From the NCBI GenBank assembly GCA_963666345.1, contig OY762721.1, positions 2,272,001-2,336,000 on the forward strand: DNA of 64,000 nucleotides. The letters are read 5' to 3'. The translations under genes and the position numbers were made by a program. This stretch comes from Desulfatiglandales bacterium. Lineage in GTDB: Bacteria; Desulfobacterota; DSM-4660; Desulfatiglandales; Desulfatiglandaceae. The notes under the pieces are model-generated. The model had not been told where the DNA came from. It saw nothing but the letters and a program-made list of their open reading frames with translations, and searched no databases. Shown piece by piece: positions 1 through 64,000 of the stretch. How positions within the stretch are numbered: position 1 is the first letter of the stretch; each line of letters begins with the position of its first letter.

Positions 1-177
1 AGGCGGGCAGGTAGACTGAAGGATAAAGGCATCCTGGCCTCGAATGTTTTCTCCTATCTCAACCTGTATTTCTCCGTCGCTGAAGGTCTTGGCCGTAATC
101 TTTCCAGGCTCAATACCGAGATAGTCGCAGACTTCAATAGTCAAAGTCGGATTAGAGGTTCCACCGAACAGCTTCAT
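1..177 (-). CDS. prs: ribose-phosphate pyrophosphokinase, 5' part (runs off window)
   Basis: Manual translation of the minus strand from ATG at 177: MKLFGGTSNPTLTIEVCDYLGIEPGKITAKTFSDGEIQVEIGENIRGQDAFILQSTCPP, with the PRPP synthetase FSDGE..ENIRG motif; conserved ispE-tRNA(Gln)-prs order. Confidence 0.95.
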   Translation of the reverse strand, partial: MKLFGGTSNPTLTIEVCDYLGIEPGKITAKTFSDGEIQVEIGENIRGQDAFILQSTCPP

Positions 178-225
178 ATCAGAAAATTGTGTCCTCCTTG
201 ATCAGAAATAAGTGATCTGCGTAAT

Positions 226-300
226 TGGCTGGGGTGGGAGGATTCGAACCTCCGAATGCGGGCTCCAAAGGCCCGTGTCTTACCGCTTGACGACACCCCA
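226..300 (-). tRNA. tRNA-Gln(TTG)
   Basis: Reverse complement TGGGGTGTCGTCAAGCGGTAAGACACGGGCCTTTGGAGCCCGCATTCGGAGGTTCGAATCCTCCCACCCCAGCCA: anticodon stem CGGGC/GCCCG, loop CTTTGGA, T-loop GGTTCGAATCC, encoded CCA. Confidence 0.96.
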
Positions 301-307
301 ATAGACC

Positions 308-1168
308 CTAGCAGATACCTTGCACAACAAAAATATCCCCCAGACATTGGGGGCTGAGCTGCCTCTTGGCCTTTAAGGCGTCATCTTTTGAATTAAATAC
401 ACCGAAAACGCTTGACCCGCTGCCGGACATCAGGGCACCCTCTGCACCGGCGTTGAGTAATGATTTTTTGATCGAATCGATAGCTGAAAAACGGGCTATA
501 GTAACCCTTTCAAGATCGTTTTCGAGGTGCCTGACTACCTCAAAAGGCTCCTTTTTTAAGTAATTTATTATATAGTCATGTTTTTTTTCTGTCAACTCTA
601 ATTTTAGCCTGGCATAGACCCATGCGGTTGAAATATCGAACGGGGGTTTGACTATCAGATACCAGAATCTGGGCAGATTCTCAAAAGGGGAGAGGTCCTC
701 TCCAATGCCTTTGGCGAGGCATGGAACCCCTTTTAGGAAAAAGGGGACATCCGCACCCAGAGAAAGGGCGGTTTTTTCCATCTCCGCATCTGAAAGGGGA
801 AACCCTGACATCTCGTTAAGGGCCATGAGTGTGACTGCCGCATCACTGCTTCCACCACCCAGACCGGCCGCGACAGGTATATTCTTCAATATTTCTATGT
901 CAATGCCCTGATCAATGCCTGTATTGAAAAAAAATGCCTTGGCGGCCTTTTGAACGAGATTATCCTCGCCATCCGGTATAAAAAGCCCCTGGCATGATAA
1001 CCTTATTCCAGGTTTTTGGCTCAGAGTGAATTCAAGGTAGTCAAACAGGGCGACAGGGACCATGATGGATACCAGTTCATGGTATCCGTCAGGCCTTTTC
1101 CCTGTTATCTTGAGGAATATGTTGAGTTTGGCGGGTGCCTTGGTTTTCATAGAAAAGTGAGGGCTCAT
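308..1168 (-). CDS. ispE: 4-diphosphocytidyl-2-C-methyl-D-erythritol kinase
   Basis: APAKLNIFL..GKRPDGYHEL, GHMP loop PVAAGLGGGSSDAA, LGADVPFF, MSGSGS; start may be ATG at 1150. Confidence 0.96.
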   Translation of the reverse strand: MSPHFSMKTKAPAKLNIFLKITGKRPDGYHELVSIMVPVALFDYLEFTLSQKPGIRLSCQGLFIPDGEDNLVQKAAKAFFFNTGIDQGIDIEILKNIPVAAGLGGGSSDAAVTLMALNEMSGFPLSDAEMEKTALSLGADVPFFLKGVPCLAKGIGEDLSPFENLPRFWYLIVKPPFDISTAWVYARLKLELTEKKHDYIINYLKKEPFEVVRHLENDLERVTIARFSAIDSIKKSLLNAGAEGALMSGSGSSVFGVFNSKDDALKAKRQLSPQCLGDIFVVQGIC

Positions 1169-1198
1169 TTGAAAGAAGTGCCTTCAAAACAGGGCATA

Positions 1199-1603
1199 TT
1201 ACTCTGCCGCCTTTACATAGCGCCATCTGAGGTCGGTCAGGATGCTTTCAGTGAATTTTACTTCCTCTTCAGTAAGATTTCCCTCGGTCTTTTCCTTTAA
1301 CATGGCAATAGTATCAATGGCATGCTTGGCCATTGGAAGGTCTGTCCTCTTTTCATTCGTGGCCGGGTCGTTTATCTCCCCAAGGTTCAGAAGGGCTGAT
1401 GAACTCAGAGAGAATATCAGGGAGGAAAAATTGGCCTCGGGAAGAGGGATCTGCCTTTCGGAGGGCTCTTTTTTGCCGCTTTTCCCAGGTTTTTTGTCAC
1501 CTTTTTGCTGACCGGTTATCTGATCGCCTTCATCCTTCGGCTCGCCCTTGTCATCGAAGGACCTTTTGTCTTTAACAACAAAACCTTTTTCTTCATCGGA
1601 CAT
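1199..1603 (-). CDS. DUF1844-like protein
   Basis: SALLNLGEI.DPAT...DLPMAKHAIDTIAMLKEKTEGNLT.EE pattern; SD CAGGAG upstream; lies upstream of ispE. Confidence 0.8.
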   Translation of the reverse strand: MSDEEKGFVVKDKRSFDDKGEPKDEGDQITGQQKGDKKPGKSGKKEPSERQIPLPEANFSSLIFSLSSSALLNLGEINDPATNEKRTDLPMAKHAIDTIAMLKEKTEGNLTEEEVKFTESILTDLRWRYVKAAE

Positions 1604-1649
1604 GATAACTCTCCTGTAATTGGTGCATTAGTAAAAAAAACAGTATAGT

Positions 1650-1708
1650 GTCGGCACGGTAAAAAGTTCCCCGTCAAGGCGGGACAGTCGGTCTTTTTAT
1701 GAAGCCGT
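1650..1708. repeat. short element with imperfect terminal inverted repeats abutting the serA stop; shares end motifs with the 5305-5497 element
   Basis: TCGGCACGGTAAAAAG ... CTTTTTATGAAGCCGT imperfect IR; AAAAAGTTC, GACAGTCGG and AAGCCRT also occur at 5319-5495. Confidence 0.5.
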
Positions 1709-3288
1709 TACAGTTCAATCTTTTTTACATTGAATACATTTTCCATACCCCTGAGCTGGTCGAGTAATTCTTCGCTGGCCTGGGTGCTGGTGTTTAAAAA
1801 TATAATATTCTGTTTTTTCTCTTTTTCTTCTCCGACCTGCATTCGTTTTATGTTTATTCCGTTTTTCCCCAGGGTGGTTCCTATCTGTCCTATGGCCCCG
1901 GGCTGATCATGATTGTGTATGAGCAGATTATGGCCCTCCGGAATGGCCTCCAGATAAAAATTGTTTATTCTCAATATCCTGGGCATATTTTTCCCGAAAA
2001 TTGTGCCTGAAATGATGTTTTCGTTCTCCAGGGTCTTTACGTTTATTTTTATCAGGCTTGAAAAATTTTCCGATGTCTCGCTTTTGGATTCAATAACCTT
2101 GATGCCTCTTTCGGCCGCGATAAAAGGGGCGTTTACAAAGTTTACGTCATCCTTGAGGATCGGTGTCAAAAGACCCTTGAGCATTGCGATAGTGAGAGGT
2201 TTTACATCATACCTGGTAACCACGCCCGAGTAGGCTATTTGAACCTCCAGTATGGCGCTGTCCGCAAGCTGGGTGTGCATTGATCCCATGCGCTCCATAA
2301 GCGTGACATAGGGATGAAGGGTATTCATGAGCTCGGAACTTATGCTCGGGACATTTACCGCGTTTTTGACGGTGCCGTGAAGCAGATAGGCCACGATCTG
2401 ATTGGCCACGTCTTCCGCGACATTGTCCTGGGCCTCTGCGGTCGATGCTCCAAGGTGGGGGGTGCATATGAAATTGGACAGGGACAGCAACCTGTTTTCA
2501 ACAGGAGGTTCCTTTATGAAGACGTCAAGGGCGGCGCCTCCAATTTGACCCGATTCCAGCGCATCGTAAAGATCGTCTTCATTCACGATGCCCCCTCGGG
2601 CACAGTTTATCAACATGGCCCCTTTTTTCATCCTTTCAAAACTTTTTTTGTTGAACATGTCGGCTGTTTCATCGGTCTTGGGGGTATGGATGGTTATGAA
2701 ATCGGATCTTTCGAGCAGCTCTTCAAAGGAGACCGGCTCAAGGTCCAGTTTTTCTATGGTATCAGGCTTTATATATGGATCAAATACTATTACCTTTAGC
2801 TTAAGACCCTTTGCGCGATCAGCCACGATTCGTCCGATATGTCCCGCGCCGACAAGGCCCAATGTCTTATTGAAAAGCTCACGACCCTTGAGCTTCTTCT
2901 TTTCCCATTTACCCTTCTTGAGCGATATGGTCGCCTGAGGTATGTTCCTGCACAGGGCCATAAGCATGGCAACGGCATGCTCCGCGGTCGTGATGGTATT
3001 TCCCTCAGGGGTATTCATTACGACTATCCCCCTCTGGCTTGCTGCGGGGATATCGACATTATCGAGTCCTATTCCTGCGCGACCGATTACCTTCAGATTT
3101 TTTGCCGCCGAGATTATATCGGAAGTGACCTTTGTGGCGCTTCGAATGACAAGTCCGTCATAGGGCTCAATGATCTCTTTCAGCTCCTGAGCCGTTAAAC
3201 CTGTATTGACGTCCAGTTCAATGCCGGGTGCGTCCTGAAAGATCTTGATTCCAACATCTGATAACGGATCGCTTATTAGGACCTTCAT
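1708..3288 (-). CDS. serA: D-3-phosphoglycerate dehydrogenase (ASB and ACT domains)
   Basis: MKVLISD start after AAGGAG SD; GRAGIGLDNVD, INCARGGIV, TPHLGASTAEAQ; C-terminal ACT domain (DQPGAIGQIG). Confidence 0.96.
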   Translation of the reverse strand: MKVLISDPLSDVGIKIFQDAPGIELDVNTGLTAQELKEIIEPYDGLVIRSATKVTSDIISAAKNLKVIGRAGIGLDNVDIPAASQRGIVVMNTPEGNTITTAEHAVAMLMALCRNIPQATISLKKGKWEKKKLKGRELFNKTLGLVGAGHIGRIVADRAKGLKLKVIVFDPYIKPDTIEKLDLEPVSFEELLERSDFITIHTPKTDETADMFNKKSFERMKKGAMLINCARGGIVNEDDLYDALESGQIGGAALDVFIKEPPVENRLLSLSNFICTPHLGASTAEAQDNVAEDVANQIVAYLLHGTVKNAVNVPSISSELMNTLHPYVTLMERMGSMHTQLADSAILEVQIAYSGVVTRYDVKPLTIAMLKGLLTPILKDDVNFVNAPFIAAERGIKVIESKSETSENFSSLIKINVKTLENENIISGTIFGKNMPRILRINNFYLEAIPEGHNLLIHNHDQPGAIGQIGTTLGKNGINIKRMQVGEEKEKKQNIIFLNTSTQASEELLDQLRGMENVFNVKKIEL

Positions 3289-3369
3289 AATTTTCTCCTT
3301 ACTTTTGGTTTTCAGTTTGGTTTTAGGGAACCAAAAATTTAACTTTTTCTCCAACTCTGTTTCAGAGAA

Positions 3370-3533
3370 GGTTTCAAGGACCCGAGGAATCGAGGAGTCA
3401 AGGGAATAAAAAACAGATCTTCTTACTTATAAAAGCGAATCTTAAATCCTTAGAGAATTGTCAAACCTTAAGCTCTTTGTAATGCTGCACAGCATGTCAC
3501 TTGAACCCTCGAATCCTTGATCCCCTGGACCCT
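3370..3533 (-). mobile_element. miniature element A: inverted octamer-repeat arms enclosing a decayed four-helix-bundle gene 5' fragment
   Basis: Arm 3370-3401 GGTTTCAA GGACCCGA GGAATCGA GGAGTCAA; arm 3501-3532 TTGAACCC TCGAATCC TTGATCCC CTGGACCC; minus-strand interior ATG CTG (TG) CAG CAT TAC AAA GAG CTT AAG GTT TGA CAA = M-L-Q-H-Y-K-E-L-K-V-*-Q. Confidence 0.7.
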
Positions 3534-3621
3534 ATGGCTCCCCACCTCCCCCATTAAGTCGATCCATCTATTAAGCACAGCTAATCAACAGATAATCATA
3601 AACTCACAACAATGACAGCAA

Positions 3622-3649
3622 ATTCTATCCAACGACCGGATTTTGTCAA
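3622..3649 (-). promoter_or_regulatory. putative sigma70 promoter of serA
   Basis: Minus strand TTGACA-N16-TAGAAT. Confidence 0.55.
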
Positions 3650-3762
3650 GCTGGATCTAAAACTTATTGTCCGGTTTTCTCAGTCCCACTGCCCCTTTGC
3701 CTTTGTATTGCAGCGCCTTTTTTATTGAGATAAAATTGATAATAACCATATATTTTATAGCT

Positions 3763-3817
3763 AAACATATATTTGGCATAGTATATGTTTGACATTTATG
3801 GTTTTAATCTTTAATCT
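3763..3817 (+). promoter_or_regulatory. putative operator overlapping the sigma70 promoter of the FadL-type gene
   Basis: Perfect IR AAACATATA-N10-TATATGTTT (3763-3790) overlapping TTGACA(3789)-N17-TAATCT(3812). Confidence 0.5.
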
Positions 3818-3960
3818 TTTTTCATAAAATATCTGCCTGCCCTCATCTCCAGCTGTTCCAGCCTGAACGAGATTTCCTCTTCCGAGGGCTGTCCCCTGAA
3901 AAAATTATCGGAAGTTCTATTCGTCTTTTCATAACCGTATCCTTTAGGAGGAGGTGTCAA

Positions 3961-5217
3961 ATGAAAAAAATCTTTGCGTTATTGTGTATGGTAGGTCTGG
4001 TTTTTCTCTTAACAGCACCACTTCTTGCAGGCGGAATAGATAACAAGCACAACTTCAGCGCGGAATATATCAGGACCCTTAACAGAAACGCCGCTGTCGA
4101 TTCCGCAGACGCGGTGGTCTATAACCCGGCAGGCGTCATGCAGATGGAAAACGGTTTTTATCTCAATTTCACGGGACAGTACGCGGCAAAGGACTATTCA
4201 AATACCTTCGGCGGCATGGAGTATGACAGTGATACGCCTGATATAGTCCCGAGCCTGTTCGCCCTTTACAAGAAGGACAAATGGGCCGGTTTTGCAGCCT
4301 TTACAATCCCTGTTGGCGGGGGCGCGGTGGAGTATGAAAAGGGCTCGGCAACCACCACCGCCCTTGCTACAAGTATAATAGCAGGCTCTCTAGGTGCTTA
4401 TACATTCCCGATTCTGGGTCAGTTTATGGAGGGAGAATCATATTATTACGGCTTAACCGTGGGAGGGGCATACGCCATAAACGATATGGTGTCTGTTTCC
4501 CTGGGATTGCGTTATTCCGACGCCAACATAGAGAGAAGCGGGTATGCCAGAATTACGGGGGCTGGGCCTCCTCCAGATAGAACATTTCGAATAGACTACG
4601 AAGAGACAGGAGACGGTATTTGCGGAATAATTGGATTAAATCTGAAGTTGTCCGGCAGGTTTAATATAGGAATCAGATATGAAACCAGCACGAGCCTTAC
4701 CCTTGAAACAAAGGAAAGCATAGATGATCCGGGAATAATTGCTAACGGGTCAAAAAGGGAAAGGGATATCCCCGGCATTCTCGGCCTGGGCCTTGGCTTC
4801 CAGGTAACGCCTAAACTATATGCCACCGCCACTTATACCTTGTACCAGAACGGGGGCGCTGACTGGGATGACATAGCCATATCAGGTGGTAACGAGGCGC
4901 TTAAGAAGAACGGCTACGACATAGGACTTGCCTTTGAGTATGCCTTTAGACCCACTTTGAGGGGTAGTTTCGGGGTACTGTATACTGAGACAGGTATAGA
5001 GCCTGATAACATGAGCAAAGAGGCACCCGAGCTTGACGCGGTAACCGTTGCGGGCGGTATCGCCTACGACGTAAGCCAAAGGATGACCTTAAATTTCGGT
5101 GTGCTCAAGACCTTTTACCAGGATGAGACCACAACGATCGCTCCTCTTATCCCGACTCCGGTAAAACTGGAAAAAGACGTGATGATTCTGTCGGCTGGGA
5201 TACAGTACAGGTTCTAG
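3961..5217 (+). CDS. OmpP1/FadL/TodX-family outer-membrane transporter
   Basis: Signal peptide; RNAAVDSADAVVYNPAG N-terminal motif; beta-strand pattern; C-terminal YRF; strong SD GGAGGAGGT. Confidence 0.88.
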   Translation: MKKIFALLCMVGLVFLLTAPLLAGGIDNKHNFSAEYIRTLNRNAAVDSADAVVYNPAGVMQMENGFYLNFTGQYAAKDYSNTFGGMEYDSDTPDIVPSLFALYKKDKWAGFAAFTIPVGGGAVEYEKGSATTTALATSIIAGSLGAYTFPILGQFMEGESYYYGLTVGGAYAINDMVSVSLGLRYSDANIERSGYARITGAGPPPDRTFRIDYEETGDGICGIIGLNLKLSGRFNIGIRYETSTSLTLETKESIDDPGIIANGSKRERDIPGILGLGLGFQVTPKLYATATYTLYQNGGADWDDIAISGGNEALKKNGYDIGLAFEYAFRPTLRGSFGVLYTETGIEPDNMSKEAPELDAVTVAGGIAYDVSQRMTLNFGVLKTFYQDETTTIAPLIPTPVKLEKDVMILSAGIQYRF

Positions 5218-5246
5218 TAACTTAAATCATTTGTTAAGCACGATAT

Positions 5247-5282
5247 GAAAGGGGCCCTTATTTGGGGCCCCTTTCTTGATTA
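5247..5282 (+). terminator. rho-independent terminator
   Basis: GAAAGGGGCCC-N7-GGGCCCCTTTC followed by TTGATT. Confidence 0.8.
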
Positions 5283-5304
5283 ATTTGTAAGGAGTTATAA
5301 AATT

Positions 5305-5497
5305 CAGGCCGCCAAACCAAAAAGTTCTCCCGGGGAGAAGGCTGGCAATTCTTGAGGAATGAGGCGTAGTTTTGAAGTACGTCGCAATGATTCACCCTGC
5401 TCAATCGACTAGGCCGTCTCGCGCAGCGAGAATTGAACAGGGCGAGGATACAGCATAATCCCGCCCCCGATGCGTGACAGTCGGGCTTAAGCCATCA
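5305..5497. repeat. composite hairpin-rich intergenic element (nested MITE/REP-like)
   Basis: Stacked IRs: TTCTCC/GGAGAA, GGCGTA/TACGTC, CCCTGCTCAAT/ATTGAACAGGG enclosing TCTCGC-GCA-GCGAGA, CCCGA/TCGGG; ends shared with 1650-1708. Confidence 0.5.
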
Positions 5498-5520
5498 AGA
5501 ATGCTCAATAGATGGCACAA

Positions 5521-5553
5521 ATAGAAAAGGGCCTTAAAAAGACCCTTTTCTAT
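5521..5553. terminator. terminator-like hairpin for the minus-strand FG-GAP gene (possibly bidirectional)
   Basis: ATAGAAAAGGG-N11-CCCTTTTCTAT perfect 11-bp IR. Confidence 0.65.
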
Positions 5554-5593
5554 TTGTCCTTATCTCTTTCAGACAGCCTTCTGCCTGCACTTT

Positions 5594-7231
5594 TTATTCA
5601 AACCATAATATGCGGCCCGATCCCTCACCTATGTTGTCGAATTTGGGGTTTGTTGCGGCAAGAAATATGGTCTTTCCCCTTGCCTGAATGTCGGTAATAC
5701 AGTAGGGAAGCTCCCTTGTCTTCCAGGCCGGTGTCATGTTCGTGCCCTCTGACTTAAATGCCGTGAGAGTGGACTTGCTATGAAATACCATTCCTCCCAG
5801 CACTTCTGAAAGGGGTATGTTGTCCACCGCCAGCACATCCGCCTTTTCATCGCCGTCGATGTCGGTGATTACCACCCCGCTGTCAAAGGCTATCCTGGGC
5901 TGGGCATCACCGGGGCCTTCGGGCTGACCCAGACGGATCGCGTTGTTGGTCCCACCCATTTTGATACCGCCCTTCCAGAGGACGTTTCCCTCCGCGTCCC
6001 AGACATATAGCCTCGAACCCTTGCCGAGGCCGATCCATTCATACACGCCGTCCTTGTCGAGGTCGGCCCGGTTGAGGGTGTAAAAAATGGCCCTTTTAAG
6101 TTCCGGAAGCTCCTTTGCCTTGGAAAGGCCCCCTTTTACGTCGAATTCCATCTCAAAGATGGGACCTGTGAGGAAATTGTCCACCTTCGAGTTCTGGTAG
6201 ATAAGCAAAGCGGAGCCTGATTTGCCCGACTTGATGGCTCTTAGGTGTCCCGCCTTATCAGTGAGCTTTTTGAATTTGCCTCTCCACTCATAGACGGTAG
6301 TATTGGCCCTGAGCCCGTAACGGGCCACGATAAAGATCTCGGCTCTTCCGCTGCCGTTGGTATCTCCCGCGCTTACCTTGAGGAAATCTTCACCCACGGA
6401 GGATGAAAGGCTGTCTTTTATGGCATAGGTCATGCCGCTTTTTGAATATATGAGCAGTTTCTTCCTTGAGCAGACAAGAAGCTCGTCTTTTCCGTCCCCG
6501 TCAAGGTCTGCCGCGTCAAAGGCAAGGGGGGAGATGTTGACGGGAACGCTTCCTGTCGGTTTGAATCCCTGGTATTCCTGGTATGCCTGATAAAAAAGCC
6601 CCTTTTCCGTGGTAGCGGCACCTGAAAACTCACTTCTGAAGGGAGAAAAAAGTCCTTTTGCGTTCTGAGGAAGATCGGGCCCCTGCGGCGCGCGCGCGGC
6701 GTACGCAGTGGGGGCCGGAAGAGGTCTTCCCTCGATAACGGCCCGCACCTGATAGGCCACATCGGCAAGCTTGGGTATGAAGCTGTTTTCGTCTCCCGCC
6801 TGGGAAAGCCTTTCAACGGGCGCGCCCTCCTTAGTAAGATCAAGCACCGCAAGATCAAGGCTGTATCCCGTGCCCGCAGCCGTAATGCTTCCGAATACCG
6901 CGTAGTCCGCGGCAAGCCTTTCGCATGCCTTTACCGCCTTATCCTTGGAATCTATGACCTCATCCCCTGTGACGGACAGGACCTCTTTTTCCGCGATTAT
7001 ATCAAGACCCCCGCCTGAAAGCCTTGAACTCAGCATGCTCTTGACTCCCTGTTGCAGGTAATCAAGCGGCTTGCCTGAATAGATGGCAAGGGGAAAAAGC
7101 GCGAGCCTTTTATCGGCAGCCCGGGCATTATCCGTAACAGTGCCCAGGGTCAGAAGAAAGGCGAAGGCCGTAAAAATGAAGATCTTTGCGAAACTAATCG
7201 TTTTTTTAAAAAAGGGGGTGGTCATAATCAT
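5594..7231 (-). CDS. exported FG-GAP/VCBS-repeat protein with an N-terminal TolB-N/CsgG-like domain
   Basis: Signal peptide; N-domain RLALFPL...LAADYAVFGSIT; DLDGDGKDEL, DTNGSGRAEI, DLDKDGVYEW, DIDGDEKADV repeats. Confidence 0.75.
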   Translation of the reverse strand: MIMTTPFFKKTISFAKIFIFTAFAFLLTLGTVTDNARAADKRLALFPLAIYSGKPLDYLQQGVKSMLSSRLSGGGLDIIAEKEVLSVTGDEVIDSKDKAVKACERLAADYAVFGSITAAGTGYSLDLAVLDLTKEGAPVERLSQAGDENSFIPKLADVAYQVRAVIEGRPLPAPTAYAARAPQGPDLPQNAKGLFSPFRSEFSGAATTEKGLFYQAYQEYQGFKPTGSVPVNISPLAFDAADLDGDGKDELLVCSRKKLLIYSKSGMTYAIKDSLSSSVGEDFLKVSAGDTNGSGRAEIFIVARYGLRANTTVYEWRGKFKKLTDKAGHLRAIKSGKSGSALLIYQNSKVDNFLTGPIFEMEFDVKGGLSKAKELPELKRAIFYTLNRADLDKDGVYEWIGLGKGSRLYVWDAEGNVLWKGGIKMGGTNNAIRLGQPEGPGDAQPRIAFDSGVVITDIDGDEKADVLAVDNIPLSEVLGGMVFHSKSTLTAFKSEGTNMTPAWKTRELPYCITDIQARGKTIFLAATNPKFDNIGEGSGRILWFE

Positions 7232-7345
7232 AGTCTCTTTTGTAAGGTTTATTACTGAAATAAGGCACGTCTATAAAAAAATGAACACAACAGTAACAGT
7301 ATCTTGCCTCAGTGTAAATCCGGTTTAAACTTTTTACAAGCCCTT

Positions 7346-7377
7346 TAAAAAAGAACCCGGGGCCATAGGCCCCGGGT
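7346..7377 (-). terminator. rho-independent terminator of the porin gene
   Basis: ACCCGGGGCC-ATA-GGCCCCGGGT followed on the minus strand by a T-tract. Confidence 0.85.
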
Positions 7378-7411
7378 CCATTTAATGATCAGACACTAAA
7401 TCCGGCAGGAT

Positions 7412-8545
7412 TTAGAAGTTGATCTGCCACTTTGCGCCAAAGTAGGTCAATTTACCCTGGTCTGCATCTACGCCGCCGACGGTGATGTCTTTGTCGTCAA
7501 CAACGCCGATTTCAGGAACGATGAAGCAGCCCTTTGCAAGGTTGATGGTGGCATTCAGATAGTAGGAAACGGTGGTATCGTCATTCTTCAGGACTGTGTC
7601 CAGCTCTGAGTTGGCATAACCGTAGCCGGCTTCGAATGTCAGCATGTCGTTTACCTTGAATCCTGCGACCAGGTTGAATCCCCAGTCATCAACGTCATTT
7701 TCCGCCCACAGGCCGGTTGTTGCATTGTAGAGCCTTACAGGAGCCCAGGCAGGATCATGCAGCCAGCCGTAGGCCGCAAAGTTCTGACCGAAGTTGATGG
7801 AACCGTTAAGAAAGATAGGACCGAATGTGGTCTTGGCAGTCGCACCGTAGACATAGGAGTCAATGCTGGTAGATGCCAGGTTGGCGGTAGCAGTGTTGAC
7901 TTCCTGGTCATAGGAGTGGTATCCGCCGAACACGGTCATTTTCACGGGACCGAACGCGAAAGCGTAGGATGCCTCGATGAGCGGGATGCTGTTGTCAGTA
8001 TCGGCAACAGTACCGGCAACCCATGTCGCGGCTGGATCTGCGGCATAACCGGGGGTATTCGGCTCTACCAGGGCGATCTTGAGTCCGCCCATGTGAAGGG
8101 CGATCTGTGCCTGACGAACGCGGCCTGAGGCGGCACCATAGAACAGCAGGTCGTTGTCACCGGCGAACACCTGGTTTGAAATCAGGTTAAAGCCGGGGGT
8201 GTAGGCCTTACCAATGAGAAGCTTGCCCGGGCCGAAGTTCCATGTTCCGTAAAGGAGCCTTACCCTTGCGGCTTCATGGGCACCCGTTGTCTGGTTTGTT
8301 ACGCCATACTCGAAACGGCCGTAGATGTCGCCGGCCTTTACATTTGCGCCGACCCTTGAGTTTCCCTGAAGATCCCATGTGGTAAGTCCGCTATCGTCCA
8401 GTACGGCACCTGGGTTGTCTGTGTCAGTCCAGAATGTGCTCATCCTGGCGCTTCCGTAGAAGTTCCATTCGGCAGCTGCCATTGCCGGCACTGAAAAGGC
8501 AACAACAAATGCTACTGCTGCAAGAATTGTAAACAGCTTTTTCAT
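7412..8545 (-). CDS. outer-membrane porin (beta-barrel)
   Basis: Signal peptide ending AMA; W-N-F-YGSARM start; alternating strands; C-terminal WQINF; AGGAGG SD; own terminator. Confidence 0.85.
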   Translation of the reverse strand: MKKLFTILAAVAFVVAFSVPAMAAAEWNFYGSARMSTFWTDTDNPGAVLDDSGLTTWDLQGNSRVGANVKAGDIYGRFEYGVTNQTTGAHEAARVRLLYGTWNFGPGKLLIGKAYTPGFNLISNQVFAGDNDLLFYGAASGRVRQAQIALHMGGLKIALVEPNTPGYAADPAATWVAGTVADTDNSIPLIEASYAFAFGPVKMTVFGGYHSYDQEVNTATANLASTSIDSYVYGATAKTTFGPIFLNGSINFGQNFAAYGWLHDPAWAPVRLYNATTGLWAENDVDDWGFNLVAGFKVNDMLTFEAGYGYANSELDTVLKNDDTTVSYYLNATINLAKGCFIVPEIGVVDDKDITVGGVDADQGKLTYFGAKWQINF

Positions 8546-8711
8546 TACTCTTTCCTCCTAAATGGTTTACGTTTAGTCAAATTAGTCAAAATACTCTTAA
8601 ATAAATGAAACTACTCGAATCCACCTCCTTTCACTTTTTATTGATCCGACTTAAAGACTTCTTCGAATCACAAATGCGAATACCATTGCACAATCAAAAA
8701 GTCAAGTGTTT

Positions 8712-8945
8712 TCATATCCGCCCTGCCCGGCTTATCTTGTCTCCCACGGTGGTGCCGCAGAACCTGCAGCGGTATTCATACTTATCGCCTTCAGGAAGCA
8801 CGAGAAGCAGGACTTTTGTGACAGGGACAGCGCGGCCGCAGTTCGGGCAGTAAAGCTCTGTGGCCTCAAGCTCCCTGAACTGCTCTTGCGCCTCCCGGGG
8901 ATCGTGGCGAGCGGATTGAAATGGGTTAAAAGAAAAATCGTTCAT
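8712..8945 (-). CDS. small zinc-ribbon protein
   Basis: 77 aa with CPNC...CRFC cysteine pairs. Confidence 0.7.
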   Translation of the reverse strand: MNDFSFNPFQSARHDPREAQEQFRELEATELYCPNCGRAVPVTKVLLLVLPEGDKYEYRCRFCGTTVGDKISRAGRI

Positions 8946-9180
8946 TGCTAAAAACCTTTTTCTTAGTCTGCCGTTTGGATTGATATTTCAGATAACTTTC
9001 TCTAAACTCTATTATAAGGTGTAGCAGTTATCATCTGGAAATCGCTCATTTCCTTATGGACGTCCTTATGATATAGGAAAAAGTTGTCTGGTTGCAAGAT
9101 TTTATGATGATAACTGACGCATGTTGTTTCTGGACTTATGGAGCTTTTTTTTGATCTAATACGATTTTGATTTTCTTAAA

Positions 9181-9219
9181 TTTAGATCACTTTAGTCATT
9201 TTAGGCACTTTAGTTCACT
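9181..9219 (-). repeat. solo arm of the nonamer repeat family (AAAGTGACT-like)
   Basis: Reverse complement AGTGAACT AAAGTGCCT AAAATGACT AAAGTGATCT AAA; same units as 10491 and 15592. Confidence 0.7.
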
Positions 9220-9237
9220 CAATAAGGGGAGCTTTCC

Positions 9238-9642
9238 ATGAAAATAATGCACATTGATCATATCGGCATAGCCGTAAGATCGATTAGCGAGGCGGGCCGA
9301 TTTTACACCGATATCCTGGGTCTTGATATCGAAGAGACAGAAGAGATTCCGGAGCAGAAGGTGAGGGTCGGATTCATCCCGATCAGGGACAGCGAGGTGG
9401 AACTGCTGGAATCGACAGAGCCTGGCGGACCGGTGGCCAGATATATCGATGCGAGGGGCGAAGGGGTTCAACACATTGCCTTCAGGGTCGAGGACCTTGA
9501 CGAGGCAATAAAAGAACTCAAGGAAAAAGGGGTTCGTATGATTGATCAGGAACCGAGAAAAGGCGCCGGCGGAGCCAGAATAGCCTTTATTCATCCGAAG
9601 GAGACCCGCGGGATCCTGGTCGAACTCTGTGAAAGGGAGTAA
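9238..9642 (+). CDS. mce: methylmalonyl-CoA epimerase
   Basis: IDHIGIAV, EQKVRVGF, GEGVQHIAFRV, IAFIHPK..GILVELCE (VOC fold with metal ligands). Confidence 0.93.
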   Translation: MKIMHIDHIGIAVRSISEAGRFYTDILGLDIEETEEIPEQKVRVGFIPIRDSEVELLESTEPGGPVARYIDARGEGVQHIAFRVEDLDEAIKELKEKGVRMIDQEPRKGAGGARIAFIHPKETRGILVELCERE

Positions 9643-9676
9643 AGAGGCTCTTAACCCAAAAAAATATGTCCTGATT

Positions 9677-9892
9677 CTAAAAACGGTAGGTTATCAATCC
9701 ATGGCTGGTATCATAGGGGGAAACGCTTACCTGTACTTTATCTCCTACCATGACCTTTATTCGATTTTTCTTCATCCTGCCGGAAAGCACACCCGTTACG
9801 GTGATGTTGTTATCACACTGGATTTGCATATTGCCTCCGCCCAATACCTTGACTACCGATCCCTCTAATTGGATAAGATCTTCCCTGCTCAA
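9677..9892 (-). CDS. infA: translation initiation factor IF-1
   Basis: MSREDLIQLEG...SGRMKKNRIKVMVGDKVQVSVSPYD...GLITYR; TTG start after GGAAAGGA. Confidence 0.92.
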   Translation of the reverse strand: MSREDLIQLEGSVVKVLGGGNMQIQCDNNITVTGVLSGRMKKNRIKVMVGDKVQVSVSPYDTSHGLITYRF

Positions 9893-9968
9893 AACAGTCC
9901 TTTCCAGGCAACGCGCCTTTTAAAATTGATTAAATGATTTGGCTCTTCCCCAAATTAGCTGGAGAAGA

Positions 9969-10190
9969 GGATTCAAGGACCCAAGAGGTCAAGGATTCGA
10001 GGGTTTATTTGAAAATCTTGTCCTTATTTTATATTCCTTTGACCAGAGTTCCTATAACTTACTCCGGAGCTTAAGATCCTTGTACTTTTTCAGCAGTTCA
10101 CTTGAACCCTTGAAACTGGGAACCCGCTGCGAAGCTGTGGGACTGAGCGAAGCGTAAGCGGAGCAAAGAATCCCCGGCCCCTTAGCCCCT
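9969..10190 (-). mobile_element. miniature element B: inverted octamer arms, decayed four-helix-bundle 5' fragment, and a nested 53-bp insertion
   Basis: Arm GGATTCAA GGACCCAA GAGGTCAA GGATTCGA (9969-10000); arm TTGAACCC TTGAA[insert]GAATCC CCGGCCCC TTAGCCCC; minus-strand interior from 10096 reads LLKKYKDLKLRSKL*ELWSKEYKIRTRFSNK. Confidence 0.7.
10109..10173 (+). repeat. 65-bp exact repeat, copy 1 (53-bp insert plus GAA duplication and flanks)
   Basis: Identical to 12357-12421. Confidence 0.9.
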
Positions 10191-10291
10191 AAAAAAGATC
10201 ATGTTGCTCAGTCCTGTTTAAGACCAATCAATCGAGAGAATATGATCCGATGCTTTTTTTGCCCGCGCAAAAAAGTTGATTTTAAGTGGGT

Positions 10292-10319
10292 AACATACCA
10301 TTTTATTACCCAATGTCAA
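10292..10319 (-). promoter_or_regulatory. putative sigma70 promoter of infA
   Basis: Minus strand TTGACA-N16-TATGTT with extended -10 TG. Confidence 0.45.
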
Positions 10320-10490
10320 TAAAATGAATGCAAAAAACCTGATTCGCCTTGGCTCTATCGAGCTTCACCGAGGTGAACAAAGAAAAGAAGCGGCCTTTTA
10401 TTTTGAAAAATAATGTTATAGGATCAGTTCATTATGGAACCTTGCCTTCTGGGCAAGGCAGGGGAAAACTGGTCTGCCTGGATGGATCAG

Positions 10491-10599
10491 AAGTGACTAA
10501 AGTGTCTAAAATTTAAAGTGCCTAAAATGGTGGAGTCGCTTCGCTCCGCTATCTTTAAAAACAGCAGAAATCCTTAACTTCTGGCACTATAGGCATCTT
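10491..10599 (+). repeat. nonamer-arm miniature element with a GGAGTCGCTTCGCTCC core
   Basis: AAGTGACT AAAGTGTCT AAAATTT AAAGTGCCT AAAATGGTGGAGTCGCTTCGCTCCGC ... degenerate inverted arm AACTT CTGGCACTA TAGGCATCT. Confidence 0.65.
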
Positions 10600-10676
10600 G
10601 ACACCAGGCCCTCTTTGCGGCTTTCACGGGGCTTAAGCTGAATTGAAGAAAAACCTTAATCTTTAGGACATCTGCC

Positions 10677-11279
10677 GTGTATAAGGAAGAACCTTTCATT
10701 TCAGATATATCAGGGGTCGTTTTAACGGGCGGCAAGAGCAGTCGTTACGGGACAAACAAGGCGTATGTAAAGATATCAGGCACGCCCATGATCCTTAAGG
10801 TCATCAAGGTGATGAGAGAGCTTTTCAGACATATCGTTCTTATCACAAATGACCCTGATGAATACGCATCTCTTGGTTTTGACATGTATGAAGATATTAT
10901 CAAGGGGTTAGGGCCCCTGGGCGGGATATACACCGCCCTTCTGTCGATTGAAGGAGGTGCCGGTTTTTTTACCGCCTGCGATATGCCGTTTATCAAAAAA
11001 GACCTGGTTGAATATATGCTTGAGGTGGGTTCAGGCTTTGACGCCGTGGTTCCGAGGGTTGAAGACAAGACCGAACCCCTTCATGCCATTTACACCAAGG
11101 CATGTATCCCGGCCATAAAAGAGGTAATTGATAACGGTGAGTTTCAAGTCAACAGGATTTATCCCATGATATCAGTTAGATACGTGGAAATGGAGGAGAT
11201 AGCCAGGTTTGATCCCGGCTTTAACTCCTTTTTCAACATAAACAGACCTGATGATTTAAGGAAGGTGATCGATCCATGA
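10677..11279 (+). CDS. mobA: molybdenum cofactor guanylyltransferase
   Basis: GVVLTGGKSSRYGTNKA, GPLGGIYTAL, ACDMPF, EPLHAIY, FFNINRPDD. Confidence 0.92.
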   Translation: MYKEEPFISDISGVVLTGGKSSRYGTNKAYVKISGTPMILKVIKVMRELFRHIVLITNDPDEYASLGFDMYEDIIKGLGPLGGIYTALLSIEGGAGFFTACDMPFIKKDLVEYMLEVGSGFDAVVPRVEDKTEPLHAIYTKACIPAIKEVIDNGEFQVNRIYPMISVRYVEMEEIARFDPGFNSFFNINRPDDLRKVIDP

Positions 11280-12310
11280 CTGTCTTGATAGTCTCTGTCA
11301 GTCTTGCCATAGGCATATCAGCTGCCTGTTCTCTTATTGAAGCGGTTTTATATTCAGTGCCGCTGAGGCATATTGAAACCCTCGTAAAGGATGGGAAAAG
11401 AGGCGGACGGCTTTTTAAGGCAATGCGTGGTAACGTGGAAAGGCCCATTGCCGCCATCCTTTCTCTGAATACAATAGCAAATACAGCGGGCGCCGCTGTT
11501 GCCGGCTGGGCCGCTGCCGAGGTATTCGGGAATCAGTGGCTAGGCTATTTTTCAGCTTTTTTTACGCTTTCAGTGCTTCTGTTCTCCGAAATTCTGCCAA
11601 AGACCGCCGGCGTGGTTTACGGAAGAGCCCTTGTCCCGGTTGTCGCCTACTGCCTCAAGGCACTGGTATGGCTGATGACTCCGGCCATATGGCTGAGCAG
11701 CATGTTAACCAGGGTTATTTCAAGAGGCCGAAAAGAGGAGGCCATTACAAATGAAGAGATAAGAATAATGGCACAGCTCAGCATGAGGGCGGGGGGCATA
11801 ACCATTCATCAGGAGCAGGCCATCGAAAATGTCCTCACTCTTCAAAACAAGGCCGTAAAGGATGTCATGACTCCCAGAACGGTAATTTTTTCTCTTAACG
11901 AGGATATGACCCTGGAAGAGGCAAACCGGGCCTCTGCCAAGTGGGAACACAGCAGGTTCCCGGTTTACAGCAAAGACAGGGAAGACATAGTGGGAATTGT
12001 ATTGACAAAAGAGTTTTTTATTTCCCTTTCGCAGGGAAAGGGGGATATGAGATTGAGCCAACTTATGCGTCCCGTGCACTTCGTGGTTGAAACCGCGGGT
12101 CTTCCAGGGGTGCTGATGGAATTTCTTGAATCAAGGCAGCATCTCTTTGTCGTGCTTGATGAGTACGGGGGACTTTCAGGCCTTGTGTCGCTTGAAGACA
12201 TACTGGAGGAAATCCTGGGCAGAGAGATAATCGATGAATCCGATCAGGTAATCGACAAAAGGGCCCTGGCGCGTCAACGAAGGACGCGCCCGCTGTTTTC
12301 AGGAAAATAA
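11276..12310 (+). CDS. CNNM (DUF21) + CBS-domain membrane protein
   Basis: CSLIEAVLYS, AILSLNTIANT.GA, LFSEILPKT, VKDVMTPR, VVLDEYGG..GLVSLEDILEEILG.EI.DESD; ATGA overlap with mobA. Confidence 0.9.
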   Translation: MTVLIVSVSLAIGISAACSLIEAVLYSVPLRHIETLVKDGKRGGRLFKAMRGNVERPIAAILSLNTIANTAGAAVAGWAAAEVFGNQWLGYFSAFFTLSVLLFSEILPKTAGVVYGRALVPVVAYCLKALVWLMTPAIWLSSMLTRVISRGRKEEAITNEEIRIMAQLSMRAGGITIHQEQAIENVLTLQNKAVKDVMTPRTVIFSLNEDMTLEEANRASAKWEHSRFPVYSKDREDIVGIVLTKEFFISLSQGKGDMRLSQLMRPVHFVVETAGLPGVLMEFLESRQHLFVVLDEYGGLSGLVSLEDILEEILGREIIDESDQVIDKRALARQRRTRPLFSGK

Positions 12311-12347
12311 TTGTCCATAAATTATTTGGTCAATCCAGGATGTCTTT

Positions 12348-12438
12348 CACTTGGATCTTGAAACTGGGAACCCGCTGCGAAGCTGTGGGACTGAGCGAAG
12401 CGTAAGCGGAGCAAAGAATCCTTGGACCCTTGAACCCT
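12348..12438 (+). repeat. solo octamer arm containing copy 2 of the 65-bp repeat (12357-12421)
   Basis: CAC TTGGATC TTGAA[53 bp]GAATCC TTGGACCC TTGAACCC. Confidence 0.85.
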
Positions 12439-12466
12439 TTTACACAATGATGACAGGTCCTGCCGA

Positions 12467-13372
12467 GTGGAAAAAGAGGTCTTTGAAATTATAAATGAAA
12501 GGGGTCCGTTGACCGGATCTGAGCTTATTAAGGAGACCGGGCGGGACGGCATGAGCCTGTGGCGGACCTGCAGGCTTTCATCCCGGCTCCTGATAAAGAC
12601 CGTCGGGTGTGATTATCTGAGACTGGACAGAAGGGTAGACGGATTTGCCCGGTTGTCACCCTCAATTCTAAGGGGTTTTCTTACCTATTCGGTTGTCGGG
12701 ACTAAAAAGGACCCACTTCTGCTCGAGCAGAGGGCCGGGGAACTGAACGACCAGATCGAAACAATAAGCAGGTCCAAAATGGATATCTGCTACCGGTTGA
12801 TTTCCGCGATATCAGGGCAGATCGGCATCGGATCTTACTCTGATCTGCGGGCCTGTTTTTTCCTCGGGGGCGATATCGTTTATAACATGGCCCATGACGT
12901 GGAAAGGCCTGAGCGAAGTACGGGAAAAATGGTAAGGGGCTCTGATATGGATCTCGTTGTAGTCGCGGACGACCTTTTCCCGGAGGACCTGTTAAAAAGG
13001 CTTGATGATGCACTTTACCGTGAAAAATACAGGATACTTATTTCTCCATATATGAGAGAGGAACTGGATTACGTGGTAAAGAGGGTCGAAAAGGTAAGAA
13101 GGCAGGTCCTTTTCGATTCTTTCAGACATATGGTGGCCTGCAAGATACTCCAGGAGAGCAGACTTCTCAAGGGGGATGACCGGCTTTTCAGGGATATCAG
13201 GGAGCTGCTTAAAAAAAATGGTGTTTCAGACAGGCTGAAGGAGCTTGAAAAAAGGGCAAGGTCTTTTCGATCAAGGGCTGAGGAATATCTTCTCAAAGAA
13301 GGCCCGGAATGCGTCAAAGAGGACTGTCTCAATCTGTTTTATCCTTCGGAGGAATCAGAGGAATTTGAGTGA
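12467..13372 (+). CDS. hypothetical protein; probable N-terminal winged HTH and Pol-beta-superfamily nucleotidyltransferase-like domain
   Basis: EIINERGPLTGSELIKETG (wHTH-like); FLGGD...GSDMDLVVV and later ELDYVV acidic triad; GTG start. Confidence 0.6.
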   Translation: MEKEVFEIINERGPLTGSELIKETGRDGMSLWRTCRLSSRLLIKTVGCDYLRLDRRVDGFARLSPSILRGFLTYSVVGTKKDPLLLEQRAGELNDQIETISRSKMDICYRLISAISGQIGIGSYSDLRACFFLGGDIVYNMAHDVERPERSTGKMVRGSDMDLVVVADDLFPEDLLKRLDDALYREKYRILISPYMREELDYVVKRVEKVRRQVLFDSFRHMVACKILQESRLLKGDDRLFRDIRELLKKNGVSDRLKELEKRARSFRSRAEEYLLKEGPECVKEDCLNLFYPSEESEEFE

Positions 13373-13614
13373 ACCGGTTCTTATTTGTCGCTGACCTCTT
13401 GGCCTTGCTCAACCTTCACCCCTGCCTATTAGCGCTCCGGCGCCGGCACTCTTTCTTCGGCCTTATCTATTTCTTTCGGAAAAGTGGCCGCATTCACGGG
13501 CTTTTGCGAACATTACCTAAGCTGATAGGACACCCGGGAGGAAAGCCCTGTCTGCGGCCACTGCATATGCCTGTGGTATTTTTTTGTGAGATAAGGCCTG
13601 CAAAAGAGCCCCGG

Positions 13615-13699
13615 CACCTGCGCACGTACGTTAACATCGACTACCCTCCCCCTCGTGTACTTACAGAACCACCTGCGCCTGCGCTCGTACGTTAACATC
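13615..13699. repeat. imperfect direct repeat pair
   Basis: CACCTGCGCACGTACGTTAACATC (13615-13638) and CACCTGCGCCTGCGCTCGTACGTTAACATC (13670-13699). Confidence 0.65.
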
Positions 13700-13801
13700 C
13701 AGTGATATTAAAAATGGGCGTATGTATTTTTTTGAACAAAGAAAAAATTGACTCCCAAGTGTTAGTAAAACGCACCCTTGTTTATTCTCAGCCGTGAAAA
13801 G

Positions 13802-14668
13802 TCAGCCAAGTTCAATGTCCCGGTGGGTGAGTGTGACCTGAAGGCCTTTTTCTTCCAGATGGGATGAGATCTCCTGCGCGATGGTGACGGATCTGTGTTT
13901 TCCACCTGTGCAGCCGATGGCAATAGTGAGATAGGATTTACCCTCTTTTTCGTAAAGCGGGATAAGGTATTTCAAAAGCTCTGTGTAGCGAGTCAGAAAT
14001 TCCTTTGTCTGCGGCCATTTGCACACAAATTGTCTGACCCTGGCATCTTTTCCGTCGAGCGCCTTGAGCTGCGGCATGAAGTAGGGGTTCGGTATGAATC
14101 TTACATCTATCATCAGATCCGACTCGGGCGGCACACCGTACTTAAAGCCAAAGGAAAGCAGGGTTATCTTCATGCCTCCCTCTTTTTCGCAGATACCGGA
14201 CAGCCTTGAAATTTCCTCTTTTAACCGGTGAACGGAAAAATCGGACGTGTCGATTACATGGTCGGCCATGGCCTCAAGCTCTTTGAGCTGTGCCATTTCT
14301 TCCCTTATGCTTTCTCTTAGACTGCCGGCCATGGAAAGAGGATGCTGGCGCCTGGTCTGGCTGTAACGCTTGATAAGCGTTTCTTCGGAGGCCTTGAGAA
14401 ACAATATTTCCAGGTGATAGCCCTCTTGCCTGAGCCGGGTGAAAATCTCCCCATGTCTTTGGATAAATTCCTTTTCCCTCAGGTCCATTCCAAGGGCCAG
14501 TTTCTGAACTTCAGAGGCGGTTCCTGAGCGCAGCTCCAGGAATTTTGGCAGGAGCAGAACCGGCATGTTGTCGACACAGAAAAAACCTGCATCTTCAAGG
14601 GCGTCTATGGCGGAACTCTTGCCTGAGCCTGAAAACCCTGTGACAATTATAATATTTACCGCCTTCAT
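13802..14668 (-). CDS. rapZ: RNase adapter RapZ/YvcJ P-loop protein
   Basis: IIVTGFSGSGKS, LEDAGFFCVDN, SFGFKYGVP, DVRFIPNPY, IGCTGGKHRSV; start placed at ATG 14668. Confidence 0.95.
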   Translation of the reverse strand: MKAVNIIIVTGFSGSGKSSAIDALEDAGFFCVDNMPVLLLPKFLELRSGTASEVQKLALGMDLREKEFIQRHGEIFTRLRQEGYHLEILFLKASEETLIKRYSQTRRQHPLSMAGSLRESIREEMAQLKELEAMADHVIDTSDFSVHRLKEEISRLSGICEKEGGMKITLLSFGFKYGVPPESDLMIDVRFIPNPYFMPQLKALDGKDARVRQFVCKWPQTKEFLTRYTELLKYLIPLYEKEGKSYLTIAIGCTGGKHRSVTIAQEISSHLEEKGLQVTLTHRDIELG

Positions 14669-14726
14669 GAGGTATATCCTGAAAAGGAGAAGTGCACAGG
14701 CGATCAAGATGCCCCTGTCGCCCACA

Positions 14727-15521
14727 TTATGTCCTGTTTATGCTCCCTGAAACTGATGCGACCAGGCTGGTGTCCCTTATATGAACCGGAGACAGCCGGG
14801 AGTCCTTCTTTCTCAATTCGTTGAGCGCCTTTGTAACGTCCGGCCATTCACCATAATCATGCCACAGGATAACCCCGCCTTCTTTTCTCATAAGTTTCAT
14901 GGCGACTGAGGTGTCATTAACTACGTAATCATAACTGTGGGAGCCGTCTATAAACACAAGGTCGATTTTTCCATACCAGGGGGAAAAATCAAACGTTGCG
15001 GAATCGCCGTACAGTTGAGTGATCCTTTTAACGCAGGGGAGTTTGTTGTTGGGCGGGGTAAGAAACCTGTGGCCGATAGCGGAACGGGGTTTGTCAAAAT
15101 ATGGTTTGTCTTCAGGTGCCAGGTCAAAAACAGCTTTTTCATCAGAGGGGATATCCAGTGTGAACACCTCCCCTCCTGAATTAAGGGCAAGATTCAGGGT
15201 GGTCCTTCCGTCAAAGGTGCCTATTTCCATTACGCGCCGCGGCCTGAAAGTGGCGCATATTGCATTTATTATCGAAAGTTCAACAGGGCTGACGTTTCCG
15301 TCCGCGGTTTCAAGCTCGGCAAAGAGAGTGCCTGATGAACAGCATAACCTGTTCCACGGTACTTCAGGCAGTTCAAGCTCCACCCGCCTGGGTGGAAGAG
15401 GGTCCCTTAACTTAAGACAGATCCTGATTCTGCGGCTTAGGTCTCTGAGGTTATGGAAAAAGCGTCGAAGGGGAATATGAAGGCCGTACATCCATATCCT
15501 TGTCATAGACTGTTTAGGCAT
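14727..15521 (-). CDS. class I SAM-dependent methyltransferase (Methyltransf_24-like)
   Basis: VMEIGTFDGRTT, LYGDSATFDF, LVFIDGSHSYDYV.ND, ILWHDY; start uncertain. Confidence 0.85.
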   Translation of the reverse strand: MPKQSMTRIWMYGLHIPLRRFFHNLRDLSRRIRICLKLRDPLPPRRVELELPEVPWNRLCCSSGTLFAELETADGNVSPVELSIINAICATFRPRRVMEIGTFDGRTTLNLALNSGGEVFTLDIPSDEKAVFDLAPEDKPYFDKPRSAIGHRFLTPPNNKLPCVKRITQLYGDSATFDFSPWYGKIDLVFIDGSHSYDYVVNDTSVAMKLMRKEGGVILWHDYGEWPDVTKALNELRKKDSRLSPVHIRDTSLVASVSGSINRT

Positions 15522-15591
15522 AATTTGGCCTTTGTCTTTGAAGGGAGTTTCTCCCATAATAGAAATCCTGGTTTTCTGAGCCAAGTCGGGA

Positions 15592-15716
15592 AAAGTGACT
15601 AAAGTGACTAAAGTTGAAAATGACTAAAGTGACTAAAGTTGAAAATGACTAAAGTGACTAAAGTTGAAAATGACTAAAGTGACTAAAGTGACTAAAATGG
15701 CGGAGTCGCTTCGCTT
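15592..15716 (+). repeat. tandem higher-order repeat (25-bp unit = 9+9+7) ending in the GGAGTCGCTTCGCT core
   Basis: AAA(A/G)TGACT AAAGTGACT AAAGTTG x3, then three more nonamers and AAAATGGCGGAGTCGCTTCGCT. Confidence 0.9.
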
Positions 15717-15732
15717 CGAACCTGTACCTCTT

Positions 15733-16509
15733 TTAGGAGCCTGCCACAATGCCCGTATCCTCTTTGACAGAGCCCTCATCATCAAGAAAAACAACTCCTA
15801 TGCCCGCGCAGTTCTGATTGTAGTCTTCAACCAGTTCCATGCTTCTGTATTTTGGTTTTATTTCAGCCCAGAACCGGTCAACGCCGCATTTGTCAAGGAT
15901 ATCATGAAAGGCGATTATTCCTGGTTTTTTTACAAATTCATAATAGAGATGGAAATCGCTTTTGACCCCTTCGTAGGAGTGGTCTCCGTCAATAAACAGA
16001 AAATCTATACCCTTTCCCTCCAGCAACTCGCTTACCTTGTCCTTGCATCTTTGCGTGTGGGAATTTACAAGCAGAAAGTGAGGTTTCTGGGCCTTTGTAA
16101 AAAAAGAGCGGAAAAAACGGTTCAATGGCCTTCTGTAGGTCCGCGGAAGATCAATGCTTATCAAGGTACCTTCCGGTCTGACGGCCTTTGACCACATGTA
16201 AAGGGTCCCGCCTTTGTCCGTGCCGATTTCGCATATCGCTTCAGGCGCCCTTTCCTTGACCATCTCATAGAGCTTCATGATTTCCGTTTTCATCTGAACC
16301 GGTTTTATGCTCCGGTATAGGCCCAGGCCTTTAAATCCGTTTACCACCTCAAGGGGATGAATCCCGGTTTTTTCAAGGGCCTTCAGCCTTTTTCCGGACA
16401 GCCGGCGGAGAAGCCCCCCCAGGCAGAGGACTTCATAATATATGTCGCCCACTATTTCCTGATAGATCCTGTAGGGGCCGGGAAATTTGGTTCTGAAAAA
16501 TTTGCTCAT
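15733..16509 (-). CDS. class I SAM-dependent methyltransferase (Methyltransf_24-like)
   Basis: ICEIGTDKGGT, IDFLFIDGDHSYEGVKSDF, GIIAFHDI. Confidence 0.88.
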   Translation of the reverse strand: MSKFFRTKFPGPYRIYQEIVGDIYYEVLCLGGLLRRLSGKRLKALEKTGIHPLEVVNGFKGLGLYRSIKPVQMKTEIMKLYEMVKERAPEAICEIGTDKGGTLYMWSKAVRPEGTLISIDLPRTYRRPLNRFFRSFFTKAQKPHFLLVNSHTQRCKDKVSELLEGKGIDFLFIDGDHSYEGVKSDFHLYYEFVKKPGIIAFHDILDKCGVDRFWAEIKPKYRSMELVEDYNQNCAGIGVVFLDDEGSVKEDTGIVAGS

Positions 16510-16597
16510 TCCGTCAATCCAGATTCATGTTTTGGGTTATTCTACGATTCAGTCGGAGAAAAGGTCCGGTGTTCTGCCTTTTGCAAGGTATTTTTTG

Positions 16598-17344
16598 TTA
16601 CTTTACCACCTTTGCCATAACCATGAGGGCGTTTCCACCCATCAGGATGTCGAAACTATTGGAGTCTCGCAGCCAGTATTTTTTGTCACCTTTCTTCCCC
16701 TTGATCATCGTGAAAAGGGCGATGGCAAGATAAAAGGGAAAAAGGATCATCTGTTTCTTTTTGGGGTTAACGGTTTCCACTTTTTCAACGCTGAATCCCG
16801 CATATTCAAGCGCCATTTTGAGCATCGGATAGAGCGGCCTGTTTACATGAGGAAGATCCCGGCTTTCAATGGAACCCTGCTCAATGTTTCCCCTGCCGCC
16901 CACCGGCTCTACTATGCCGTAAAAAAGTACCCTCAGGCGCGCCTCGATATTGGAGTAGTTGGGAAGAGAGACTATGACCCTGCCATCGGTCTTTAAAACA
17001 CGCGCAAACTCTCTGAACGCGTGGTACATGTTTTCTATATGCTCAGGTCCTTCCACGCAGAAAAGGCCTTCAAAGGAGTTGTCTTTAAAGGGAAGATCCC
17101 CTTGAAGGTCCATCTGCACTATGGGTATCTCCGGATTCTTGAAGATATGCGGTTTGATGTCTCCCGCCACCACATTATGGCCCTTTTTTGAAAGAAGCCA
17201 GGAAAGCCTTCCTGAGCCGCTCGGCAGGTCAAGCATCCTGCCGGGTTTGAGAGTTTCGATAAACTCGACCGCCTTGAAATGCTCTTCCTCGTAGGATGCT
17301 ACATCAAATTCACGTGTCTGATTGGAGGTGTTCTTTTCTTCCAT
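16598..17344 (-). CDS. class I SAM-dependent methyltransferase (Methyltransf_11-like)
   Basis: MLDLPSGSG, LPFKDNSF, EHIEN, EFARVLKTDGRVIVSLPN. Confidence 0.88.
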   Translation of the reverse strand: MEEKNTSNQTREFDVASYEEEHFKAVEFIETLKPGRMLDLPSGSGRLSWLLSKKGHNVVAGDIKPHIFKNPEIPIVQMDLQGDLPFKDNSFEGLFCVEGPEHIENMYHAFREFARVLKTDGRVIVSLPNYSNIEARLRVLFYGIVEPVGGRGNIEQGSIESRDLPHVNRPLYPMLKMALEYAGFSVEKVETVNPKKKQMILFPFYLAIALFTMIKGKKGDKKYWLRDSNSFDILMGGNALMVMAKVVK

Positions 17345-17578
17345 ATGAGGGAATCAACCTTATTTACAGTTAAATTAAGAGGTAAAAGGGTATACGGGGA
17401 TACACAAAAGGATGTCGTTATTGAATCTTTCCGAATCTTAACTCCCTTTAATGCCAATTAGATAGGTTAATAGGGCACTTCGGTCAAGATATATTTTGCC
17501 GGGCAATAAACACTCAGGTCGCGAACGGCCGATTTGATACCTTATGATGCGGGGCCTTTTAAAGAGAACTGTTTTTTA

Positions 17579-17608
17579 TTGACCCGGTCTTCTCAAGTCC
17601 CATATAAT
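17579..17608 (+). promoter_or_regulatory. putative sigma70 promoter of the GT2 gene
   Basis: TTGACC-N18-TATAAT. Confidence 0.45.
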
Positions 17609-17687
17609 TCGAAACCTATTTTAAATGAAACACTTATATGTTTTTTTTATTTTAACAATTCCGGCTTAAATGAAATAGAACCGCTTT

Positions 17688-18455
17688 ATGACCATATCCG
17701 CCTGCATCATATGTTTTAATGAAGAAAGCAATATTGAAAGATGCCTTTCAAGTGTCGCCTGGGCAGATGAGATCATTGTCATAGACTCCATGAGCCGGGA
17801 CAGGACAACGGAGATCGCAAGAGGTTTCACCGATTCCGTATATCAGAGAAGCTGGACAGGGTATGTGGACCAGAAAAATTTCGCCCTTTCCAAGTCAACC
17901 GGGGATTGGATCCTGAGTGTCGATGCCGATGAAGAGGTCCCTGATTCCCTGCGGCGGGAGATAATTTCCGAGATAAATAAAAAAGATGCCAAGTGTGGTT
18001 ATTCCATGCCCAGAAGGTCTTTTTACCAGGGAAGGTGGATTAATCACAGCGGCTTTTATCCGGACAGGCAGTTGAGGCTTTTCAGGCGCGATAAGGCCGA
18101 ATGGGTTGGCAGCAGGGTGCATGAAAGGGTTGAAATAGACGGCCCTATTGGTGAGCTCAAAAACGATCTTCTCCACTACCCATATAAAGGGGTGATTTCA
18201 GGACAGATCCGAACGGTTGACAATTTTTCCGGGCTTCTTGCGGAAAACCTCCGGGAAAAAGGTGCTCGTTACAGTGTGTGGCTTCTTCTTATAAGGCCTG
18301 TTTTCAAGTTCTTGGAGGTCTATTTTTTGAAGCTGGGGTTCCTGGACGGCAGCGCGGGTCTCATAATAGCGGTTACCTCCTCTTACGCGATGTTTGTACG
18401 CTATGTGAAGTTGAGGGAGCTTGAAAGGGCCATGAGCAAAAAAGAACTTATATAA
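17688..18455 (+). CDS. GT2 glycosyltransferase (WaaE/KdtX-like, LPS core)
   Basis: ISACIICFNEE.NI..CL.SV.WADEII, DWILSVDADE, YPDRQLRLF, VHE, LGFLDG. Confidence 0.9.
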   Translation: MTISACIICFNEESNIERCLSSVAWADEIIVIDSMSRDRTTEIARGFTDSVYQRSWTGYVDQKNFALSKSTGDWILSVDADEEVPDSLRREIISEINKKDAKCGYSMPRRSFYQGRWINHSGFYPDRQLRLFRRDKAEWVGSRVHERVEIDGPIGELKNDLLHYPYKGVISGQIRTVDNFSGLLAENLREKGARYSVWLLLIRPVFKFLEVYFLKLGFLDGSAGLIIAVTSSYAMFVRYVKLRELERAMSKKELI

Positions 18456-18469
18456 ACAGCCGGCCGGAC

Positions 18470-19612
18470 CTATCCTTGTGCTGCGGTTTTCCTGTATATC
18501 TCAGCCATCCTGGAGGCGACAGCGTCCCAGTCATGATTTAGGGCGGCCTTGTTTCCCCTTTTGCCCATATCAATCCTTTTGTCTTGATCTAGAAGGGACA
18601 GAAGGGCGTTTGCCATGTCGTTTTCAGAAGGGTTTTTGGGCAGTACAAACCCGCTGTTTCCTTGCGACACAATGTCCTTTGCCCCGACAGTCTCCGAGAT
18701 TATGACAGGAAGCCCCGCTGCCATTGCCTCAAGCACGACTATGCCGAACGTGTCGAATATCGAGGGCATGGCAAAGATATCGCTTGCAAAAAAATATCTT
18801 TCCACGTCATTAACAACGCCTAAAAAAGTGACCCTTTTTTCAATCCCCAGACTTCCGGCCATTTTCATATAACGGCCATTATCTCCCTTGCCGGCAATCA
18901 GGAGCCTGAGCGCCCCTGCCCTGCTTTCAATGGCCTTTGCCCTTGCTATCCCCTTCAGGATAAGGCCAAGCCGTTTTATCTCAAAATTCATTCCCACGAA
19001 CAGTACGGCGATGTCGTCAGGGGAGAGGCCGAGGGCCTTACGCATTTCATGCCTGGCGCCTTCATGGTTTGACAGGCTGAATCTTTTGAGAGAGATTCCC
19101 GGATGCATTATCTCGATTTTGGATTCATCTGTCTCATAGATACGCTGAAATTCCTCTTTCACAAGGCTTGAAACCGGAAATATCCTTTTGAGTCTCCTGT
19201 TGCCGATGCATCTTTTTTCCGCGTAAGCAGTTGCCCGGTCAAAAAGGGTGAGCCTTTTTGCGCGCGCCTCCTTTACCCAGTTTTTGTGGGGGATCCCGTG
19301 AAAGGTCATGAGGTCGCACTCGAAGATCCTTTCATGGCTGTGTACTATGTCGAATTTGTGGGGATTTATGATCCGTTGTACAGAATAGGCAAAACTCAGG
19401 GGCCTGAGCCACCTGGGAAATGGAATTTTCGGGGCCTTGTGAAACCTTACCTGTGACGCGCCCGGCCGCCAGCGGTTGCATATCACGTGGATTTCCAGCC
19501 CCTGTTTCAGGGCCAGGCGTTCTGTGAGTTCATAGACAAAGGCCTCTGCTCCACCTACGAGGCCGTATTTGGGGACAACTACCGCGACCCGGATTGGATT
19601 CTTTAAAGGCAT
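18470..19612 (-). CDS. GT4 glycosyltransferase (WaaG-like)
   Basis: GGAE, DIVHSHER, DIFAMPSIFDTFGIVVLEAMAAGLPVI. Confidence 0.9.
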   Translation of the reverse strand: MPLKNPIRVAVVVPKYGLVGGAEAFVYELTERLALKQGLEIHVICNRWRPGASQVRFHKAPKIPFPRWLRPLSFAYSVQRIINPHKFDIVHSHERIFECDLMTFHGIPHKNWVKEARAKRLTLFDRATAYAEKRCIGNRRLKRIFPVSSLVKEEFQRIYETDESKIEIMHPGISLKRFSLSNHEGARHEMRKALGLSPDDIAVLFVGMNFEIKRLGLILKGIARAKAIESRAGALRLLIAGKGDNGRYMKMAGSLGIEKRVTFLGVVNDVERYFFASDIFAMPSIFDTFGIVVLEAMAAGLPVIISETVGAKDIVSQGNSGFVLPKNPSENDMANALLSLLDQDKRIDMGKRGNKAALNHDWDAVASRMAEIYRKTAAQG

Positions 19613-19626
19613 TTTTTATCCTAAAA

Positions 19627-20661
19627 TCAATTGTCATACAATTGACGTCTGATAATATCCGCTATCCTCTTGGATGCCTTTCCGTCACCAAAAGGATTTT
19701 CGGATGGAGAATCGGCCTTTACATTCACCCAATCAAGGTTTCCAAGTATGTCATGTCCCACGAGTCTTCCCAGGCCGGTTTCCACAGTCTCAGGTCGTTC
19801 GGTATTATTTCTTACGATGAGAATCTTTTTGCCGAAATAGACCGCTTCCTCCTGCAGGCCCCCGCTGTCGGATATAATGAAAAGAGCCCTGCTGAGGTAA
19901 CCGAGCATGTCCTGATATCCTACAGGTTCAATAACATGGAGGTTGCTTCCCTCCAGAATGCCCCTGTGTTTCCGGACATTTGGATTCGGATGTATCGGAA
20001 ACACAAACTCCAGTCCCGGGTATCTGGCGGCTGTTTCATTAATCTGCCTGAAAAGCTCAGGCATTACATGATGGTTTTCCCTTCTGTGAAGGGTGATAAG
20101 GCATTGGTTTTCGTGGCTTGCCGGAAGGTTGAAAAAGTCGAGAGAATCTACAATAGTATTGCCGGTCAGGTAGATATTCTGAGCCCCTTCACTTTCCAGA
20201 TGCTCCTTGGCCTTTGCTGTAGGTGCGAAGTTGAATCCTGAAACCTGGGATATGAATCTGCGGTTTATCTCTTCTGGAAAGGGGCTCGATACATCATACG
20301 TCCTGAGGCCGGCTTCCACATGGGCAACCTTGATATGGTTATAAAATCCGATCTGTGCAACAGCGCAGGCCGAAGTGGTATCACCTTGAACTACAATGAT
20401 GTCGAAACGACTTTTCTTTAAAAGGTGTTCCATGGAAGCGCCTATCCGACAGAAGGAATCCCCGAGGCCTGAAGCCTTATCATGGTAATCTGAATTTAAA
20501 AGATAGTCAGGTTCGGGGATAAGATCCCTTACATCTTCATATAAATCCAGATGCTGACCGGTGAAGGCCGTCTTAAACGGCAGTCCCTGCGCCTTCAATT
20601 CATTAATCAAAGGGAACAGTTTTATTATCTCAGGCCTGGTTCCATATACTATTAGGATCAT
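19627..20661 (-). CDS. wecB: UDP-N-acetylglucosamine 2-epimerase (non-hydrolysing)
   Basis: GTRPEIIKL, TGQH, VQGDTT, HVEAGLRT, PFPEEINR, TLHRREN, SDSGGLQEEA, TERPE, NPFGDG. Confidence 0.95.
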   Translation of the reverse strand: MILIVYGTRPEIIKLFPLINELKAQGLPFKTAFTGQHLDLYEDVRDLIPEPDYLLNSDYHDKASGLGDSFCRIGASMEHLLKKSRFDIIVVQGDTTSACAVAQIGFYNHIKVAHVEAGLRTYDVSSPFPEEINRRFISQVSGFNFAPTAKAKEHLESEGAQNIYLTGNTIVDSLDFFNLPASHENQCLITLHRRENHHVMPELFRQINETAARYPGLEFVFPIHPNPNVRKHRGILEGSNLHVIEPVGYQDMLGYLSRALFIISDSGGLQEEAVYFGKKILIVRNNTERPETVETGLGRLVGHDILGNLDWVNVKADSPSENPFGDGKASKRIADIIRRQLYDN

Positions 20662-21422
20662 GACAGTAACGGTTTAAACCCCTTGGAGATTTCATGCTGT
20701 ACAACCTGGTAATATTCGTCCGATCTCTTTTTTGAGCTGCTTATCGCAACCTTGTCGATACCTCTTTCAGGATGCAGTGAGCCCCAGAGGGACTTGTCGG
20801 ATTCCGGATGTGGCGGGCAGGCCGCCCTGATTCCACATCTTTTCAGCATGGCGCAGAAGTGAATATCTTCACCAAAGGTCTTCAATAAAGGCTCCTCATA
20901 CCAGAAGTGTTTTGCCCAGTCTTTCCTGAAAAACCAGCTGTGTCCTACCAGATCGACGAATTCCAGCCCTTTATTGTGAGCCTCCCAACCCATCCTCGGT
21001 TTCTCGGTCTCCACGCAGCCGTCCCTGACAGATAAAAATCTGAGCCCGATGGTTCCAAGCATGCATCTTTCTTTGTCCACATACTCAAGGCAGTTTTCGA
21101 ACCAATTTTTTCCAGGGATGGTGTCATCATCAAATATGCATACATATTCACCCTCAAGGCATGGCGCAATGGAAAACCTGGGTATGATTCCGAAATTGTA
21201 ATCGCAGACGATCTTTTTGACTCTGTCCGAATTTTTGAAGTTCAGTTTCTGTTTTCGGTCAAAAACTCCGAGTTTTTTCGAAGGCCTGTTATACCATAAC
21301 ACAATCTCGCAAGGGGCCACGGATTGCGAAAGAACCGCCTGCACCTGTCCTTCCAGGTATTGTGGCCTGTTCCAGGCCGTTAGGATTACTGATATGCCGG
21401 GTGAGTTATTCATTACATTCAT
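20658..21422 (-). CDS. GT2/GT-A glycosyltransferase
   Basis: ISVILTAWNRPQYL, YVCIFDDD, GEDIHF; ATGA overlap with wecB. Confidence 0.8.
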   Translation of the reverse strand: MNVMNNSPGISVILTAWNRPQYLEGQVQAVLSQSVAPCEIVLWYNRPSKKLGVFDRKQKLNFKNSDRVKKIVCDYNFGIIPRFSIAPCLEGEYVCIFDDDTIPGKNWFENCLEYVDKERCMLGTIGLRFLSVRDGCVETEKPRMGWEAHNKGLEFVDLVGHSWFFRKDWAKHFWYEEPLLKTFGEDIHFCAMLKRCGIRAACPPHPESDKSLWGSLHPERGIDKVAISSSKKRSDEYYQVVQHEISKGFKPLLS

Positions 21423-21464
21423 TTCTGAGAGAATCGGTTTTGTCCGGGCTATTGAAGGGCCTTT

Positions 21465-22358
21465 TCAGCCCTCTATCGAAAAGATATCGTCTCTCAGCCC
21501 AGACAAAATATTGTCAGGTATAAATATCAGGTTGTCCTGATAATAGCCAGGGATATCTAAAGTATCCGGCCCTGTTGCCTTCAGCTTGCCTTTATAGAGA
21601 AGGTAGGCAGAGTAACCGAGATTCATTATGAACAGGTACTGTTCCTTCAGGCGGTATCCGGCGGCCTCGGCATTTGTACTGCAGAATTCTACCAGGAGCA
21701 GCGGATGAAATCGTTTTAAAGTCTTTTCAGCTCCTATAAGCGCATCAAATTCCGCCCCCTCCACATCCATCTTTATTATATCGACCTGTTCAATATTACG
21801 GGTGCGACAGAAGGTGTCAAGGGTAACGGTCTCTACGATTTCATGCCTGCCGTCGAACTTGTCATAGAGGCTGTTACTGCCTCCCGCGTCAGGGGAAAAA
21901 TAAATTTTCACCCTTTTGCCGTCTTCAGAGGAAACCGCCTTCCTGACGGTTTCTATATTTTCGATTTTGTTGGAGGCTATATTTTCCCTGAGATAGGCCA
22001 TGTTTCCTTCCGACGGCTCAAAGGCATATATCATCTTTGCCCTGGTGTGAAGGCTCAGGGCATAATTGCCTACATTCGCCCCGACATCGAAAAAGACCTT
22101 GTTTTCTGAAAGAGGGGCGATGAAATCCAGCCACTCAGGCTCATAGGCTCCATCCATAAAGATGTAGTATTGTACAAAATCTCCGATATTCAATCGCAGT
22201 TTTGCCCCTGAATAGCGAATCTTACCCTTTACCAGTATGTCCCTGTTTTTTATCTTGAGAAGATACGAGTGTCTGGTCCTGGTGAAGTATTTGATGAAAT
22301 AGGCCAGATATTTATAAAATAATATACCTAAACGGCTTGTCGGTCTGTTTGAATCCAT
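21465..22358 (-). CDS. FkbM-family methyltransferase
   Basis: FFDVGANVGNY, YAFEP, TVTLD, IIKMDVEGAE; start placed at ATG 22358. Confidence 0.92.
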   Translation of the reverse strand: MDSNRPTSRLGILFYKYLAYFIKYFTRTRHSYLLKIKNRDILVKGKIRYSGAKLRLNIGDFVQYYIFMDGAYEPEWLDFIAPLSENKVFFDVGANVGNYALSLHTRAKMIYAFEPSEGNMAYLRENIASNKIENIETVRKAVSSEDGKRVKIYFSPDAGGSNSLYDKFDGRHEIVETVTLDTFCRTRNIEQVDIIKMDVEGAEFDALIGAEKTLKRFHPLLLVEFCSTNAEAAGYRLKEQYLFIMNLGYSAYLLYKGKLKATGPDTLDIPGYYQDNLIFIPDNILSGLRDDIFSIEG

Positions 22359-22736
22359 CCTTTGATTACCCCGGCTGTCCTGATATCGGAGCCGATGGCA
22401 GTCGTCAACGATATCCGAGAGGCCTTTATAAGTTTGATCAAAAGGGGTTGATTGATATGGAACCATGTCAAAATCCCGGATCACGAATATGAAAGCTGTA
22501 GCAAAAGGCAACTTTATCCGGAATTTAGGTTGTTTTGAAAAGAAACTAATTGGCCCTTCTTATACTGTCAAGGATAAAGAATCTGTCAACAGTCCCTTGG
22601 AAATTCGAATAGTCCGCCCCGGCTCAGATGCCATTATTGTCTTGACAATGGAATCGGTGCGACCTAAATTTGAAAACTCCTAAAAACGGACGTTTTTTGT
22701 CAACTATTATAAAACCTTAAACAGGTTATGCCATAG

Positions 22737-23399
22737 ATGATGAATAAGATTCTCCTTAAGACCAAAAAGATTTTCAACAGGGCATTCAGCAAGGACCTTG
22801 ATTATAAGAATTACTGGAATAATGAGTATGTTACAGGTGCCGGTTCCGGACCCGGTTCATACGGAAAACCGGCTGAATTTAAGGCGGAGGTAATAAACGG
22901 ATTTTTAAAGGAAAACGAGATAACCTCTGTTATTGAGTTCGGCTGCGGTGATGGAAATCAGCTCTCAATGATTTCGTACCCTGATTACCTCGGCTTGGAT
23001 GTGGCAAGGGCATCAGTTGAGCTTTGTACGGAGCGGTTTAAGGACAATGCGGCCAGAAGCTTTATGTGGTACGATCCCGGAGCTTTTGTGAATCCCTCAC
23101 TTTTTTTAAAGGCTGATCTCGTTGTGTGTCTCGATGTGCTTTATCATATCATCGATGACAATGATTTCCTGCGTACCCTGGATGCCATTTTTTCCTGTGC
23201 CTCCAGGCATGTTATCCTTTATACTACTACTGATATTCATGAGAAAAAAGACTATGAATATATGAAGGGAAGCCACGGCAAGCACCGTGATACAATGCAT
23301 TACCTTTCACAATTCAGCGATTTTGAGATAGTAAAGACTATTCCCCAGAGGCACCCTGACCTTTCAAGCGCAAGTTTCATAATCTTGACGAAAAAATAA
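22737..23399 (+). CDS. class I SAM-dependent methyltransferase
   Basis: YW..Y..G.GSGPGSYG, SVIEFGCGDGNQ, YLGLDV, CLDVLYHI. Confidence 0.88.
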   Translation: MMNKILLKTKKIFNRAFSKDLDYKNYWNNEYVTGAGSGPGSYGKPAEFKAEVINGFLKENEITSVIEFGCGDGNQLSMISYPDYLGLDVARASVELCTERFKDNAARSFMWYDPGAFVNPSLFLKADLVVCLDVLYHIIDDNDFLRTLDAIFSCASRHVILYTTTDIHEKKDYEYMKGSHGKHRDTMHYLSQFSDFEIVKTIPQRHPDLSSASFIILTKK

Positions 23400-23504
23400 A
23401 CCTGAGAATAATTATAGGTTGGAGCTCAAGTAAGTTCCTCTTTTACTGCCTGGCCCTGTTCCGGGGGCCTGAAGCGCCAACAAGATTTATACGAGGATTC
23501 TTTT

Positions 23505-24227
23505 ATGCAGCAGGACCATAGAAAAGATTTTTATGAGGCATTGGAAAAGATCGAAAATATGACTTCCTATGCCATCTCCAGGTGTGCGGATGGAGAGGCA
23601 AGTGTGCTGAGGAATAAAACAGTCGGCAACAAGGATGGATGGATGTACAGGAAGGACAAAAATCTCATCTTTCGCGCCCACCTGAGGAATTCCCTTACCT
23701 GTGTGGACAAAAATTTTGTTTACGGTATTTCAAGTCAGAATGTGGATGAAAAAAACTACAATTTTCTTCGAAAATTTGTCAGGCAGGATCCCTCCCATAT
23801 AACCTTCTCCGACATATGGGTAAATGCGAATTATGATCTTTTCAATGAGCTCTTTCTTTCAACGATCAGGCGTACGGAAAGAGAGGTTATAATAATAACA
23901 AACCCCAGGGCCGATCTTGGAGAACTGCGGAAACTTATTAATGTATCAGACTTTGTCCCGATAAAAGGCAATTGCGTAACCTATTGGGAAAAAAACAGAT
24001 CCAAGATAAAGGCGCAATTGGACCTCAAGTCAAGCCTCAATGACGGCGCTGTCTTTCTTATTGCCGCGGGGCCTCTCACCAATATCCTTATATATGATAT
24101 GTGGCGTGTTAACACAAATAACGTATATGTTGATGTAGGATCAACCCTTGACCCGCTTATCTTCCATCGAAAATCCCGCGGATATCATAACCCCGACCAT
24201 CCGCACAGAAAGATAGTAAACAGATGA
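23505..24227 (+). CDS. hypothetical protein, possible GT-D-fold glycosyltransferase-like
   Basis: YAISRCADGE resembles the GT-D S..R(F)GDGE motif; C-terminal FLIAAGP...YVDVGS. Confidence 0.5.
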   Translation: MQQDHRKDFYEALEKIENMTSYAISRCADGEASVLRNKTVGNKDGWMYRKDKNLIFRAHLRNSLTCVDKNFVYGISSQNVDEKNYNFLRKFVRQDPSHITFSDIWVNANYDLFNELFLSTIRRTEREVIIITNPRADLGELRKLINVSDFVPIKGNCVTYWEKNRSKIKAQLDLKSSLNDGAVFLIAAGPLTNILIYDMWRVNTNNVYVDVGSTLDPLIFHRKSRGYHNPDHPHRKIVNR

Positions 24228-24416
24228 AGCCGCTCCCTGAGCACGGATTGGTTCAGATAGATATCTAAAAGCAACTGATATTTAATCAGGATTTAAACCT
24301 TTTTTGCTCTTAAATGTTATGCCGCACTTTAACATGACCCAAGGCGTAGGAATCAACCAGACAGTGCAGTTCTTTCATCTGAATGATGGACTGTGCGGCC
24401 TGCAGGCGATTTATAA

Positions 24417-25244
24417 ATGAATCAGGGGATAACCACAATCGGGGCCTATAAAGAGGCGATCAAAGGCCGTGTGTTCAATAAGATGGAAGCGTTCTCTGCG
24501 GATTTTTTAAAAGAGAATGGTTCCATACTTGCGACCCACAGGAAAAAGTGGGTCCATGATCCCCTTCACCAGTGGAGTCGCCAGTATGAATATCCATTCG
24601 TTTACGAGGCCGTCAAGGATGTTGCAGATGCCGGGAAAGGCAGGGAGATAAGCATCCTGGATGCGGGTTCAGGGGTGACCTTTTTCCCCTTTTTCATATC
24701 CTCTCTTCATCCGAAGGCTGTCATTCATTGCTGTGACAGCGACATTTCCGTCAGAGATGAAATAGGGCAGATAAATAGATCTTTAAACGGCTCAATAACC
24801 TGTTTCCAGGAAGATCTAAGAAAGATGTCATTTGAAAATGCCTGTTATGACATCGTTTACTGCATCTCTGTACTGGAGCATACGGACGACTACGATGGAG
24901 TAGTCACGGAAGTTAAAAGGATTCTGAAAGAGGATGGGATCTTTATTGTCACATTTGATATATCTCTCGATGGAAAGGATGATATATCGGTTCAAAGAGC
25001 CGGGGAACTTATTGAAATACTCGATAGTCATTTTTCGATTACCGAGGATTTTAATCCGGTGGAGGCATTGGAAAAGGTCAGCTCAAATGATATCCTTACT
25101 ACAGGCTATATCAGAGAATATGACAAAAGGCTTCTGCCCTGGCGACTTTCAAAATCCAAGGCCGTTAAGGATATCCTAAGGTTAAGAAGGCCAAGAACCA
25201 TATTCAGGGATCTCACCTTTTTTTGCGCGATATTTAAAAAGTAA
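24417..25244 (+). CDS. class I SAM-dependent methyltransferase
   Basis: WSRQYEYPF, ILDAGSG, YDIVYCISVLEH, EVKRILKEDGIFIVTFD. Confidence 0.88.
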   Translation: MNQGITTIGAYKEAIKGRVFNKMEAFSADFLKENGSILATHRKKWVHDPLHQWSRQYEYPFVYEAVKDVADAGKGREISILDAGSGVTFFPFFISSLHPKAVIHCCDSDISVRDEIGQINRSLNGSITCFQEDLRKMSFENACYDIVYCISVLEHTDDYDGVVTEVKRILKEDGIFIVTFDISLDGKDDISVQRAGELIEILDSHFSITEDFNPVEALEKVSSNDILTTGYIREYDKRLLPWRLSKSKAVKDILRLRRPRTIFRDLTFFCAIFKK

Positions 25245-25250
25245 CGTCTA

Positions 25251-26930
25251 TCAGAAAAGCGCTTCCTTCTGTTTTTCTTTTTTTCTGATATCCTTTTCCA
25301 CAAATATGGGCGATTTACCGCTCAGAGCTGTCTCGGTAAAATAGATCATTGTGGCCATGGTTGAGGGGGTGGGTGTAAAAATCTGCACCTGCCTGGGTCT
25401 GAATTTGAGGACCTTCTTTGTGAAGTCCTTTAACCGGTACATGTCCTTTAGTGTGCACCCCGGGTAAGCGGCTATGAGATAGCAGGTCAGATATCGTTCC
25501 ATGCCGAGTCTTTCAGTTGTGTCCCTGAAAAGGCTTACAAAACGTTTTGTTAGATCGGACGCGGGTTTTCCCATCAACTCGAGTATATGATCCTGGCTGT
25601 GTTCCGGGGCGATCTTGAGCTGGCCTGAGATATGATGGCGGATTATGTCTTCAAGATACAGCCTGCCATGTTTTTTGTCCTGAAGGATCAGGTCATGGCG
25701 TATGCCCGAGCCTATGAAGGCCTTTTTTACACCATGTATCTCCCTTATTTTTTTCAGGAGCCTGCGCTGCCTCAGGTGGTTTACGGGAAGATGTTCGCAG
25801 GCCGAGGGTATAAGACACCTTTTGTCGATGCATCCCCCCTTCTTCGCCTTGAGGGCGCATTCTATTCCGTACATATTGGCTGTGGGTCCACCTATGTCCG
25901 AAATTATACCTTTAAAATCGGGGTGCCTTGTCATCCCCTCGGCTTCTCTCACAATCGATGCCTCACTCCTGCTGGTTACCGTGCGGCCCTGGTGGGCGGT
26001 TATGGAGCAGTAGTTGCACTCGCCATAGCAGCCCCTGTGGGTGGTGATGGAAAAGCGGATAGTGTCAATGGCCCTGACAGGGCCTTGTTCAAGGTGGCCG
26101 GGATGGAGGGCCCTTTCAAAATCCATTTCGTAGACCCTGTCGAGTTCCTGCGGGGAAAGAGGCGGCTGAGGGGGATTGTGTATCAGAAAGCGTGTGTCCT
26201 GCCTCTGGCACAGGCCGGTTGCCGTGACAGGATCGTTATTGTTGTAAAAGGAGTAAAACATCTGTCTGAATTTTTTCTTGTCCCCTGCAACCTCATCATG
26301 CGGTGAGAGTTCGAGGTACCCTTCTCTTTTTTCTTTGGCGATATAGCAGATGCCCTTTATGTCCTTTACCGATTCTTTCCGCTTAAGTTGTGTCGCAACC
26401 TGAACGATTGCGCGCTCCGCCATACCGTATACCAGCAGATCGGCCCTTGAATCGAACAGGATTGACCTGCGGATCTTATCCGACCAGTAGTCATAATGGG
26501 ATATCCGGCGCAGGCTTGCCTCGATGCCTCCTATGATAATGGGCCTCGTATCCTTGAAATATCTCCGGATAAGATTGCCGTATACTATTGTGGCCCTGTC
26601 AGGGCGCCTGATGTTTTTTCCCCCTGCCGTCAGGTCGTCTTTCTTCCTCTTTTTCCTTGTTGCGGTATAGTTGGCTATCATGGAGTCCATGCAGCCTGCG
26701 GTAATACCCCAGAAAAGTGCCGGCTCACCCAGCCTTGAGCAGTCCCTGTCACTTTCGGTATCGGGCTGAGCTATCATCCCCACCCTGTAGCCTGCATCCA
26801 TGAGGACCTTGCCTATGACGGAGACCCCGATATAGGGGGAGTCGATATAGCTGTCGCCTGTTACAAGAATTACGTCCAGTTCATCCCAGCCCAGCAGGGC
26901 TGCTTCCTTTTTTGTGGTCGGAATAAACAT
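25251..26930 (-). CDS. YgiQ/UPF0313-family radical SAM protein
   Basis: MFIPTT..E...LGWDELDVILVTGD.YIDSP, GGIEASLRR..HYDYW, HRGCYGECNYC (CxxxCxxC), QVQIFTPTPST. Confidence 0.92.
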   Translation of the reverse strand: MFIPTTKKEAALLGWDELDVILVTGDSYIDSPYIGVSVIGKVLMDAGYRVGMIAQPDTESDRDCSRLGEPALFWGITAGCMDSMIANYTATRKKRKKDDLTAGGKNIRRPDRATIVYGNLIRRYFKDTRPIIIGGIEASLRRISHYDYWSDKIRRSILFDSRADLLVYGMAERAIVQVATQLKRKESVKDIKGICYIAKEKREGYLELSPHDEVAGDKKKFRQMFYSFYNNNDPVTATGLCQRQDTRFLIHNPPQPPLSPQELDRVYEMDFERALHPGHLEQGPVRAIDTIRFSITTHRGCYGECNYCSITAHQGRTVTSRSEASIVREAEGMTRHPDFKGIISDIGGPTANMYGIECALKAKKGGCIDKRCLIPSACEHLPVNHLRQRRLLKKIREIHGVKKAFIGSGIRHDLILQDKKHGRLYLEDIIRHHISGQLKIAPEHSQDHILELMGKPASDLTKRFVSLFRDTTERLGMERYLTCYLIAAYPGCTLKDMYRLKDFTKKVLKFRPRQVQIFTPTPSTMATMIYFTETALSGKSPIFVEKDIRKKEKQKEALF

Positions 26931-26943
26931 CCTTTTCCTTTGC

Positions 26944-28407
26944 TTATGTTGCCCTTGACCAGACATAAAGGGCCACCGCCGCGGCCGTGGCTGCGTTGAG
27001 CGATTCCACCTTTTCATCTATAGGTATGGAAAAGGCCTTGAAGCCCAGACCTGCCGGAAGCCCGGGACCTTCAATTCCGGGCAGGATCCCGAAGGCTTGA
27101 GGGAATTGAAAGCCGGCTATGTCTTCCCCTTTTGATGAAAGGGCTATGACAGGAAGGGTGTCGGGCAGGTCTCTGATTGAAGGCCCCTCATACATCAACG
27201 CCTGAAACACCGTACCCCCTGAGGCGCGGATCGCCTTCGGATGAAAGGGGCTTGCGCATTCCTTAAGCAGGATAATGCCTGCCGCGCCGAAGGCGACAGC
27301 CGACCGTACGGCCGCGCCCACGTTCTCCGGGTCCTGGAAGGGCACCAGCAGGCTGCAGCCATCTGGAAAGCCGTGAGCAGGGTCCCACTCAGGTATCGGG
27401 CTGGTCTTTACAAGTAAAAGGGGCGATTTGGTACCGAACCGGTCAAGTGATCTGAAAAGTTGGGGAGCTAGCCTGTACCAAGCGACATGCTGCGGTAAAA
27501 GGGCCTGGGCCGGCGGCTGGTCGGCCGTGGAAATCCAGGCCCTGCATCGGTCGGGAAAAGATCCGATGAAATCTTTCACCTGCTTGGGTCCTGAAAGTAT
27601 CGCCTCTTTCCTCTTTTTTATCTCCCTTGCGGCAGAAAGCTTCTTTAGGTCCTTAAATACATGATTCTGTTCGCTTTCGATTTCGCGAACCGGTCTCTCT
27701 TCCATATCCTGCTCCATTATCTGCCAGGAAGGCGAATCTATCCGTTCAAATACCACAAGCCTTCTTTCATGAGGGGTAAAAGGGATTTTGTACCTTTCGT
27801 CTCTGATTAGCCTGAATCTTTCCGCGTGCCTTTCTGCTGCGGCCTTTATTTCATCTTCACAGTTAGGGCCTTTCATGAATATGGCAAGACCTTTTGAGGC
27901 AAGGCATCCCCCGATCCTCTCCAGTGTCTTTTCAATTTTTTCCACCGCCCTGGTGATTACGCCTCTGACAGGGCGTTCAAAACGGGATGTCACCGCCCTT
28001 CCCACTATGGATATCCCTGTCAGGCTCAGATCGGATGTCGCCTTTTCAAGAAACCTGACCCGGTTTTGACGGCTTTCAGCAAGGATGATTTCCAGCTCGG
28101 GAAAGGCGATTTTCAAGGGGATCCCCGGCATGCCGGGGCCGGTTCCAAGATCAAGAAGTGGGGAGGGCAGAATCGCCATCTTTCCGGGCAGGATAGAGTC
28201 CGCATAGAGCTTCAGGACCATGTTGGAGAAACTGTGGATCCTTGTGAGGTTCAGTTCGGGATTGTAACGGCGAAGCAGGTTGTGATAAGACCATAGTAGT
28301 TGTAACTGCTCGGCGGTAAGGGTGATGCCGGATCTTTCAAGGAGGCGTGACATCTCCCTTATGGTATACGTTTTTTTGCCGTCTCTTGGTTGTATCATCT
28401 TTTTCAT
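26944..28407 (-). CDS. rsmG: fusion of 16S rRNA m7G527 methyltransferase RsmG and a SpoU/TrmH-family methyltransferase
   Basis: N-half NLTRI..., LLDLGTGPGMPGIPLKI, ITRA, FMKG; C-half FQDPENVGAAVRSAVAFG, GIEGPGL, IPI...VESLNAATA; single open frame; start placed at ATG 28407. Confidence 0.88.
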   Translation of the reverse strand: MKKMIQPRDGKKTYTIREMSRLLERSGITLTAEQLQLLWSYHNLLRRYNPELNLTRIHSFSNMVLKLYADSILPGKMAILPSPLLDLGTGPGMPGIPLKIAFPELEIILAESRQNRVRFLEKATSDLSLTGISIVGRAVTSRFERPVRGVITRAVEKIEKTLERIGGCLASKGLAIFMKGPNCEDEIKAAAERHAERFRLIRDERYKIPFTPHERRLVVFERIDSPSWQIMEQDMEERPVREIESEQNHVFKDLKKLSAAREIKKRKEAILSGPKQVKDFIGSFPDRCRAWISTADQPPAQALLPQHVAWYRLAPQLFRSLDRFGTKSPLLLVKTSPIPEWDPAHGFPDGCSLLVPFQDPENVGAAVRSAVAFGAAGIILLKECASPFHPKAIRASGGTVFQALMYEGPSIRDLPDTLPVIALSSKGEDIAGFQFPQAFGILPGIEGPGLPAGLGFKAFSIPIDEKVESLNAATAAAVALYVWSRAT

Positions 28408-28428
28408 CCGGTCGGTTCCTGATAAGAT

Positions 28429-29208
28429 ATGAAAGATCGAAGCCTTAGTTTTTTTGTACCACAATGGCCTGTCATTTATGAAGATAATCACCTCCTGGCC
28501 ATGTATAAACCATCCGGCCTTCTGATTCAAGGAGATCGGACAGGGGATATCCCGCTTCTCGATCTGTGCAAGATCTGGCTCAAGGAAAGATACGGAAAAA
28601 CGGGCCGTGTTTTTTTGGGCACTGTGCACAGGCTCGACCGGCCGGCTGCGGGTGTGATCCTTTTTGCGCGCACCTCCAAGGCCGCCGGCCGCCTGAGCGA
28701 ACAGTTCAGATCGGGAATTCCGAAGAAACGGTATCTGGCGGTTGTTGAAGGATCGGTCAGCCCAGCCTCGGGCACCCTGATTAATAATATGGAGAGAAAA
28801 GGCCCCACAAGCAGGATTGTTGAAAGCCGGTCCTCCTCAAGCCGTGAGGCAAGGCTCACTTACAGGTTGCTCGGTGTCTCAAGGAACAGAAGTTATCTTG
28901 AGATCGACCTTGATACAGGAAGGCACCACCAGATAAGGGCGCAGCTAGCAAACCTTGGATTCCCCGTTTTAGGGGATCTCAGGTACGGCGCCTCAGGGCC
29001 TCTTCCAAAGAGGCAGATAGCCCTGCTTGCAAGCTGTCTTACCGTAGAACACCCCACGCTTAAAAGAGATGTGAGCTTTTACTGCCCCTTGCCCCTCGGC
29101 TGGCCCTGGAGAAAATCGGATGAGGCCGATTCCCCCCCCTGGAACTGGATTGATCTGAAGCAGGAAGTGCTTTCCAGGATCGGGGATATCAGCACTCTTA
29201 ACTTTTAG
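28429..29208 (+). CDS. RluA-family pseudouridine synthase
   Basis: IYEDNHLLAMYKPSGL, VHRLDRP (catalytic Asp), TGRHHQIRAQL, PVLGDLRYG. Confidence 0.92.
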   Translation: MKDRSLSFFVPQWPVIYEDNHLLAMYKPSGLLIQGDRTGDIPLLDLCKIWLKERYGKTGRVFLGTVHRLDRPAAGVILFARTSKAAGRLSEQFRSGIPKKRYLAVVEGSVSPASGTLINNMERKGPTSRIVESRSSSSREARLTYRLLGVSRNRSYLEIDLDTGRHHQIRAQLANLGFPVLGDLRYGASGPLPKRQIALLASCLTVEHPTLKRDVSFYCPLPLGWPWRKSDEADSPPWNWIDLKQEVLSRIGDISTLNF

Positions 29209-29460
29209 GAATTTTTCTTTCATTATGGAAAACCTGCTTCTGAAGGCCATATCGGGGAAAATGACTCTGCCTTAATGGCCCTGGAAAGGCTGCATTTATC
29301 GAAGATTTCAGAATGGAGTTTTGAGCCGCCCGGTTTTCAGTGCCTGGACGCGGCTGTATATCCATGTGTGGGTGAGATCGGCTGTTGGTGCCTGTTGAGA
29401 GTAGTGACTCCCAGGGCAGCACTATTCAAGGATCCGTAAAAGGGAGATGGGAGGGCATTA

Positions 29461-29796
29461 CTAAAGATTAAAAATATCGTCTATAAAGGCATCAACAAGT
29501 TTATCACCAATCGCCTCATGGTCAATTTCATAGCTGCCCGATTCAATTTTGTCCCGCAGGGCTGAGACCTTTTCTTCCCTGATATCCGGTTCAGATGCGA
29601 TTATTTCCTTTATCTGCTGCGCCTCTTTTGAGGCCCGGGAAAGACTGACAACGGTATCATTATCCGGTTGGTCTATTGCCGCTGCCTTTTTTCCATCGGA
29701 AAACTGCCTTTCCCCAATCTGTTCGGCAGGATTTGGAGTGGATTTAGGGATATATTTATTAATCTCATAGCTGATAGTCTTGTCATCAATTTTCAC
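29461..29796 (-). CDS. flgM: anti-sigma28 factor FlgM
   Basis: VSLS..., PDIREEKVSALRDKIESGSYEIDHEAIGDKL; GTG start after AGGAGG. Confidence 0.9.
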   Translation of the reverse strand: MKIDDKTISYEINKYIPKSTPNPAEQIGERQFSDGKKAAAIDQPDNDTVVSLSRASKEAQQIKEIIASEPDIREEKVSALRDKIESGSYEIDHEAIGDKLVDAFIDDIFNL

Positions 29797-29811
29797 GTGC
29801 GGATCCTCCTG

Positions 29812-30225
29812 TTAAATCATGTTTTTATTTACCGTGTCTTTGGTTATCTCTTCCAACCTGTGCCTCAGGAATTTGGAATCTTCTATGGAAAGTGAATTTA
29901 TTGTTTCACCGTCTTCATCTATCGCCTTGAATATCAGGTCGGAAGGACTCATTTTTGAAACGTCCAGTTGTGCCCCGTATTCATCTTCAAGTTTTTGAAA
30001 AACCTCTTTTTCAACATTTTCCTTAGGGCCGTATTCGGCTATTCTTTCTATTATGCCGGAGGCTATTCTGTCAATCACGGCCTCCCTCCTGGCCCCGGCG
30101 GAAATGCTGACCCTGTCGGGTGCGCGAGTGTTACCGGGATTCGGCCTGCCGGAAAGCCTGCCCTGGCGGATCTGATCGCCATAGACCCTCAAGACATTAT
30201 TAATATGGTAAGCGGATATTATCAT
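29812..30225 (-). CDS. DVU0524-like FlgM-associated protein
   Basis: MIISAYHINNVLRVYGDQI..., DRVSISAGARR..VIDRIAS.IIERI; directly upstream of flgM. Confidence 0.65.
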   Translation of the reverse strand: MIISAYHINNVLRVYGDQIRQGRLSGRPNPGNTRAPDRVSISAGARREAVIDRIASGIIERIAEYGPKENVEKEVFQKLEDEYGAQLDVSKMSPSDLIFKAIDEDGETINSLSIEDSKFLRHRLEEITKDTVNKNMI

Positions 30226-30243
30226 AATTTTCCCTTATTTTCC

Positions 30244-30270
30244 TTTTCGGTCTTTTCCGGGGAAACTTTA
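30244..30270 (-). promoter_or_regulatory. sigma28 promoter of the flgM operon
   Basis: Minus strand TAAAGTTT-N11-ACCGAAAA. Confidence 0.65.
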
Positions 30271-30500
30271 GGAAAAAATTGGCCGTCTTGATTTTTTTGT
30301 TTTTCAATGTTTGGCAAGGGCGATTCTATTAAGATCTGAAGGTTGCCGGTGCCGCCCTGAAATCGGGAATCAGTTGTGAAACTTATCTTAACGCCAAAAT
30401 TTTTGAGTCCAGGCGTCATAAAATTGACGTTTATGCTGCTATTTTATTTGGAGTCGCTGTAACTCACTAAAATAACCGGGTAAGCTGCTTATAACTATGC

Positions 30501-30516
30501 TGGCACATATGTTGCT
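30501..30516 (+). promoter_or_regulatory. sigma54 promoter of the TPR-pyruvyltransferase operon
   Basis: TGGCAC-ATATG-TTGCT, consensus -24/-12. Confidence 0.8.
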
Positions 30517-30572
30517 TTATATAAGATTTAGGTCAAGGCTCAAGGAAAGATTAAAAACTAGAGGCATTTTTT

Positions 30573-32231
30573 ATGAAGAAGATAATTCAGGGCGAAAAAC
30601 TATTTGCAGATGGTGAAATAGAAGCCGCGGAAAAGTGCTTTTTAGGCATTTTAGATGAATCTTCTGAAAATGCGGCAGTCCTTAACAATCTTGGAGCGGT
30701 GTACTACGCAAAGAAGAGCATTCAAAAAGCGGAAGACTATTTTTTGAAAGCGCTTGAAACAAAAGCTGATTACTTAGACGCACTTTTAAATCTGACAGAT
30801 TTATACCAAAACGAGAAGAGATGGAAAGATGCGGCTTGCCAGCTGGAGAAGTTTGTTTTGATACATGCGGATGATCCTGATCTCTATAATCGGCTTGCCA
30901 TGAATTACCTGGAGACCGGCAATTTTGAGAACGCCCGAAATGCAATGACCAAATCACTTGAACTAAGACCTGACCAGAAAGCTATTCAGGAAATTTTAGC
31001 AAGTATGGGAGATAAATTATGCATAGAGAATGATAGATTTTCTTCTGCGGCTATAAAGACTGAATGTGATAATGAGCGCCTAAATATTTTGATCAGAGGT
31101 GGTGGTTTTGTAAATAAGGGCGCTGAGACAATGGTGAAAACAGTTCAGCGTGAAATGACCAAAAGAATCCCACATGCAGAGTTTTTCATGGAAGTCCCAC
31201 AACAAATGAAAGAATTTATTGAATCAAAGGGCCTTCATCCCGTTATCTCAAATTCCAGAGCAAGGTATATGAAATTGGATGGAGTGATCGACGTCAGCGG
31301 GTTCGCGCTGGGTGATGCATGGGGGATTGAGAGCTCTCGGTATTATCAGTATCATAATTCTATTTTTGAGTCTTTTGGCAAACCGGTCGTTTTTCTGCCA
31401 CAGGCATGGGGACCCTTCACAAACCAATCAATGCGCCAGCTGAGCGCAGCCGCCATCAACCTTTCGGCCTGTGCGTATGCACGGGATAAACGGTCATATC
31501 AATATATGAGCGAATTGGAAGGTGTAAATCATCAGAATATAGGTCTTGCCCCTGATATTGCGTTTCAGTTCAAAGGAGCCTCTGATGCAAATGCAATGAG
31601 GGCTTTGAAGGAAAGTGGGTTAATTTCGACTGGGAAAAACATGCTGGGAATTATTCCTAACATGCAGGTCTATGTGCGAACGGAAGGGAAGGGGAGTGAG
31701 AACAAATATGTCAAATTGCTTATTGATCTCGCGAAATATTTTCTCAACAAGCCAAATTTTTCAATTGTATTGATTCCCCATCAGGTTCAATCGGTTGAAA
31801 ACCCTGAGATACAGGACGACCGATTTCTCTGTGATCTGATTAAGATTTCACTGGGTAATGAGGCGGATGTAGTGACTTTAATGGACTATTATTCCGCAGA
31901 GATATTGAAAGCAATAATCGGAGAAATGGATCTTATAATCGGTTCCCGTTACCATGGAATTATTGCAGCTCTTTCCCAGATGATACCTACCTTGGTTCTT
32001 GGATGGTCTCATAAGTATTTTGAGCTTTTACACGATGTAGGGATAGAACAAAATATCGTAGATTATAAAAATTTAAACAAAGACGACCTGTTTTCACTAA
32101 GTGATAATGCATGGCTTAATCGTAAGGAATTGCGCCTCACGCTTGAACAAAAGGTACCAGAACAGGTTTATAAAAGCGCCAGGGCACTCGATCACGCTGC
32201 ATCTATATTTACAAATATGAATCCTTCATGA
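30573..32231 (+). CDS. TPR-repeat + polysaccharide pyruvyltransferase (WcaK/CsaB family) fusion
   Basis: N-terminal TPRs (VLNNLGAVYY, LYNRLAMNYL); NKGAE, LPQAWGPF, YARD..SY, LAPDIAF, IGSRYHGIIAALSQ.IP....WSHKY. Confidence 0.88.
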   Translation: MKKIIQGEKLFADGEIEAAEKCFLGILDESSENAAVLNNLGAVYYAKKSIQKAEDYFLKALETKADYLDALLNLTDLYQNEKRWKDAACQLEKFVLIHADDPDLYNRLAMNYLETGNFENARNAMTKSLELRPDQKAIQEILASMGDKLCIENDRFSSAAIKTECDNERLNILIRGGGFVNKGAETMVKTVQREMTKRIPHAEFFMEVPQQMKEFIESKGLHPVISNSRARYMKLDGVIDVSGFALGDAWGIESSRYYQYHNSIFESFGKPVVFLPQAWGPFTNQSMRQLSAAAINLSACAYARDKRSYQYMSELEGVNHQNIGLAPDIAFQFKGASDANAMRALKESGLISTGKNMLGIIPNMQVYVRTEGKGSENKYVKLLIDLAKYFLNKPNFSIVLIPHQVQSVENPEIQDDRFLCDLIKISLGNEADVVTLMDYYSAEILKAIIGEMDLIIGSRYHGIIAALSQMIPTLVLGWSHKYFELLHDVGIEQNIVDYKNLNKDDLFSLSDNAWLNRKELRLTLEQKVPEQVYKSARALDHAASIFTNMNPS

Positions 32232-33415
32232 AAAAAAACGATAATATATTGCATGTGTTGGAAAGACATTTATGCACCGGTTGCGGTACCTGTGCAGGTG
32301 TTTGTCCTGTTAATGCTATTGAAATGGTCGAGTGGCAGTCAGGGGAACTGCGCCCGGAAATTGAAGGCGCTCTATGTATAGATTGTGGTTTGTGCCTTAA
32401 GGTATGCCCGGGAATAAATGTTCGGCGAACAAAGGCCAGCCTCGGAGATCCTTTTGTCGGCGAGATATCGGCAGCCTATGCAGGTCAAATTACTAATAAA
32501 AATTTGCTTGCGACAGCCCAAAGCGGAGGTATTGTAACGGGGCTTTTATTGCATGCCCTAGAGGTTGGATATATAGATGCGGCACTAGTAACATCGCAGA
32601 ACGTGAATGGGATTGTAAGGCCTGTAGTGAAATTAACTGATGATCCGGATGAAATAATCAGTGCTCAGCAATCTAAGTACTGTCCGGTTGCACTGAATGC
32701 TTTTTTGCCTGATATTCGAAAGTCAAGCAGAAGAATTGCTGTAGTCGGATTGCCCTGTCATATGCATGGATTATGGAACATTGGGAAGGAATTTCCTGAT
32801 TTACTGAAAAATGTGGTAATGCGTATAGGTTTGTTTTGCGACAGAACACTCACATACGGTGCTATCGACTCTCTTATAAAAACTGCGGGCTTGAAGGAAC
32901 ACAATGTTGCCGATTTCAGGTATCGCAGCAAAAAGTGGAGAGGCTGGCCTGGTGATGTCTATATAAAGAACAATCATGGAGAAGAAATAAATCTACCCCG
33001 TGAAATTCGTTATATGATCAAAGAAAAGTTTACCCCGATTCGTTGCCGCCTCTGTTACGATAAATTGAATACATTTGCAGACATCTCTGTCGGAGATTCT
33101 TACGGAATAAGTGAGTCAGTAGAAGGGATGTCGTCGATAATAATCAGAAATGAGAATATACATAAACTGATTTTGAGTGCTCGAGACTCCGGTAGTATCA
33201 GGCTTCAGGATGTGGATCCTTACCGCATTGTATGCGGTCAGGCAATCGAGGCCCGAAGAAAGCAATTTGCTATGTTTTCAAGCACATGGGAAAGAATGGG
33301 ATATATTTCACCTAAATACAGTCTCAACTTTGATTACACAAAAGTGCATGAGACAATCGATTTGACATCCTATGAGAATGTACTGAGTTCAGCGCTGAAC
33401 TGTCATAGCAAATAG
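32228..33415 (+). CDS. FrhB/FdhB-family (F420 hydrogenase beta-like) protein with a 2x[4Fe-4S] ferredoxin domain
   Basis: CTGCGTCAGVCP, CIDCGLCLKVCP, SGGIVT, SKY, VGLPCH, GLFC, GWPG, RCRLC.D.....ADISVGD; ATGA overlap with the upstream gene. Confidence 0.88.
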   Translation: MKKNDNILHVLERHLCTGCGTCAGVCPVNAIEMVEWQSGELRPEIEGALCIDCGLCLKVCPGINVRRTKASLGDPFVGEISAAYAGQITNKNLLATAQSGGIVTGLLLHALEVGYIDAALVTSQNVNGIVRPVVKLTDDPDEIISAQQSKYCPVALNAFLPDIRKSSRRIAVVGLPCHMHGLWNIGKEFPDLLKNVVMRIGLFCDRTLTYGAIDSLIKTAGLKEHNVADFRYRSKKWRGWPGDVYIKNNHGEEINLPREIRYMIKEKFTPIRCRLCYDKLNTFADISVGDSYGISESVEGMSSIIIRNENIHKLILSARDSGSIRLQDVDPYRIVCGQAIEARRKQFAMFSSTWERMGYISPKYSLNFDYTKVHETIDLTSYENVLSSALNCHSK

Positions 33416-33495
33416 ATCTAAAAAGGCTATGTATCAGGACACCGACGCCGGCCGTATTTGAATTAGGCATAATTGAATGGAAATTAGGAAGAAGC

Positions 33496-35403
33496 ATGGC
33501 GCAGATGAACAAAGACGGAAACTTGAAGATATCTCTTTGCATGATCGTAAAAGATGAAGAGTCCTGCCTCGGGAGCTGTCTGAAAAGCGTACGGGAATAT
33601 GTAGATGAAATCATTCTTGTGGACACCGGGTCAAGGGATAAAACAGTAGAGATTGCAAAAAGTTTTGGTGCCAGGATCTACCATCACCCCTGGGAAGATG
33701 ACTTCAGCAAGCACAGAAACCAGTCACTTTCTTATGCAACAGGTGATTGGATCTTTCAACTGGATGCCGATGAAGAACTGTTTGACGGGGACGGGCCTGA
33801 TTTAAAAAGGACTATTGAAAACGGAAATGCAGATTATTATCAATGCATGTTTTACGATATGAAAAAGGACGGCACCGTCCATGGGGTGTTCAACCTTATC
33901 AGGCTTTTCCGGAACGGCATGGGGATGTACTACACGCGGAAGGTCCACAACCAGCTTTGCCGAGTTGGAACAGGCGCCTATTCAAACTTGCGCATCAGGC
34001 ATTATGGTTACGATCTTTCCAGGGAAAAGATGGAGGTGAAGCATGTCAGGACAACAACCCTGTTGGAAGAGATGATCTTGATGAATCCTGGAGACATCTA
34101 CAGCCGGTATCAGTTGGCCGCGTCCTATTCAATGCACAAAGATTATGAGAAAGCGGTGGAACATGGAGAATTTGCCTTGAGAATGAGACGTGAAAAAGGA
34201 CTTACAGACTCATATTTCATCAACACCTATTATGCAGTTGGTCAGGGATATCTTGCTTTAGGCGACCTTGAAAATGCGGAGCTTACATTCCTTGAGGCGC
34301 TCGATTATTTTGATCTGAATCTCGACGCCTGCTATATGCTGGCAAATATCTATTTCAAAAAAAGGAATGCTGCAAAATGCAAAAAACTATCTTTCCGTTA
34401 TCTGGAAATTTTAGATACATTAAAAAATAATCCGGAAAAGATGCGAGGGGTCTATTTCTGCAGTTTTACCGATGCCCCTCAGATTTATTATGGCCTGGGC
34501 TGTGTCGCTTACATAGAAAACGATTATAAAAAGATGGACCAGTACTTCCTGCAATCATTTGAAATGGATTCTTGCAAAGCGGAAAAGGCATTAGTTGCAG
34601 CGAGGTTTTTTCTTGAAGCTGACATGGATGAAAGGAGCCTGAGATGGCTTACTGCCGCCTACAAAGAGGGAAGCCGCGATAAGGATCTCATAGGATATAT
34701 GAAGCAGATCTACGAGGAAAGGACAGGCGCAGATGAGGCGCTCCGGAAAATTACCGGTCTTTTGAATAATTTTCCTGGATGGGCAGCACTTTGGAGTGCT
34801 TCAGGTGACCTGCAAATTCGCCTCGGGAATCCCAGGGAGGCGGCTGAAAGTTTCAGAATAAGCCTGAAACTCGACCCGGATAATAGTGAGGTTTACTTGA
34901 AGCTTGTACCGATCTATGAGGCATTAGGCGACATATGTCTGGCGAAGACCGTCTGTCAGGAACTCTGCCGACGCTTTCCCTCTGAGCAACGGGCCTTACT
35001 CAAAATGGGAAAACTTCTGATGACCAGAGAACCAGAAAAGGCATTAGAGTATCTTCAGGATATCTCCACAAAATCCCTGGAAGAATTCGATCGTTTCGAA
35101 ACAGCGCTGTTGAAGATAAAACTTTTCTGGCGTTTGGAGCAGATTGAAAAATTAGTCAAATGCTTAGAGAAATTGATGGTTTCTCTCGGCATGGAAACAG
35201 AACTTGTGGTCAATTCGTTAGCGGATTTGGGAGAGCTTGTCTATAATGTTTCCGAGGTATTTTGCCACCGTCTGCAATGGCATCTGGCAGAACAGGCCCT
35301 CAGCCTTGCCATTCAAATCGCCCCTGCTATTTTTGATCACAATAAATTTGACCGGATTCTTCTGAGCGCCGAACAGAGACCTTTTCAATCCTCCCGATTT
35401 TGA
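33496..35403 (+). CDS. GT2 + TPR glycosyltransferase, likely flagellin glycosyltransferase
   Basis: ISLCMIVKDEE, VDTGSRD, WEDDFSKHRN.SL, LDADE, VHNQ, HYGY; multiple TPRs; directly upstream of fliC. Confidence 0.88.
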   Translation: MAQMNKDGNLKISLCMIVKDEESCLGSCLKSVREYVDEIILVDTGSRDKTVEIAKSFGARIYHHPWEDDFSKHRNQSLSYATGDWIFQLDADEELFDGDGPDLKRTIENGNADYYQCMFYDMKKDGTVHGVFNLIRLFRNGMGMYYTRKVHNQLCRVGTGAYSNLRIRHYGYDLSREKMEVKHVRTTTLLEEMILMNPGDIYSRYQLAASYSMHKDYEKAVEHGEFALRMRREKGLTDSYFINTYYAVGQGYLALGDLENAELTFLEALDYFDLNLDACYMLANIYFKKRNAAKCKKLSFRYLEILDTLKNNPEKMRGVYFCSFTDAPQIYYGLGCVAYIENDYKKMDQYFLQSFEMDSCKAEKALVAARFFLEADMDERSLRWLTAAYKEGSRDKDLIGYMKQIYEERTGADEALRKITGLLNNFPGWAALWSASGDLQIRLGNPREAAESFRISLKLDPDNSEVYLKLVPIYEALGDICLAKTVCQELCRRFPSEQRALLKMGKLLMTREPEKALEYLQDISTKSLEEFDRFETALLKIKLFWRLEQIEKLVKCLEKLMVSLGMETELVVNSLADLGELVYNVSEVFCHRLQWHLAEQALSLAIQIAPAIFDHNKFDRILLSAEQRPFQSSRF

Positions 35404-35533
35404 GCTAGACACCGACATCTTGCCTTACGACCGATCACATCTACGAGGTTGTACTGTCCCTCAACTGATTGCCAGAATCAAATCGATTTTGAAATTGAAA
35501 CCAGTCATCTTTCTATTTCTTAGTAAAAAAGCC

Positions 35534-35561
35534 TAAAGATAACCATGCCTCTTGCCGATAA
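35534..35561 (+). promoter_or_regulatory. sigma28 promoter of fliC
   Basis: TAAA-N16-GCCGATAA. Confidence 0.85.
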
Positions 35562-35627
35562 CATGTTTGAAGGTTCGAAACGATCCAAATCATCGGAAAG
35601 GGGGGAATGATTTTCAAGAGAATAAAA

Positions 35628-35694
35628 ACAGGATCGTAAACCTGCGGCAAGGACGCCAAAATATTAACGTCGCAAAAACGATATCAAGGAGGAT
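35628..35694 (+). promoter_or_regulatory. putative CsrA-binding sites in the fliC leader
   Basis: ACAGGAT; hairpin GGC-AAGGAC-GCC (35646-35657); AAGGAGGA overlapping the SD. Confidence 0.55.
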
Positions 35695-35700
35695 AGAAAA

Positions 35701-36816
35701 ATGGGTTTAAGGATTCAAAACAATATCGCGGCACTGAACGCACACCGGAATCTTACGGTTTCAGACGCAGGAATGAGCAAGTCTCTGGAAAGGCTTTCTT
35801 CTGGCTTTCGCATCAACTCCGCCAAAGACGACGCAGCTGGGTTGGCTATCTCTCAGGGATTCCGGGCTAATATTGCAGCCACCAAAGTTGCTCAGAGAAA
35901 CGTGAGCGAGGCAAATGCCCTTTTGCAGACTGCTGAAGGCGCAATGAACACCGTAGGTGATATTCTGACAAGAATGAAGGAATTGGCAACCCAGGCATCT
36001 TCCGCCAACGCGGGAACTGATATTGCAAAAGTTTCAGCCGAATACAACACCTTGGTGCTCGAAATTGATCGTATCGCCAACGGCACCAAGTACGCAGGCA
36101 CGGCACTGGTTAATGGTAACTTCAGTTCCGGCAATACACTCAAAGCCGCGTCATCAACTTGGGACTCCGCAATAGCAAACGTGTACGATATTAATGTATC
36201 GAATGCAGCGGCGGGAGCATATACGGTCGCTTACTCGGCCACCTCAGACGCAATGACGATAACCAAGGGTGGTGTGTCGGAATCTAAGACACTTGTCGAT
36301 GGTGCTCAGACGGTTAATTTTGGAACGTTTGGTATAAGTTTCAAGACAACTGCCGCCGCCGTTGCAGACACTGTGGGTGCGGCTATGGATGATGTGCAAA
36401 CGGTTGAACTCGGAGCCAACTCCAAGGACTTCCAGATCGGTTCCGAAAATAATATCTATAATAAGATCTCTGTGAGTATTGATTCCATCACAGCCACTAC
36501 TCTGGGGGTTGCCTCGGGGGATATTGCCACGGCAACGGGCGCCCAAAGTACTCTCACAACAATTGATAGTGCGGTTAGCGCCCTGGCCACATCCCGTGGT
36601 GAAATCGGCGCCTATCAGAACCGTCTCGGTTATGCATCTTCCAACCTCTCCATTACACTGGAAAATTTTACTGCCGCGGAATCGGTTATCCGCGATGTGG
36701 ATATGGCATCTGAAATGACCTCATTTACCAAGAACCAGATCCTGCTCCAGGCCGGTACCGCCATGCTTGCACAGGCTAACATGGCCCCGCAGCAGATCTT
36801 GTCCCTGTTCGGATAA
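35701..36816 (+). CDS. fliC: flagellin
   Basis: MGLRIQNNIAALNAHRNL, SLERLSSGFRINSAKDDAAGLAIS; C-terminal AAESVIRDVDMASEM..FTKNQILLQAGTAMLAQAN. Confidence 0.98.
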   Translation: MGLRIQNNIAALNAHRNLTVSDAGMSKSLERLSSGFRINSAKDDAAGLAISQGFRANIAATKVAQRNVSEANALLQTAEGAMNTVGDILTRMKELATQASSANAGTDIAKVSAEYNTLVLEIDRIANGTKYAGTALVNGNFSSGNTLKAASSTWDSAIANVYDINVSNAAAGAYTVAYSATSDAMTITKGGVSESKTLVDGAQTVNFGTFGISFKTTAAAVADTVGAAMDDVQTVELGANSKDFQIGSENNIYNKISVSIDSITATTLGVASGDIATATGAQSTLTTIDSAVSALATSRGEIGAYQNRLGYASSNLSITLENFTAAESVIRDVDMASEMTSFTKNQILLQAGTAMLAQANMAPQQILSLFG

Positions 36817-36892
36817 TAAGGCGCTGCCTTAAGGCTTTTATCAAGGGCGGCTGCGTTGCCCGGGATCGAACAGATTTACAAATCTTAACCAT

Positions 36893-36931
36893 AAGACCCC
36901 GCTTCCGGAACCAGGGAGGCGGGGTCTTTGT
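36893..36931 (+). terminator. rho-independent terminator after fliC
   Basis: AAGACCCCGCTTCC-N8-GGAGGCGGGGTCTT followed by TGT. Confidence 0.8.
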
Positions 36932-36948
36932 GCTTCAGCCCTATTGAT

Positions 36949-36964
36949 TGGCAGACATCTTGCT
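36949..36964 (+). promoter_or_regulatory. sigma54 promoter upstream of fliD
   Basis: TGGCAG-ACATC-TTGCT. Confidence 0.7.
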
Positions 36965-36990
36965 ATATGCATCAGCAGGCATGAAAACTC

Positions 36991-37018
36991 TCAAGGTTTG
37001 GGTCACCTTTTCCGATAA
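36991..37018 (+). promoter_or_regulatory. sigma28 promoter upstream of fliD
   Basis: TCAA-N16-TCCGATAA. Confidence 0.6.
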
Positions 37019-37126
37019 TTAATATTAAACAGGAAAAATTTTCCACCTTTTTGTGATCGGGTTCTTTTCGGAAACCTGATTGATAAAGGACCTTGTGCAT
37101 CAAATCCTATTTTTGTGAGGTGCAGT

Positions 37127-40100
37127 ATGTCGTTAAGCACGAACCTGATTTCAGGCCTTTCGAGCGGTTTTGACTGGCGCGGTATGATTGACCAGTTGAT
37201 GGCGATCGAACACCAACGGGTTGATCTGGTTGAGGATAAAAAAAGCGAATATGAGGAAGAGCTCTCAGCGTGGCAGTCCTTTAATACTAAACTATTGGCG
37301 CTGAAGACCGCTGCGGAGGGGTTAAAAGACCAGGAAGACTTTTATCTCTATACATCGAGCATGACCTCAAGCGACAGCTCCCTGGATGCCTCCGATCTCA
37401 TCTCTGTTTCAACTACTTCTGATGCCTCGCCCGGTTCATATACCATCCAGGTAACCCAAACGGCCACTGCGGAAAAACTTTCATCCAAGTCCTTCTCAAA
37501 CATCTCTGAATCGCTTGGCGGTTCATACGCGGGTGATATTCTAATAAACGGAAATGTTATCACCATAAGTGATTCAGATGACCTGGTCGATATGCGCGAT
37601 AAGATAAACAATGCCAACAGCGGCGCGGATGAAAGCGGTGTGACGGCCTCAATAATCAATTATGGTACAAGCGGGTACAGGCTCATTCTTTCCAGCGACG
37701 ATACAGGAGCAGAGGGAATAAGCCTCCTGAATGGAGGGGCGGCAGACCTGCTGGGCAATATGGGCTTTGTAGATAGTGCCGCCAAGACCGCCAAGACCGC
37801 TATAAACGGGGGGCACAAAAGCGATGCGTTTTCAGGAACCGCCACTGCGATTGGTAGTTCCGGCCTTTTGAATCTGTCTGACGGCCAGGAAGGCACTGTG
37901 ACATTGAATATCATCGTAGGTGGAATCGTCTATTCAGCCGATGTCTCAATTGATCTTTCCTCCAGTGGAGATTCTCTCAACGATATTTCTACAAAGATCA
38001 ATTCCGCCTTTGCGGCCCTGGGTTCGCCCCCTCCTTCCGACCCCGCTTCGGTCATAAGCGAGACAGAGGATGGGGAGACCATGTATCGGCTGCTTATCGA
38101 AGGAGAATCAATCAGTTACACGGATTCCAACAATGTCCTGGAGACTTTGGGCGTTCTGGAGCGGGCCGGCGTATCGGAGGAAAAGGGCGTAACAGGCGAT
38201 GTGGCCAACACATCGGACGGAGCCCCCATCACCTCTTCTACCTTGATTAAGGATATAGACGGTTATCTTGATTATGCGAGCGGAGATAAAATAAGGCTGA
38301 CAGGCACAGGTACCGGGGGCGCGACTGTTGATACGTCACTGGACCTTGACGACACCACCACGGTTGCTCAACTTCTAACGGCAATCGAGGGCGCATACGG
38401 CAATGTAACGGCCTCTGTCACCGCTGAAGGCAAGATCCAGGTCGTAGACAATGAAATAGGAGATGCCGATCTTGTGGTTAGAGTTAACGTCAGAAACGCG
38501 GGTGATACTTCTGAGCGTGACCTCAGCTTTGACACAAATGAAAACGGTTTTGAAAATGGAGGTGATCCATCGAAGATCAGATCCCGCCGGCTCCAGGCGG
38601 GCTCTGATGCCCAGATCACAGTGGATGGCGTTACTGTAACAAGCAGCGACAATACCGTGGAGGATGTCCTTTCAGGCGTGACGCTCAATTTGTTGAACCA
38701 TGCTGCTTCGGAACCGACTATTACGCTTAGTATCGATAGGGATATCGATGCCATTATGGAAAATATCAGTGATTTCGTGGATAAATACAATGAAGTGGCG
38801 GCCTACATTTCACAGCAGCAGACCTATGACGAGGAGAGTGAGACGATCGGCGGAATCCTTTTTGGCAACGGCACGCTTTCCTCGGTGAAATCGGATCTGA
38901 CATCCATCCTGATAGATGCCGTATCGGGTGTGTCAAGCGAGTTTTCAATACTGGGTCTGGTGGGAATAAATCTGGACAACGACGGCCAGCTGGAGATAGA
39001 TGCCGATACCCTTAAGGGTTACCTGGAAACCAACTTTAATGATATCAACAACCTGTTCACCTCAAACGGGGGCACAAGCGGCGGCGAGCTGGTCTATGTC
39101 GATCATTCCCGAGATACCCAGCCTGGTACATATGCGGTCCACATAACCAATTCCGCCGTACAGAGTAACGCTGTGAGCGTTGACGGCGGAGTTGCAGCCG
39201 ACGAGACTCTTACTATAACCGAGGGTTATAAAACCGCTTCCATCGATTTGACAAGCGATATGACGCTTGAACAGATCGTGAGTACTATTAATGCTGATCT
39301 GGACGCCGTTTATACGGAGACCCTTGTAGGCAGTGAGTCCCTCACCACGGACGGTGCTTCGGATTACATCAGATCTTCTACCAAATGGTCCGAAATATAT
39401 GGCATGCCGGCTCTGGAAGACGAAGATGTGATCTCTTTTACCGGCACCACCCGTAACGGCGTTGCGGTAAATGGGGAATATACCGTTGACCAGGTAACCT
39501 CCGACACGGTTCAGGGACTTTTGTCGGCAATAGAAGATTCGATGTCAAACGAGGTTACCGCCTCCATTGACGACTATGGACGGATCGTTTTGATGGATAA
39601 ATATACCGGATACAGCGAACTTTCCCTTGAGATAACAGAACCTGTGGGGAAGGGTCTTGATTTCGGGGATGTGGACGTGACACAGGGGGTGGATGACGGA
39701 AGCCGGGAAGGTCGTTACGCCATGGCTATTACCGCTTCGGATGACGGCAGCGGCCATCTGGCGCTTACCCATGACAGTTACGGGTCCGGTCACGATTTTT
39801 CCGTCCTGGAAAGCAGGGATGACGGTCTCTGGAACCTGGATACTGAAATCACTGTTGAAAATGGCGAGGATGTGGCCGGTACCATAAAAGGGGAGGCTGC
39901 AACCGGAAGCGGCCAGATTCTTACAGGCGCGGAAGGGGAGAATAATGTGGACGGCCTGGTGATCAAATACACCGGTACGGCTGAAAATCAGGACATGGGC
40001 TCCGTCACGCTCACCATAGGCGTTGCCGAACTTTTTGACCGTGCACTCTATAATATTACCGATTCATATGACGGTTATGTGATCTTCAAGCAGGATTCCC

Positions 40101-40288
40101 TTCAAGAGAGGATCAATGATTTTGATGACCAGATTGAAGAGATGGAGGCACGGCTTGATTTTAAGATGGAGACGATGATCAACCGTTTTGTTGCCATGGA
40201 ATTGGCCCTTAGCGAAATGCAGAACCAGAGTGACTGGCTTGCGGGTCAGATAAGTGCCTCATACAGCGGATGGGGACCCTTACGTTAA
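37127..40288 (+). CDS. fliD: flagellar filament cap protein, unusually large (about 1050 aa)
   Basis: ISGLSSGFDWRGMIDQLMAIE N-terminus; GSYTIQVTQTATA; DAQITVDGV, SDNTVEDVLSGVTLNL, ISDFVDKYN; C-terminal RFVAME.ALS.MQ.QS.WL; precedes fliS. Confidence 0.93.
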   Translation: MSLSTNLISGLSSGFDWRGMIDQLMAIEHQRVDLVEDKKSEYEEELSAWQSFNTKLLALKTAAEGLKDQEDFYLYTSSMTSSDSSLDASDLISVSTTSDASPGSYTIQVTQTATAEKLSSKSFSNISESLGGSYAGDILINGNVITISDSDDLVDMRDKINNANSGADESGVTASIINYGTSGYRLILSSDDTGAEGISLLNGGAADLLGNMGFVDSAAKTAKTAINGGHKSDAFSGTATAIGSSGLLNLSDGQEGTVTLNIIVGGIVYSADVSIDLSSSGDSLNDISTKINSAFAALGSPPPSDPASVISETEDGETMYRLLIEGESISYTDSNNVLETLGVLERAGVSEEKGVTGDVANTSDGAPITSSTLIKDIDGYLDYASGDKIRLTGTGTGGATVDTSLDLDDTTTVAQLLTAIEGAYGNVTASVTAEGKIQVVDNEIGDADLVVRVNVRNAGDTSERDLSFDTNENGFENGGDPSKIRSRRLQAGSDAQITVDGVTVTSSDNTVEDVLSGVTLNLLNHAASEPTITLSIDRDIDAIMENISDFVDKYNEVAAYISQQQTYDEESETIGGILFGNGTLSSVKSDLTSILIDAVSGVSSEFSILGLVGINLDNDGQLEIDADTLKGYLETNFNDINNLFTSNGGTSGGELVYVDHSRDTQPGTYAVHITNSAVQSNAVSVDGGVAADETLTITEGYKTASIDLTSDMTLEQIVSTINADLDAVYTETLVGSESLTTDGASDYIRSSTKWSEIYGMPALEDEDVISFTGTTRNGVAVNGEYTVDQVTSDTVQGLLSAIEDSMSNEVTASIDDYGRIVLMDKYTGYSELSLEITEPVGKGLDFGDVDVTQGVDDGSREGRYAMAITASDDGSGHLALTHDSYGSGHDFSVLESRDDGLWNLDTEITVENGEDVAGTIKGEAATGSGQILTGAEGENNVDGLVIKYTGTAENQDMGSVTLTIGVAELFDRALYNITDSYDGYVIFKQDSLQERINDFDDQIEEMEARLDFKMETMINRFVAMELALSEMQNQSDWLAGQISASYSGWGPLR

Positions 40289-40367
40289 TTGTCGATTCGT
40301 TACGGGTATTATGTATGATCAAAAGATAAACAGGGAATGAAAGACTAAAAAGAGGAGGGCTTTTAAA

Positions 40368-40802
40368 ATGTATAGCAATGGACTCCGGTCCTACCTGGAA
40401 ACCGACGTGATTACGGCGGACCCAAAAAAATTGGTGCTGATGTGCTATGAGGGAGCGATCGAGAATCTGAAAATCGCAAAGGTCAGATATGATGAGGAAG
40501 ACTATGAGGGCAAATGCAAGGCAATCATAAAGGCTCAGGATATCATTAACGAACTGCTATGTTCACTGGACTTGGAAAAGGGAGGCTCTATAGCCGGGAA
40601 TTTGAAATCTCTTTATAGTTATATGTTAGGCGAAATACTCCATGCCGATATAAATAGAGACTTTCATGCTATTGAAGGGATTATAGGAATGCTGGAAGGG
40701 CTGAAATCCGCCTGGGAAGAGGCCTTTTACGGACGGGAAAAGACGATCAGCGCCGGAAATGAAAGATTCGACGCGATAAGGGTGATGGCACAAACAGGCT
40801 GA
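40368..40802 (+). CDS. fliS: flagellin chaperone FliS
   Basis: Y....VITADPKKLVLMCYEGAI, KAQDIINEL..SLDLEKGGSIAGNL.SLY.YM, LKSAWEE. Confidence 0.95.
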   Translation: MYSNGLRSYLETDVITADPKKLVLMCYEGAIENLKIAKVRYDEEDYEGKCKAIIKAQDIINELLCSLDLEKGGSIAGNLKSLYSYMLGEILHADINRDFHAIEGIIGMLEGLKSAWEEAFYGREKTISAGNERFDAIRVMAQTG

Positions 40803-40860
40803 AGTCAAAAGGTTCAAAGTTCAGGAGTGAGGCTTCAGGAGCCCAACCGGAGGTGAGGTT

Positions 40861-41313
40861 ATGAAACATATTGAAACCGCAGAGAGGGTTTGTCTTTTTA
40901 TGGAAAAAAAATTGACCCTTTTAAGGAGGTATTTGTCCCTTACAAAGAAGATGAAAGAGACATTAAAGGATAGGGAATCGACCGGCATAGAAAGACTTGT
41001 TATAGAACGTAAGGACTGTATCAAAAGAATTCATAAGATAAATCTATTAGTGAAAAGGCTCGGTAAGGCAGGACCTGAAAAGCTGCTTGTCGCAACGGAT
41101 AGATTGGCATGCATGATTGAAGGTTATCTCAGGGACATAAGAAATACCATGGAAGCCATCGCCTCTGTGGATCAGGAAGTGACGGTAATGGTAAGAGCGG
41201 AGAGCGAGAGCATCAAAACCCAACTCCTTAGTATGCGTAATACCCGACAGGCCGCGCAGGGTTATAAAAGGGATGGGCCGGCTTCTCCAAGATTTCTGGA
41301 TATCAAAAGGTAA
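40861..41313 (+). CDS. FliT/FlgN-like helical flagellar chaperone
   Basis: All-helical 150 aa downstream of fliS; C-terminal A.QGY.....PRFLDIKR; GGAGGTG SD. Confidence 0.55.
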   Translation: MKHIETAERVCLFMEKKLTLLRRYLSLTKKMKETLKDRESTGIERLVIERKDCIKRIHKINLLVKRLGKAGPEKLLVATDRLACMIEGYLRDIRNTMEAIASVDQEVTVMVRAESESIKTQLLSMRNTRQAAQGYKRDGPASPRFLDIKR

Positions 41314-41430
41314 CATCGCCTGAACAAGAGACAAAATTCGTGGAAATAGAAAGATGTTTAATGCCGGCGGCCTTATAAATTTTTTACTCTGAAATCCAAC
41401 CTATGGGAAATTGTCGTATTGAGATCTTCC

Positions 41431-41457
41431 TAAAGTTTTCTTCAGGGATTCCGATAT
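41431..41457 (+). promoter_or_regulatory. sigma28 promoter of flaG
   Basis: TAAAGTTT-N11-TCCGATAT. Confidence 0.75.
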
Positions 41458-41481
41458 AGAGATATAAGGAGGTGATTCAAA

Positions 41482-41832
41482 ATGTTAGCCGAATCTGTCG
41501 CTGCATCAGGAAACGAAACTGCTCAAATGGTTCAAGCAAGTCTTCCGGCAGCAAATGAAAATGCCCAAAACGGCGGGGCGGATATAAGGACGGAAAAACA
41601 GACGGATTTTTCCAACATAGCGGAAATTATAGCTGAAGTTCAAACAAGTCTTGATATTATTGGTAATTTGGATCTGCAATTTTCGATCCACGAAGGTACC
41701 GGCAAAATTATGGTGACCGTAAGAGATGAAGCCTCCGGCGAGGTAGTAAGGGAAATCCCCGCTAGAGAGATTTTGGACCTTGCGGCCAAATTAGACGCAA
41801 TGGTCGGTCTCATATTTGATCAAAACTGCTGA
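41482..41832 (+). CDS. flaG: flagellar protein FlaG
   Basis: LQFSIHEGTGKIMVTVRDEASGEVVREIPAREILDLAAKL...GLIFD. Confidence 0.9.
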   Translation: MLAESVAASGNETAQMVQASLPAANENAQNGGADIRTEKQTDFSNIAEIIAEVQTSLDIIGNLDLQFSIHEGTGKIMVTVRDEASGEVVREIPAREILDLAAKLDAMVGLIFDQNC

Positions 41833-41864
41833 AAGGCGGGTTGGCGGGGTTTGTATCCAGACAA

Positions 41865-42548
41865 ATGCGTGAAGAAGACCTGCAGATAAAAGTCCTTATC
41901 GTTGATGACGATAAGATCATAGCAGACATTTTGTTTGACCTCATTGCAGATACGCAAAGATCGGTCGATGTGTGCCATGACGGTTTGGCTGCCATTGAAT
42001 GCATACAAAAAAGATCTTATGATCTGATTATGGTTGATCTGGTTATGCCCAAGGTGGGCGGGCTGGATATATTGAGATATGTAAAAAAGGCCAATCCTGA
42101 TTCGATTGTAATTATTCTTACAGGTTATGCGTCATTAGAAACGGCGATTACGGCCATAAGAGAGGGGGCATATGATTACATCAGAAAGCCGTGTAAACTC
42201 GAAGAGATAAAAATTGTAATAGATAACGCAGTAGACAGGATTAAATTAAACAGAGAGAACAGGGAACTGTTAGCCAGATTGCAGGATGCCTACCGGGAAT
42301 TAATGGACCTGAAACATGAAAATGACGAGGAAAGCTATTCATCAGGTGATGAAAAAACGGAAAATGTGAATTTTTTCCCGTCAGGCCCGCCAAATCTCCA
42401 TTATCTTTACAATACGGATTCCCCTTCCAGCAGTTATGTGGACAAATTGCAGGCCTTGAGCGGGTTAAAGGACAAAGGCATGCTGACTGAAAATGAATTC
42501 AATGAATTCAAGAAACATCTTCTGAAAATGATCGGTCTTAATGGATGA
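41865..42548 (+). CDS. response regulator receiver with a C-terminal SHOCT-like domain
   Basis: VLIVDDD, DLIMVDLVMP, LTGYAS, AYDYIRKP; C-terminal DKLQALSGLKDKGMLTENEFNEFKKHLL. Confidence 0.8.
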   Translation: MREEDLQIKVLIVDDDKIIADILFDLIADTQRSVDVCHDGLAAIECIQKRSYDLIMVDLVMPKVGGLDILRYVKKANPDSIVIILTGYASLETAITAIREGAYDYIRKPCKLEEIKIVIDNAVDRIKLNRENRELLARLQDAYRELMDLKHENDEESYSSGDEKTENVNFFPSGPPNLHYLYNTDSPSSSYVDKLQALSGLKDKGMLTENEFNEFKKHLLKMIGLNG

Positions 42549-42563
42549 CAAGCAGGCAATTTC

Positions 42564-44072
42564 ATGAATGAAGAATTAAAGATACTTGTTGTCGATGATG
42601 AAGAGATGATTCTGACTGTCTTCAGAGAATACCTCGAAGCCACAAACTATTCCGTCATAACGGCTTCAAACGGTTTCGAGGCCCTCGAAATATTTAAAAG
42701 CCAGGAGATTGACTGCTGTTTCACGGATATTTCCATGCCGGGATTGGATGGCCTGGAGCTGACCAGGAAAATCCATATCCATGATAACACGGTTCCGGTG
42801 ATAATCATGACCGGAAATCCTTCCATGGACAACGCAATAGAAACCCTGAAAAACGGTGTAGTGGATTTTTTGACCAAACCGATAAAAATGGAGCAACTCC
42901 ATCACATTATTAAAAGAGTAATGATGGAACGGTCTCTATTTATTGACAATATATTGCTGAAAGAGGAGGCCCAGAAAAACAGGAAACTTTCGGGTATAAA
43001 TCAAGAGTTACAGCAGAAGATAAACGAAGTTGAATGCATGAACCTGATCCTCCAGCAATTGGACCGGGCAAAAACCAGTAAAGATCTTTTCAACACCTTG
43101 GTAGATTTGTCCGGGAAAGTAACTAGTTGTGATGAAGCGCATTTTTGCATTTTTACTCAGGAAATGACAAATCCGGAGACGATTACCTCTTTTGTCAGGA
43201 ACAAAGACAGGGCCATAGGGGCTGCAGGCTTTATAGAAAAGGATATAATCAAAAGGGTCGCGGATGACGGATTGCCTTTCCTTATAAAAAAAAGGCATGG
43301 AAACGGCAATATCATGGCCGTACCTCTTAAAATAAGGTCCAATGTATTTGGAGTTCTTTTTTTACTTATCAGAGAAGACAGGGAATGTTTCAGTGAAAAA
43401 GATCTTTATTTTTCAAGTTTTCTGGCGCAGCAGGCCTCCTTTTTGATAGAAAATCTGGCCCTTTATGAGAATATATATGAAAATCTTTTTTCTACACTCT
43501 ATGCATTTGTAGAAACCATAGAGGCGAGAGATCCATACACCAAACAGCATTCAACAAGGGTATCAAGCTACGCCGTATCAGTTGCAAGGGCTATGGGCTG
43601 TTCGCAAGAGGAGGTCGACGAGTTGAACGTTTCCGGTAACCTGCATGATATCGGCAAGATAGGTATCCCTGACGATATTCTCTTAAAACCGGGTCGACTT
43701 ACGGATGAAGAGTATGAGGTTATAAAGAGGCATCCGGTAATTGGAAGTAATATTATAGGGCATTTCAGCATGTGGTCATTTGAAGAAAAGATAATCAGGT
43801 GCCACCATGAAAGATGGGATGGAAAAGGATACCCCGGCAATCTGAGAGGGGCGGAAATCCCCTTGCTTGCCCGTATCCTTTCAGTGTCCGATGCCTATGA
43901 TGCCTTGACTACCGACCGTTCTTACAGAAAAAAAATGCCGGAAAACGTCGCATTAAAGATTATTTCGGAAAATGCAGGAAGCCAGTTCGATCCTGAAATT
44001 GTGGATGTCTTTCTCAGACTTCAAGGCCAGGGAAAGATCATAGCGAATCATGAAGTATTTTTTCAGGAATAA
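42564..44072 (+). CDS. REC-GAF-HD-GYP c-di-GMP phosphodiesterase
   Basis: Receiver (ILVVDDE, TDISMP); GAF-like middle; EARDPYTKQHS, LHDIGKIG, HHERWDGKGYP. Confidence 0.92.
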   Translation: MNEELKILVVDDEEMILTVFREYLEATNYSVITASNGFEALEIFKSQEIDCCFTDISMPGLDGLELTRKIHIHDNTVPVIIMTGNPSMDNAIETLKNGVVDFLTKPIKMEQLHHIIKRVMMERSLFIDNILLKEEAQKNRKLSGINQELQQKINEVECMNLILQQLDRAKTSKDLFNTLVDLSGKVTSCDEAHFCIFTQEMTNPETITSFVRNKDRAIGAAGFIEKDIIKRVADDGLPFLIKKRHGNGNIMAVPLKIRSNVFGVLFLLIREDRECFSEKDLYFSSFLAQQASFLIENLALYENIYENLFSTLYAFVETIEARDPYTKQHSTRVSSYAVSVARAMGCSQEEVDELNVSGNLHDIGKIGIPDDILLKPGRLTDEEYEVIKRHPVIGSNIIGHFSMWSFEEKIIRCHHERWDGKGYPGNLRGAEIPLLARILSVSDAYDALTTDRSYRKKMPENVALKIISENAGSQFDPEIVDVFLRLQGQGKIIANHEVFFQE

Positions 44073-45384
44073 GATCCACGAGAATGGGAAACTGAGATGT
44101 GGTAAGCCCCAGTGTCTGCAGCCGGGAAGGAAGGTTATCCATGTTAAGACCTTTTATTTCCTGCCCTGTCTGGAATCCGGCCATGAGCAAATCGGCAAGA
44201 TATACCAGGTGTGCCAGTTCATGGGCTTTTGTGGCTGATTCCGGATTATGATGATGTCTGATGGAGTCTGATAAATTTTCCGGTAATAACCAGTTTTCAG
44301 CCAGCAGCCCTCCGGCCTCCTGGTGAGTGATGCCGAGCTTTTCCTTTTCCGCCTTACAAATATCAACCCTGTCTATCTGGGTTCGTCTGTAAAAAAAGGG
44401 AAACGCCTTTGAAATATATTGGTCCAGGACGACCTTTCCTATGTCGTGCAGCAACCCCGCAGTGTAAGCTACTTCGGGAGGCGCCTTCCCGGTATATCTG
44501 GCCAGTTTTTCGCAAACCGTCGCAGTCCCCATGGCGTGTTTAAAAAGCCCTCCTTTACAAAGAGAATAACCTTGTAACGTATCAAAGAAATAGAGTTCGA
44601 TTGAAACCGAAAGAACCATTTGAAGAAGTAGCTTTTCACCCAAAACGATTAGCGCCCTGTCAATAGAGTCAATTCTTTTTCTAAGACCCATAAAGGATGA
44701 ATTACTCATCGTGATGATCCTGGCACTTATGACTTGATCCTGTTTTATCTCCGATGCAACCTGATCTATCTCGTAATCACCTTCATCCATCATCCGTGCA
44801 ATCTTAAGGGCTACCTGCGGAATGGGCCGGACAAGACGGATCGAATCGGCAATTTCACCAATGCCCGGTTTTCTGAACTCTTCTTCAGAAGGGAAAGGTT
44901 GATCAATCATGGGAAGGATAGAGCTTTCGAATGTGTCCAGATTTAAACCGAGCCGGCAACAGAAACATCCGCCGGTTTCGGATTGCACGACTGCTATCCC
45001 CTCTTCCTTCAGGATGGCATGAACAATCTCGGCTGTTCTGCCTCCGATATCAAGATCAAGGTCCAGACTTTTCACCGGACCTACCAATGCACCTCCCGCA
45101 ATGCAGGCCTCCATTCGTTTTCTACGGGCACCGTCCTCACAGAGGGCTTTGATGAAAAGGGGCATGCCGGTTGTTGCATAAGCAACCGGGTTCACCGGCT
45201 TGCTCAGTCCTGTCGGCTCCGGAAGAAGCAGGTGAATCAATCCACCAACCCCGGCTTCCTTGTCACGAAGAGCCACCCCGACGCAGGTTGCCAGATGGGC
45301 CTCTAATCTCTCTTTCCTTTTCCTGCCTGTGACATAATTGCCGGACCAAACATGTCTTATTTGTGGTGCTGTTTCAGTTTTCAT
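44038..45384 (-). CDS. CheD-HDOD fusion protein
   Basis: N-terminal LATCVGVAL.D....VGGLIHLLLP, IAGGA, ETGG; C-terminal PIPQVALKI, QDQVISARII...NS, YTAGLLHDIGK, NW.LP......IRHHH. Confidence 0.88.
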   Translation of the reverse strand: MKTETAPQIRHVWSGNYVTGRKRKERLEAHLATCVGVALRDKEAGVGGLIHLLLPEPTGLSKPVNPVAYATTGMPLFIKALCEDGARRKRMEACIAGGALVGPVKSLDLDLDIGGRTAEIVHAILKEEGIAVVQSETGGCFCCRLGLNLDTFESSILPMIDQPFPSEEEFRKPGIGEIADSIRLVRPIPQVALKIARMMDEGDYEIDQVASEIKQDQVISARIITMSNSSFMGLRKRIDSIDRALIVLGEKLLLQMVLSVSIELYFFDTLQGYSLCKGGLFKHAMGTATVCEKLARYTGKAPPEVAYTAGLLHDIGKVVLDQYISKAFPFFYRRTQIDRVDICKAEKEKLGITHQEAGGLLAENWLLPENLSDSIRHHHNPESATKAHELAHLVYLADLLMAGFQTGQEIKGLNMDNLPSRLQTLGLTTSQFPILVDLIPEKILHDSL

Positions 45385-45404
45385 GCCGAATTATCCGTAC
45401 TCTT

Positions 45405-47342
45405 TTAGTGCAGGACTCGTTTTATACTTTGCGACAGTTCACTGATATTGAATGGTTTCTGTATAAAACCGTCACAACCACGTTTCAGTATCTCAGTGGC
45501 CTGGCCGTCGATATTGTATCCGCTGGAAAGAAGAACCTTTACGTTGGGATCTATTTCCTTTAATTTGTCATACGTTGTCCCACCGCCCATTTCCGGCATG
45601 ATCATATCAAGTATTATCAGATCGGGTGCCGAGGCCGAACAACTGGTATCGCCGAATATCTCTATCGCCTCCCTCCCGCTTCCGGCTAATATAACCTTGT
45701 AGCCGAGAGTCTTAAGAATTTCAGCGGCAACATCAATAATCACTTTCTCATCATCCACAAGGAGAATCGTTCCCGAACCTTTTTGGACTTCAGCCGATAA
45801 CTCTTCCTTTGTTACAATTGCTTTTTCCGTGGCAGGAAGGTAAATATCAAATGTTGTTCCTTTGCCTATTTCACTGTTTACATTTATAAAACCACCATGG
45901 TTTTTGATGATACCGTAAACAGAAGCCAGTCCCAATCCCGTACCTCTTCCCATTTTCTTGGTGGTGAAAAACGGCTCAAAAATTCTTTTCTTTGTCTTTT
46001 CATCCATCCCCGTACCTGTATCGCCGACGCTAATCTCCACATAGTTCCCCGGTCCTGTTTTAAATGGTTTGACATGGTTTTCATCAAGGGAAGTATTCTT
46101 TGTTTGAAGCCTTAATTCTCCGCCTTCAGGCATGGCCTGCCATGCATTGACATAAAGATTTAAAAGGGCCTGTTTTATCTGCCCCTGATCTACCTCCACC
46201 GTCCAGATATCTTCTTGATACTGAGCGTGGATATTAATTTCCTTTTTTGTTCTACCAAACATCTCGGAGGTTTTTTGGACCAGTTTATTTATATCAGTAG
46301 ACTTGACCTTGTATTTGCCTCCCCTTGCGAAGTCCAGCAGGTGTCTGGTAAGCTCAGCCCCGCTTTCTACCTGACCTTCTATCCCCTTTAAATTTTTATA
46401 GTGGGGATGTGAGGCCTCCAAATCCATCAGCATCAGGGAAACATAGCCCTGCATTCCCATTAGGAGATTGTTGAAATCATGCGCTATCCCACCGGCCAGG
46501 GTTCCAATGGCTTCCATTTTCTGTACCTGCAGGAGTTTGGCCTCCATATTTTTTCTCAGGCTGATATCGTTGAGTATAACAACCGTTGTTTCACTTCCCT
46601 CATCTTTGACAGGCAGGGTCTTAATGGTAAGCTGCCTTTCGCCAAATATAACGGGTGAATCTTCGGCAATTGTCTTTGGTCTTTGATTGTATCCGTCTAG
46701 GAGCTTCGTAAGCCTTTGTCTGTCGGTTTTTCCGAAAAATTCTGTAAAATCGGAGGCCAATAATTTTTCTTCAGGCACTCCGAGCAGGGAGGTTGCAGCC
46801 GGGTTGCAATAAACGACCTTTGCTTTGGAAGTAAGCTCCAGAATCCCTTCTGACATACCCTCTAAAATTGTCTCAAAGTGTTTTTGAGATGAAATCAGTT
46901 CCTTAGTAATGCTGCGAAAATGGATGTTTTCGAGGCCCGTAACTTCTTCAGGAAAGATTCTTGACCCCGTCTTCTCCCGTTCGTTTAAAGCGAAGAAAAT
47001 ATCCTGAGACATGCTATTGAAAGGGCCTTTTGCAATACAGGCATCAGCCCCCAGTTCAGTATGGTTTATATCTTCCTCTGCGGCAACTCCGGACAGGATT
47101 ATGACGTAAATGTCTTTCAGCTCAGGAGTCTGTCTGATTATCCGGCATAGCCTCTTACCGTCGATATTCGGCATTATAAGATCAACAAAGATAGTGTCCG
47201 GGACGTAGGTTTCCAAAACTTCCAAAGCGGAAAGCCCATTTTCCGCCGTACGAACGTGATAGCCTTTTTCTGCAAGAAAATTTGTCATGAATTTCAGTAT
47301 GATCTGATCATTATCTACGACCAATATGTTTCTATTTTTCAT
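45405..47342 (-). CDS. hybrid sensor histidine kinase (REC-PAS-HisKA-HATPase-REC)
   Basis: QKMEAIGTLAGGIAHDFNN, NLYVNAWQAM, DTGTGM, FEPFFTTK..G.GTGLGL; receiver domains at both ends. Confidence 0.93.
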   Translation of the reverse strand: MKNRNILVVDNDQIILKFMTNFLAEKGYHVRTAENGLSALEVLETYVPDTIFVDLIMPNIDGKRLCRIIRQTPELKDIYVIILSGVAAEEDINHTELGADACIAKGPFNSMSQDIFFALNEREKTGSRIFPEEVTGLENIHFRSITKELISSQKHFETILEGMSEGILELTSKAKVVYCNPAATSLLGVPEEKLLASDFTEFFGKTDRQRLTKLLDGYNQRPKTIAEDSPVIFGERQLTIKTLPVKDEGSETTVVILNDISLRKNMEAKLLQVQKMEAIGTLAGGIAHDFNNLLMGMQGYVSLMLMDLEASHPHYKNLKGIEGQVESGAELTRHLLDFARGGKYKVKSTDINKLVQKTSEMFGRTKKEINIHAQYQEDIWTVEVDQGQIKQALLNLYVNAWQAMPEGGELRLQTKNTSLDENHVKPFKTGPGNYVEISVGDTGTGMDEKTKKRIFEPFFTTKKMGRGTGLGLASVYGIIKNHGGFINVNSEIGKGTTFDIYLPATEKAIVTKEELSAEVQKGSGTILLVDDEKVIIDVAAEILKTLGYKVILAGSGREAIEIFGDTSCSASAPDLIILDMIMPEMGGGTTYDKLKEIDPNVKVLLSSGYNIDGQATEILKRGCDGFIQKPFNISELSQSIKRVLH

Positions 47343-47672
47343 TTGCCAAATTCCTTTTACTTTTAATGCCAATTTCGCAATGTTATGAGAATGTCATTGG
47401 TGCAAGCTCAGACGACTGTTTTTCGCAGGATAAATTGTAGAAAGGGCTCTTAATCCTGTCTAAAGGCCTTTTATGGATGAATTCCTCCTATGTTTTCAGT
47501 TCATTATCCTAATTAGTCCCCATCCGGAAATGGCTGTTTTCCGGATTGGTGCTATCAGCAATAGGCATACGGCCGTCAGAAAAAGCGATGATTGGACAAG
47601 GAATTAATCTGAATGTCGACAACTGAGTGCTTCAGCCGGAAATCCTTGATTTATAAATGGGCGCTAATTATC

Positions 47673-47699
47673 TTATCGGTAGATTTTTTATTTTCTTAA
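47673..47699 (-). promoter_or_regulatory. putative sigma28 promoter upstream of the hybrid kinase
   Basis: Minus strand TTAA-N15-ACCGATAA. Confidence 0.5.
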
Positions 47700-47744
47700 C
47701 AGAATATCGACCGGATATATTTCCGACGTTATATCAATAAAACA

Positions 47745-49217
47745 CTATGCCTTGATCGACGCTAAACGCAGAAGGCTGCCTGATCGTTTTAAATGGTACA
47801 GCCTGGAGTCAGCCCTCTGGATCAATTTTTCCTCGTCTTGCCCTTTCTTATCCCCAAGGGTGGTTGATATTCCGTGACTTATCTTAACCTCTATCCTTTC
47901 AGACCTCCATCCAAAGGCATGATTTTTGACGGTCCGTAAAATCCTTTTCATAAGCATATTTGCCTTCTGCATACCGGTTTCCGGGAGTATAATCACAAAT
48001 TCATCTCCCCCATACCTGGCCACTATGTCAGTTTTTCTTACGGATCTCTTCAGGCATTCAGCCAGTTCCCTCAAGACACAATCTCCTGCCTGGTGGCCAA
48101 AAGAATCATTAACTGACTTAAAGTCGTCCACATCAATCATAATCAGGGAGAGGGGCTTGCTGTTATACCTTCTGGATCTTTGAAGTTCTCTTTTCATAAC
48201 CTGCCGGAATCCTTTCTGGTTGTAGACTCGGGTAAGTTCGTCAACAATAGCCATCTCTTTCAGCCTGTAATATTCCCGGGCGTTTTTCAGGGACATGGCA
48301 AGAATATTGGAGATGGTTGACATCAACCCTTCAAATCCCCTTTTGTAATCATTTCCACCCCTGGGAACAATAACGAGCATGCCCAAACGCTTCCCCGCGA
48401 TACTTAAAGGGTGGACGCATTTGCTGGAAATGGGAAGATATCCTGATGAAGAAACTTTGATATTTGCCGGATACAGATGAAGGGCCAACTCTTTTGGTGA
48501 GATTTTTTCCCCTGACAGCGTCATAAATCTGACGGCTATATCCTGTTTTAACCTTTTTAGGCTTTCATTATTGATTCCCTTTTCCGATAAGTGCAGATCA
48601 AGATTCCACCTGCTGCCGATTCGGTATAGGATTCCTAACAGCTCAAGATCGACAACTTTTTGGAGACCTGCATCCAGGATATTGGGTAGGATTCTGTCCC
48701 ATTCTGGATCGTATGATACCTTATTGCTTATCAGGTTGATGAAAGTTAGCTCCTGATTTTTTTCCCTAAGGGAATCCCTTTCCCTTCTGAGCGTGTTATT
48801 GGTGTCCCTGAGCTCATCTATCATTCCCAAGATATCAACAAAAGCCTTTCTGTTTTCGAGTCCTACCATCACGGTATCGTAAAGACGTTCAGAAAGCAGG
48901 GGCCGGGGAATAAATGCATAAACTCCTTTTTGAAGTATATTCGAAATTTTATCCGGATCGATTTGTTGTCCGTACAGGATCAAACAGGCCTTGGACCTGA
49001 TTTGCCGAAAAAACCCGAGCCAGGCGTAAAGGGTGTTCCCTATAAAATCGTAGTCTGCAAAGACGGCGGAATAGTCACCTTTGTTAATCGCAACTTTAAT
49101 TTCATCAGGAAAACACATGCCCTTGATGTCAAATCCTTTTGAACCAAGTATCTGTTCGAAAATATTAAAGTCATTCTTTTTATCACTCATAATAAGGATT
49201 TTTTCAGCCATGGGCAT
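47745..49217 (-). CDS. diguanylate cyclase with degenerate receiver and GAF-like domains
   Basis: DELTRVYN, IDVDDFKSVNDSFGHQAGD, I-site RKTD, RYGGDEF. Confidence 0.92.
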   Translation of the reverse strand: MPMAEKILIMSDKKNDFNIFEQILGSKGFDIKGMCFPDEIKVAINKGDYSAVFADYDFIGNTLYAWLGFFRQIRSKACLILYGQQIDPDKISNILQKGVYAFIPRPLLSERLYDTVMVGLENRKAFVDILGMIDELRDTNNTLRRERDSLREKNQELTFINLISNKVSYDPEWDRILPNILDAGLQKVVDLELLGILYRIGSRWNLDLHLSEKGINNESLKRLKQDIAVRFMTLSGEKISPKELALHLYPANIKVSSSGYLPISSKCVHPLSIAGKRLGMLVIVPRGGNDYKRGFEGLMSTISNILAMSLKNAREYYRLKEMAIVDELTRVYNQKGFRQVMKRELQRSRRYNSKPLSLIMIDVDDFKSVNDSFGHQAGDCVLRELAECLKRSVRKTDIVARYGGDEFVIILPETGMQKANMLMKRILRTVKNHAFGWRSERIEVKISHGISTTLGDKKGQDEEKLIQRADSRLYHLKRSGSLLRLASIKA

Positions 49218-49324
49218 CTCTTTCTCTATTTTAAGATATTAACCAATATTAATTAATAAGCATAAAAAGATCATCCAGTCTGTCTAACATGAGAAATTTC
49301 TGCAAATTTTATTCCATATGTGAG

Positions 49325-49353
49325 GAAATACGCTTCGAATAGAAGCGTATTTC
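49325..49353. other. perfect 12-bp inverted repeat
   Basis: GAAATACGCTTC-GAATA-GAAGCGTATTTC. Confidence 0.7.
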
Positions 49354-49718
49354 GAAATTCAATTGGAATTTTTACTGATTCTTCAGAAGGCTTTTCTCCC
49401 TGTAAGATTGGGGCTGGATATTGACTTAAATCATAACTTAGGCTTGTTCATCGCATTTGGTGCTTTAAATCAGGATAAATTGCAGGAGCATCATCTATAT
49501 GCTAAAATTAAATGTAGCCTTAATAATTTGGGTCTTCTTGCCACCCATGAGCTGGCTCCTAACATAAATCGGGAATTTCCGAATGGAGCATTCGGCCGGC
49601 GGCATTTATCTTAATAAGGTTTTTTTCATAGTTTTTGCGGACAGCTGAGAAAGTCGATTGCGGTAACACGAATCGGAAAAAACATTCCCTGGCGAGGGCC
49701 AGCTAAGCTGAAGGATAG

Positions 49719-50069
49719 ATGATGAAAACTTTGAAATGGCAGGAGGAAAAGGATCAAAGGGAAAAGGAATCATTGCAAAGACATGCAAGACTTGCCAGGC
49801 TGTTTAAAAGTGACAGATTGGCCTTTGAGCGGGAAAGAAAAGAGATGATTGACGCGCTTATTAATAGTGTGAAAAATGAGGACCAGAGAAAAAGATTGCA
49901 GGCCTTTCAAGACTCATGGGATAAAAAAATGAGGGGTGCGGGTTCAAGGCACAACAGGTTTGTCCTGGCGCAGACTTTCTTTTGGGAACATTTTCATGAT
50001 ATCTGGCACCCTGCCATACGGAAATATAGTTTCATGTTGAACGGCGGCTCTGATGATCGTAATTCATAG
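49719..50069 (+). CDS. DUF3135-like small helical protein
   Basis: LARLFKSDRLAFERERKEMIDALINS....QRKRLQAFQ..WD pattern; AAGGA SD. Confidence 0.6.
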   Translation: MMKTLKWQEEKDQREKESLQRHARLARLFKSDRLAFERERKEMIDALINSVKNEDQRKRLQAFQDSWDKKMRGAGSRHNRFVLAQTFFWEHFHDIWHPAIRKYSFMLNGGSDDRNS

Positions 50070-50195
50070 GCCGAGTCCCGAAAAGAGGACTCTCAATCAT
50101 TTGATTATCCGGCTTCTGTTATGGGTCAATATTTTGACGTAGTGTCATGGGATTTATTTTTTCGACACGGATGAACGGCTCTGTTCCGGTTATAT

Positions 50196-50221
50196 CGGTG
50201 GTGACCTTAAGGTCACCACCG
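50196..50221. repeat. perfect 26-bp palindrome between convergent genes (REP-like or bidirectional terminator)
   Basis: CGGTGGTGACCTT|AAGGTCACCACCG. Confidence 0.75.
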
Positions 50222-50243
50222 TACATGTATGGAGCCGGCAGGT

Positions 50244-52256
50244 CTAAAAATCCTGGAAATCGGAATTATCCATGGGGATAAGAGCATCAGGATTGATCTT
50301 TTTCCTTCCGGTCTTTTTTAAAGGGGCTGCAAGGGCCTTATGGTTTCTTGAGTCTGCCCCTGTATTCTTGCTTTTCCTTTTACCGACTGTCGAAGACCCG
50401 CTAGCGGGAGCGTTCCGGGCAGGCCGATGATTATCGGTTTTATCGCCATTTCCTTCAACCAGGGTTACCAGCTCTCCCACAACCTCTTTCATCTGTTCTG
50501 CCTGGCCATTCATCTCTTCACTTGCAGAGGCTGACTCTTCAGCATTCGCGGCGTTCTGCTGGGTTACCTTATCCATTTCCATTACGGCGGTATTGACCTG
50601 TTCGATACCCTGCGCCTGTTCATTAGAGGCCGCTGCTATTTCTTCCATAAGACTGCCTACCTGTTTTACGATGTCAACATTTCCCTTGAAGGCGGCCATT
50701 GTTGAATTTGTAAGCTCATTGCCTTTTTTGACCGCCTTGACCGTGTTATCGATCAGAACGGAAGTGTTTCTGGCAGCCTCTGCAGCCCTCATTGCCAGAC
50801 TCCTGACCTCGTCCGCAACTACGGCGAATCCGGCACCGGCTTCTCCCGCTCTGGCGGCTTCGACAGCCGCATTGAGAGCGAGAAGATTGGTCTGAAAGGC
50901 GATCTCATCTATGTTTTTGATTATCTTATTGGTTTCTTCACTCGATTTTGTGATCTCAGCGATTGAATCCGACATCGCCGCCATGTCGTTGTTGACCTCC
51001 TCTACGATCTTGGCAGCCTCGCGCATTCCTCCGCTTGCCTCATTTGCATTTTCCGCATTCTTTTTGGTCATGGAAGACATCTCCTCAAGGGATGATGACG
51101 TCTCCTCTATGGAGGCTGCCTGTTGAGATGCCCCTTCGGCGAGACGTTGGCTTGCAACGGAAATCTGTTTTGATCCGGAGGAAACCAGACCGGCCCCATC
51201 AGACAGGTTCTCTATTATCTTTTTTATGGGTCTGTTTATGGAGCGGGCAATGAGGAGCCCTACCACTGTTATCGTAAGGAGCCCTATTATGCCTATAACC
51301 GCAGTGAGCCACTTCAGGTCGCCGACGGCCTTGAAGGCCTCCGCCTTATCTATCTCAGCGATTATCGCCCACCTGGACCCGAATATATCAAGCGGCGCAA
51401 AGGAAGAAAGCACACTGTTTCCTTTGTATCCGTTTATTATCCTCTGGCCCTGACCACCTTCCAGGGCCTGTGCGCTTGCCTCCGTATCGACCGTTCCCTC
51501 GGCTGGGTTTTTAAAAGATGCCTTGACGGAACGGCTTTCAGGGTCGATGAGGGAATCAGACCTCATCAGCCTGTCGCTTCCAACAAGATATACCTCTCCT
51601 GTCTCTCCCATGCCTGTTCGTTCCTTCATTATCGCGTTGATGCCGGCGGAGGGAAGTTGAAGGATAACGGCCCCTATGGTTGTGTCCCCCTTTTTTACGG
51701 GGCCGCCGAGAAATGCCAGGGGTTCATTGTCGGCAGGGGCATAAGGGCTGAAGTCCTGGACAGCCGGGCCCTTGAGGGAGGCATTGAAGCATCTTTCAAG
51801 GCCTGTATCTTTCAACTCACCTTGCAGGACGTTTTTGCCGAGTTCCGAACCTTTGGCAACCGAATAGACCACCCTGCCGTCCGACTTGATCAAAAAGATG
51901 TCACGGTAGCCGTAGTCCTCCTTAACTGCCTTGATCCTGGATCCGAATTTTTCCTCATAATAGCTAATCAACTTTTCGTTATACTGCCCGTCGCCGATTG
52001 CCATGGCAAATTTTTCAGTTGCATCGGTTACCGCGTTGTCTCCTGAAAGAACCTTCGCGTCGTCCATCCTCTGTGAAAAGTAATCCTTCATCTGATTTTC
52101 TTTTATCTTCTGGACTGCCGCTATTTTTTCAAATGCGGCTTTTGAAAGGGCGCTGTTGGAATTGAACAGCGAGACTGCCGCCATCACGGCGAAGGGCACG
52201 ATGCCTACGCCTAGAAACGAGACTAGAAGTTTGGTGCCTAATTTCATCCGGAACAT
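50244..52256 (-). CDS. methyl-accepting chemotaxis protein with a periplasmic dCache-type domain
   Basis: Two TM segments; [60 protein letters not shown]-terminal pentapeptide-like DFQDF; AGGAGG SD before ATG 52256. Confidence 0.95.
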
Positions 52257-52407
52257 GCTGGGGTCCTCCTTTTTGGGGATAGAAGTAAAATTTTCATAAA
52301 ACACAGAAAAAACGGCCTTTGATTCGCTTTTCCGTGTGTTTCTAATGAGGATTTTTTTAAAAGGGCCAGATCCTGTTTGTCCAATTTTGGCAATTCTTCT
52401 GAAAATA

Positions 52408-52434
52408 ATATCGACGGATTAATAAAAAACTTTA
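52408..52434 (-). promoter_or_regulatory. sigma28 promoter of the MCP gene
   Basis: Minus strand TAAAGTTT-N11-GTCGATAT. Confidence 0.7.
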
Positions 52435-52723
52435 GCATTAAATGATGTCATTAAAGATATAAGGCCCGCAGGGTTGCTATAAAGAAGAAAAGTGATAGGC
52501 AGGACAGCCATTGCCAGGTTGAATGCCTAGGCAGTTAAACACTTAAGTATATAGGTGAAAGGATCTATTTGAATCGACCGGGAAAGGAAAGTGTATTCGG
52601 CTCGGCAGAATCCCTTGAGAGCCGGACAATCGGACGGTTATTGATATGAAAAAACGGGTGGAGACGATGCCCCATAAGTAATGGAGTGCCATAGTCCCGA
52701 CACTGCTTTGTGAGCCGGGAGAA

Positions 52724-53149
52724 GGCCATTCCGAGTATGTAGTTTGTATTCAGTTCAGTCCCGAATGATGGCGCTTTTTCTATCTCTTCGCCTTTTATGT
52801 TGAGAACTTCGGATACGGAATCGACCACGATACCCATCTGTATAGTGCCGTTTTGACCTTCGATTTCTACAACGATGATGCAGGTGCGTTCGGTATAATC
52901 GATCTGTTCCAGACCGAAGCGCAGGCGCAGATCAACAACGGGAATCACCTTTCCCCTGAGGTTTATCACCCCTTTCATGAATTAGGGGGTCCTGGGAACC
53001 GGGGTAATAGGCATGAGTCCTATGATCTCCTTTACCTTTAAAATCCCTATACCGTACTCTTCGTCGGAGAGGGCGAATGCAAGGTATTTACCCTCCTTGT
53101 CGGTTGCTAAATCCAGCCTCTGCCCGGTATTTTCTGCTGATTGAGTCAT
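52724..53149 (-). pseudogene. cheW: cheW pseudogene (in-frame stop and lost C-terminus)
   Basis: From ATG 53149: MTQSAENTGQRLDLATDKEGKYLAFALSDEEYGIGILKVKEIIGLMPITPVPRTP*FMKGVINLRGKVIPVVDLR...; TAA at 52982-52984; CheW-like sequence stops after YILGMA. Confidence 0.88.
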
Positions 53150-53553
53150 TTTTTCGCCTCTCTGTTTAAGAATGGAAAAGGCCTTTTAAATATTCTTCAG
53201 GTTGTCTGCCTGCTTTTTAGCTTTCCTAATACGGGCGAAGGTAAATCCCCGCCTCTAGGCGAAGACCTCAGTTTGAGGTTCTGGCCTGAAGGAGTTAACC
53301 CGGGTGAGATATCTTCACTCGGGTCCTTTAATCCTCAAACTATCTGGTTCAGCCGATATTTGCAGCTCCTGGATATGCCTTGATAATCATTTTTTAAATA
53401 GGCAAAAGAGGAATGATTGAAGGCTGGAGTAGGAAAAATTTGCCCGGTTGATTCCTGATCAGCCCCCCGTAAAACCAGAAAAGACCTTCCTTTTAGTTCC
53501 AGGGATCCGGACTCTTTTTAAGTCACGGATGAAAATATATGGCCGGGAACATC

Positions 53554-53569
53554 TGGCACATATTATGCT
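53554..53569 (+). promoter_or_regulatory. sigma54 promoter upstream of the hypothetical gene
   Basis: TGGCAC-ATATT-ATGCT. Confidence 0.65.
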
Positions 53570-53891
53570 TAAATCAAGGTGGCATGTTTACTCAACTTGG
53601 GTTCCCCGTCGAACCCTTGGATGATTACATTAGTATCCCCTATCATGGTTCGGTTTATGGATCGGAAGCCGCAAACGCTCCCCTGTATCCTTTTCTCAAG
53701 CTGGATTGCGGAAGGGCTGAAGGTTTCATGGTTACAGTAGCCTTAAGGTTAAGGTGAAAAGATCGATTTACAGGGACCGGCAAAGGACACCCGGACCGAA
53801 TAGAAAACCATTTCCCTTACCCGCTTTCGGCGCAGGGGGCAGGGACAAACAGACGGCCGATAATACAACATTAGAACCGGAGGAAGGAAAC

Positions 53892-54983
53892 GTGTCGAGT
53901 CTGAATCCTAATGTCCAATGTCAGTATATCAGGACGGTCCAGGCCGCCATGACCGGGGCGGGTGGTAAAACAGGTGTTTCCGGGAGCGGGGAGCGGCGAT
54001 TTGAGTCCTTCCTCATTGAAGAGATTTTTCCCAATATTGACAAGCCTTGCAACTGCCAGACTAGTGTGCCGGTGTCCAGGGGAAACCTGTTTCACGGTAT
54101 ATCCCCGGTATCTCCGAAAAAAGACGTGCTTTCCGTTTATGAAAAAAAGGGGGAAGAGCAGAGCGAATGGCAGAAATATGCGGATGATCAGCTCTTAAGC
54201 AATCCGGGGGGAGACCGCTATTATCTGGAAGAAAAGAAGGTCCTTGATAATGGTAAGGGCGGGGAGTCTTTCTGGGGGAGGGTTTCCAAGGATATATGTG
54301 ATGCGGTGTCGAATGTGAAAAATGTCTTTAGGAATGTTTTTTTCGGGGCAAAGAGGTTTTACCGGGGCGATGGAAATCGAATAAAAGAGGCAAAACAACG
54401 AGGCCTTGTAGGCTCTGTTTGTGATTGTGTCAAAAATATTGCACGTGCATTTTCCTTCGGCAGCTGGAGGTCCGCCGGGGAGGTCGAGCCCAAAGGATTT
54501 GCCGGAAAGGTAGGGTTCATGTTTTCAAAGATGAAAAAGGCGCTTTTCGGCGACATTGTCCAGGGGGTGGGAGGAAGCAGCGTGCATATAGGCGAGGACC
54601 TCCTGCTTGCAGGGTGGAATCTCATTGAGACGATGCCTGATGCCACTATTGGAAATTTCAAAAAAGGGAGGGATCTTACCACGTCCGTGTTTGATAACGG
54701 GCAGGTGGTAATAGACTACATAACGGATGTTGTTCCAACCGGTGAGGCATGGCTCAGAGTGCATGCCTCCGAGTTGAGCCATATAAGCGATATAAAGGCC
54801 CCTGTCCTGTATAACCTGAAAATGCCGGAGCGTTATTCAGGGGATGTAAGATGGCGATATGTAAGAAACACCCCTTTTAGAAAAACTATTGAGACGATAG
54901 GTTCCCTGGTAGCTGACTCGTTTACACTGAAACGGCTGGGAGACCTGAGACTGTTGAGTGAAAAACGGCGTGAGAAGAATTGA
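53892..54983 (+). CDS. hypothetical protein with repeated amphipathic helices
   Basis: Long ORF (open from 53754); likely GTG start at 53892 after GGAGGAAGG; no recognisable family. Confidence 0.75.
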   Translation: MSSLNPNVQCQYIRTVQAAMTGAGGKTGVSGSGERRFESFLIEEIFPNIDKPCNCQTSVPVSRGNLFHGISPVSPKKDVLSVYEKKGEEQSEWQKYADDQLLSNPGGDRYYLEEKKVLDNGKGGESFWGRVSKDICDAVSNVKNVFRNVFFGAKRFYRGDGNRIKEAKQRGLVGSVCDCVKNIARAFSFGSWRSAGEVEPKGFAGKVGFMFSKMKKALFGDIVQGVGGSSVHIGEDLLLAGWNLIETMPDATIGNFKKGRDLTTSVFDNGQVVIDYITDVVPTGEAWLRVHASELSHISDIKAPVLYNLKMPERYSGDVRWRYVRNTPFRKTIETIGSLVADSFTLKRLGDLRLLSEKRREKN

Positions 54984-55233
54984 AAGATCGTCCCGGATGC
55001 CTGGGCTTTTTGTTGAAGCATTCCGCCGCAGTTTTCTCGATTTTGTAAATCTTCACCCGCATCAATATCTGTTTTGGGCGGGGTCCTGAAAAGACAAGAA
55101 AGCAAAGTCAAAGTTTTGACGCTTTTACATGGGGATGACCCGGGGTTCCCCGGCTCTGATCAGAAAAAAGTCCCTCAATGATACCTGTGGCGGCCTACGG
55201 CGCTCTCTAAAAGGGGTGGGAATCTTCGGATGC

Positions 55234-55249
55234 TGGTATGACAATTGCA
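55234..55249 (+). promoter_or_regulatory. sigma54 promoter of the chemotaxis operon
   Basis: TGGTAT-GACAA-TTGCA. Confidence 0.65.
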
Positions 55250-55337
55250 AGTTATTCCCTCTAATCAATATTCACCCAGGCCTTTTCCCAGGGAAGAAGG
55301 CTATGAGTAGCATACCCGCTTTTCGCAGGAGGAAGGT

Positions 55338-55922
55338 GTGATTGAAATAGAATCCAATGACCAGCGTTCTTTTGTTAGGGCCAACCTGTCCTTTAAAGTC
55401 AGATTCAAGGTCCTGACCCGGGATGAATACGAGGAGGTTAGGGAACCCGGCAATAAATTCCTGTCTCCGGATGAGAAAAAACTAATTTTTGAGAGTAATG
55501 ATGCCGATGAGAAGTTCAACGGTATTGCAGCAAATCAATGCCTTGTGGATTTTTTATTTCATATAGATGAGAAATTGGATCTCATACTGGCTGCATTATC
55601 AAAGGATGATCCGGATATTGCCCTTTTTAATGAAGGAGCCGGAGTCGATATCGGAGCCTCAGGGATGAAAATTTTGGTGGATCGCCCTGTTGATCCGGGG
55701 CTGTTTGTTCACCTGAACCTCATCCTTTCAAGATCCCCTCTCACGTTTATTGATGTGTTCGGTGAAGTTGTCAGGTCGGAGCCTGTAGGTGAGCTAGATA
55801 ATCCTTTGTATAAACTCGGCATAAAATTTCTCGATCTTGGCATAAATGATAGGGAAAAGATTATTTCCTGTGTATTTCAAAGACAGAGAGAGGTCATAAG
55901 GAGTGCCAATAAAGAAAGGTAA
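55338..55922 (+). CDS. PilZ-domain protein
   Basis: QRSFVR (RxxxR), DIGASGM (D/NxSxxG-like), GEVVR, GIKF......REKI...VF..QRE. Confidence 0.82.
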   Translation: MIEIESNDQRSFVRANLSFKVRFKVLTRDEYEEVREPGNKFLSPDEKKLIFESNDADEKFNGIAANQCLVDFLFHIDEKLDLILAALSKDDPDIALFNEGAGVDIGASGMKILVDRPVDPGLFVHLNLILSRSPLTFIDVFGEVVRSEPVGELDNPLYKLGIKFLDLGINDREKIISCVFQRQREVIRSANKER

Positions 55923-56039
55923 GCAAAGGCGCAGGCATTCAGAGGCCCAGAGTTGTTTCTGGATCTCCCTGCTTAACCATCGGAGCCGATAACAGCCGGC
56001 TTTTGTCATGAGAACAATTAGATATAGGGCTTTTTTTAG

Positions 56040-56873
56040 ATGCAGGAACCGGTATTGAGGGAGCGCGATTTCAATAAGTTTAGCCGCTATGTTTACGATA
56101 CGTGTGGGATCAATCTGCATGGAGGTAAAAAACAGTTACTAAAGGCAAGACTTGGCAAAATTCTTCGGCAGAAGGATTTGCGGTCTTTCAGCCAATATTA
56201 CGACCACGTGGTAAATGACAAAAGCGGAAATGAGTTGATATTACTTCTTGATTCCATTTCAACGAACCTAACCTATTTTTTCAGGGAGCCTGCGCATTTT
56301 GAATTTTTAAGAAAAAAGGCCTTGCCTGAAATAATGAAAAGGAAAAATGCGCTAGGAAACAATTGCCTGAGGTTCTGGAGTGCGGGATGTTCTTCAGGAG
56401 AAGAACCATACAGTATCGCCATCACCGTTAACGAAGCACTGGATGATCGGAGAAAGTGGCAGATCAAGGTTTTGGCAACCGATCTGTCAACCAGGGTGCT
56501 GGCAACAGCCGGTTCCGGAGTTTATGAGAAAAAGAAGATCGAAAAGATACCATATGAGTTGAAAAAAGGATATTTCCAGAAAGGTGACAATAAATGGAAG
56601 GGCTATTTCAGAGTAAAAAAGCAGATTAGAGAAAAGATATGTTTCCAGAGGTTGAATTTCAGGGAAAATTTCTGTTTTAAAGAGCCTTTTGATGTCATCT
56701 TTTGTCGAAATGTCATGATCTATTTTGATAGTCAGACAAAAGAGGTATTGGTGGAAAAATTTTTTCGGCATATATCCGAGGGCGGGTATTTATTTATAGG
56801 GCATGCGGAAAGTCTGTCCGGACTGAAACATCCGTTCAAGTATATTCAACCAAGTATTTATCAGAAGATCTGA
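56040..56873 (+). CDS. cheR: chemotaxis protein methyltransferase
   Basis: ISTNLTYFFREPAHF, WSAGCSSGEEPYSIA, ATDLS, FDVIFCRNVMIYFD, GHAES. Confidence 0.97.
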   Translation: MQEPVLRERDFNKFSRYVYDTCGINLHGGKKQLLKARLGKILRQKDLRSFSQYYDHVVNDKSGNELILLLDSISTNLTYFFREPAHFEFLRKKALPEIMKRKNALGNNCLRFWSAGCSSGEEPYSIAITVNEALDDRRKWQIKVLATDLSTRVLATAGSGVYEKKKIEKIPYELKKGYFQKGDNKWKGYFRVKKQIREKICFQRLNFRENFCFKEPFDVIFCRNVMIYFDSQTKEVLVEKFFRHISEGGYLFIGHAESLSGLKHPFKYIQPSIYQKI

Positions 56874-56912
56874 TTGCGACTCTGAACCTGTGAAAAAAAA
56901 GGCAACTTTATT

Positions 56913-59171
56913 ATGGAAATATCGTTAAAGAAAATTACCGAATTTATCGATTCTCTTGCCCTTGACACTGTCATGCTGGATCCGGGAGATATCCCGGGAC
57001 TTGGTGCGGCCCTGAAATCCCTTGAATCCGTAGCGGATTTGGCCGGGGAAATCGGTGAAAAATCCCTGATATCCGTAACGGTCGGGATGAAAGGATACCT
57101 GGAAAGGGTTGTTCTGCGAGAGACTTCGGATTTGTCACCTTTTGAGGCAGGTGTATCTGAACTGCAGAAAATGTGCCGGGATCTGTGCAACGGAAACAAA
57201 CCTGATAAGGATGTTTCTTTACTTCTCAAGAGCCTTGGTTATGAACAAACAAAGGCCCATGCCATCTCTTCGAATCAGGGAAAACGAACGGATAATGAGG
57301 TGGAAGACAATTACGAACTGGCTGATGCAACTGAAAAAAGCGGCACCAGCGGGAAAGAGGAGGGGCTTCCGGCCAAATTAAGTGATGAGGACAAGGAGAT
57401 TATAGCTGATTTTGTGAGCGAGTCCTTAGAAAACCTGGGAACAATTGAAGTCAGATTGATGGATCTTGAACAGGATCCTTCTGATGTCGAGACAATAAAT
57501 GCGATATTTAGGCCTTTTCATACGGTCAAAGGTGTATCCGGCTTCCTCAATTTCAATAAGATCAATAAACTGGCTCATATATCTGAAAATCTTTTGGATA
57601 AGGCAAGAAATGGAGAGCTTTCCATAGATGGGGAAATCGTAGACGTCATACTCGAAAGCGTGGATATGCTGAAGGGCATGATTGAAAATGTCCGGGCGTC
57701 TCTTGATGCCGGAATTCCATTAGAAGGGGATGCGGACATTTCACAGCTTACCACCAGGATTGAGCGCCTTCTTTCAAAGGCCGAAGAGGTTGGAGATAAG
57801 CCATTAGGTGAGATCTTGGTTGAAAAGAAGGCGGTTTCCGAAGCTGATGTTATAGAGGCCCTTGATGCTCAAAAGGAAGAGGACGGCAAGAGAATCGGCG
57901 AGGTATTGATAGCCCGGAAAAAGGTTGAAACCAAAGATGTTCTATCCGCTCTTAGGGAACAGAAAAAAATCAGCCAGCCGGCCACCCTGCATGTCAAAGT
58001 GGATACGAACAAGCTTGATAATATGGTGGACATGGTTGGAGAACTGGCAATCGCCCAGTCAATGCTCAGGCAGAATGGATTAATCGTTTCAAGCAGGGAC
58101 AGAAGTCTGGATCAAACAGTCAATCAGTTGAACCAGCTTGTTAGCGGATTACAGAAAACGGCCATGTCACTCAGGATGGTGCCGATAAAGAACAGTTTTC
58201 AAAAGATGTTACGGCTTGTAAGGGATCTGGCAAAAAAGGCGGGTAAGGAAGTGCGGCTTGTCATGTCAGGTGAAGACACAGAGATAGACAGAAACATGGT
58301 TGAAGAAATATATGATCCGATAGTCCATATGATAAGAAACTCAATAGACCATGGACTTGAGCCGCCTGAGGAAAGGGAGGCCGCCGACAAACCTGGGCAG
58401 GGCGCCATTTATCTAGAGGCATATCACAAGGGTGGCGATATCGTAATAGAAATAGAGGATGACGGGCGGGGTCTGAACAGGAAAAAAATACTGGAAAAGG
58501 CCGTATCCGGCGGTTTGATAATGGAAGACGATAATTTGACCGATGAAGAGATATATAACCTCATATTTCATCCGGGCCTTTCTACTGCGGAAAAGATAAC
58601 CGATATATCAGGCAGGGGTGTGGGCATGGATGTAGTAAAAAGCAGGATTGTTGAAAAACTCAGGGGGCGGGTCGATGTGCAGTCAATTGAAGGAAAAGGT
58701 TCAACGTTTTATATCAGGCTGCCTCTTACCCTGGCGATAATCGACGGGATGATCGTAAAGGTCGGCATCGAGAGATATGTTATTCCCACTTTGGCTATCC
58801 AGGAGTCTTTCAGACCTGAAAAAAAAGACTGCCACACCGTAAAAGGAAAGGGAGAGGTGATCATGTTCAGGGATCATTTAGTCCCCTTAATCAGGCTGAA
58901 TCGGCTATTCGGGCTAAACGGAAGGTCCCGTTCAGATGAAATGGACTGCCCTGCATGGAAGAAATTAGTGGTTGTTGTAGAAAACCGGGGAAAAAGAAGA
59001 TGTCTGCTCATAGATGAATTAATCGGCCAAGACGAGATAGTCATCAAAAGTCTCGGTGGAGAACTTAAACATACAAAAGGGATAGCCGGTGCGGCAATCA
59101 TGGGTGACGGCACTGTAGGACTTATCCTCGATATCTCAGGGGTTTTCAGTATGTTTTCAGAGGAATCATGA
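56913..59171 (+). CDS. cheA: chemotaxis histidine kinase
   Basis: Hpt IFRPFHTVKG; KLDNMVDMVGEL; HMIRNSIDHGLE; DDGRG; GLSTAE..TDISGRGVGMDVV; LPLTLAII; CheW-like P5 domain. Confidence 0.97.
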   Translation: MEISLKKITEFIDSLALDTVMLDPGDIPGLGAALKSLESVADLAGEIGEKSLISVTVGMKGYLERVVLRETSDLSPFEAGVSELQKMCRDLCNGNKPDKDVSLLLKSLGYEQTKAHAISSNQGKRTDNEVEDNYELADATEKSGTSGKEEGLPAKLSDEDKEIIADFVSESLENLGTIEVRLMDLEQDPSDVETINAIFRPFHTVKGVSGFLNFNKINKLAHISENLLDKARNGELSIDGEIVDVILESVDMLKGMIENVRASLDAGIPLEGDADISQLTTRIERLLSKAEEVGDKPLGEILVEKKAVSEADVIEALDAQKEEDGKRIGEVLIARKKVETKDVLSALREQKKISQPATLHVKVDTNKLDNMVDMVGELAIAQSMLRQNGLIVSSRDRSLDQTVNQLNQLVSGLQKTAMSLRMVPIKNSFQKMLRLVRDLAKKAGKEVRLVMSGEDTEIDRNMVEEIYDPIVHMIRNSIDHGLEPPEEREAADKPGQGAIYLEAYHKGGDIVIEIEDDGRGLNRKKILEKAVSGGLIMEDDNLTDEEIYNLIFHPGLSTAEKITDISGRGVGMDVVKSRIVEKLRGRVDVQSIEGKGSTFYIRLPLTLAIIDGMIVKVGIERYVIPTLAIQESFRPEKKDCHTVKGKGEVIMFRDHLVPLIRLNRLFGLNGRSRSDEMDCPAWKKLVVVVENRGKRRCLLIDELIGQDEIVIKSLGGELKHTKGIAGAAIMGDGTVGLILDISGVFSMFSEES

Positions 59172-59650
59172 TAACTCAGGTCGTTGGTGTGGGAGATATG
59201 AAGGTGAGTAATGACCCTGAATCCACCCTGGTTACTTACTCCTTAGGTTCGTGCATCGGTCTTTCCATATATGACCCTGTGGCAAGGGTCGGTGGACTGC
59301 TTCACTACATGCTCCCTGAATCCAGACTGGATGTGCAAAAGGCCAGAAATAACCCTTATATGTTCGGGGATACCGGCATCCCTCTCCTTTTTAAAGAGGC
59401 CTATAAATTTGGAGCAAAAAAGAATCGTGTCAAGATCATTGTGGTGGGCGGGGCTCAAATTCTTGACCAACAGGGCCTCTTTAATATCGGCAAGAGAAAC
59501 CATACAATCCTGAGAAAGATGTTATGGAAAAACAATGCCATGATTGATTTTGAGGATGTCGGTGGTTCGGTCAACAGGACCTTGAAATTAGAGATCAGCT
59601 CCGGTCAGGCATGGTTAAAGGTATCCGGCTCCGGGATGAAAAAGATATGA
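59168..59650 (+). CDS. cheD: chemoreceptor glutamine deamidase
   Basis: VGVGD, LVTYSLGSCIG, GGLLHYMLP, VGGA, IGKRN, EDVGG...RT. Confidence 0.95.
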   Translation: MITQVVGVGDMKVSNDPESTLVTYSLGSCIGLSIYDPVARVGGLLHYMLPESRLDVQKARNNPYMFGDTGIPLLFKEAYKFGAKKNRVKIIVVGGAQILDQQGLFNIGKRNHTILRKMLWKNNAMIDFEDVGGSVNRTLKLEISSGQAWLKVSGSGMKKI

Positions 59651-60501
59651 CAGAAATTGACAGAATAATTGAGCAAATAGACAGTTTAAAGCCGGTTTCC
59701 CGCATTGGCGACAAGATAATGGAGCTCACTTCCGATCCTGAAAGCTCCCTGTCGGAGCTTGTTGATATAATCAAATATGACCAGGGCATGACCGTCAATC
59801 TTTTAAGGATATGTAATTCCGCCTACTTCGGCCTTGCAAAGGAAATAGTGTCAATCAACCAGGCAGTGGCGTTTCTGGGGATAGACAAGGTGGCCTCTTT
59901 CATCATGATGGGCGATAGCTCCGATAACTTCAGGCAGGCCCAGACAGGTTACGACCTTACCGAAGGAGAGCTATGGAGATACTCGGTGTCTTCCGCGCTC
60001 ATGTCTCAGGATCTGGCAGAAAAAAGACACCTGGATAATATCTCCCTCATATTTACCTCCGCTCTTGTAAAAGATATAGGTAAGGTCATCTTGAACACTT
60101 ATGTAAAAGATTCTTTTGAGGCTATCAATGAGGCGGTTCGAAACAAGGGCCTTACTTTTATAGATGCTGAAAAAGAGGTGATAGGCATTGACCACGCAGA
60201 GCTGGGGGCAAGAGTAGCCGAAAAGTGGAACTTTAGCCCTGCCATGGTGAATGTCATCAGAAACCACCACCATCCTGAAAAGGCAGGGTCTGATGATTTG
60301 TCCATCCCTATTGTTTACCTGGCTGATTGCATCTGCATGATGATGGGTAGAGGTGTGGGCTCTGACGGGCTTGCCTACAAGTATTATCAGGATGTTCTGG
60401 ACCGGTTGCATTTCTCTGATATAGATCTTCAGAAGACAATGGCCTGTTTCACTGAAAAGTTTGAGGATATTGAAGAGCTGATAAGTTTATCAGGAGGATA
60501 G
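59647..60501 (+). CDS. HDOD-domain protein
   Basis: DQGMTVNLLRICNSAYFG, SINQAVAFLG, KDIGKVIL (HD degenerate), HAELGA..AEKWNF, IRNHH; ATGA overlap with cheD. Confidence 0.9.
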   Translation: MTEIDRIIEQIDSLKPVSRIGDKIMELTSDPESSLSELVDIIKYDQGMTVNLLRICNSAYFGLAKEIVSINQAVAFLGIDKVASFIMMGDSSDNFRQAQTGYDLTEGELWRYSVSSALMSQDLAEKRHLDNISLIFTSALVKDIGKVILNTYVKDSFEAINEAVRNKGLTFIDAEKEVIGIDHAELGARVAEKWNFSPAMVNVIRNHHHPEKAGSDDLSIPIVYLADCICMMMGRGVGSDGLAYKYYQDVLDRLHFSDIDLQKTMACFTEKFEDIEELISLSGG

Positions 60502-60886
60502 TGGAAAATGGCATTTAATGTCTTGATAGTGGATGACTCTTCCTCAATGAGGGCTGTCATAAAAAAGATAATTAAGGCATCAGGTTTTGGAGTCGGGGAG
60601 TTTCTGACGGCTGCCGATGGTAAAGAGGCGCTCAAAATGCTGGCGGATGAATGGGTGGATCTTGTCTTAACGGATATAAACATGCCCAATATGGACGGTA
60701 TGGAACTGATAGCCGAGATGAAGAAGGATAATCTGCTGAGCGGTATCCCGGTTGTTATGGTTACAACCGAAGGAAGTGATAAAAAGATGCAGGAGGCCCT
60801 GGACATTGGTGCAAGCGGTTATGTAACAAAACCATTCCTGCCGGAGGAAATAAAAAGGACATTAAGCCGCATAATGGGGGAGGAAG

Positions 60887-62406
<1,520 letters not shown>

Positions 62407-62600
62407 ACTGAAAATTGTGTTCAGAGAAAATCTGAAACTCGAAACGTTGACCTAAAAATGCATGCCTTCGGTCAGACACTAATTGATGGATTTATAAAAG
62501 TGCATCAAACGCTTACAGGGGCGATGGAAAACGATCTTTTGCCGTGGAAAAAATTGTGGGGTGAGTTTTTGAGATGTCATAAATAGCCAGGAGCATAAAC

Positions 62601-63386
62601 ATGATAGAAAATCTTAGAAAAGAAATAAGTAGTATAGTTGATGGCAAACTTTCAAGTGATGAGATCGAACGATTGACGGACTATCTCAGGCAGGCAATGT
62701 CCAAATGCATGGAAGAGGATAATGAAGGTTTTTTCAGAAACCTTTCCACTGAAATGTCAGGAGGGGTAAAGGAACTGGCCTTGGTGCTCATTGATTTTAG
62801 AAGGAATTTCAAATCAAAAATTCATCCCAACATAACTGACATAGCGACAAAGTATATCCCTGAGGCCTCTGATCAGTTGGAGGGAATAATTGAGACAACC
62901 GAATCGGCTGCCAATAAAGTCATGGATAATCTGGAAAACATGGAGCGGAATATCGTGGGAATCAAGAAGATGTTTGATTCTCTTAGGAAGGGAGCAGCAG
63001 CCCCTGGTCAGGAAAGAGGCGCCCGTGAAGTCAAAATAGATGGAAAAACCGTAAAAGATATTACCCCGATTATCGAATACATGGATTCAAGCACAAAAGA
63101 ATATATGTCTTTGATATCCGATTCCTTTACCCAGATGAGTTTTCAAGACCTTACCGGCCAGAGGATTAGGCGCATTATAACACTGGTGAGTGAAATAGAG
63201 GAAAAAATTAAGAGCATGGTCATATCATTCGGCATTAAACTTAATGAAAAGGGGAAAAATCCGGATATTTCCCAGGACGAGCTGCAGAGGGTGGTGGATG
63301 AAAAGGTCGAGGAATTATCAGGTCCTCAAAGGCAGGGAGAGGGCCTTGATCAGGCAGGCATAGATGACCTTCTGGCCAGCCTCTGA
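62601..63386 (+). CDS. cheZ: CheZ phosphatase
   Basis: ASDQLEGIIETTESAANKVMD, MSFQDLTGQRI (DxxxQ), C-terminal DQAGIDDLLASL. Confidence 0.9.
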   Translation: MIENLRKEISSIVDGKLSSDEIERLTDYLRQAMSKCMEEDNEGFFRNLSTEMSGGVKELALVLIDFRRNFKSKIHPNITDIATKYIPEASDQLEGIIETTESAANKVMDNLENMERNIVGIKKMFDSLRKGAAAPGQERGAREVKIDGKTVKDITPIIEYMDSSTKEYMSLISDSFTQMSFQDLTGQRIRRIITLVSEIEEKIKSMVISFGIKLNEKGKNPDISQDELQRVVDEKVEELSGPQRQGEGLDQAGIDDLLASL

Positions 63387-63618
63387 AAGACAACGCAAAT
63401 TGCCGTTATCTGTCAAAAAGCGTTGTTATGAAATCTTTATTGCCCGGGATGATGTCGCTTTGTCCCGGCATAAGGCATTTGTAATGTAAGGCCCCAGAAA
63501 TTTGTATCATGGGGTCTGTAAGAAAATGGATCATCTCCCGATTAGATGAAAATAGGACTATCATGAAATATGCCATAATTTCATCGGGAATAAAAACAGG
63601 AGGGGAGGTTGAGATGTT

Positions 63619-63996
63619 ATGGATTTAAATATGGAGGTTCTTGTTGTTGATGATTTTGCAACAATGAGGAGGATTTTAAAAAATATCCTGAGGCAGATCG
63701 GTTTTACCAACATCAGTGAGGCTGATGATGGTAAAGATGCATTAAATATGCTTAAAAAAAAGAAATTTGATTTGATATTGTGTGACTGGAATATGCCGGA
63801 GATGCCCGGTATAGAGTTGTTGAAACGGGTCAGGGCGGATGACGGGCTAAAAGACATAGCCTTTGTAATGGTTACAGCCGAAGCAAAGAAAGAAAATATT
63901 TTAGCGGCAGTACAGGAAGGTGTGAGTAATTACGTGGTAAAACCTTTTACAGCGGAAACCATAAGCGAAAAATTGGAGAAGGTTTTCGGCAGTTGA
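63619..63996 (+). CDS. cheY: chemotaxis response regulator
   Basis: VLVVDDFATMRRILKNIL, CDWNMPEM, MVTAEA, YVVKPFTAET. Confidence 0.96.
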   Translation: MDLNMEVLVVDDFATMRRILKNILRQIGFTNISEADDGKDALNMLKKKKFDLILCDWNMPEMPGIELLKRVRADDGLKDIAFVMVTAEAKKENILAAVQEGVSNYVVKPFTAETISEKLEKVFGS

Positions 63997-64000
63997 TATA

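Follow-up and report, generated by a model that had tools for sequence, protein, structure and literature searches.

A probable deletion derivative of an ISL3-ended, gene-carrying mobile element in the serA leader of a Desulfatiglandales bacterium

The serA leader and its insertion

The window (the whole stretch of 64,000 nucleotides analysed here) is part of a Desulfatiglandales genome of 4.16 Mb, available as a single contig (G000) and referred to below as the host genome. On the minus strand of the window lies serA, the gene for phosphoglycerate dehydrogenase, which scores 663.6 bits with TIGR01327 against a cut-off of 454 and starts at 3288. Upstream of this start is a repeat-rich segment, here called cassette A, that had initially been placed at 3370–3533. 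Alignment with the ends of its sister copies by MAFFT yields a wider element of 257 bp, whose 3′ end is at 3342 and whose 5′ end is at 3598. Its parts and its surroundings are listed in window coordinates:

1711..3288, minus strand: serA (phosphoglycerate dehydrogenase), downstream of the insertion; TIGR01327, E 2.2e-199
3334..3341, no strand: candidate left copy of the target duplication, AAAATTTA, identical at 5/8 positions to the right flank TAAACTCA
3342..3369, minus strand: decayed 3′ terminal inverted repeat with a small terminal hairpin, in gene orientation ...CTCTGAAACAGAGTTGGAGAAAAAGT
3370..3409, plus strand: octamer array of five GGNNNNRA units, the 3′ arm in gene orientation
3410..3454, minus strand: interior remnant whose homology is not clearly assignable; main site of gene loss
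3455..3500, minus strand: gene-start remnant of a four-helix-bundle (PF05635) gene
3501..3533, minus strand: octamer array of four units, the 5′ arm in gene orientation
3534..3574, minus strand: subterminal spacer from the 5′ end repeat to the 5′ arm, by positional alignment with the spacers of subfamilies F2 and F4
3575..3598, minus strand: decayed 5′ terminal inverted repeat, TGATTATCTGTTGATTAGCTGTGC against GGATCATCTCCCGATTAGTTGGTG in the family (MAFFT)
3599..3606, no strand: candidate right copy of the target duplication, TAAACTCA
3622..3649, minus strand: promoter-like site TTGACA-16-TAGAAT, directed through the cassette toward serA; 11/12 consensus positions

The promoter-like site is the best of seven found, against 1.9 expected. 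Because it runs from 3649 to 3622 toward a start codon at 3288, cassette A is located in the leader of serA, with the promoter-like site on one side and the start codon on the other, and it points the way serA does. Without 265 bp, that is the element and one 8-mer, TTGACA would stand about 96 nt from the start codon instead of 361 nt. By eye, a TTGACA-containing motif is found upstream of serA in five of six relatives, and in two relatives the box stands about 58–63 nt upstream of the gene. The same six, which belong to other genera and have serA genes 71–75% identical, carry no cassette upstream of serA when inspected by eye. The search for an empty site that the initial annotation had proposed thus led to upstream regions that lack the cassette but are not syntenic, and to no strict empty site. 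Any effect that the cassette may have on serA is presumptive.

Other inverted-repeat inserts occur in serA leaders of relatives: one (locus L005, genome G015) has the core GTCATTGCGAG...CTCGCAATGAC, and another (L003, G005) has opposed arrays of the CGAACGTCCAAC type. The serA spacer seems to collect such elements.

Arms, ends and gene remnant of cassette A

The plus strand carries the octamers GGTTTCAA, GGACCCGA, GGAATCGA and GGAGTCAA at 3370–3401, followed by a fifth unit, GGGAATAA, that ends at 3409; the minus strand reads GGGTCCAG, GGGATCAA, GGATTCGA and GGGTTCAA from 3532 to 3501. The inverted GG-x4-RA arms first described are real, then, with one unit more than had been counted; they also bracket a central segment as claimed, which measures 99 bp (3402–3500) rather than about 95. 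The strict pattern (GGNNNNRA)x3 has five matches in the window against 0.10 expected, four of them in the arms of cassette A and one at 9961, in a further cassette. An inverted-repeat search of the window delimits the arms as 3369–3405 and 3497–3533, 37 nt with 70% complementarity.

Outside the arms, at the distance expected from the family described below, sit the remnants of two end repeats. MAFFT aligns 3342–3369 onto the family 3′ end ...AGTTGGAGAAGAACC; 16 of 24 positions match in 3342–3365, which 16 of 1000 shuffles equal, and the 5′ remnant matches at 15 of 24 positions (36 of 1000 shuffles). Taken alone, each remnant would be only weakly significant. The 3′ part of the cassette is 70–74% identical to the 3′ ends of sister copies by blastn. 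The 8-mers that flank cassette A are identical at 5/8 positions, those of sister elements at 7–8/8.

Between the arms lies what appears to be the beginning of a gene. On the minus strand, inside the right arm, the sequence continues with GTGA and then ATG CTG (+2 nt) CAG CAT TAC AAA GAG CTT AAG GTT TGA CAA, which translates as M L, a 2-nt slip, and Q H Y K E L K V * Q, exactly the reading MLQHYKELKV*Q quoted initially. It aligns to the start of an intact copy, GTGAAATGCTTAAAAATTATAGAGAGTTAAACGTTTGGCAAAAA (M L K N Y R E L N V W Q K), which has a W codon at the place of the TGA, in keeping with the change proposed initially. The family junction of arm, GTGA and ATGCT is retained, and arm plus gene start match a copy at 3809701–3809774 of the host genome with 72% identity over 76 nt (blastn, E 2.6e-6). 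With the arms left out, the best local score of the interior is 19 against 14.2 +/- 1.7 for shuffles, and 10 of 500 shuffles reach it. The similarity to a four-helix-bundle gene start, which was to be set against shuffled controls, would thus be modest by itself and persuasive only in combination with its position.

Beyond the first ~45 nt the intact gene is matched only weakly. Most of its 360 nt have been lost here, and the ~12 codons that are left, with frameshift and stop, are too short to be scored against the PF05635 profile. The motif GxxRxxxSxxxNxxE, which is conserved in PF05635/TIGR02436 four-helix-bundle proteins according to the part of PMC3936711 that treats them, is present in the intact copy (...QIRRSAVSIPSNIAEG...), and the corresponding region is deleted here. 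Cassette A is a gene remnant and not a member protein. Full-length sister elements measure 480–600 bp, against 257 bp for cassette A.

A DNA contig of run X6, ~95% identical, joins position 3377 to 3527 via a shared GGACCC and so skips 149 bp; just 24 nt lie on the far side of the junction. At most, it hints weakly at one more deletion in a related population, or else it may reflect an assembly effect at the inverted repeat. Among the RNA contigs of the sequencing runs, none extends over cassette A.

A genome-wide family of armed PF05635 genes

The host genome contains 80 strict octamer arrays, mostly of the consensus GGRKYCRA. About 65 of them share the consensus of cassette A, and these are mostly found beside genes of PF05635, the family of the rRNA-IVS protein. 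Among the 41 matches to this family, 24 exceed the Pfam cut-off, and 17 of these 24 contain stop codons. An array lies at most 400 nt from 31 of the 41 matches, always with the plus form on the left and the minus form on the right, whichever strand the gene is on. Two genes with octamer arms are intact (3089145–3089459 and 2066743–2067057); they reach 136.1 and 129.9 bits, with E-values of 1.8e-39 and 1.5e-37, against a cut-off of 33.8. Intact genes between the same arms, which the initial annotation had asked for in the source genome and its relatives, are thus found in the source genome itself. By blastn, 62 loci of the host genome resemble a 481-bp reference element, many of them internally deleted.

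Since the same arms flank 31 of the 41 PF05635 matches, cassette A is an internally deleted relative of these arm-gene-arm cassettes. This agrees with the initial proposal of an internally deleted, non-autonomous copy of arm, gene and inverted arm, which is now backed by intact armed genes, deleted sisters and a shared junction.

Further intact PF05635 genes (2953963–2954283, 1631805–1632110, 1627755–1628045 and 2965270–2966566) are accompanied by inverted heptamer arrays, not octamers; the types seen beside them are GTRAYCR, CGGAACG and TTGNTGA. No ISL3-type ends were seen by eye in the flanks of these four genes.

The strand on which the arms would pair better differs among the elements. The duplex of the sense arms is the more stable one in 25 of 40 elements, and G-U pairs number 335/2400 in sense against 302/2381 in antisense, with subfamily F1 favouring sense and F2 antisense; the copies behind these figures are not independent.

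Terminal repeats, target duplications and recent movement

Flanks aligned in gene orientation begin with a common 5′ end, GGATCATCTCCAAAAGAGTTGG..., and close with a common 3′ end, ...CCAACTAAGTTGGAGAAGAACC, the two being mutually inverted. A systematic scan of the host genome returned 49 end-repeat pairs with at least 7/8 matching flank bases, and the 42 with family-like ends were kept. These 42 elements of 105–603 bp have the terminal inverted repeats GGATCATCTCC... and ...GGAGAAGAACC outside their arms, with the consensus GG(A/T)TC(A/T)TCTCC, and are flanked by 8-bp target duplications, 27 perfect and 15 at 7/8. A looser scan found 309 pairs, 29 of which agree at 7–8/8; with a shift of 20 nt as control, no pair came above 6. 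A+T makes up 83% of the duplicated 8-mers, compared with 52% in the genome, and only three of the 42 elements lie inside long open frames, though such frames cover 84% of the genome. At the arm boundaries, no insertion signature was seen.

None of the 42 elements contains a transposase, and no pair with family-like ends is longer than 603 bp. The other seven of the 49 pairs, 0.8–3.9 kb long and with flanks agreeing at 7/8, were considered as an autonomous version; their ends are degenerate, and they were judged to be chance.

The family falls into four subfamilies, with ends and arms common to all:

F1: elements with the gene
F2: a pseudo-gene of reduced length (K H Y K D L K L L Q K S...)
F3: interior degenerate
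F4: interior likewise degenerate, shrinking to a minimal element of 105 bp

Two F3 copies, at 1465503–1465848 and 3006784–3007129, are identical at 346/346 positions, and their flanks are unrelated (74 and 90 of 300 positions identical). Movement of the family was therefore recent and in trans. In a third F3 copy, six tandem GGGGTCGA units make the difference, which indicates that the arrays grow by slippage. At 3121625–3121696, an F3 copy has GGATTCAA three times and then GGGGTCGA six times in its 5′ arm only; with such one-sided expansion, the complementarity of the arms is not strictly kept.

All these observations describe a family with the hallmarks of a MITE: its members are small (105–603 bp), lack a transposase, are dispersed over 62 loci and have terminal inverted repeats, of which cassette A keeps its remnants of 16/24 and 15/24 matching positions.

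The connection to ISL3

Which enzyme could move such elements? Ends that begin with GG and duplications of 8 bp are both characteristic of ISL3, and the cassette ends are, judging from their sequence, of the ISL3 type. Comparison of the host genome with itself for repeated IS elements identified three identical ISL3 elements of 1349 bp with an intact 422-aa ORF (PF01610, E 1.6e-72), the end repeat GGTTCATCCGGCAAATGCCGGGGT and perfect, A/T-rich 8-bp duplications. These resident elements and the cassettes have only the first eight terminal bases, GGTTCATC, in common.

A closer likeness emerged when the ends were inspected at 21 ISL3 transposase loci, the host's own copy and 20 from relatives. 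A related genome (G102) contains an ISL3 element of 1368 bp that ends in the repeat GGGTCTTCTCCCAATCGAGTGGG and is accompanied by an 8-bp duplication; 14 of its 15 outermost nt agree with the cassette end variant GGTTCTTCTCCCAATTAGTTGGG. No octamers were found in this element, which implies that the arms belong with the gene rather than with the IS. In genome G015, a transposase 58% identical to that of G102 belongs to an element whose ends diverge after 9–10 bases. The host genome has no match to the G102-type transposase at E <= 1e-80, only the three resident ISL3 copies, and no transposase-bearing IS with matching ends was found in it.

Most likely, then, the family would be moved in trans by some DDE transposase of the ISL3 family. 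Across 150 genomes (38 cassette-positive, 24 ISL3-positive), ISL3 transposases and cassettes co-occur in 9, compared with about 6 by chance, which is no real association; incomplete genomes such as these often miss IS elements.

Distribution in other genomes and replicons

Of 150 other genomes from the order, 38 contain matches to the element, and these represent three families. Under a strict end pattern, two of eleven copies fetched from relatives have perfect 8-bp duplications. No stops interrupt the encoded protein at 9 of 12 loci, with 64–73% amino-acid identity. A plasmid collection contained no plasmid-borne copy of the element; its coding core alone has matches there, on three Nostoc plasmids, annotated as 'four helix bundle protein'.

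Related debris in the window and other repeated elements

A second element, cassette B, occupies 308 bp of the window (9941–10248). It is decayed, has a minus-strand gene remnant (...Y K D L K L R S K L *) and both ISL3-type ends, and its flanking 8-mers AATGATTT and GATGCTTT agree at 6/8 positions. Its 5′ arm harbours a nested GC-rich module. At 12348–12448 of the window lies a truncated remnant: besides half an arm and the nested module, it comprises two octamers and the beginning of an end of the F4 type.

A module of ~60 nt (GGGAACCCGC...GGAGCAAAGAATCC), represented in the window at 10117–10176, is found within octamer arms on either side of the cassettes and with constant polarity relative to the arm. 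blastn matches it at 24 places in the genome over 40 nt or more, and verified elements contain 10 of these; it has no Rfam match; variants of its hairpin show compensatory changes (CTGC..GCAG vs CCCT..AGGG). It may represent a very small nested insertion with the arrays as its target. Window positions 10480–10600 contain the repeats GTGACTAAAGTG and GTGCCTAAAATG together with GGTGGAGTCGCTTCGCTCCGC; they resemble the flanks of the PF05635 gene at 1645777–1646064 and may be a third kind of cassette remnant.

Other repeated elements of the host genome are larger. One of 2.46 kb is present in 15 copies (e.g. 411615–414073) and encodes a 505-aa protein, which we take to be a putative IS21-type transposase. 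Two more have transposase-like ORFs, one of 1.89 kb in three copies and one of 1.53 kb in two.

Proposed origin of cassette A and alternative explanations

Cassette A is very probably a decayed, internally deleted copy of a non-autonomous element with ISL3 ends that was moved in trans. The complete element of ~480–600 bp would consist, from the outside inwards, of ISL3-type terminal inverted repeats, inverted GGRKYCRA arrays and one gene, whose predicted product is a four-helix-bundle protein of 120 amino acids belonging to the 23S-rRNA-IVS family (PF05635). Having no transposase of its own, the family would insert into A/T-rich intergenic DNA and duplicate 8 bp, most likely with the help of an ISL3-family DDE transposase acting in trans, as for MITEs and mobile insertion cassettes. 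One small non-autonomous copy would have entered the serA leader downstream of the promoter-like site, reading in the direction of serA and ahead of its start codon. It would subsequently have lost most of its gene, acquired a frameshift and a TGG to TGA change, and accumulated ~30–40% divergence in its end repeats, leaving the dead 257-bp copy at 3342–3598.

The initial annotation had suggested a mobile unit bounded by periodic repeats rather than by IS-type termini. On such a reading, arm, gene and arm would move as a unit delimited by the octamers, via an undescribed route such as an RNA-level intervening sequence or hairpin-guided recombination, and without an IS-type transposase. Some copies do fit such a unit. 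The armed genes at 2066743–2067057 of the host and at loci L024 and L025 have no ISL3-type ends visible by eye, nor do the heptamer-armed PF05635 subfamilies (2953963, 1631805, 1627755 and 2965270), and the ISL3 element of G102 is free of octamers, so that the arms are not derived from the IS. However, all 42 copies with a recognisable insertion signature have outer end repeats and 8-bp duplications, the two identical, recently moved copies have both as well, cassette A retains both remnants, and the arm boundaries carry no such signature. With ISL3-like ends and duplications located outside the arms, the boundary originally proposed does not hold, and we regard a unit limited by its octamers as improbable. 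The armed copies that lack ISL3-type ends suggest a related possibility: the arm-gene-arm core may be the older unit, with ISL3-type ends captured secondarily rather than belonging to it from the beginning.

Could the segment be a functional part of the serA leader in the first place, a regulatory hairpin or attenuator whose likeness to a repeat family is secondary? Its place between a promoter-like site with 11/12 consensus positions and the serA start, its orientation and its ability to fold with 15 consecutive pairs would suit such a role. Yet its folding energy is unexceptional against shuffles on both strands: the minus-strand hairpin has −57.9 kcal/mol (z −1.81, 10/200 shuffles as good) and the plus-strand hairpin −46.9 kcal/mol (z −1.88, 9/200). 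The segment is missing from the serA upstream regions of all six relatives, and a search of Rfam over window positions 3200–10700 gave no match to cassette A at E <= 1, only three weak matches elsewhere, far below gathering scores; four sister loci likewise match no Rfam family at E <= 1. Above all, it is homologous from end to end with a dispersed mobile family, which makes a primarily regulatory origin very improbable. The arms would presumably fold at the level of RNA or DNA.

That octamer periodicity and gene-like reading arose by chance in an A/T-poor spacer is practically negligible as an explanation: the coding remnant is short, which is all that speaks for it, while none of 100 shuffles reaches the strict triplet count of five and the genome contains about 65 arrays that share the consensus, mostly adjoining PF05635 genes.

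What the family implies

For the preferred reading, that of an ISL3-ended element moved in trans, the host genome would be a clean record of the gene-in-hairpin unit known from ORF-bearing rRNA intervening sequences in the act of transposition, comprising end repeats, 8-bp duplications, identical copies and a graded series of deletion derivatives with cassette A as one member. The findings point to ISL3, a named enzyme family that can be tested at the bench. Small genes of the PF05635 type are described in the relevant part of PMC3936711 as wedged inside operons and cas loci, and transposition would explain this placement. There are consequences for annotation, too: roughly 60 or more short, repeat-rich spacers of the host, the serA leader included, would be transposon debris and not regulatory sites.

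Comparison with known systems

Mobile insertion cassettes (MICs), such as MIC231 of IS231, are formed by IS ends around a passenger gene and have no transposase. The cassette family resembles them in its IS-type ends, its passenger gene and its lack of a transposase, and its deletion derivatives behave as MITEs. Unlike in MICs, the passenger is always the same four-helix-bundle gene, enclosed in a hairpin of periodic repeats, and dozens of copies exist, mostly as pseudogenes.

A close parallel among MITEs is a 187-nt element of Microcystis aeruginosa PCC 7806. In the sections of PMC11448079 that deal with it, the element is described as ISL3-derived with 8-nt duplications, which ISL3 elements themselves make, and its authors hold that an ISL3 transposase mobilises it in trans, which is also the proposal made here. 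Judging from this description, both families lack a transposase, share ISL3-like end starts, 8-nt duplications and stem-loop potential, and occur in many copies; the full-length members of the cassette family differ in carrying a conserved protein gene and, between it and the end repeats, inverted octamer arrays, and the end repeats themselves begin differently (GGCTCTTCG in Microcystis, GG(A/T)TC(A/T)TCTCC here). Short tandem repeats inside a MITE are likewise known from Porphyromonas gingivalis, where the portion of PMC4596501 concerned reports a single minisatellite, in contrast to the two opposed arrays that surround a gene here.

Among the openly accessible main texts covered, no paper ties the PF05635 gene family to MITEs, ISL3 or target duplications. 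The gene itself is familiar from intervening sequences (IVSs) of ribosomal RNA: the pertinent passages of PMC4990558 describe a 23S IVS of Coxiella burnetii with an S23p/PF05635 ORF and excision by RNase III, cite Leptospira and Salmonella likewise, and call the IVS selfish and of unclear origin, a long-standing idea being that it is a transposition remnant or was once mobile. On this description, the IVS and the cassettes have in common a gene for a protein of one family and, around it, complementary stretches able to pair in a long stem. They differ in that cassette A lies in an mRNA leader, that of serA, rather than in a 23S or 16S rRNA helix, and in that the passages concerned do not mention periodic octamers, ISL3-type ends or target duplications. 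The single 23S gene of the host (606500–609522) contains none of the listed element copies. This gene spans 3023 nt, roughly 100 bases more than the 2925 positions of the model.

A wider and speculative view, which we consider unlikely, would unite the S23p/IVP intervening sequences of rRNA and the arm-gene-arm cassettes found scattered through many phyla as a single class of transposon cargo. Its gene would sit in a periodic, wobble-tolerant hairpin that RNase III could excise from any host transcript, would be spread by borrowed ISL3 ends, and would encode a protein acting on the arms, in RNA or in a transposition complex; cassette A would then be the fossil of an insertion that removed itself at the RNA level. 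If so, excision by RNase III would make insertions in rRNA, leaders and operons tolerable.

Follow-up and report, generated by a model that had tools for sequence, protein, structure and literature searches.

The stretch of DNA analysed here (hereafter the window) covers 64 kb of a 4.16-Mb Desulfatiglandales genome, and carries on its + strand two exact copies of a 53-bp sequence (the 53-mer), at positions 10115-10167 and 12363-12415. The two copies have the same orientation and lie 2.2 kb apart, on either side of two genes (10677..12310) that are ordinary in character and outside the element, i.e. a gene for a MobA-like NTP transferase (10677-11279, + strand; Pfam PF12804, E 9e-33) and one for a CNNM/CBS-domain membrane protein (11276-12310, + strand; PF01595, E 6.4e-31, and PF00571). 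The identity between the two loci runs over exactly 65 bp (10109-10173 and 12357-12421) and the first outer base differs on each side, the flanking homology around the copies being 6 nt + 3 nt only. An exact search of the whole genome retrieved the 53-mer and the 65-mer twice each, always on the + strand, and no further match to the 53-mer with up to three mismatches was found in the window or in 100 dinucleotide-preserving shuffles. A near-identical third locus at 1969280 differs from the window copies by one base, and the subtype that they represent is found at five loci in the genome. These results bear out the first-pass annotation of the window, which had reported an identical 53-mer at two loci, each time in the context TTGAA-insert-GAATCC and within 65 identical bp whose neighbouring octamers differ.

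Each copy is contained in a 59-nt match to a covariance model (R1) on the + strand, which runs from GAAAC to GAAGAA and is identical in the two, at 10112..10170 for copy 1 (G000:C1:2282112-2282170; 77.9 bits, E 3.2e-17) and at 12360..12418 for copy 2 (G000:C1:2284360-2284418; 77.9 bits). An insertable unit of 56 nt (10115-10170, + strand, in copy 1) has the 53-mer as its core, and is modelled as 59 nt because adjoining units share one GAA. In copy 1, hairpin 1 is placed at 10123..10141 (CCCGCTGC-GAA-GCTGTGGG) by the predicted fold and the pair counts in two alignments (A1 and A2), and hairpin 2 at 10143..10168 (CU-GA-GC ... GC-AA-AG) by the fold and the covariation of A1 columns 45/61 and 46/60; the same sequences would form hairpin 1 and hairpin 2 of copy 2 at 12371..12389 and 12391..12416, again on the + strand. 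Octamer arrays adjoin the units on this strand. On the left of copy 1 (10099..10114) the array reads CAC TTGAACCC TTGAA^, and on its right (10171..10189) ^TCC CCGGCCCC TTAGCCCC; the corresponding parts at copy 2 are CAC TTGGAT CTTGAA^ (12348..12362) and ^TCC TTGGACCC TTGAACCC TTTTACACAA (12419..12447). Excising the 56 nt from the window copies yields TTGAATCC, the commonest of the octamers counted in the genome (203 + 178), so the earlier observation that removal of the insert and one GAA restores a canonical octamer holds, and unoccupied paralogous sites of this form exist elsewhere in the genome. The right array of copy 2 resembles the 3'-arm, without the terminal repeat, of four composite elements (87.5% over 32 bp, blastn). 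Furthermore, a region on the - strand at 9941..10003, consisting of a TIR-like GGCTCTTCCCCAAATTAGCTG followed by reverse-complement octamers, aligns by blastn over 48-70 bp with the left ends of nine composites at other places in the genome (73-81% identity), and is the opposite arm of a decayed, gene-less composite. By these resemblances, the arm around each window copy is a decayed one, from a composite that resembles intervening sequences (IVS-like).

On one strand, the 59-nt unit consists of GAAACYGGGAA, hairpin 1, an A, hairpin 2 and AA, and its ends are direct rather than inverted (GAAAC... and ...GAAGAA). Both predicted hairpins are backed by base-pair covariation in the aligned sequences. 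In A1 (44 distinct sequences), 94.0% of the cells pair versus 87.2% in shuffles, five pairs have changed on both sides, and the covariation score was reached by 0 of 500 shuffles; in A2 (81 distinct sequences), 92.8% pair versus 85.3%, and eight pairs have changed on both sides. The lower stems are fixed, including a wobble pair in hairpin 1 (G·U, or G·T in DNA) that is near-invariant (77/81 sequences), and the upper stems covary. Hairpin 2 is predicted to have a GNRA-type GUAA tetraloop and purine-purine internal pairs of the tandem G·A type. The predicted folding of the top strand is the stronger one, both as RNA (-20.4 versus -12.1 kcal/mol for the bottom strand) and as DNA (-8.4 versus -6.0 kcal/mol). 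In the window subtype, hairpin 1 keeps the conserved wobble but has a subtype-specific T·T mismatch, because of which the fold of the window copies (-15.0 kcal/mol, z = 0.04) is no better than that of shuffled sequence; the commonest variant has a fold of -20.6 kcal/mol (z = -2.28). Most copies have C-GAA-G, within the heptamer GCGAAGC, at the apex of hairpin 1, and the alternative apex loops are GTA, TAA, CAA, AAA and longer inserts. The first-pass annotation had pointed out two GCGAAGC heptamers per insert; both are present (10129-10135 and 10147-10153 in copy 1), but the first alone is a conserved feature of the family, the second being specific to this lineage. It is the lower stems and the linkers, rather than the heptamer, that are conserved, together with the 5' GAAAC and the 3' GAAGAA, which are retained also in genomes without flanking octamers. 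The GAA on either side of the insert had been called a duplication, but it is not a target-site duplication, as both GAAs are conserved ends of the motif, and in five filled sites the triplet is CAA on the left but GAA on the right. Two other ideas were discarded: a hammerhead-like reading of CUGA...GAAAC, in which the invariant G8 and A9 are absent (by eye) and which has no Rfam ribozyme match, and a unit length that is always a multiple of 8 and keeps the octamer phase, which fits subtypes A (56) and B (64) only and is broken by short forms of 45 and 53 and by the repeat periods seen in other genomes (53 and 49 nt).

The motif, as recovered by R1, has 76 copies in this genome, and 12, 43, 31, 31 and 137 copies in five other Desulfobacterota genomes, and is thus neither a two-copy element nor private to one genome. 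The distribution is patchy and touches several families: of a phylum-wide sample of 150 genomes, 4 have the motif. A pattern scan of the genome collection returned at least 104 loci, many of which are chance matches in high-GC taxa, and the 34 picked by eye among them for checking all matched the covariance model (34/34). By crude ORF calls, all 76 copies are extragenic, the few calls of 'inside' being ORFs that run through repeats, and tens of copies adjoin unrelated genes; by the same crude calls, co-orientation with genes is weak (upstream gene co-directional with the unit in 43/76, downstream gene in 47/76). In other lineages the unit sits in quite different composites (ACAGGTTGCT..., GACGGCACAG... 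and TAGCCCGGATATTTCATGAAT...), and therefore must have changed context at some point; an octamer-flanked copy is also found in another family of the order (L042). Arrays of three to five units occur in other genomes, and convergent doublets spaced 50-110 nt apart in two genomes (G042 and G044). The possibility of a type III antitoxin-like tandem RNA was rejected, since the arrays of G041 adjoin ordinary genes, e.g. an acyl-CoA dehydrogenase-like ORF. No published description of the 53-mer or of the two-hairpin repeat was found in the open-access literature searched, and when the window region was scanned with the covariance models of Rfam 15, along with 10 foreign and 6 composite loci, nothing relevant matched at E<=1 to 5. 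The two-hairpin unit is an uncatalogued modular repeat family of the REP/BIME/BOX-like kind.

The octamer arrays of this genome are the inverted arms of IVS-like elements of ~0.5 kb that carry a gene of the PF05635 family (23S-rRNA-IVS-protein-like, four-helix-bundle), its ORF lying within terminal inverted repeats as in the 23S rRNA IVS. There are 39 PF05635 matches in the genome, forming 36 loci that are dispersed, intergenic (those examined) and mostly interrupted by in-frame stops, and 69 TIR-like ends; read-through of one copy gives the domain with three in-frame stops. The start of the copy 1 array, CAC followed by octamers, recurs in the arms of PF05635 elements. Of the 76 motif copies, 27 are at most 350 bp from a PF05635 locus, and all of these point outward, 14 being downstream of and sense to the PF05635 gene and 13 upstream and antisense; most of the other copies have repeated flanks. 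A co-distribution of PF05635 with the motif was considered and rejected, as the former is present in 86 and the latter in 4 of the 150 sampled genomes. The octamer 'family' is thus the arm of a much-expanded PF05635 IVS-like element, and bears on a poorly understood class of elements. The claim that the insert is nested in another repeat family is accordingly upheld in part: the tie to the octamers is real and strand-specific (29/29 array-motif adjacencies on the same strand, 0 opposite), but the octamers belong to PF05635 arms and are not free-standing.

Within the arrays, the unit lies directly 3' of YTYGAA, in one orientation in this genome. Among the 62 full-length copies, the left junction is YTYGAA in 38, AAAGAA in 8, CTCCAA in 5 and other in 11, the AAAGAA cases being the internal junctions of tandem units, and the right flank is TCC in 36. 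Homologous arm sites carry 0, 1 or 2 units. Empty 5'-arms of composites number at least 10 (...TCCAATCC or ...TCGAATCC ttcatttag), and in 17/31 the octamer at the 5'-arm site is filled with subtype C, subtype A or a short form; the 3'-arms are empty, or carry subtype B or A+B. Window copy 1 occupies the second octamer of its arm, the usual one being the fourth. Units are single or head-to-tail in this genome, and all six mixed dimers have subtype A, the most uniform subtype, as the 5' unit; several of the six probably share one origin, so the independent events may number perhaps three or four. Moreover, five identical subtype A copies stand in at least four unrelated flanks, and some copies have unique, octamer-free flanks, e.g. 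those at 2020858, 2028898, 946226, 378650 and 627280. The filling by 0, 1 or 2 units, the 5' position of subtype A and the identical units in unrelated flanks together indicate that the unit behaves as a separable, site-directed module, in keeping with the very small separable unit of the first reading. On the other hand, gene conversion or precise deletion can also leave near-identical composites differing in whether a site is empty or filled. Variants of hairpin 1 and hairpin 2 are found in five of the six possible combinations, and therefore recombination among copies is certainly active, which confirms that gene conversion, named as an alternative in the earlier reading, makes a contribution; the copy at 3317625 is a recombinant of the arm's TCGAACCCGC and the unit's GGGAACCCGC. 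In two DNA contig runs of the source sample, contigs break at the repeats, and no insertion polymorphism was seen.

A RAYT gene is typically flanked by its cognate repeats. The genome has 17 Y1_Tnp matches, three of which are RAYT-like, and two of the RAYT-like genes score 58.6 and 75.2 bits against NCBIfam REP_Tyr_transpos (cut-off 80). No R1 match at E<=0.01 was found near 35 Y1 loci of six genomes (~±1.5 kb), the best being a single weak one (12 bits, E 0.24). A 342-aa RAYT-like gene is bounded by a different 28-bp inverted repeat of its own, and a protease gene separates it from the nearest motif copy, at a distance of 1 kb. RAYT-like homologues occur in 69 of the 150 sampled genomes, against 4 for the motif, and none was detected at E<=1e-20 in the motif-rich genome G183. 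A resident IS200-like element is present in six identical copies with hairpins CCACCAGTTTTACTGGTGG and CCACCCCTTTTAGGGGTGG and a TTAAAT junction; the ends of the unit do not match its ends, and the hairpins and the target are different. The search for an IS91-type Y2 transposase, an idea that came from the CTTG^AA junction, gave none in the genome, and the control search was also blank everywhere. The two RVT_1 genes of the genome are both more than 6 kb from any copy (the nearest unit is 6.6 kb away), so the co-occurring reverse transcriptase envisaged by the first-pass annotation is not seen near the motif, and its HUH/RAYT-type mover likewise finds no backing in the Y1 results. As to genes enclosed between two units, the intervals hold housekeeping-type ORFs only (named by eye, with the window genes Pfam-scanned), and this candidate mover was dropped. 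Of the 76 copies, 43 are on the leading strand (p = 0.30), with the origin and terminus taken from the cumulative GC skew; IS200/IS605 elements, by contrast, show replication-strand bias as described in PMC5027513.

We favour, with evenly balanced confidence, the explanation that the unit is added to YTYGAA sites by a strand-specific process, and is then reshuffled by gene conversion. The addition would be guided by the left flank, most likely by a mechanism provided in trans that cuts and joins, or copies, a single strand; as the left target would survive insertion, each later unit would come to lie on the 5' side of the older one. Afterwards, the hairpin halves would be shuffled, and units added or removed, by gene conversion between copies. 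What speaks against this explanation is that the Y1, Y2 and reverse transcriptase candidates yielded no mobilising enzyme, that the window subtype with its broken pair in hairpin 1 is still at five loci, and that the replication-strand bias of IS200/IS605 (PMC5027513) has no counterpart here. It is a real if doubtful possibility that the unit is not itself mobile and is carried along by the PF05635/IVS-like composites, decayed arms included, while gene conversion, unequal crossing-over or slippage between homologous octamer arrays determines whether a site holds units and how many. Such a passive module would suit the setting of both window copies in composite-arm remnants, the many other copies in PF05635 arms or with repeated flanks, the recombined variants including copy 3317625, and the lack of both a linked transposase and a strand bias; it is harder to reconcile with the copies in unique octamer-free flanks, the quite different composites of other lineages, the mere 6 nt + 3 nt of homology around the window copies, and the constant 5' position of A in the mixed dimers, which unequal crossing-over does not predict. 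A simple segmental duplication of 65 bp within the locus has a negligible chance of being right: the copies are identical, close together and in the same orientation, but the identity stops abruptly at unrelated sequence, and there are 74 further copies genome-wide, including the one at 1969280.

An improbable yet more far-reaching version of the favoured explanation is that the unit is a self-contained, strand-specific, two-hairpin micro-transposon of single-stranded DNA (or RNA-templated), moved in trans and inserting after YTYGAA. Its target would be kept, giving ordered head-to-tail stacks, scattered lineages of Desulfobacterota would have the trans-acting enzyme in common, and footprints or preferred landing pads of the element could account for part of the octamer arrays; if true, this would be a kind of element not yet described. 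Selection offers a different account, which we regard as unlikely, in which the unit is a structured RNA, i.e. a protein-binding, processing or transcript-stabilising site, and its spread is secondary. The covariation in both hairpins, the fixed lower stems with their near-invariant G·U, the GNRA-type loop and tandem G·A-type pairs, the folding asymmetry between strands and the conservation across families of the phylum would all agree with it, but the same features would suit a single-stranded DNA substrate too, and the weak co-orientation with genes, the antisense position on 5' arms (13/13), the patchy occurrence in tens of copies by unrelated genes, the weakened hairpin 1 of the window copies and the lack of an Rfam family match tell against it. 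Even less probable is a REP/REPIN mobilised by a RAYT (Y1 HUH transposase). The genome does possess Y1_Tnp matches with RAYT-like genes among them, the unit, as a repeat, is short, structured and extragenic, and the convergent doublets of two other genomes are REPIN-like; the motif is nevertheless missing from the Y1 loci at E<=0.01, the 342-aa gene has its own inverted repeat, the RAYT-like homologues and the motif differ in distribution, the active IS200-like element has other hairpins and another target, and the units here are head-to-tail with no inverted doublets.

Bacterial intergenic DNA is shaped by small structured repeats, and to our knowledge the origin and mover of such repeats are unexplained outside REP/RAYT and a few MITE families. 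The present family offers unusually clean material in this respect, having a covariation-backed predicted fold, a fixed junction, mixed dimers of regular order, sites that occur naturally both empty and filled within one complete genome, and relatives in which the unit occurs in different composites. With such material, the question becomes testable whether spread is driven by an enzyme acting on single strands or by recombination only. Genome annotation can use the covariance model to mark non-coding sites, 76 in this genome and hundreds in related ones.

Among known systems, the BOX elements of Streptococcus pneumoniae, arranged as boxA-boxB(n)-boxC with a mover that is given as uncertain in PMC3049150, are similar in architecture. 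As described there, BOX is a composite intergenic repeat whose ends pair, and whose self-folding internal module is absent, or is present in multiple head-to-tail copies; here too the module varies between 0, 1 and 2 at equivalent arm sites and is predicted to fold independently. Unlike in BOX, what varies here is a two-hairpin unit that is conserved among several families of one phylum and occupies a constant YTYGAA junction inside octamer arrays, and the composite carries a PF05635 gene. REP, BIME and REPIN-RAYT systems are described in PMC3337134 and PMC3116915 as extragenic repeats that are short, structured and GC-rich, occur tens to hundreds of times, and have mosaic arrangements and, in some genomes, doublets; the present family likewise consists of short imperfect palindromes, extragenic and in many copies (76). 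It differs from them in that its units flank no RAYT gene and are not co-distributed with RAYT-like genes, and in that a unit comprises two different hairpins and conserved single-stranded linkers; its units lie head-to-tail in this genome, and its distribution is patchy across several families. With the IS200/IS605 family, as represented by IS608 in PMC5027513 and PMC3201880, the unit would share insertion directly 3' of a short specific left flank that is kept afterwards, with no target duplication, and it shares strand specificity, hairpins near both ends, and a 3' end that resembles the target (GAA in the unit); it is, however, just 56 nt long with two unlike hairpins, has no lagging-strand bias, and no cognate TnpA was found for it in this genome.

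A classical MITE differs in having terminal inverted repeats and a target-site duplication, both of which the 56-nt unit lacks. The likeness to the d(GCGAAGC) mini-hairpin of DNA (PMC13037366) concerns the apex of hairpin 1 in most copies, with the difference that other apex loops occur too and that the second heptamer is unconserved. Finally, the 23S rRNA IVS with an S23p/IVP ORF, as reported for Coxiella in PMC4990558, is to be compared with the host composite and not with the 56-nt unit: both are elements of ~0.4-0.6 kb with terminal inverted repeats around a PF05635-type ORF, but in contrast to the Coxiella IVS, the composite described here is found at 36 dispersed intergenic loci, has arms made of octamer arrays, and mostly carries in-frame stops.

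The 53-mer that the first-pass annotation had reported at two loci, in TTGAA and GAATCC flanks and within 65 identical bases unlike the neighbouring octamers, was recovered by exact matching on the + strand of the window, at 10115-10167 and again at 12363-12415. Each copy reads TTGAA-[53]-GAATCC while the adjoining octamers (8-bp repeats in arrays) differ, and the two loci agree over exactly 65 bp (10109-10173 and 12357-12421), diverging from the next base on either side. No further match with up to 3 mismatches was found in the window, and none in 100 shuffles; neither the 53-mer nor the 65-mer has any exact copy beyond these two in the whole genome, a single contig of 4.16 Mb with 48% G+C in which the window spans 2272001-2336000. 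The 53-mer is, however, the core of a two-hairpin repeat unit (copy 1, 10112-10170; copy 2, 12360-12418), and this unit forms a family rather than a pair, as a covariance model of the motif (R1), built from 44 distinct sequences, gave 76 matches in this genome at E ≤ 0.01; with blastn-short and nhmmer, the number of related copies came to about 60-70. Copy 1 is flanked by a glyoxalase-family gene and a MobA-like gene and occupies one arm of a decayed inverted-repeat composite without a gene, the second arm being at 9941-10003. Copy 2 is in a solitary composite arm that falls in a spacer of 156 bp downstream of a CNNM/CBS-domain gene.

In the alignment behind R1, the motif starts with an invariant GAAACYGGGAA. 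Hairpin 1 has 8 bp, the lower five fixed (C-G, C-G, C-G, G·U, C-G) and the upper three covarying (CG/UA/AU, CG/GC/AU), with a loop that is mostly GAA. A single A separates it from hairpin 2, the base of which (CU / GA / GC ... GC / GA / AG) consists of two Watson-Crick pairs and two purine-purine positions, followed by a variable covarying stem and then AA. Among the 44 distinct sequences, 94.0% of cells were paired vs 87.2% in shuffles, five pairs were changed on both sides, the covariation score was reached by none of 500 shuffles, and sliding the partner columns reduced pairing to 37-50%. For 110 matches (81 distinct), aligned by fitting to the model and hence biased in its favour, the values were 92.8% vs 85.3%, with eight pairs changed on both sides and the G·U pair present in 77 of 81. 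No Rfam 15 family matched the motif. The subtypes combine a short or long hairpin 1 with three versions of hairpin 2, five of the six combinations being present; as modelled, A and C are 59 nt, B is 67 nt, and the short forms are 48 or 56 nt. The window copies (77.9 bits with R1, against 81.4 for the best genome copies) represent a small sub-line of A, marked by ACTGGG and GCTGTGG and carrying a T·T mismatch in hairpin 1. A copy at 1969280 has both marks and differs from them by one base, and the GCTGTGG mismatch is also seen at 3155445 and 1755823. This mismatch leaves the window sequence with no folding advantage over shuffles (-15.0 kcal/mol, z 0.04), compared with -20.6 kcal/mol (z -2.28) for the common A variant.

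Many copies have conserved flanks in common, which are parts of composites of about 450-620 bp, e.g. 379925-380535, 2733370-2733865 and 2066743-2067057 on the contig, and the window remnant 9941-10200. Their inverted ends follow CAACT-N3-TTGGAGA-N2-A-N-CC (69 such ends in the genome), and each arm consists of a terminal repeat plus an octamer array. The translated core contains a PF05635 domain (23S_rRNA_IVP, a four-helix bundle), usually interrupted by in-frame stops; the 39 PF05635 matches in this genome correspond to 36 loci, a few of them intact, and at E ≤ 1e-5 there are 27 matches here vs at most 14 in any of 150 other genomes sampled. The architecture resembles that of 23S rRNA intervening sequences with an S23p ORF, as portrayed in PMC4990558. 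At least one unit copy accompanies 23 of the 36 loci, and of the 76 copies, 27 have a PF05635 locus within 350 bp, every one of these copies pointing outward (14 downstream and sense, 13 upstream and antisense, none otherwise). The outward-facing terminal repeats, e.g. at 380511-380531, read TTGGAGATGATCC and once GGAGGTGATCC, which, set against the 16S 3' end, look like strong Shine-Dalgarno sequences; an ATG follows 2-13 nt after the repeat in a fair share of cases, and the composites might supply ribosome-binding sites to neighbouring genes. Another repeated flank family occurs at about 10 places (e.g. 1215450-1215700, 1321960-1322200 and 2900000-2900150), where conservation extends for up to about 250 bp on the upstream side of the unit and for about 90 bp on the downstream side, in the layout ...CCGCCGTTTCAATGGAGCAC + octamers + units + TACGAG..CAGCCGCTTAAATAAG. 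A separate 9-bp tandem repeat family, AAAGTGACT/TTTAGTCAC, is present in the window at 15590-15696, 9181-9219 and 10491-10528, its longest array having about 12 copies.

Within the arms, the unit is variably present. At least 10 composites have an empty site in the 5' arm (...TCCAATCC or ...TCGAATCC, then ttcatttag), and the corresponding octamer is filled in 17 of 31 by C, A or a short form; 3'-arm sites are empty or hold B, A or A+B. The octamer holding the unit is the fourth in typical 5' arms, the first in 3' arms and the second in window copy 1. In 29 cases an array and the adjoining motif share a strand, and in no case are their strands opposite. A is the 5' unit in all six mixed dimers, and among the flanks of five identical A copies at least four are unrelated. 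Among 62 full-length copies, the left junction is CTTGAA in 28, CTCGAA in 6, TTCGAA in 4, CTCCAA in 5, AAAGAA (internal to tandem units) in 8 and otherwise in 11, and the right junction is TCC in 36, ACC in 10 (in 7 the next unit) and CCC in 6. The GAA noted earlier as duplicated is no target duplication but belongs to the motif itself, whose GAAAC and GAAGAA ends are kept even where octamer flanks are absent; in five filled sites, moreover, the left side has CAA and the right side GAA.

A BLAST search with the 65-mer matched 8 of 40 relatives. A pattern scan of a species-representative collection gave at least 104 loci, many of which are chance matches in high-GC taxa and about a third full motifs; among the matches listed, the latter come from MAGs titled Desulfobacteraceae, Desulfobacterales, Syntrophobacteria, 'delta proteobacterium', Thermodesulfobacteriota and, once, 'archaeon'. 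Of the 104 listed loci, 34 were picked by eye for checking, and the model matched all 34. When five such genomes were searched in full, the copy numbers were 12, 43, 31, 31 and 137. Of 150 other genomes drawn evenly from the phylum, only 4 have the motif (1, 25, 29 and at least 36 copies), which makes the family patchy in distribution but abundant in the genomes that carry it. In other genomes, 3-5 units can follow each other head-to-tail, at periods of 53 and 49 nt, and another family of the order has an octamer-flanked copy (L042). Long-hairpin composites of a quite different make include the unit among their modules in other lineages, their ends being ACAGGTTGCT..., GACGGCACAG... or TAGCCCGGATATTTCATGAAT...; about seven old copies of the GACGGCACAG type are also present in our genome, e.g. 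at 220897. Long-hairpin composites of about 200 nt in the Desulfobacterota genomes G042 and G044 (L172, L178, L157-L168) have ends ACAGGTTGCT.../...AGCAACCTGT and combine the unit with further hairpin modules of small size (GGCGTAC-loop-GTACGCC, AATCCCGCC-loop-GGCGGGATT), in some cases as convergent doublets. In G045, a distant Syntrophobacteria MAG, some units (L224/L227) end arrays of a different AAATGCG-like tandem repeat of about 7 nt, which echoes the octamer association in our genome.

How the unit spreads can be approached from its junctions. Since the left junction survives insertion, no duplication is made, strand specificity is strict and newer units lie 5' of older ones, we propose single-strand insertion guided by the left flank, which would give the observed pattern; IS200/IS605 elements are described in PMC5027513 as inserting 3' of TTAC in such a manner. 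Counting against it, 43 of 76 copies are on the leading strand (p 0.30, i.e. no replication-strand bias), and the two hairpins are unlike each other. The HUH/RAYT-type mover suggested earlier finds no support at the 35 Y1 loci of six genomes, within about 1.5 kb of which no motif match reaches E ≤ 0.01 (one weak match, 12 bits, E 0.24, was reported), and RAYT-like homologues are present in 69 of 150 genomes sampled across the phylum, the motif in 4 of 150. A RAYT-like Y1 gene of our genome (2026896-2027924, - strand; a 342-aa frame with a DnaA-C-terminal-like tail) is bracketed by its own perfect 28-bp inverted repeat, GGGGGACGCCCATGATTTTATGCTTTTC, different from the unit. An IS200-like element, apparently active, has six near-identical copies (3695198-3695689 and five other places), with TTAAAT junctions on both sides and hairpin ends other than those of the unit. 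No IS91-type gene was found by a search whose control also matched in no genome, and no reverse transcriptase, the other enzyme that the first-pass annotation would look for, adjoins any copy.

Gene conversion, the alternative offered by the first-pass annotation, plays a part: the copies have certainly recombined with one another, their hairpin halves being reshuffled and one copy joining arm and unit sequence in a recombinant, and recombination could also account for many of the empty/filled differences. A purely passive module is possible, but in our view less likely than not. The top strand folds better than the bottom strand (-20.4 vs -12.1 kcal/mol as RNA, -8.4 vs -6.0 as DNA), which, together with the G·U pair, shows that one strand is the relevant one; this strand may function either as RNA or as single-stranded DNA; that the unit is primarily a selected RNA element, a reading compatible with the others, seems to us rather unlikely. 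We give about even chances to a separable module with site-directed spread.

The unit belongs to the small structured interspersed repeats, a known kind; no earlier description of this motif was found in Rfam or in the open-access literature searched. Its closest known counterparts are the modular BOX elements, as presented in PMC3049150, and the REP/BIME/REPIN repeats, as presented in PMC3337134, with IS200/IS605 the closest in junction logic. Like BOX, it has a variable internal tandem module; unlike REP/RAYT systems, it lacks, in the genomes sampled, the defining association with RAYT genes, and unlike MITEs it has neither a terminal inverted repeat nor a duplication. What is unusual in this family is that it sits inside the arms of a PF05635/IVS-like element which has itself expanded, and that its units are stacked head-to-tail in a set order.
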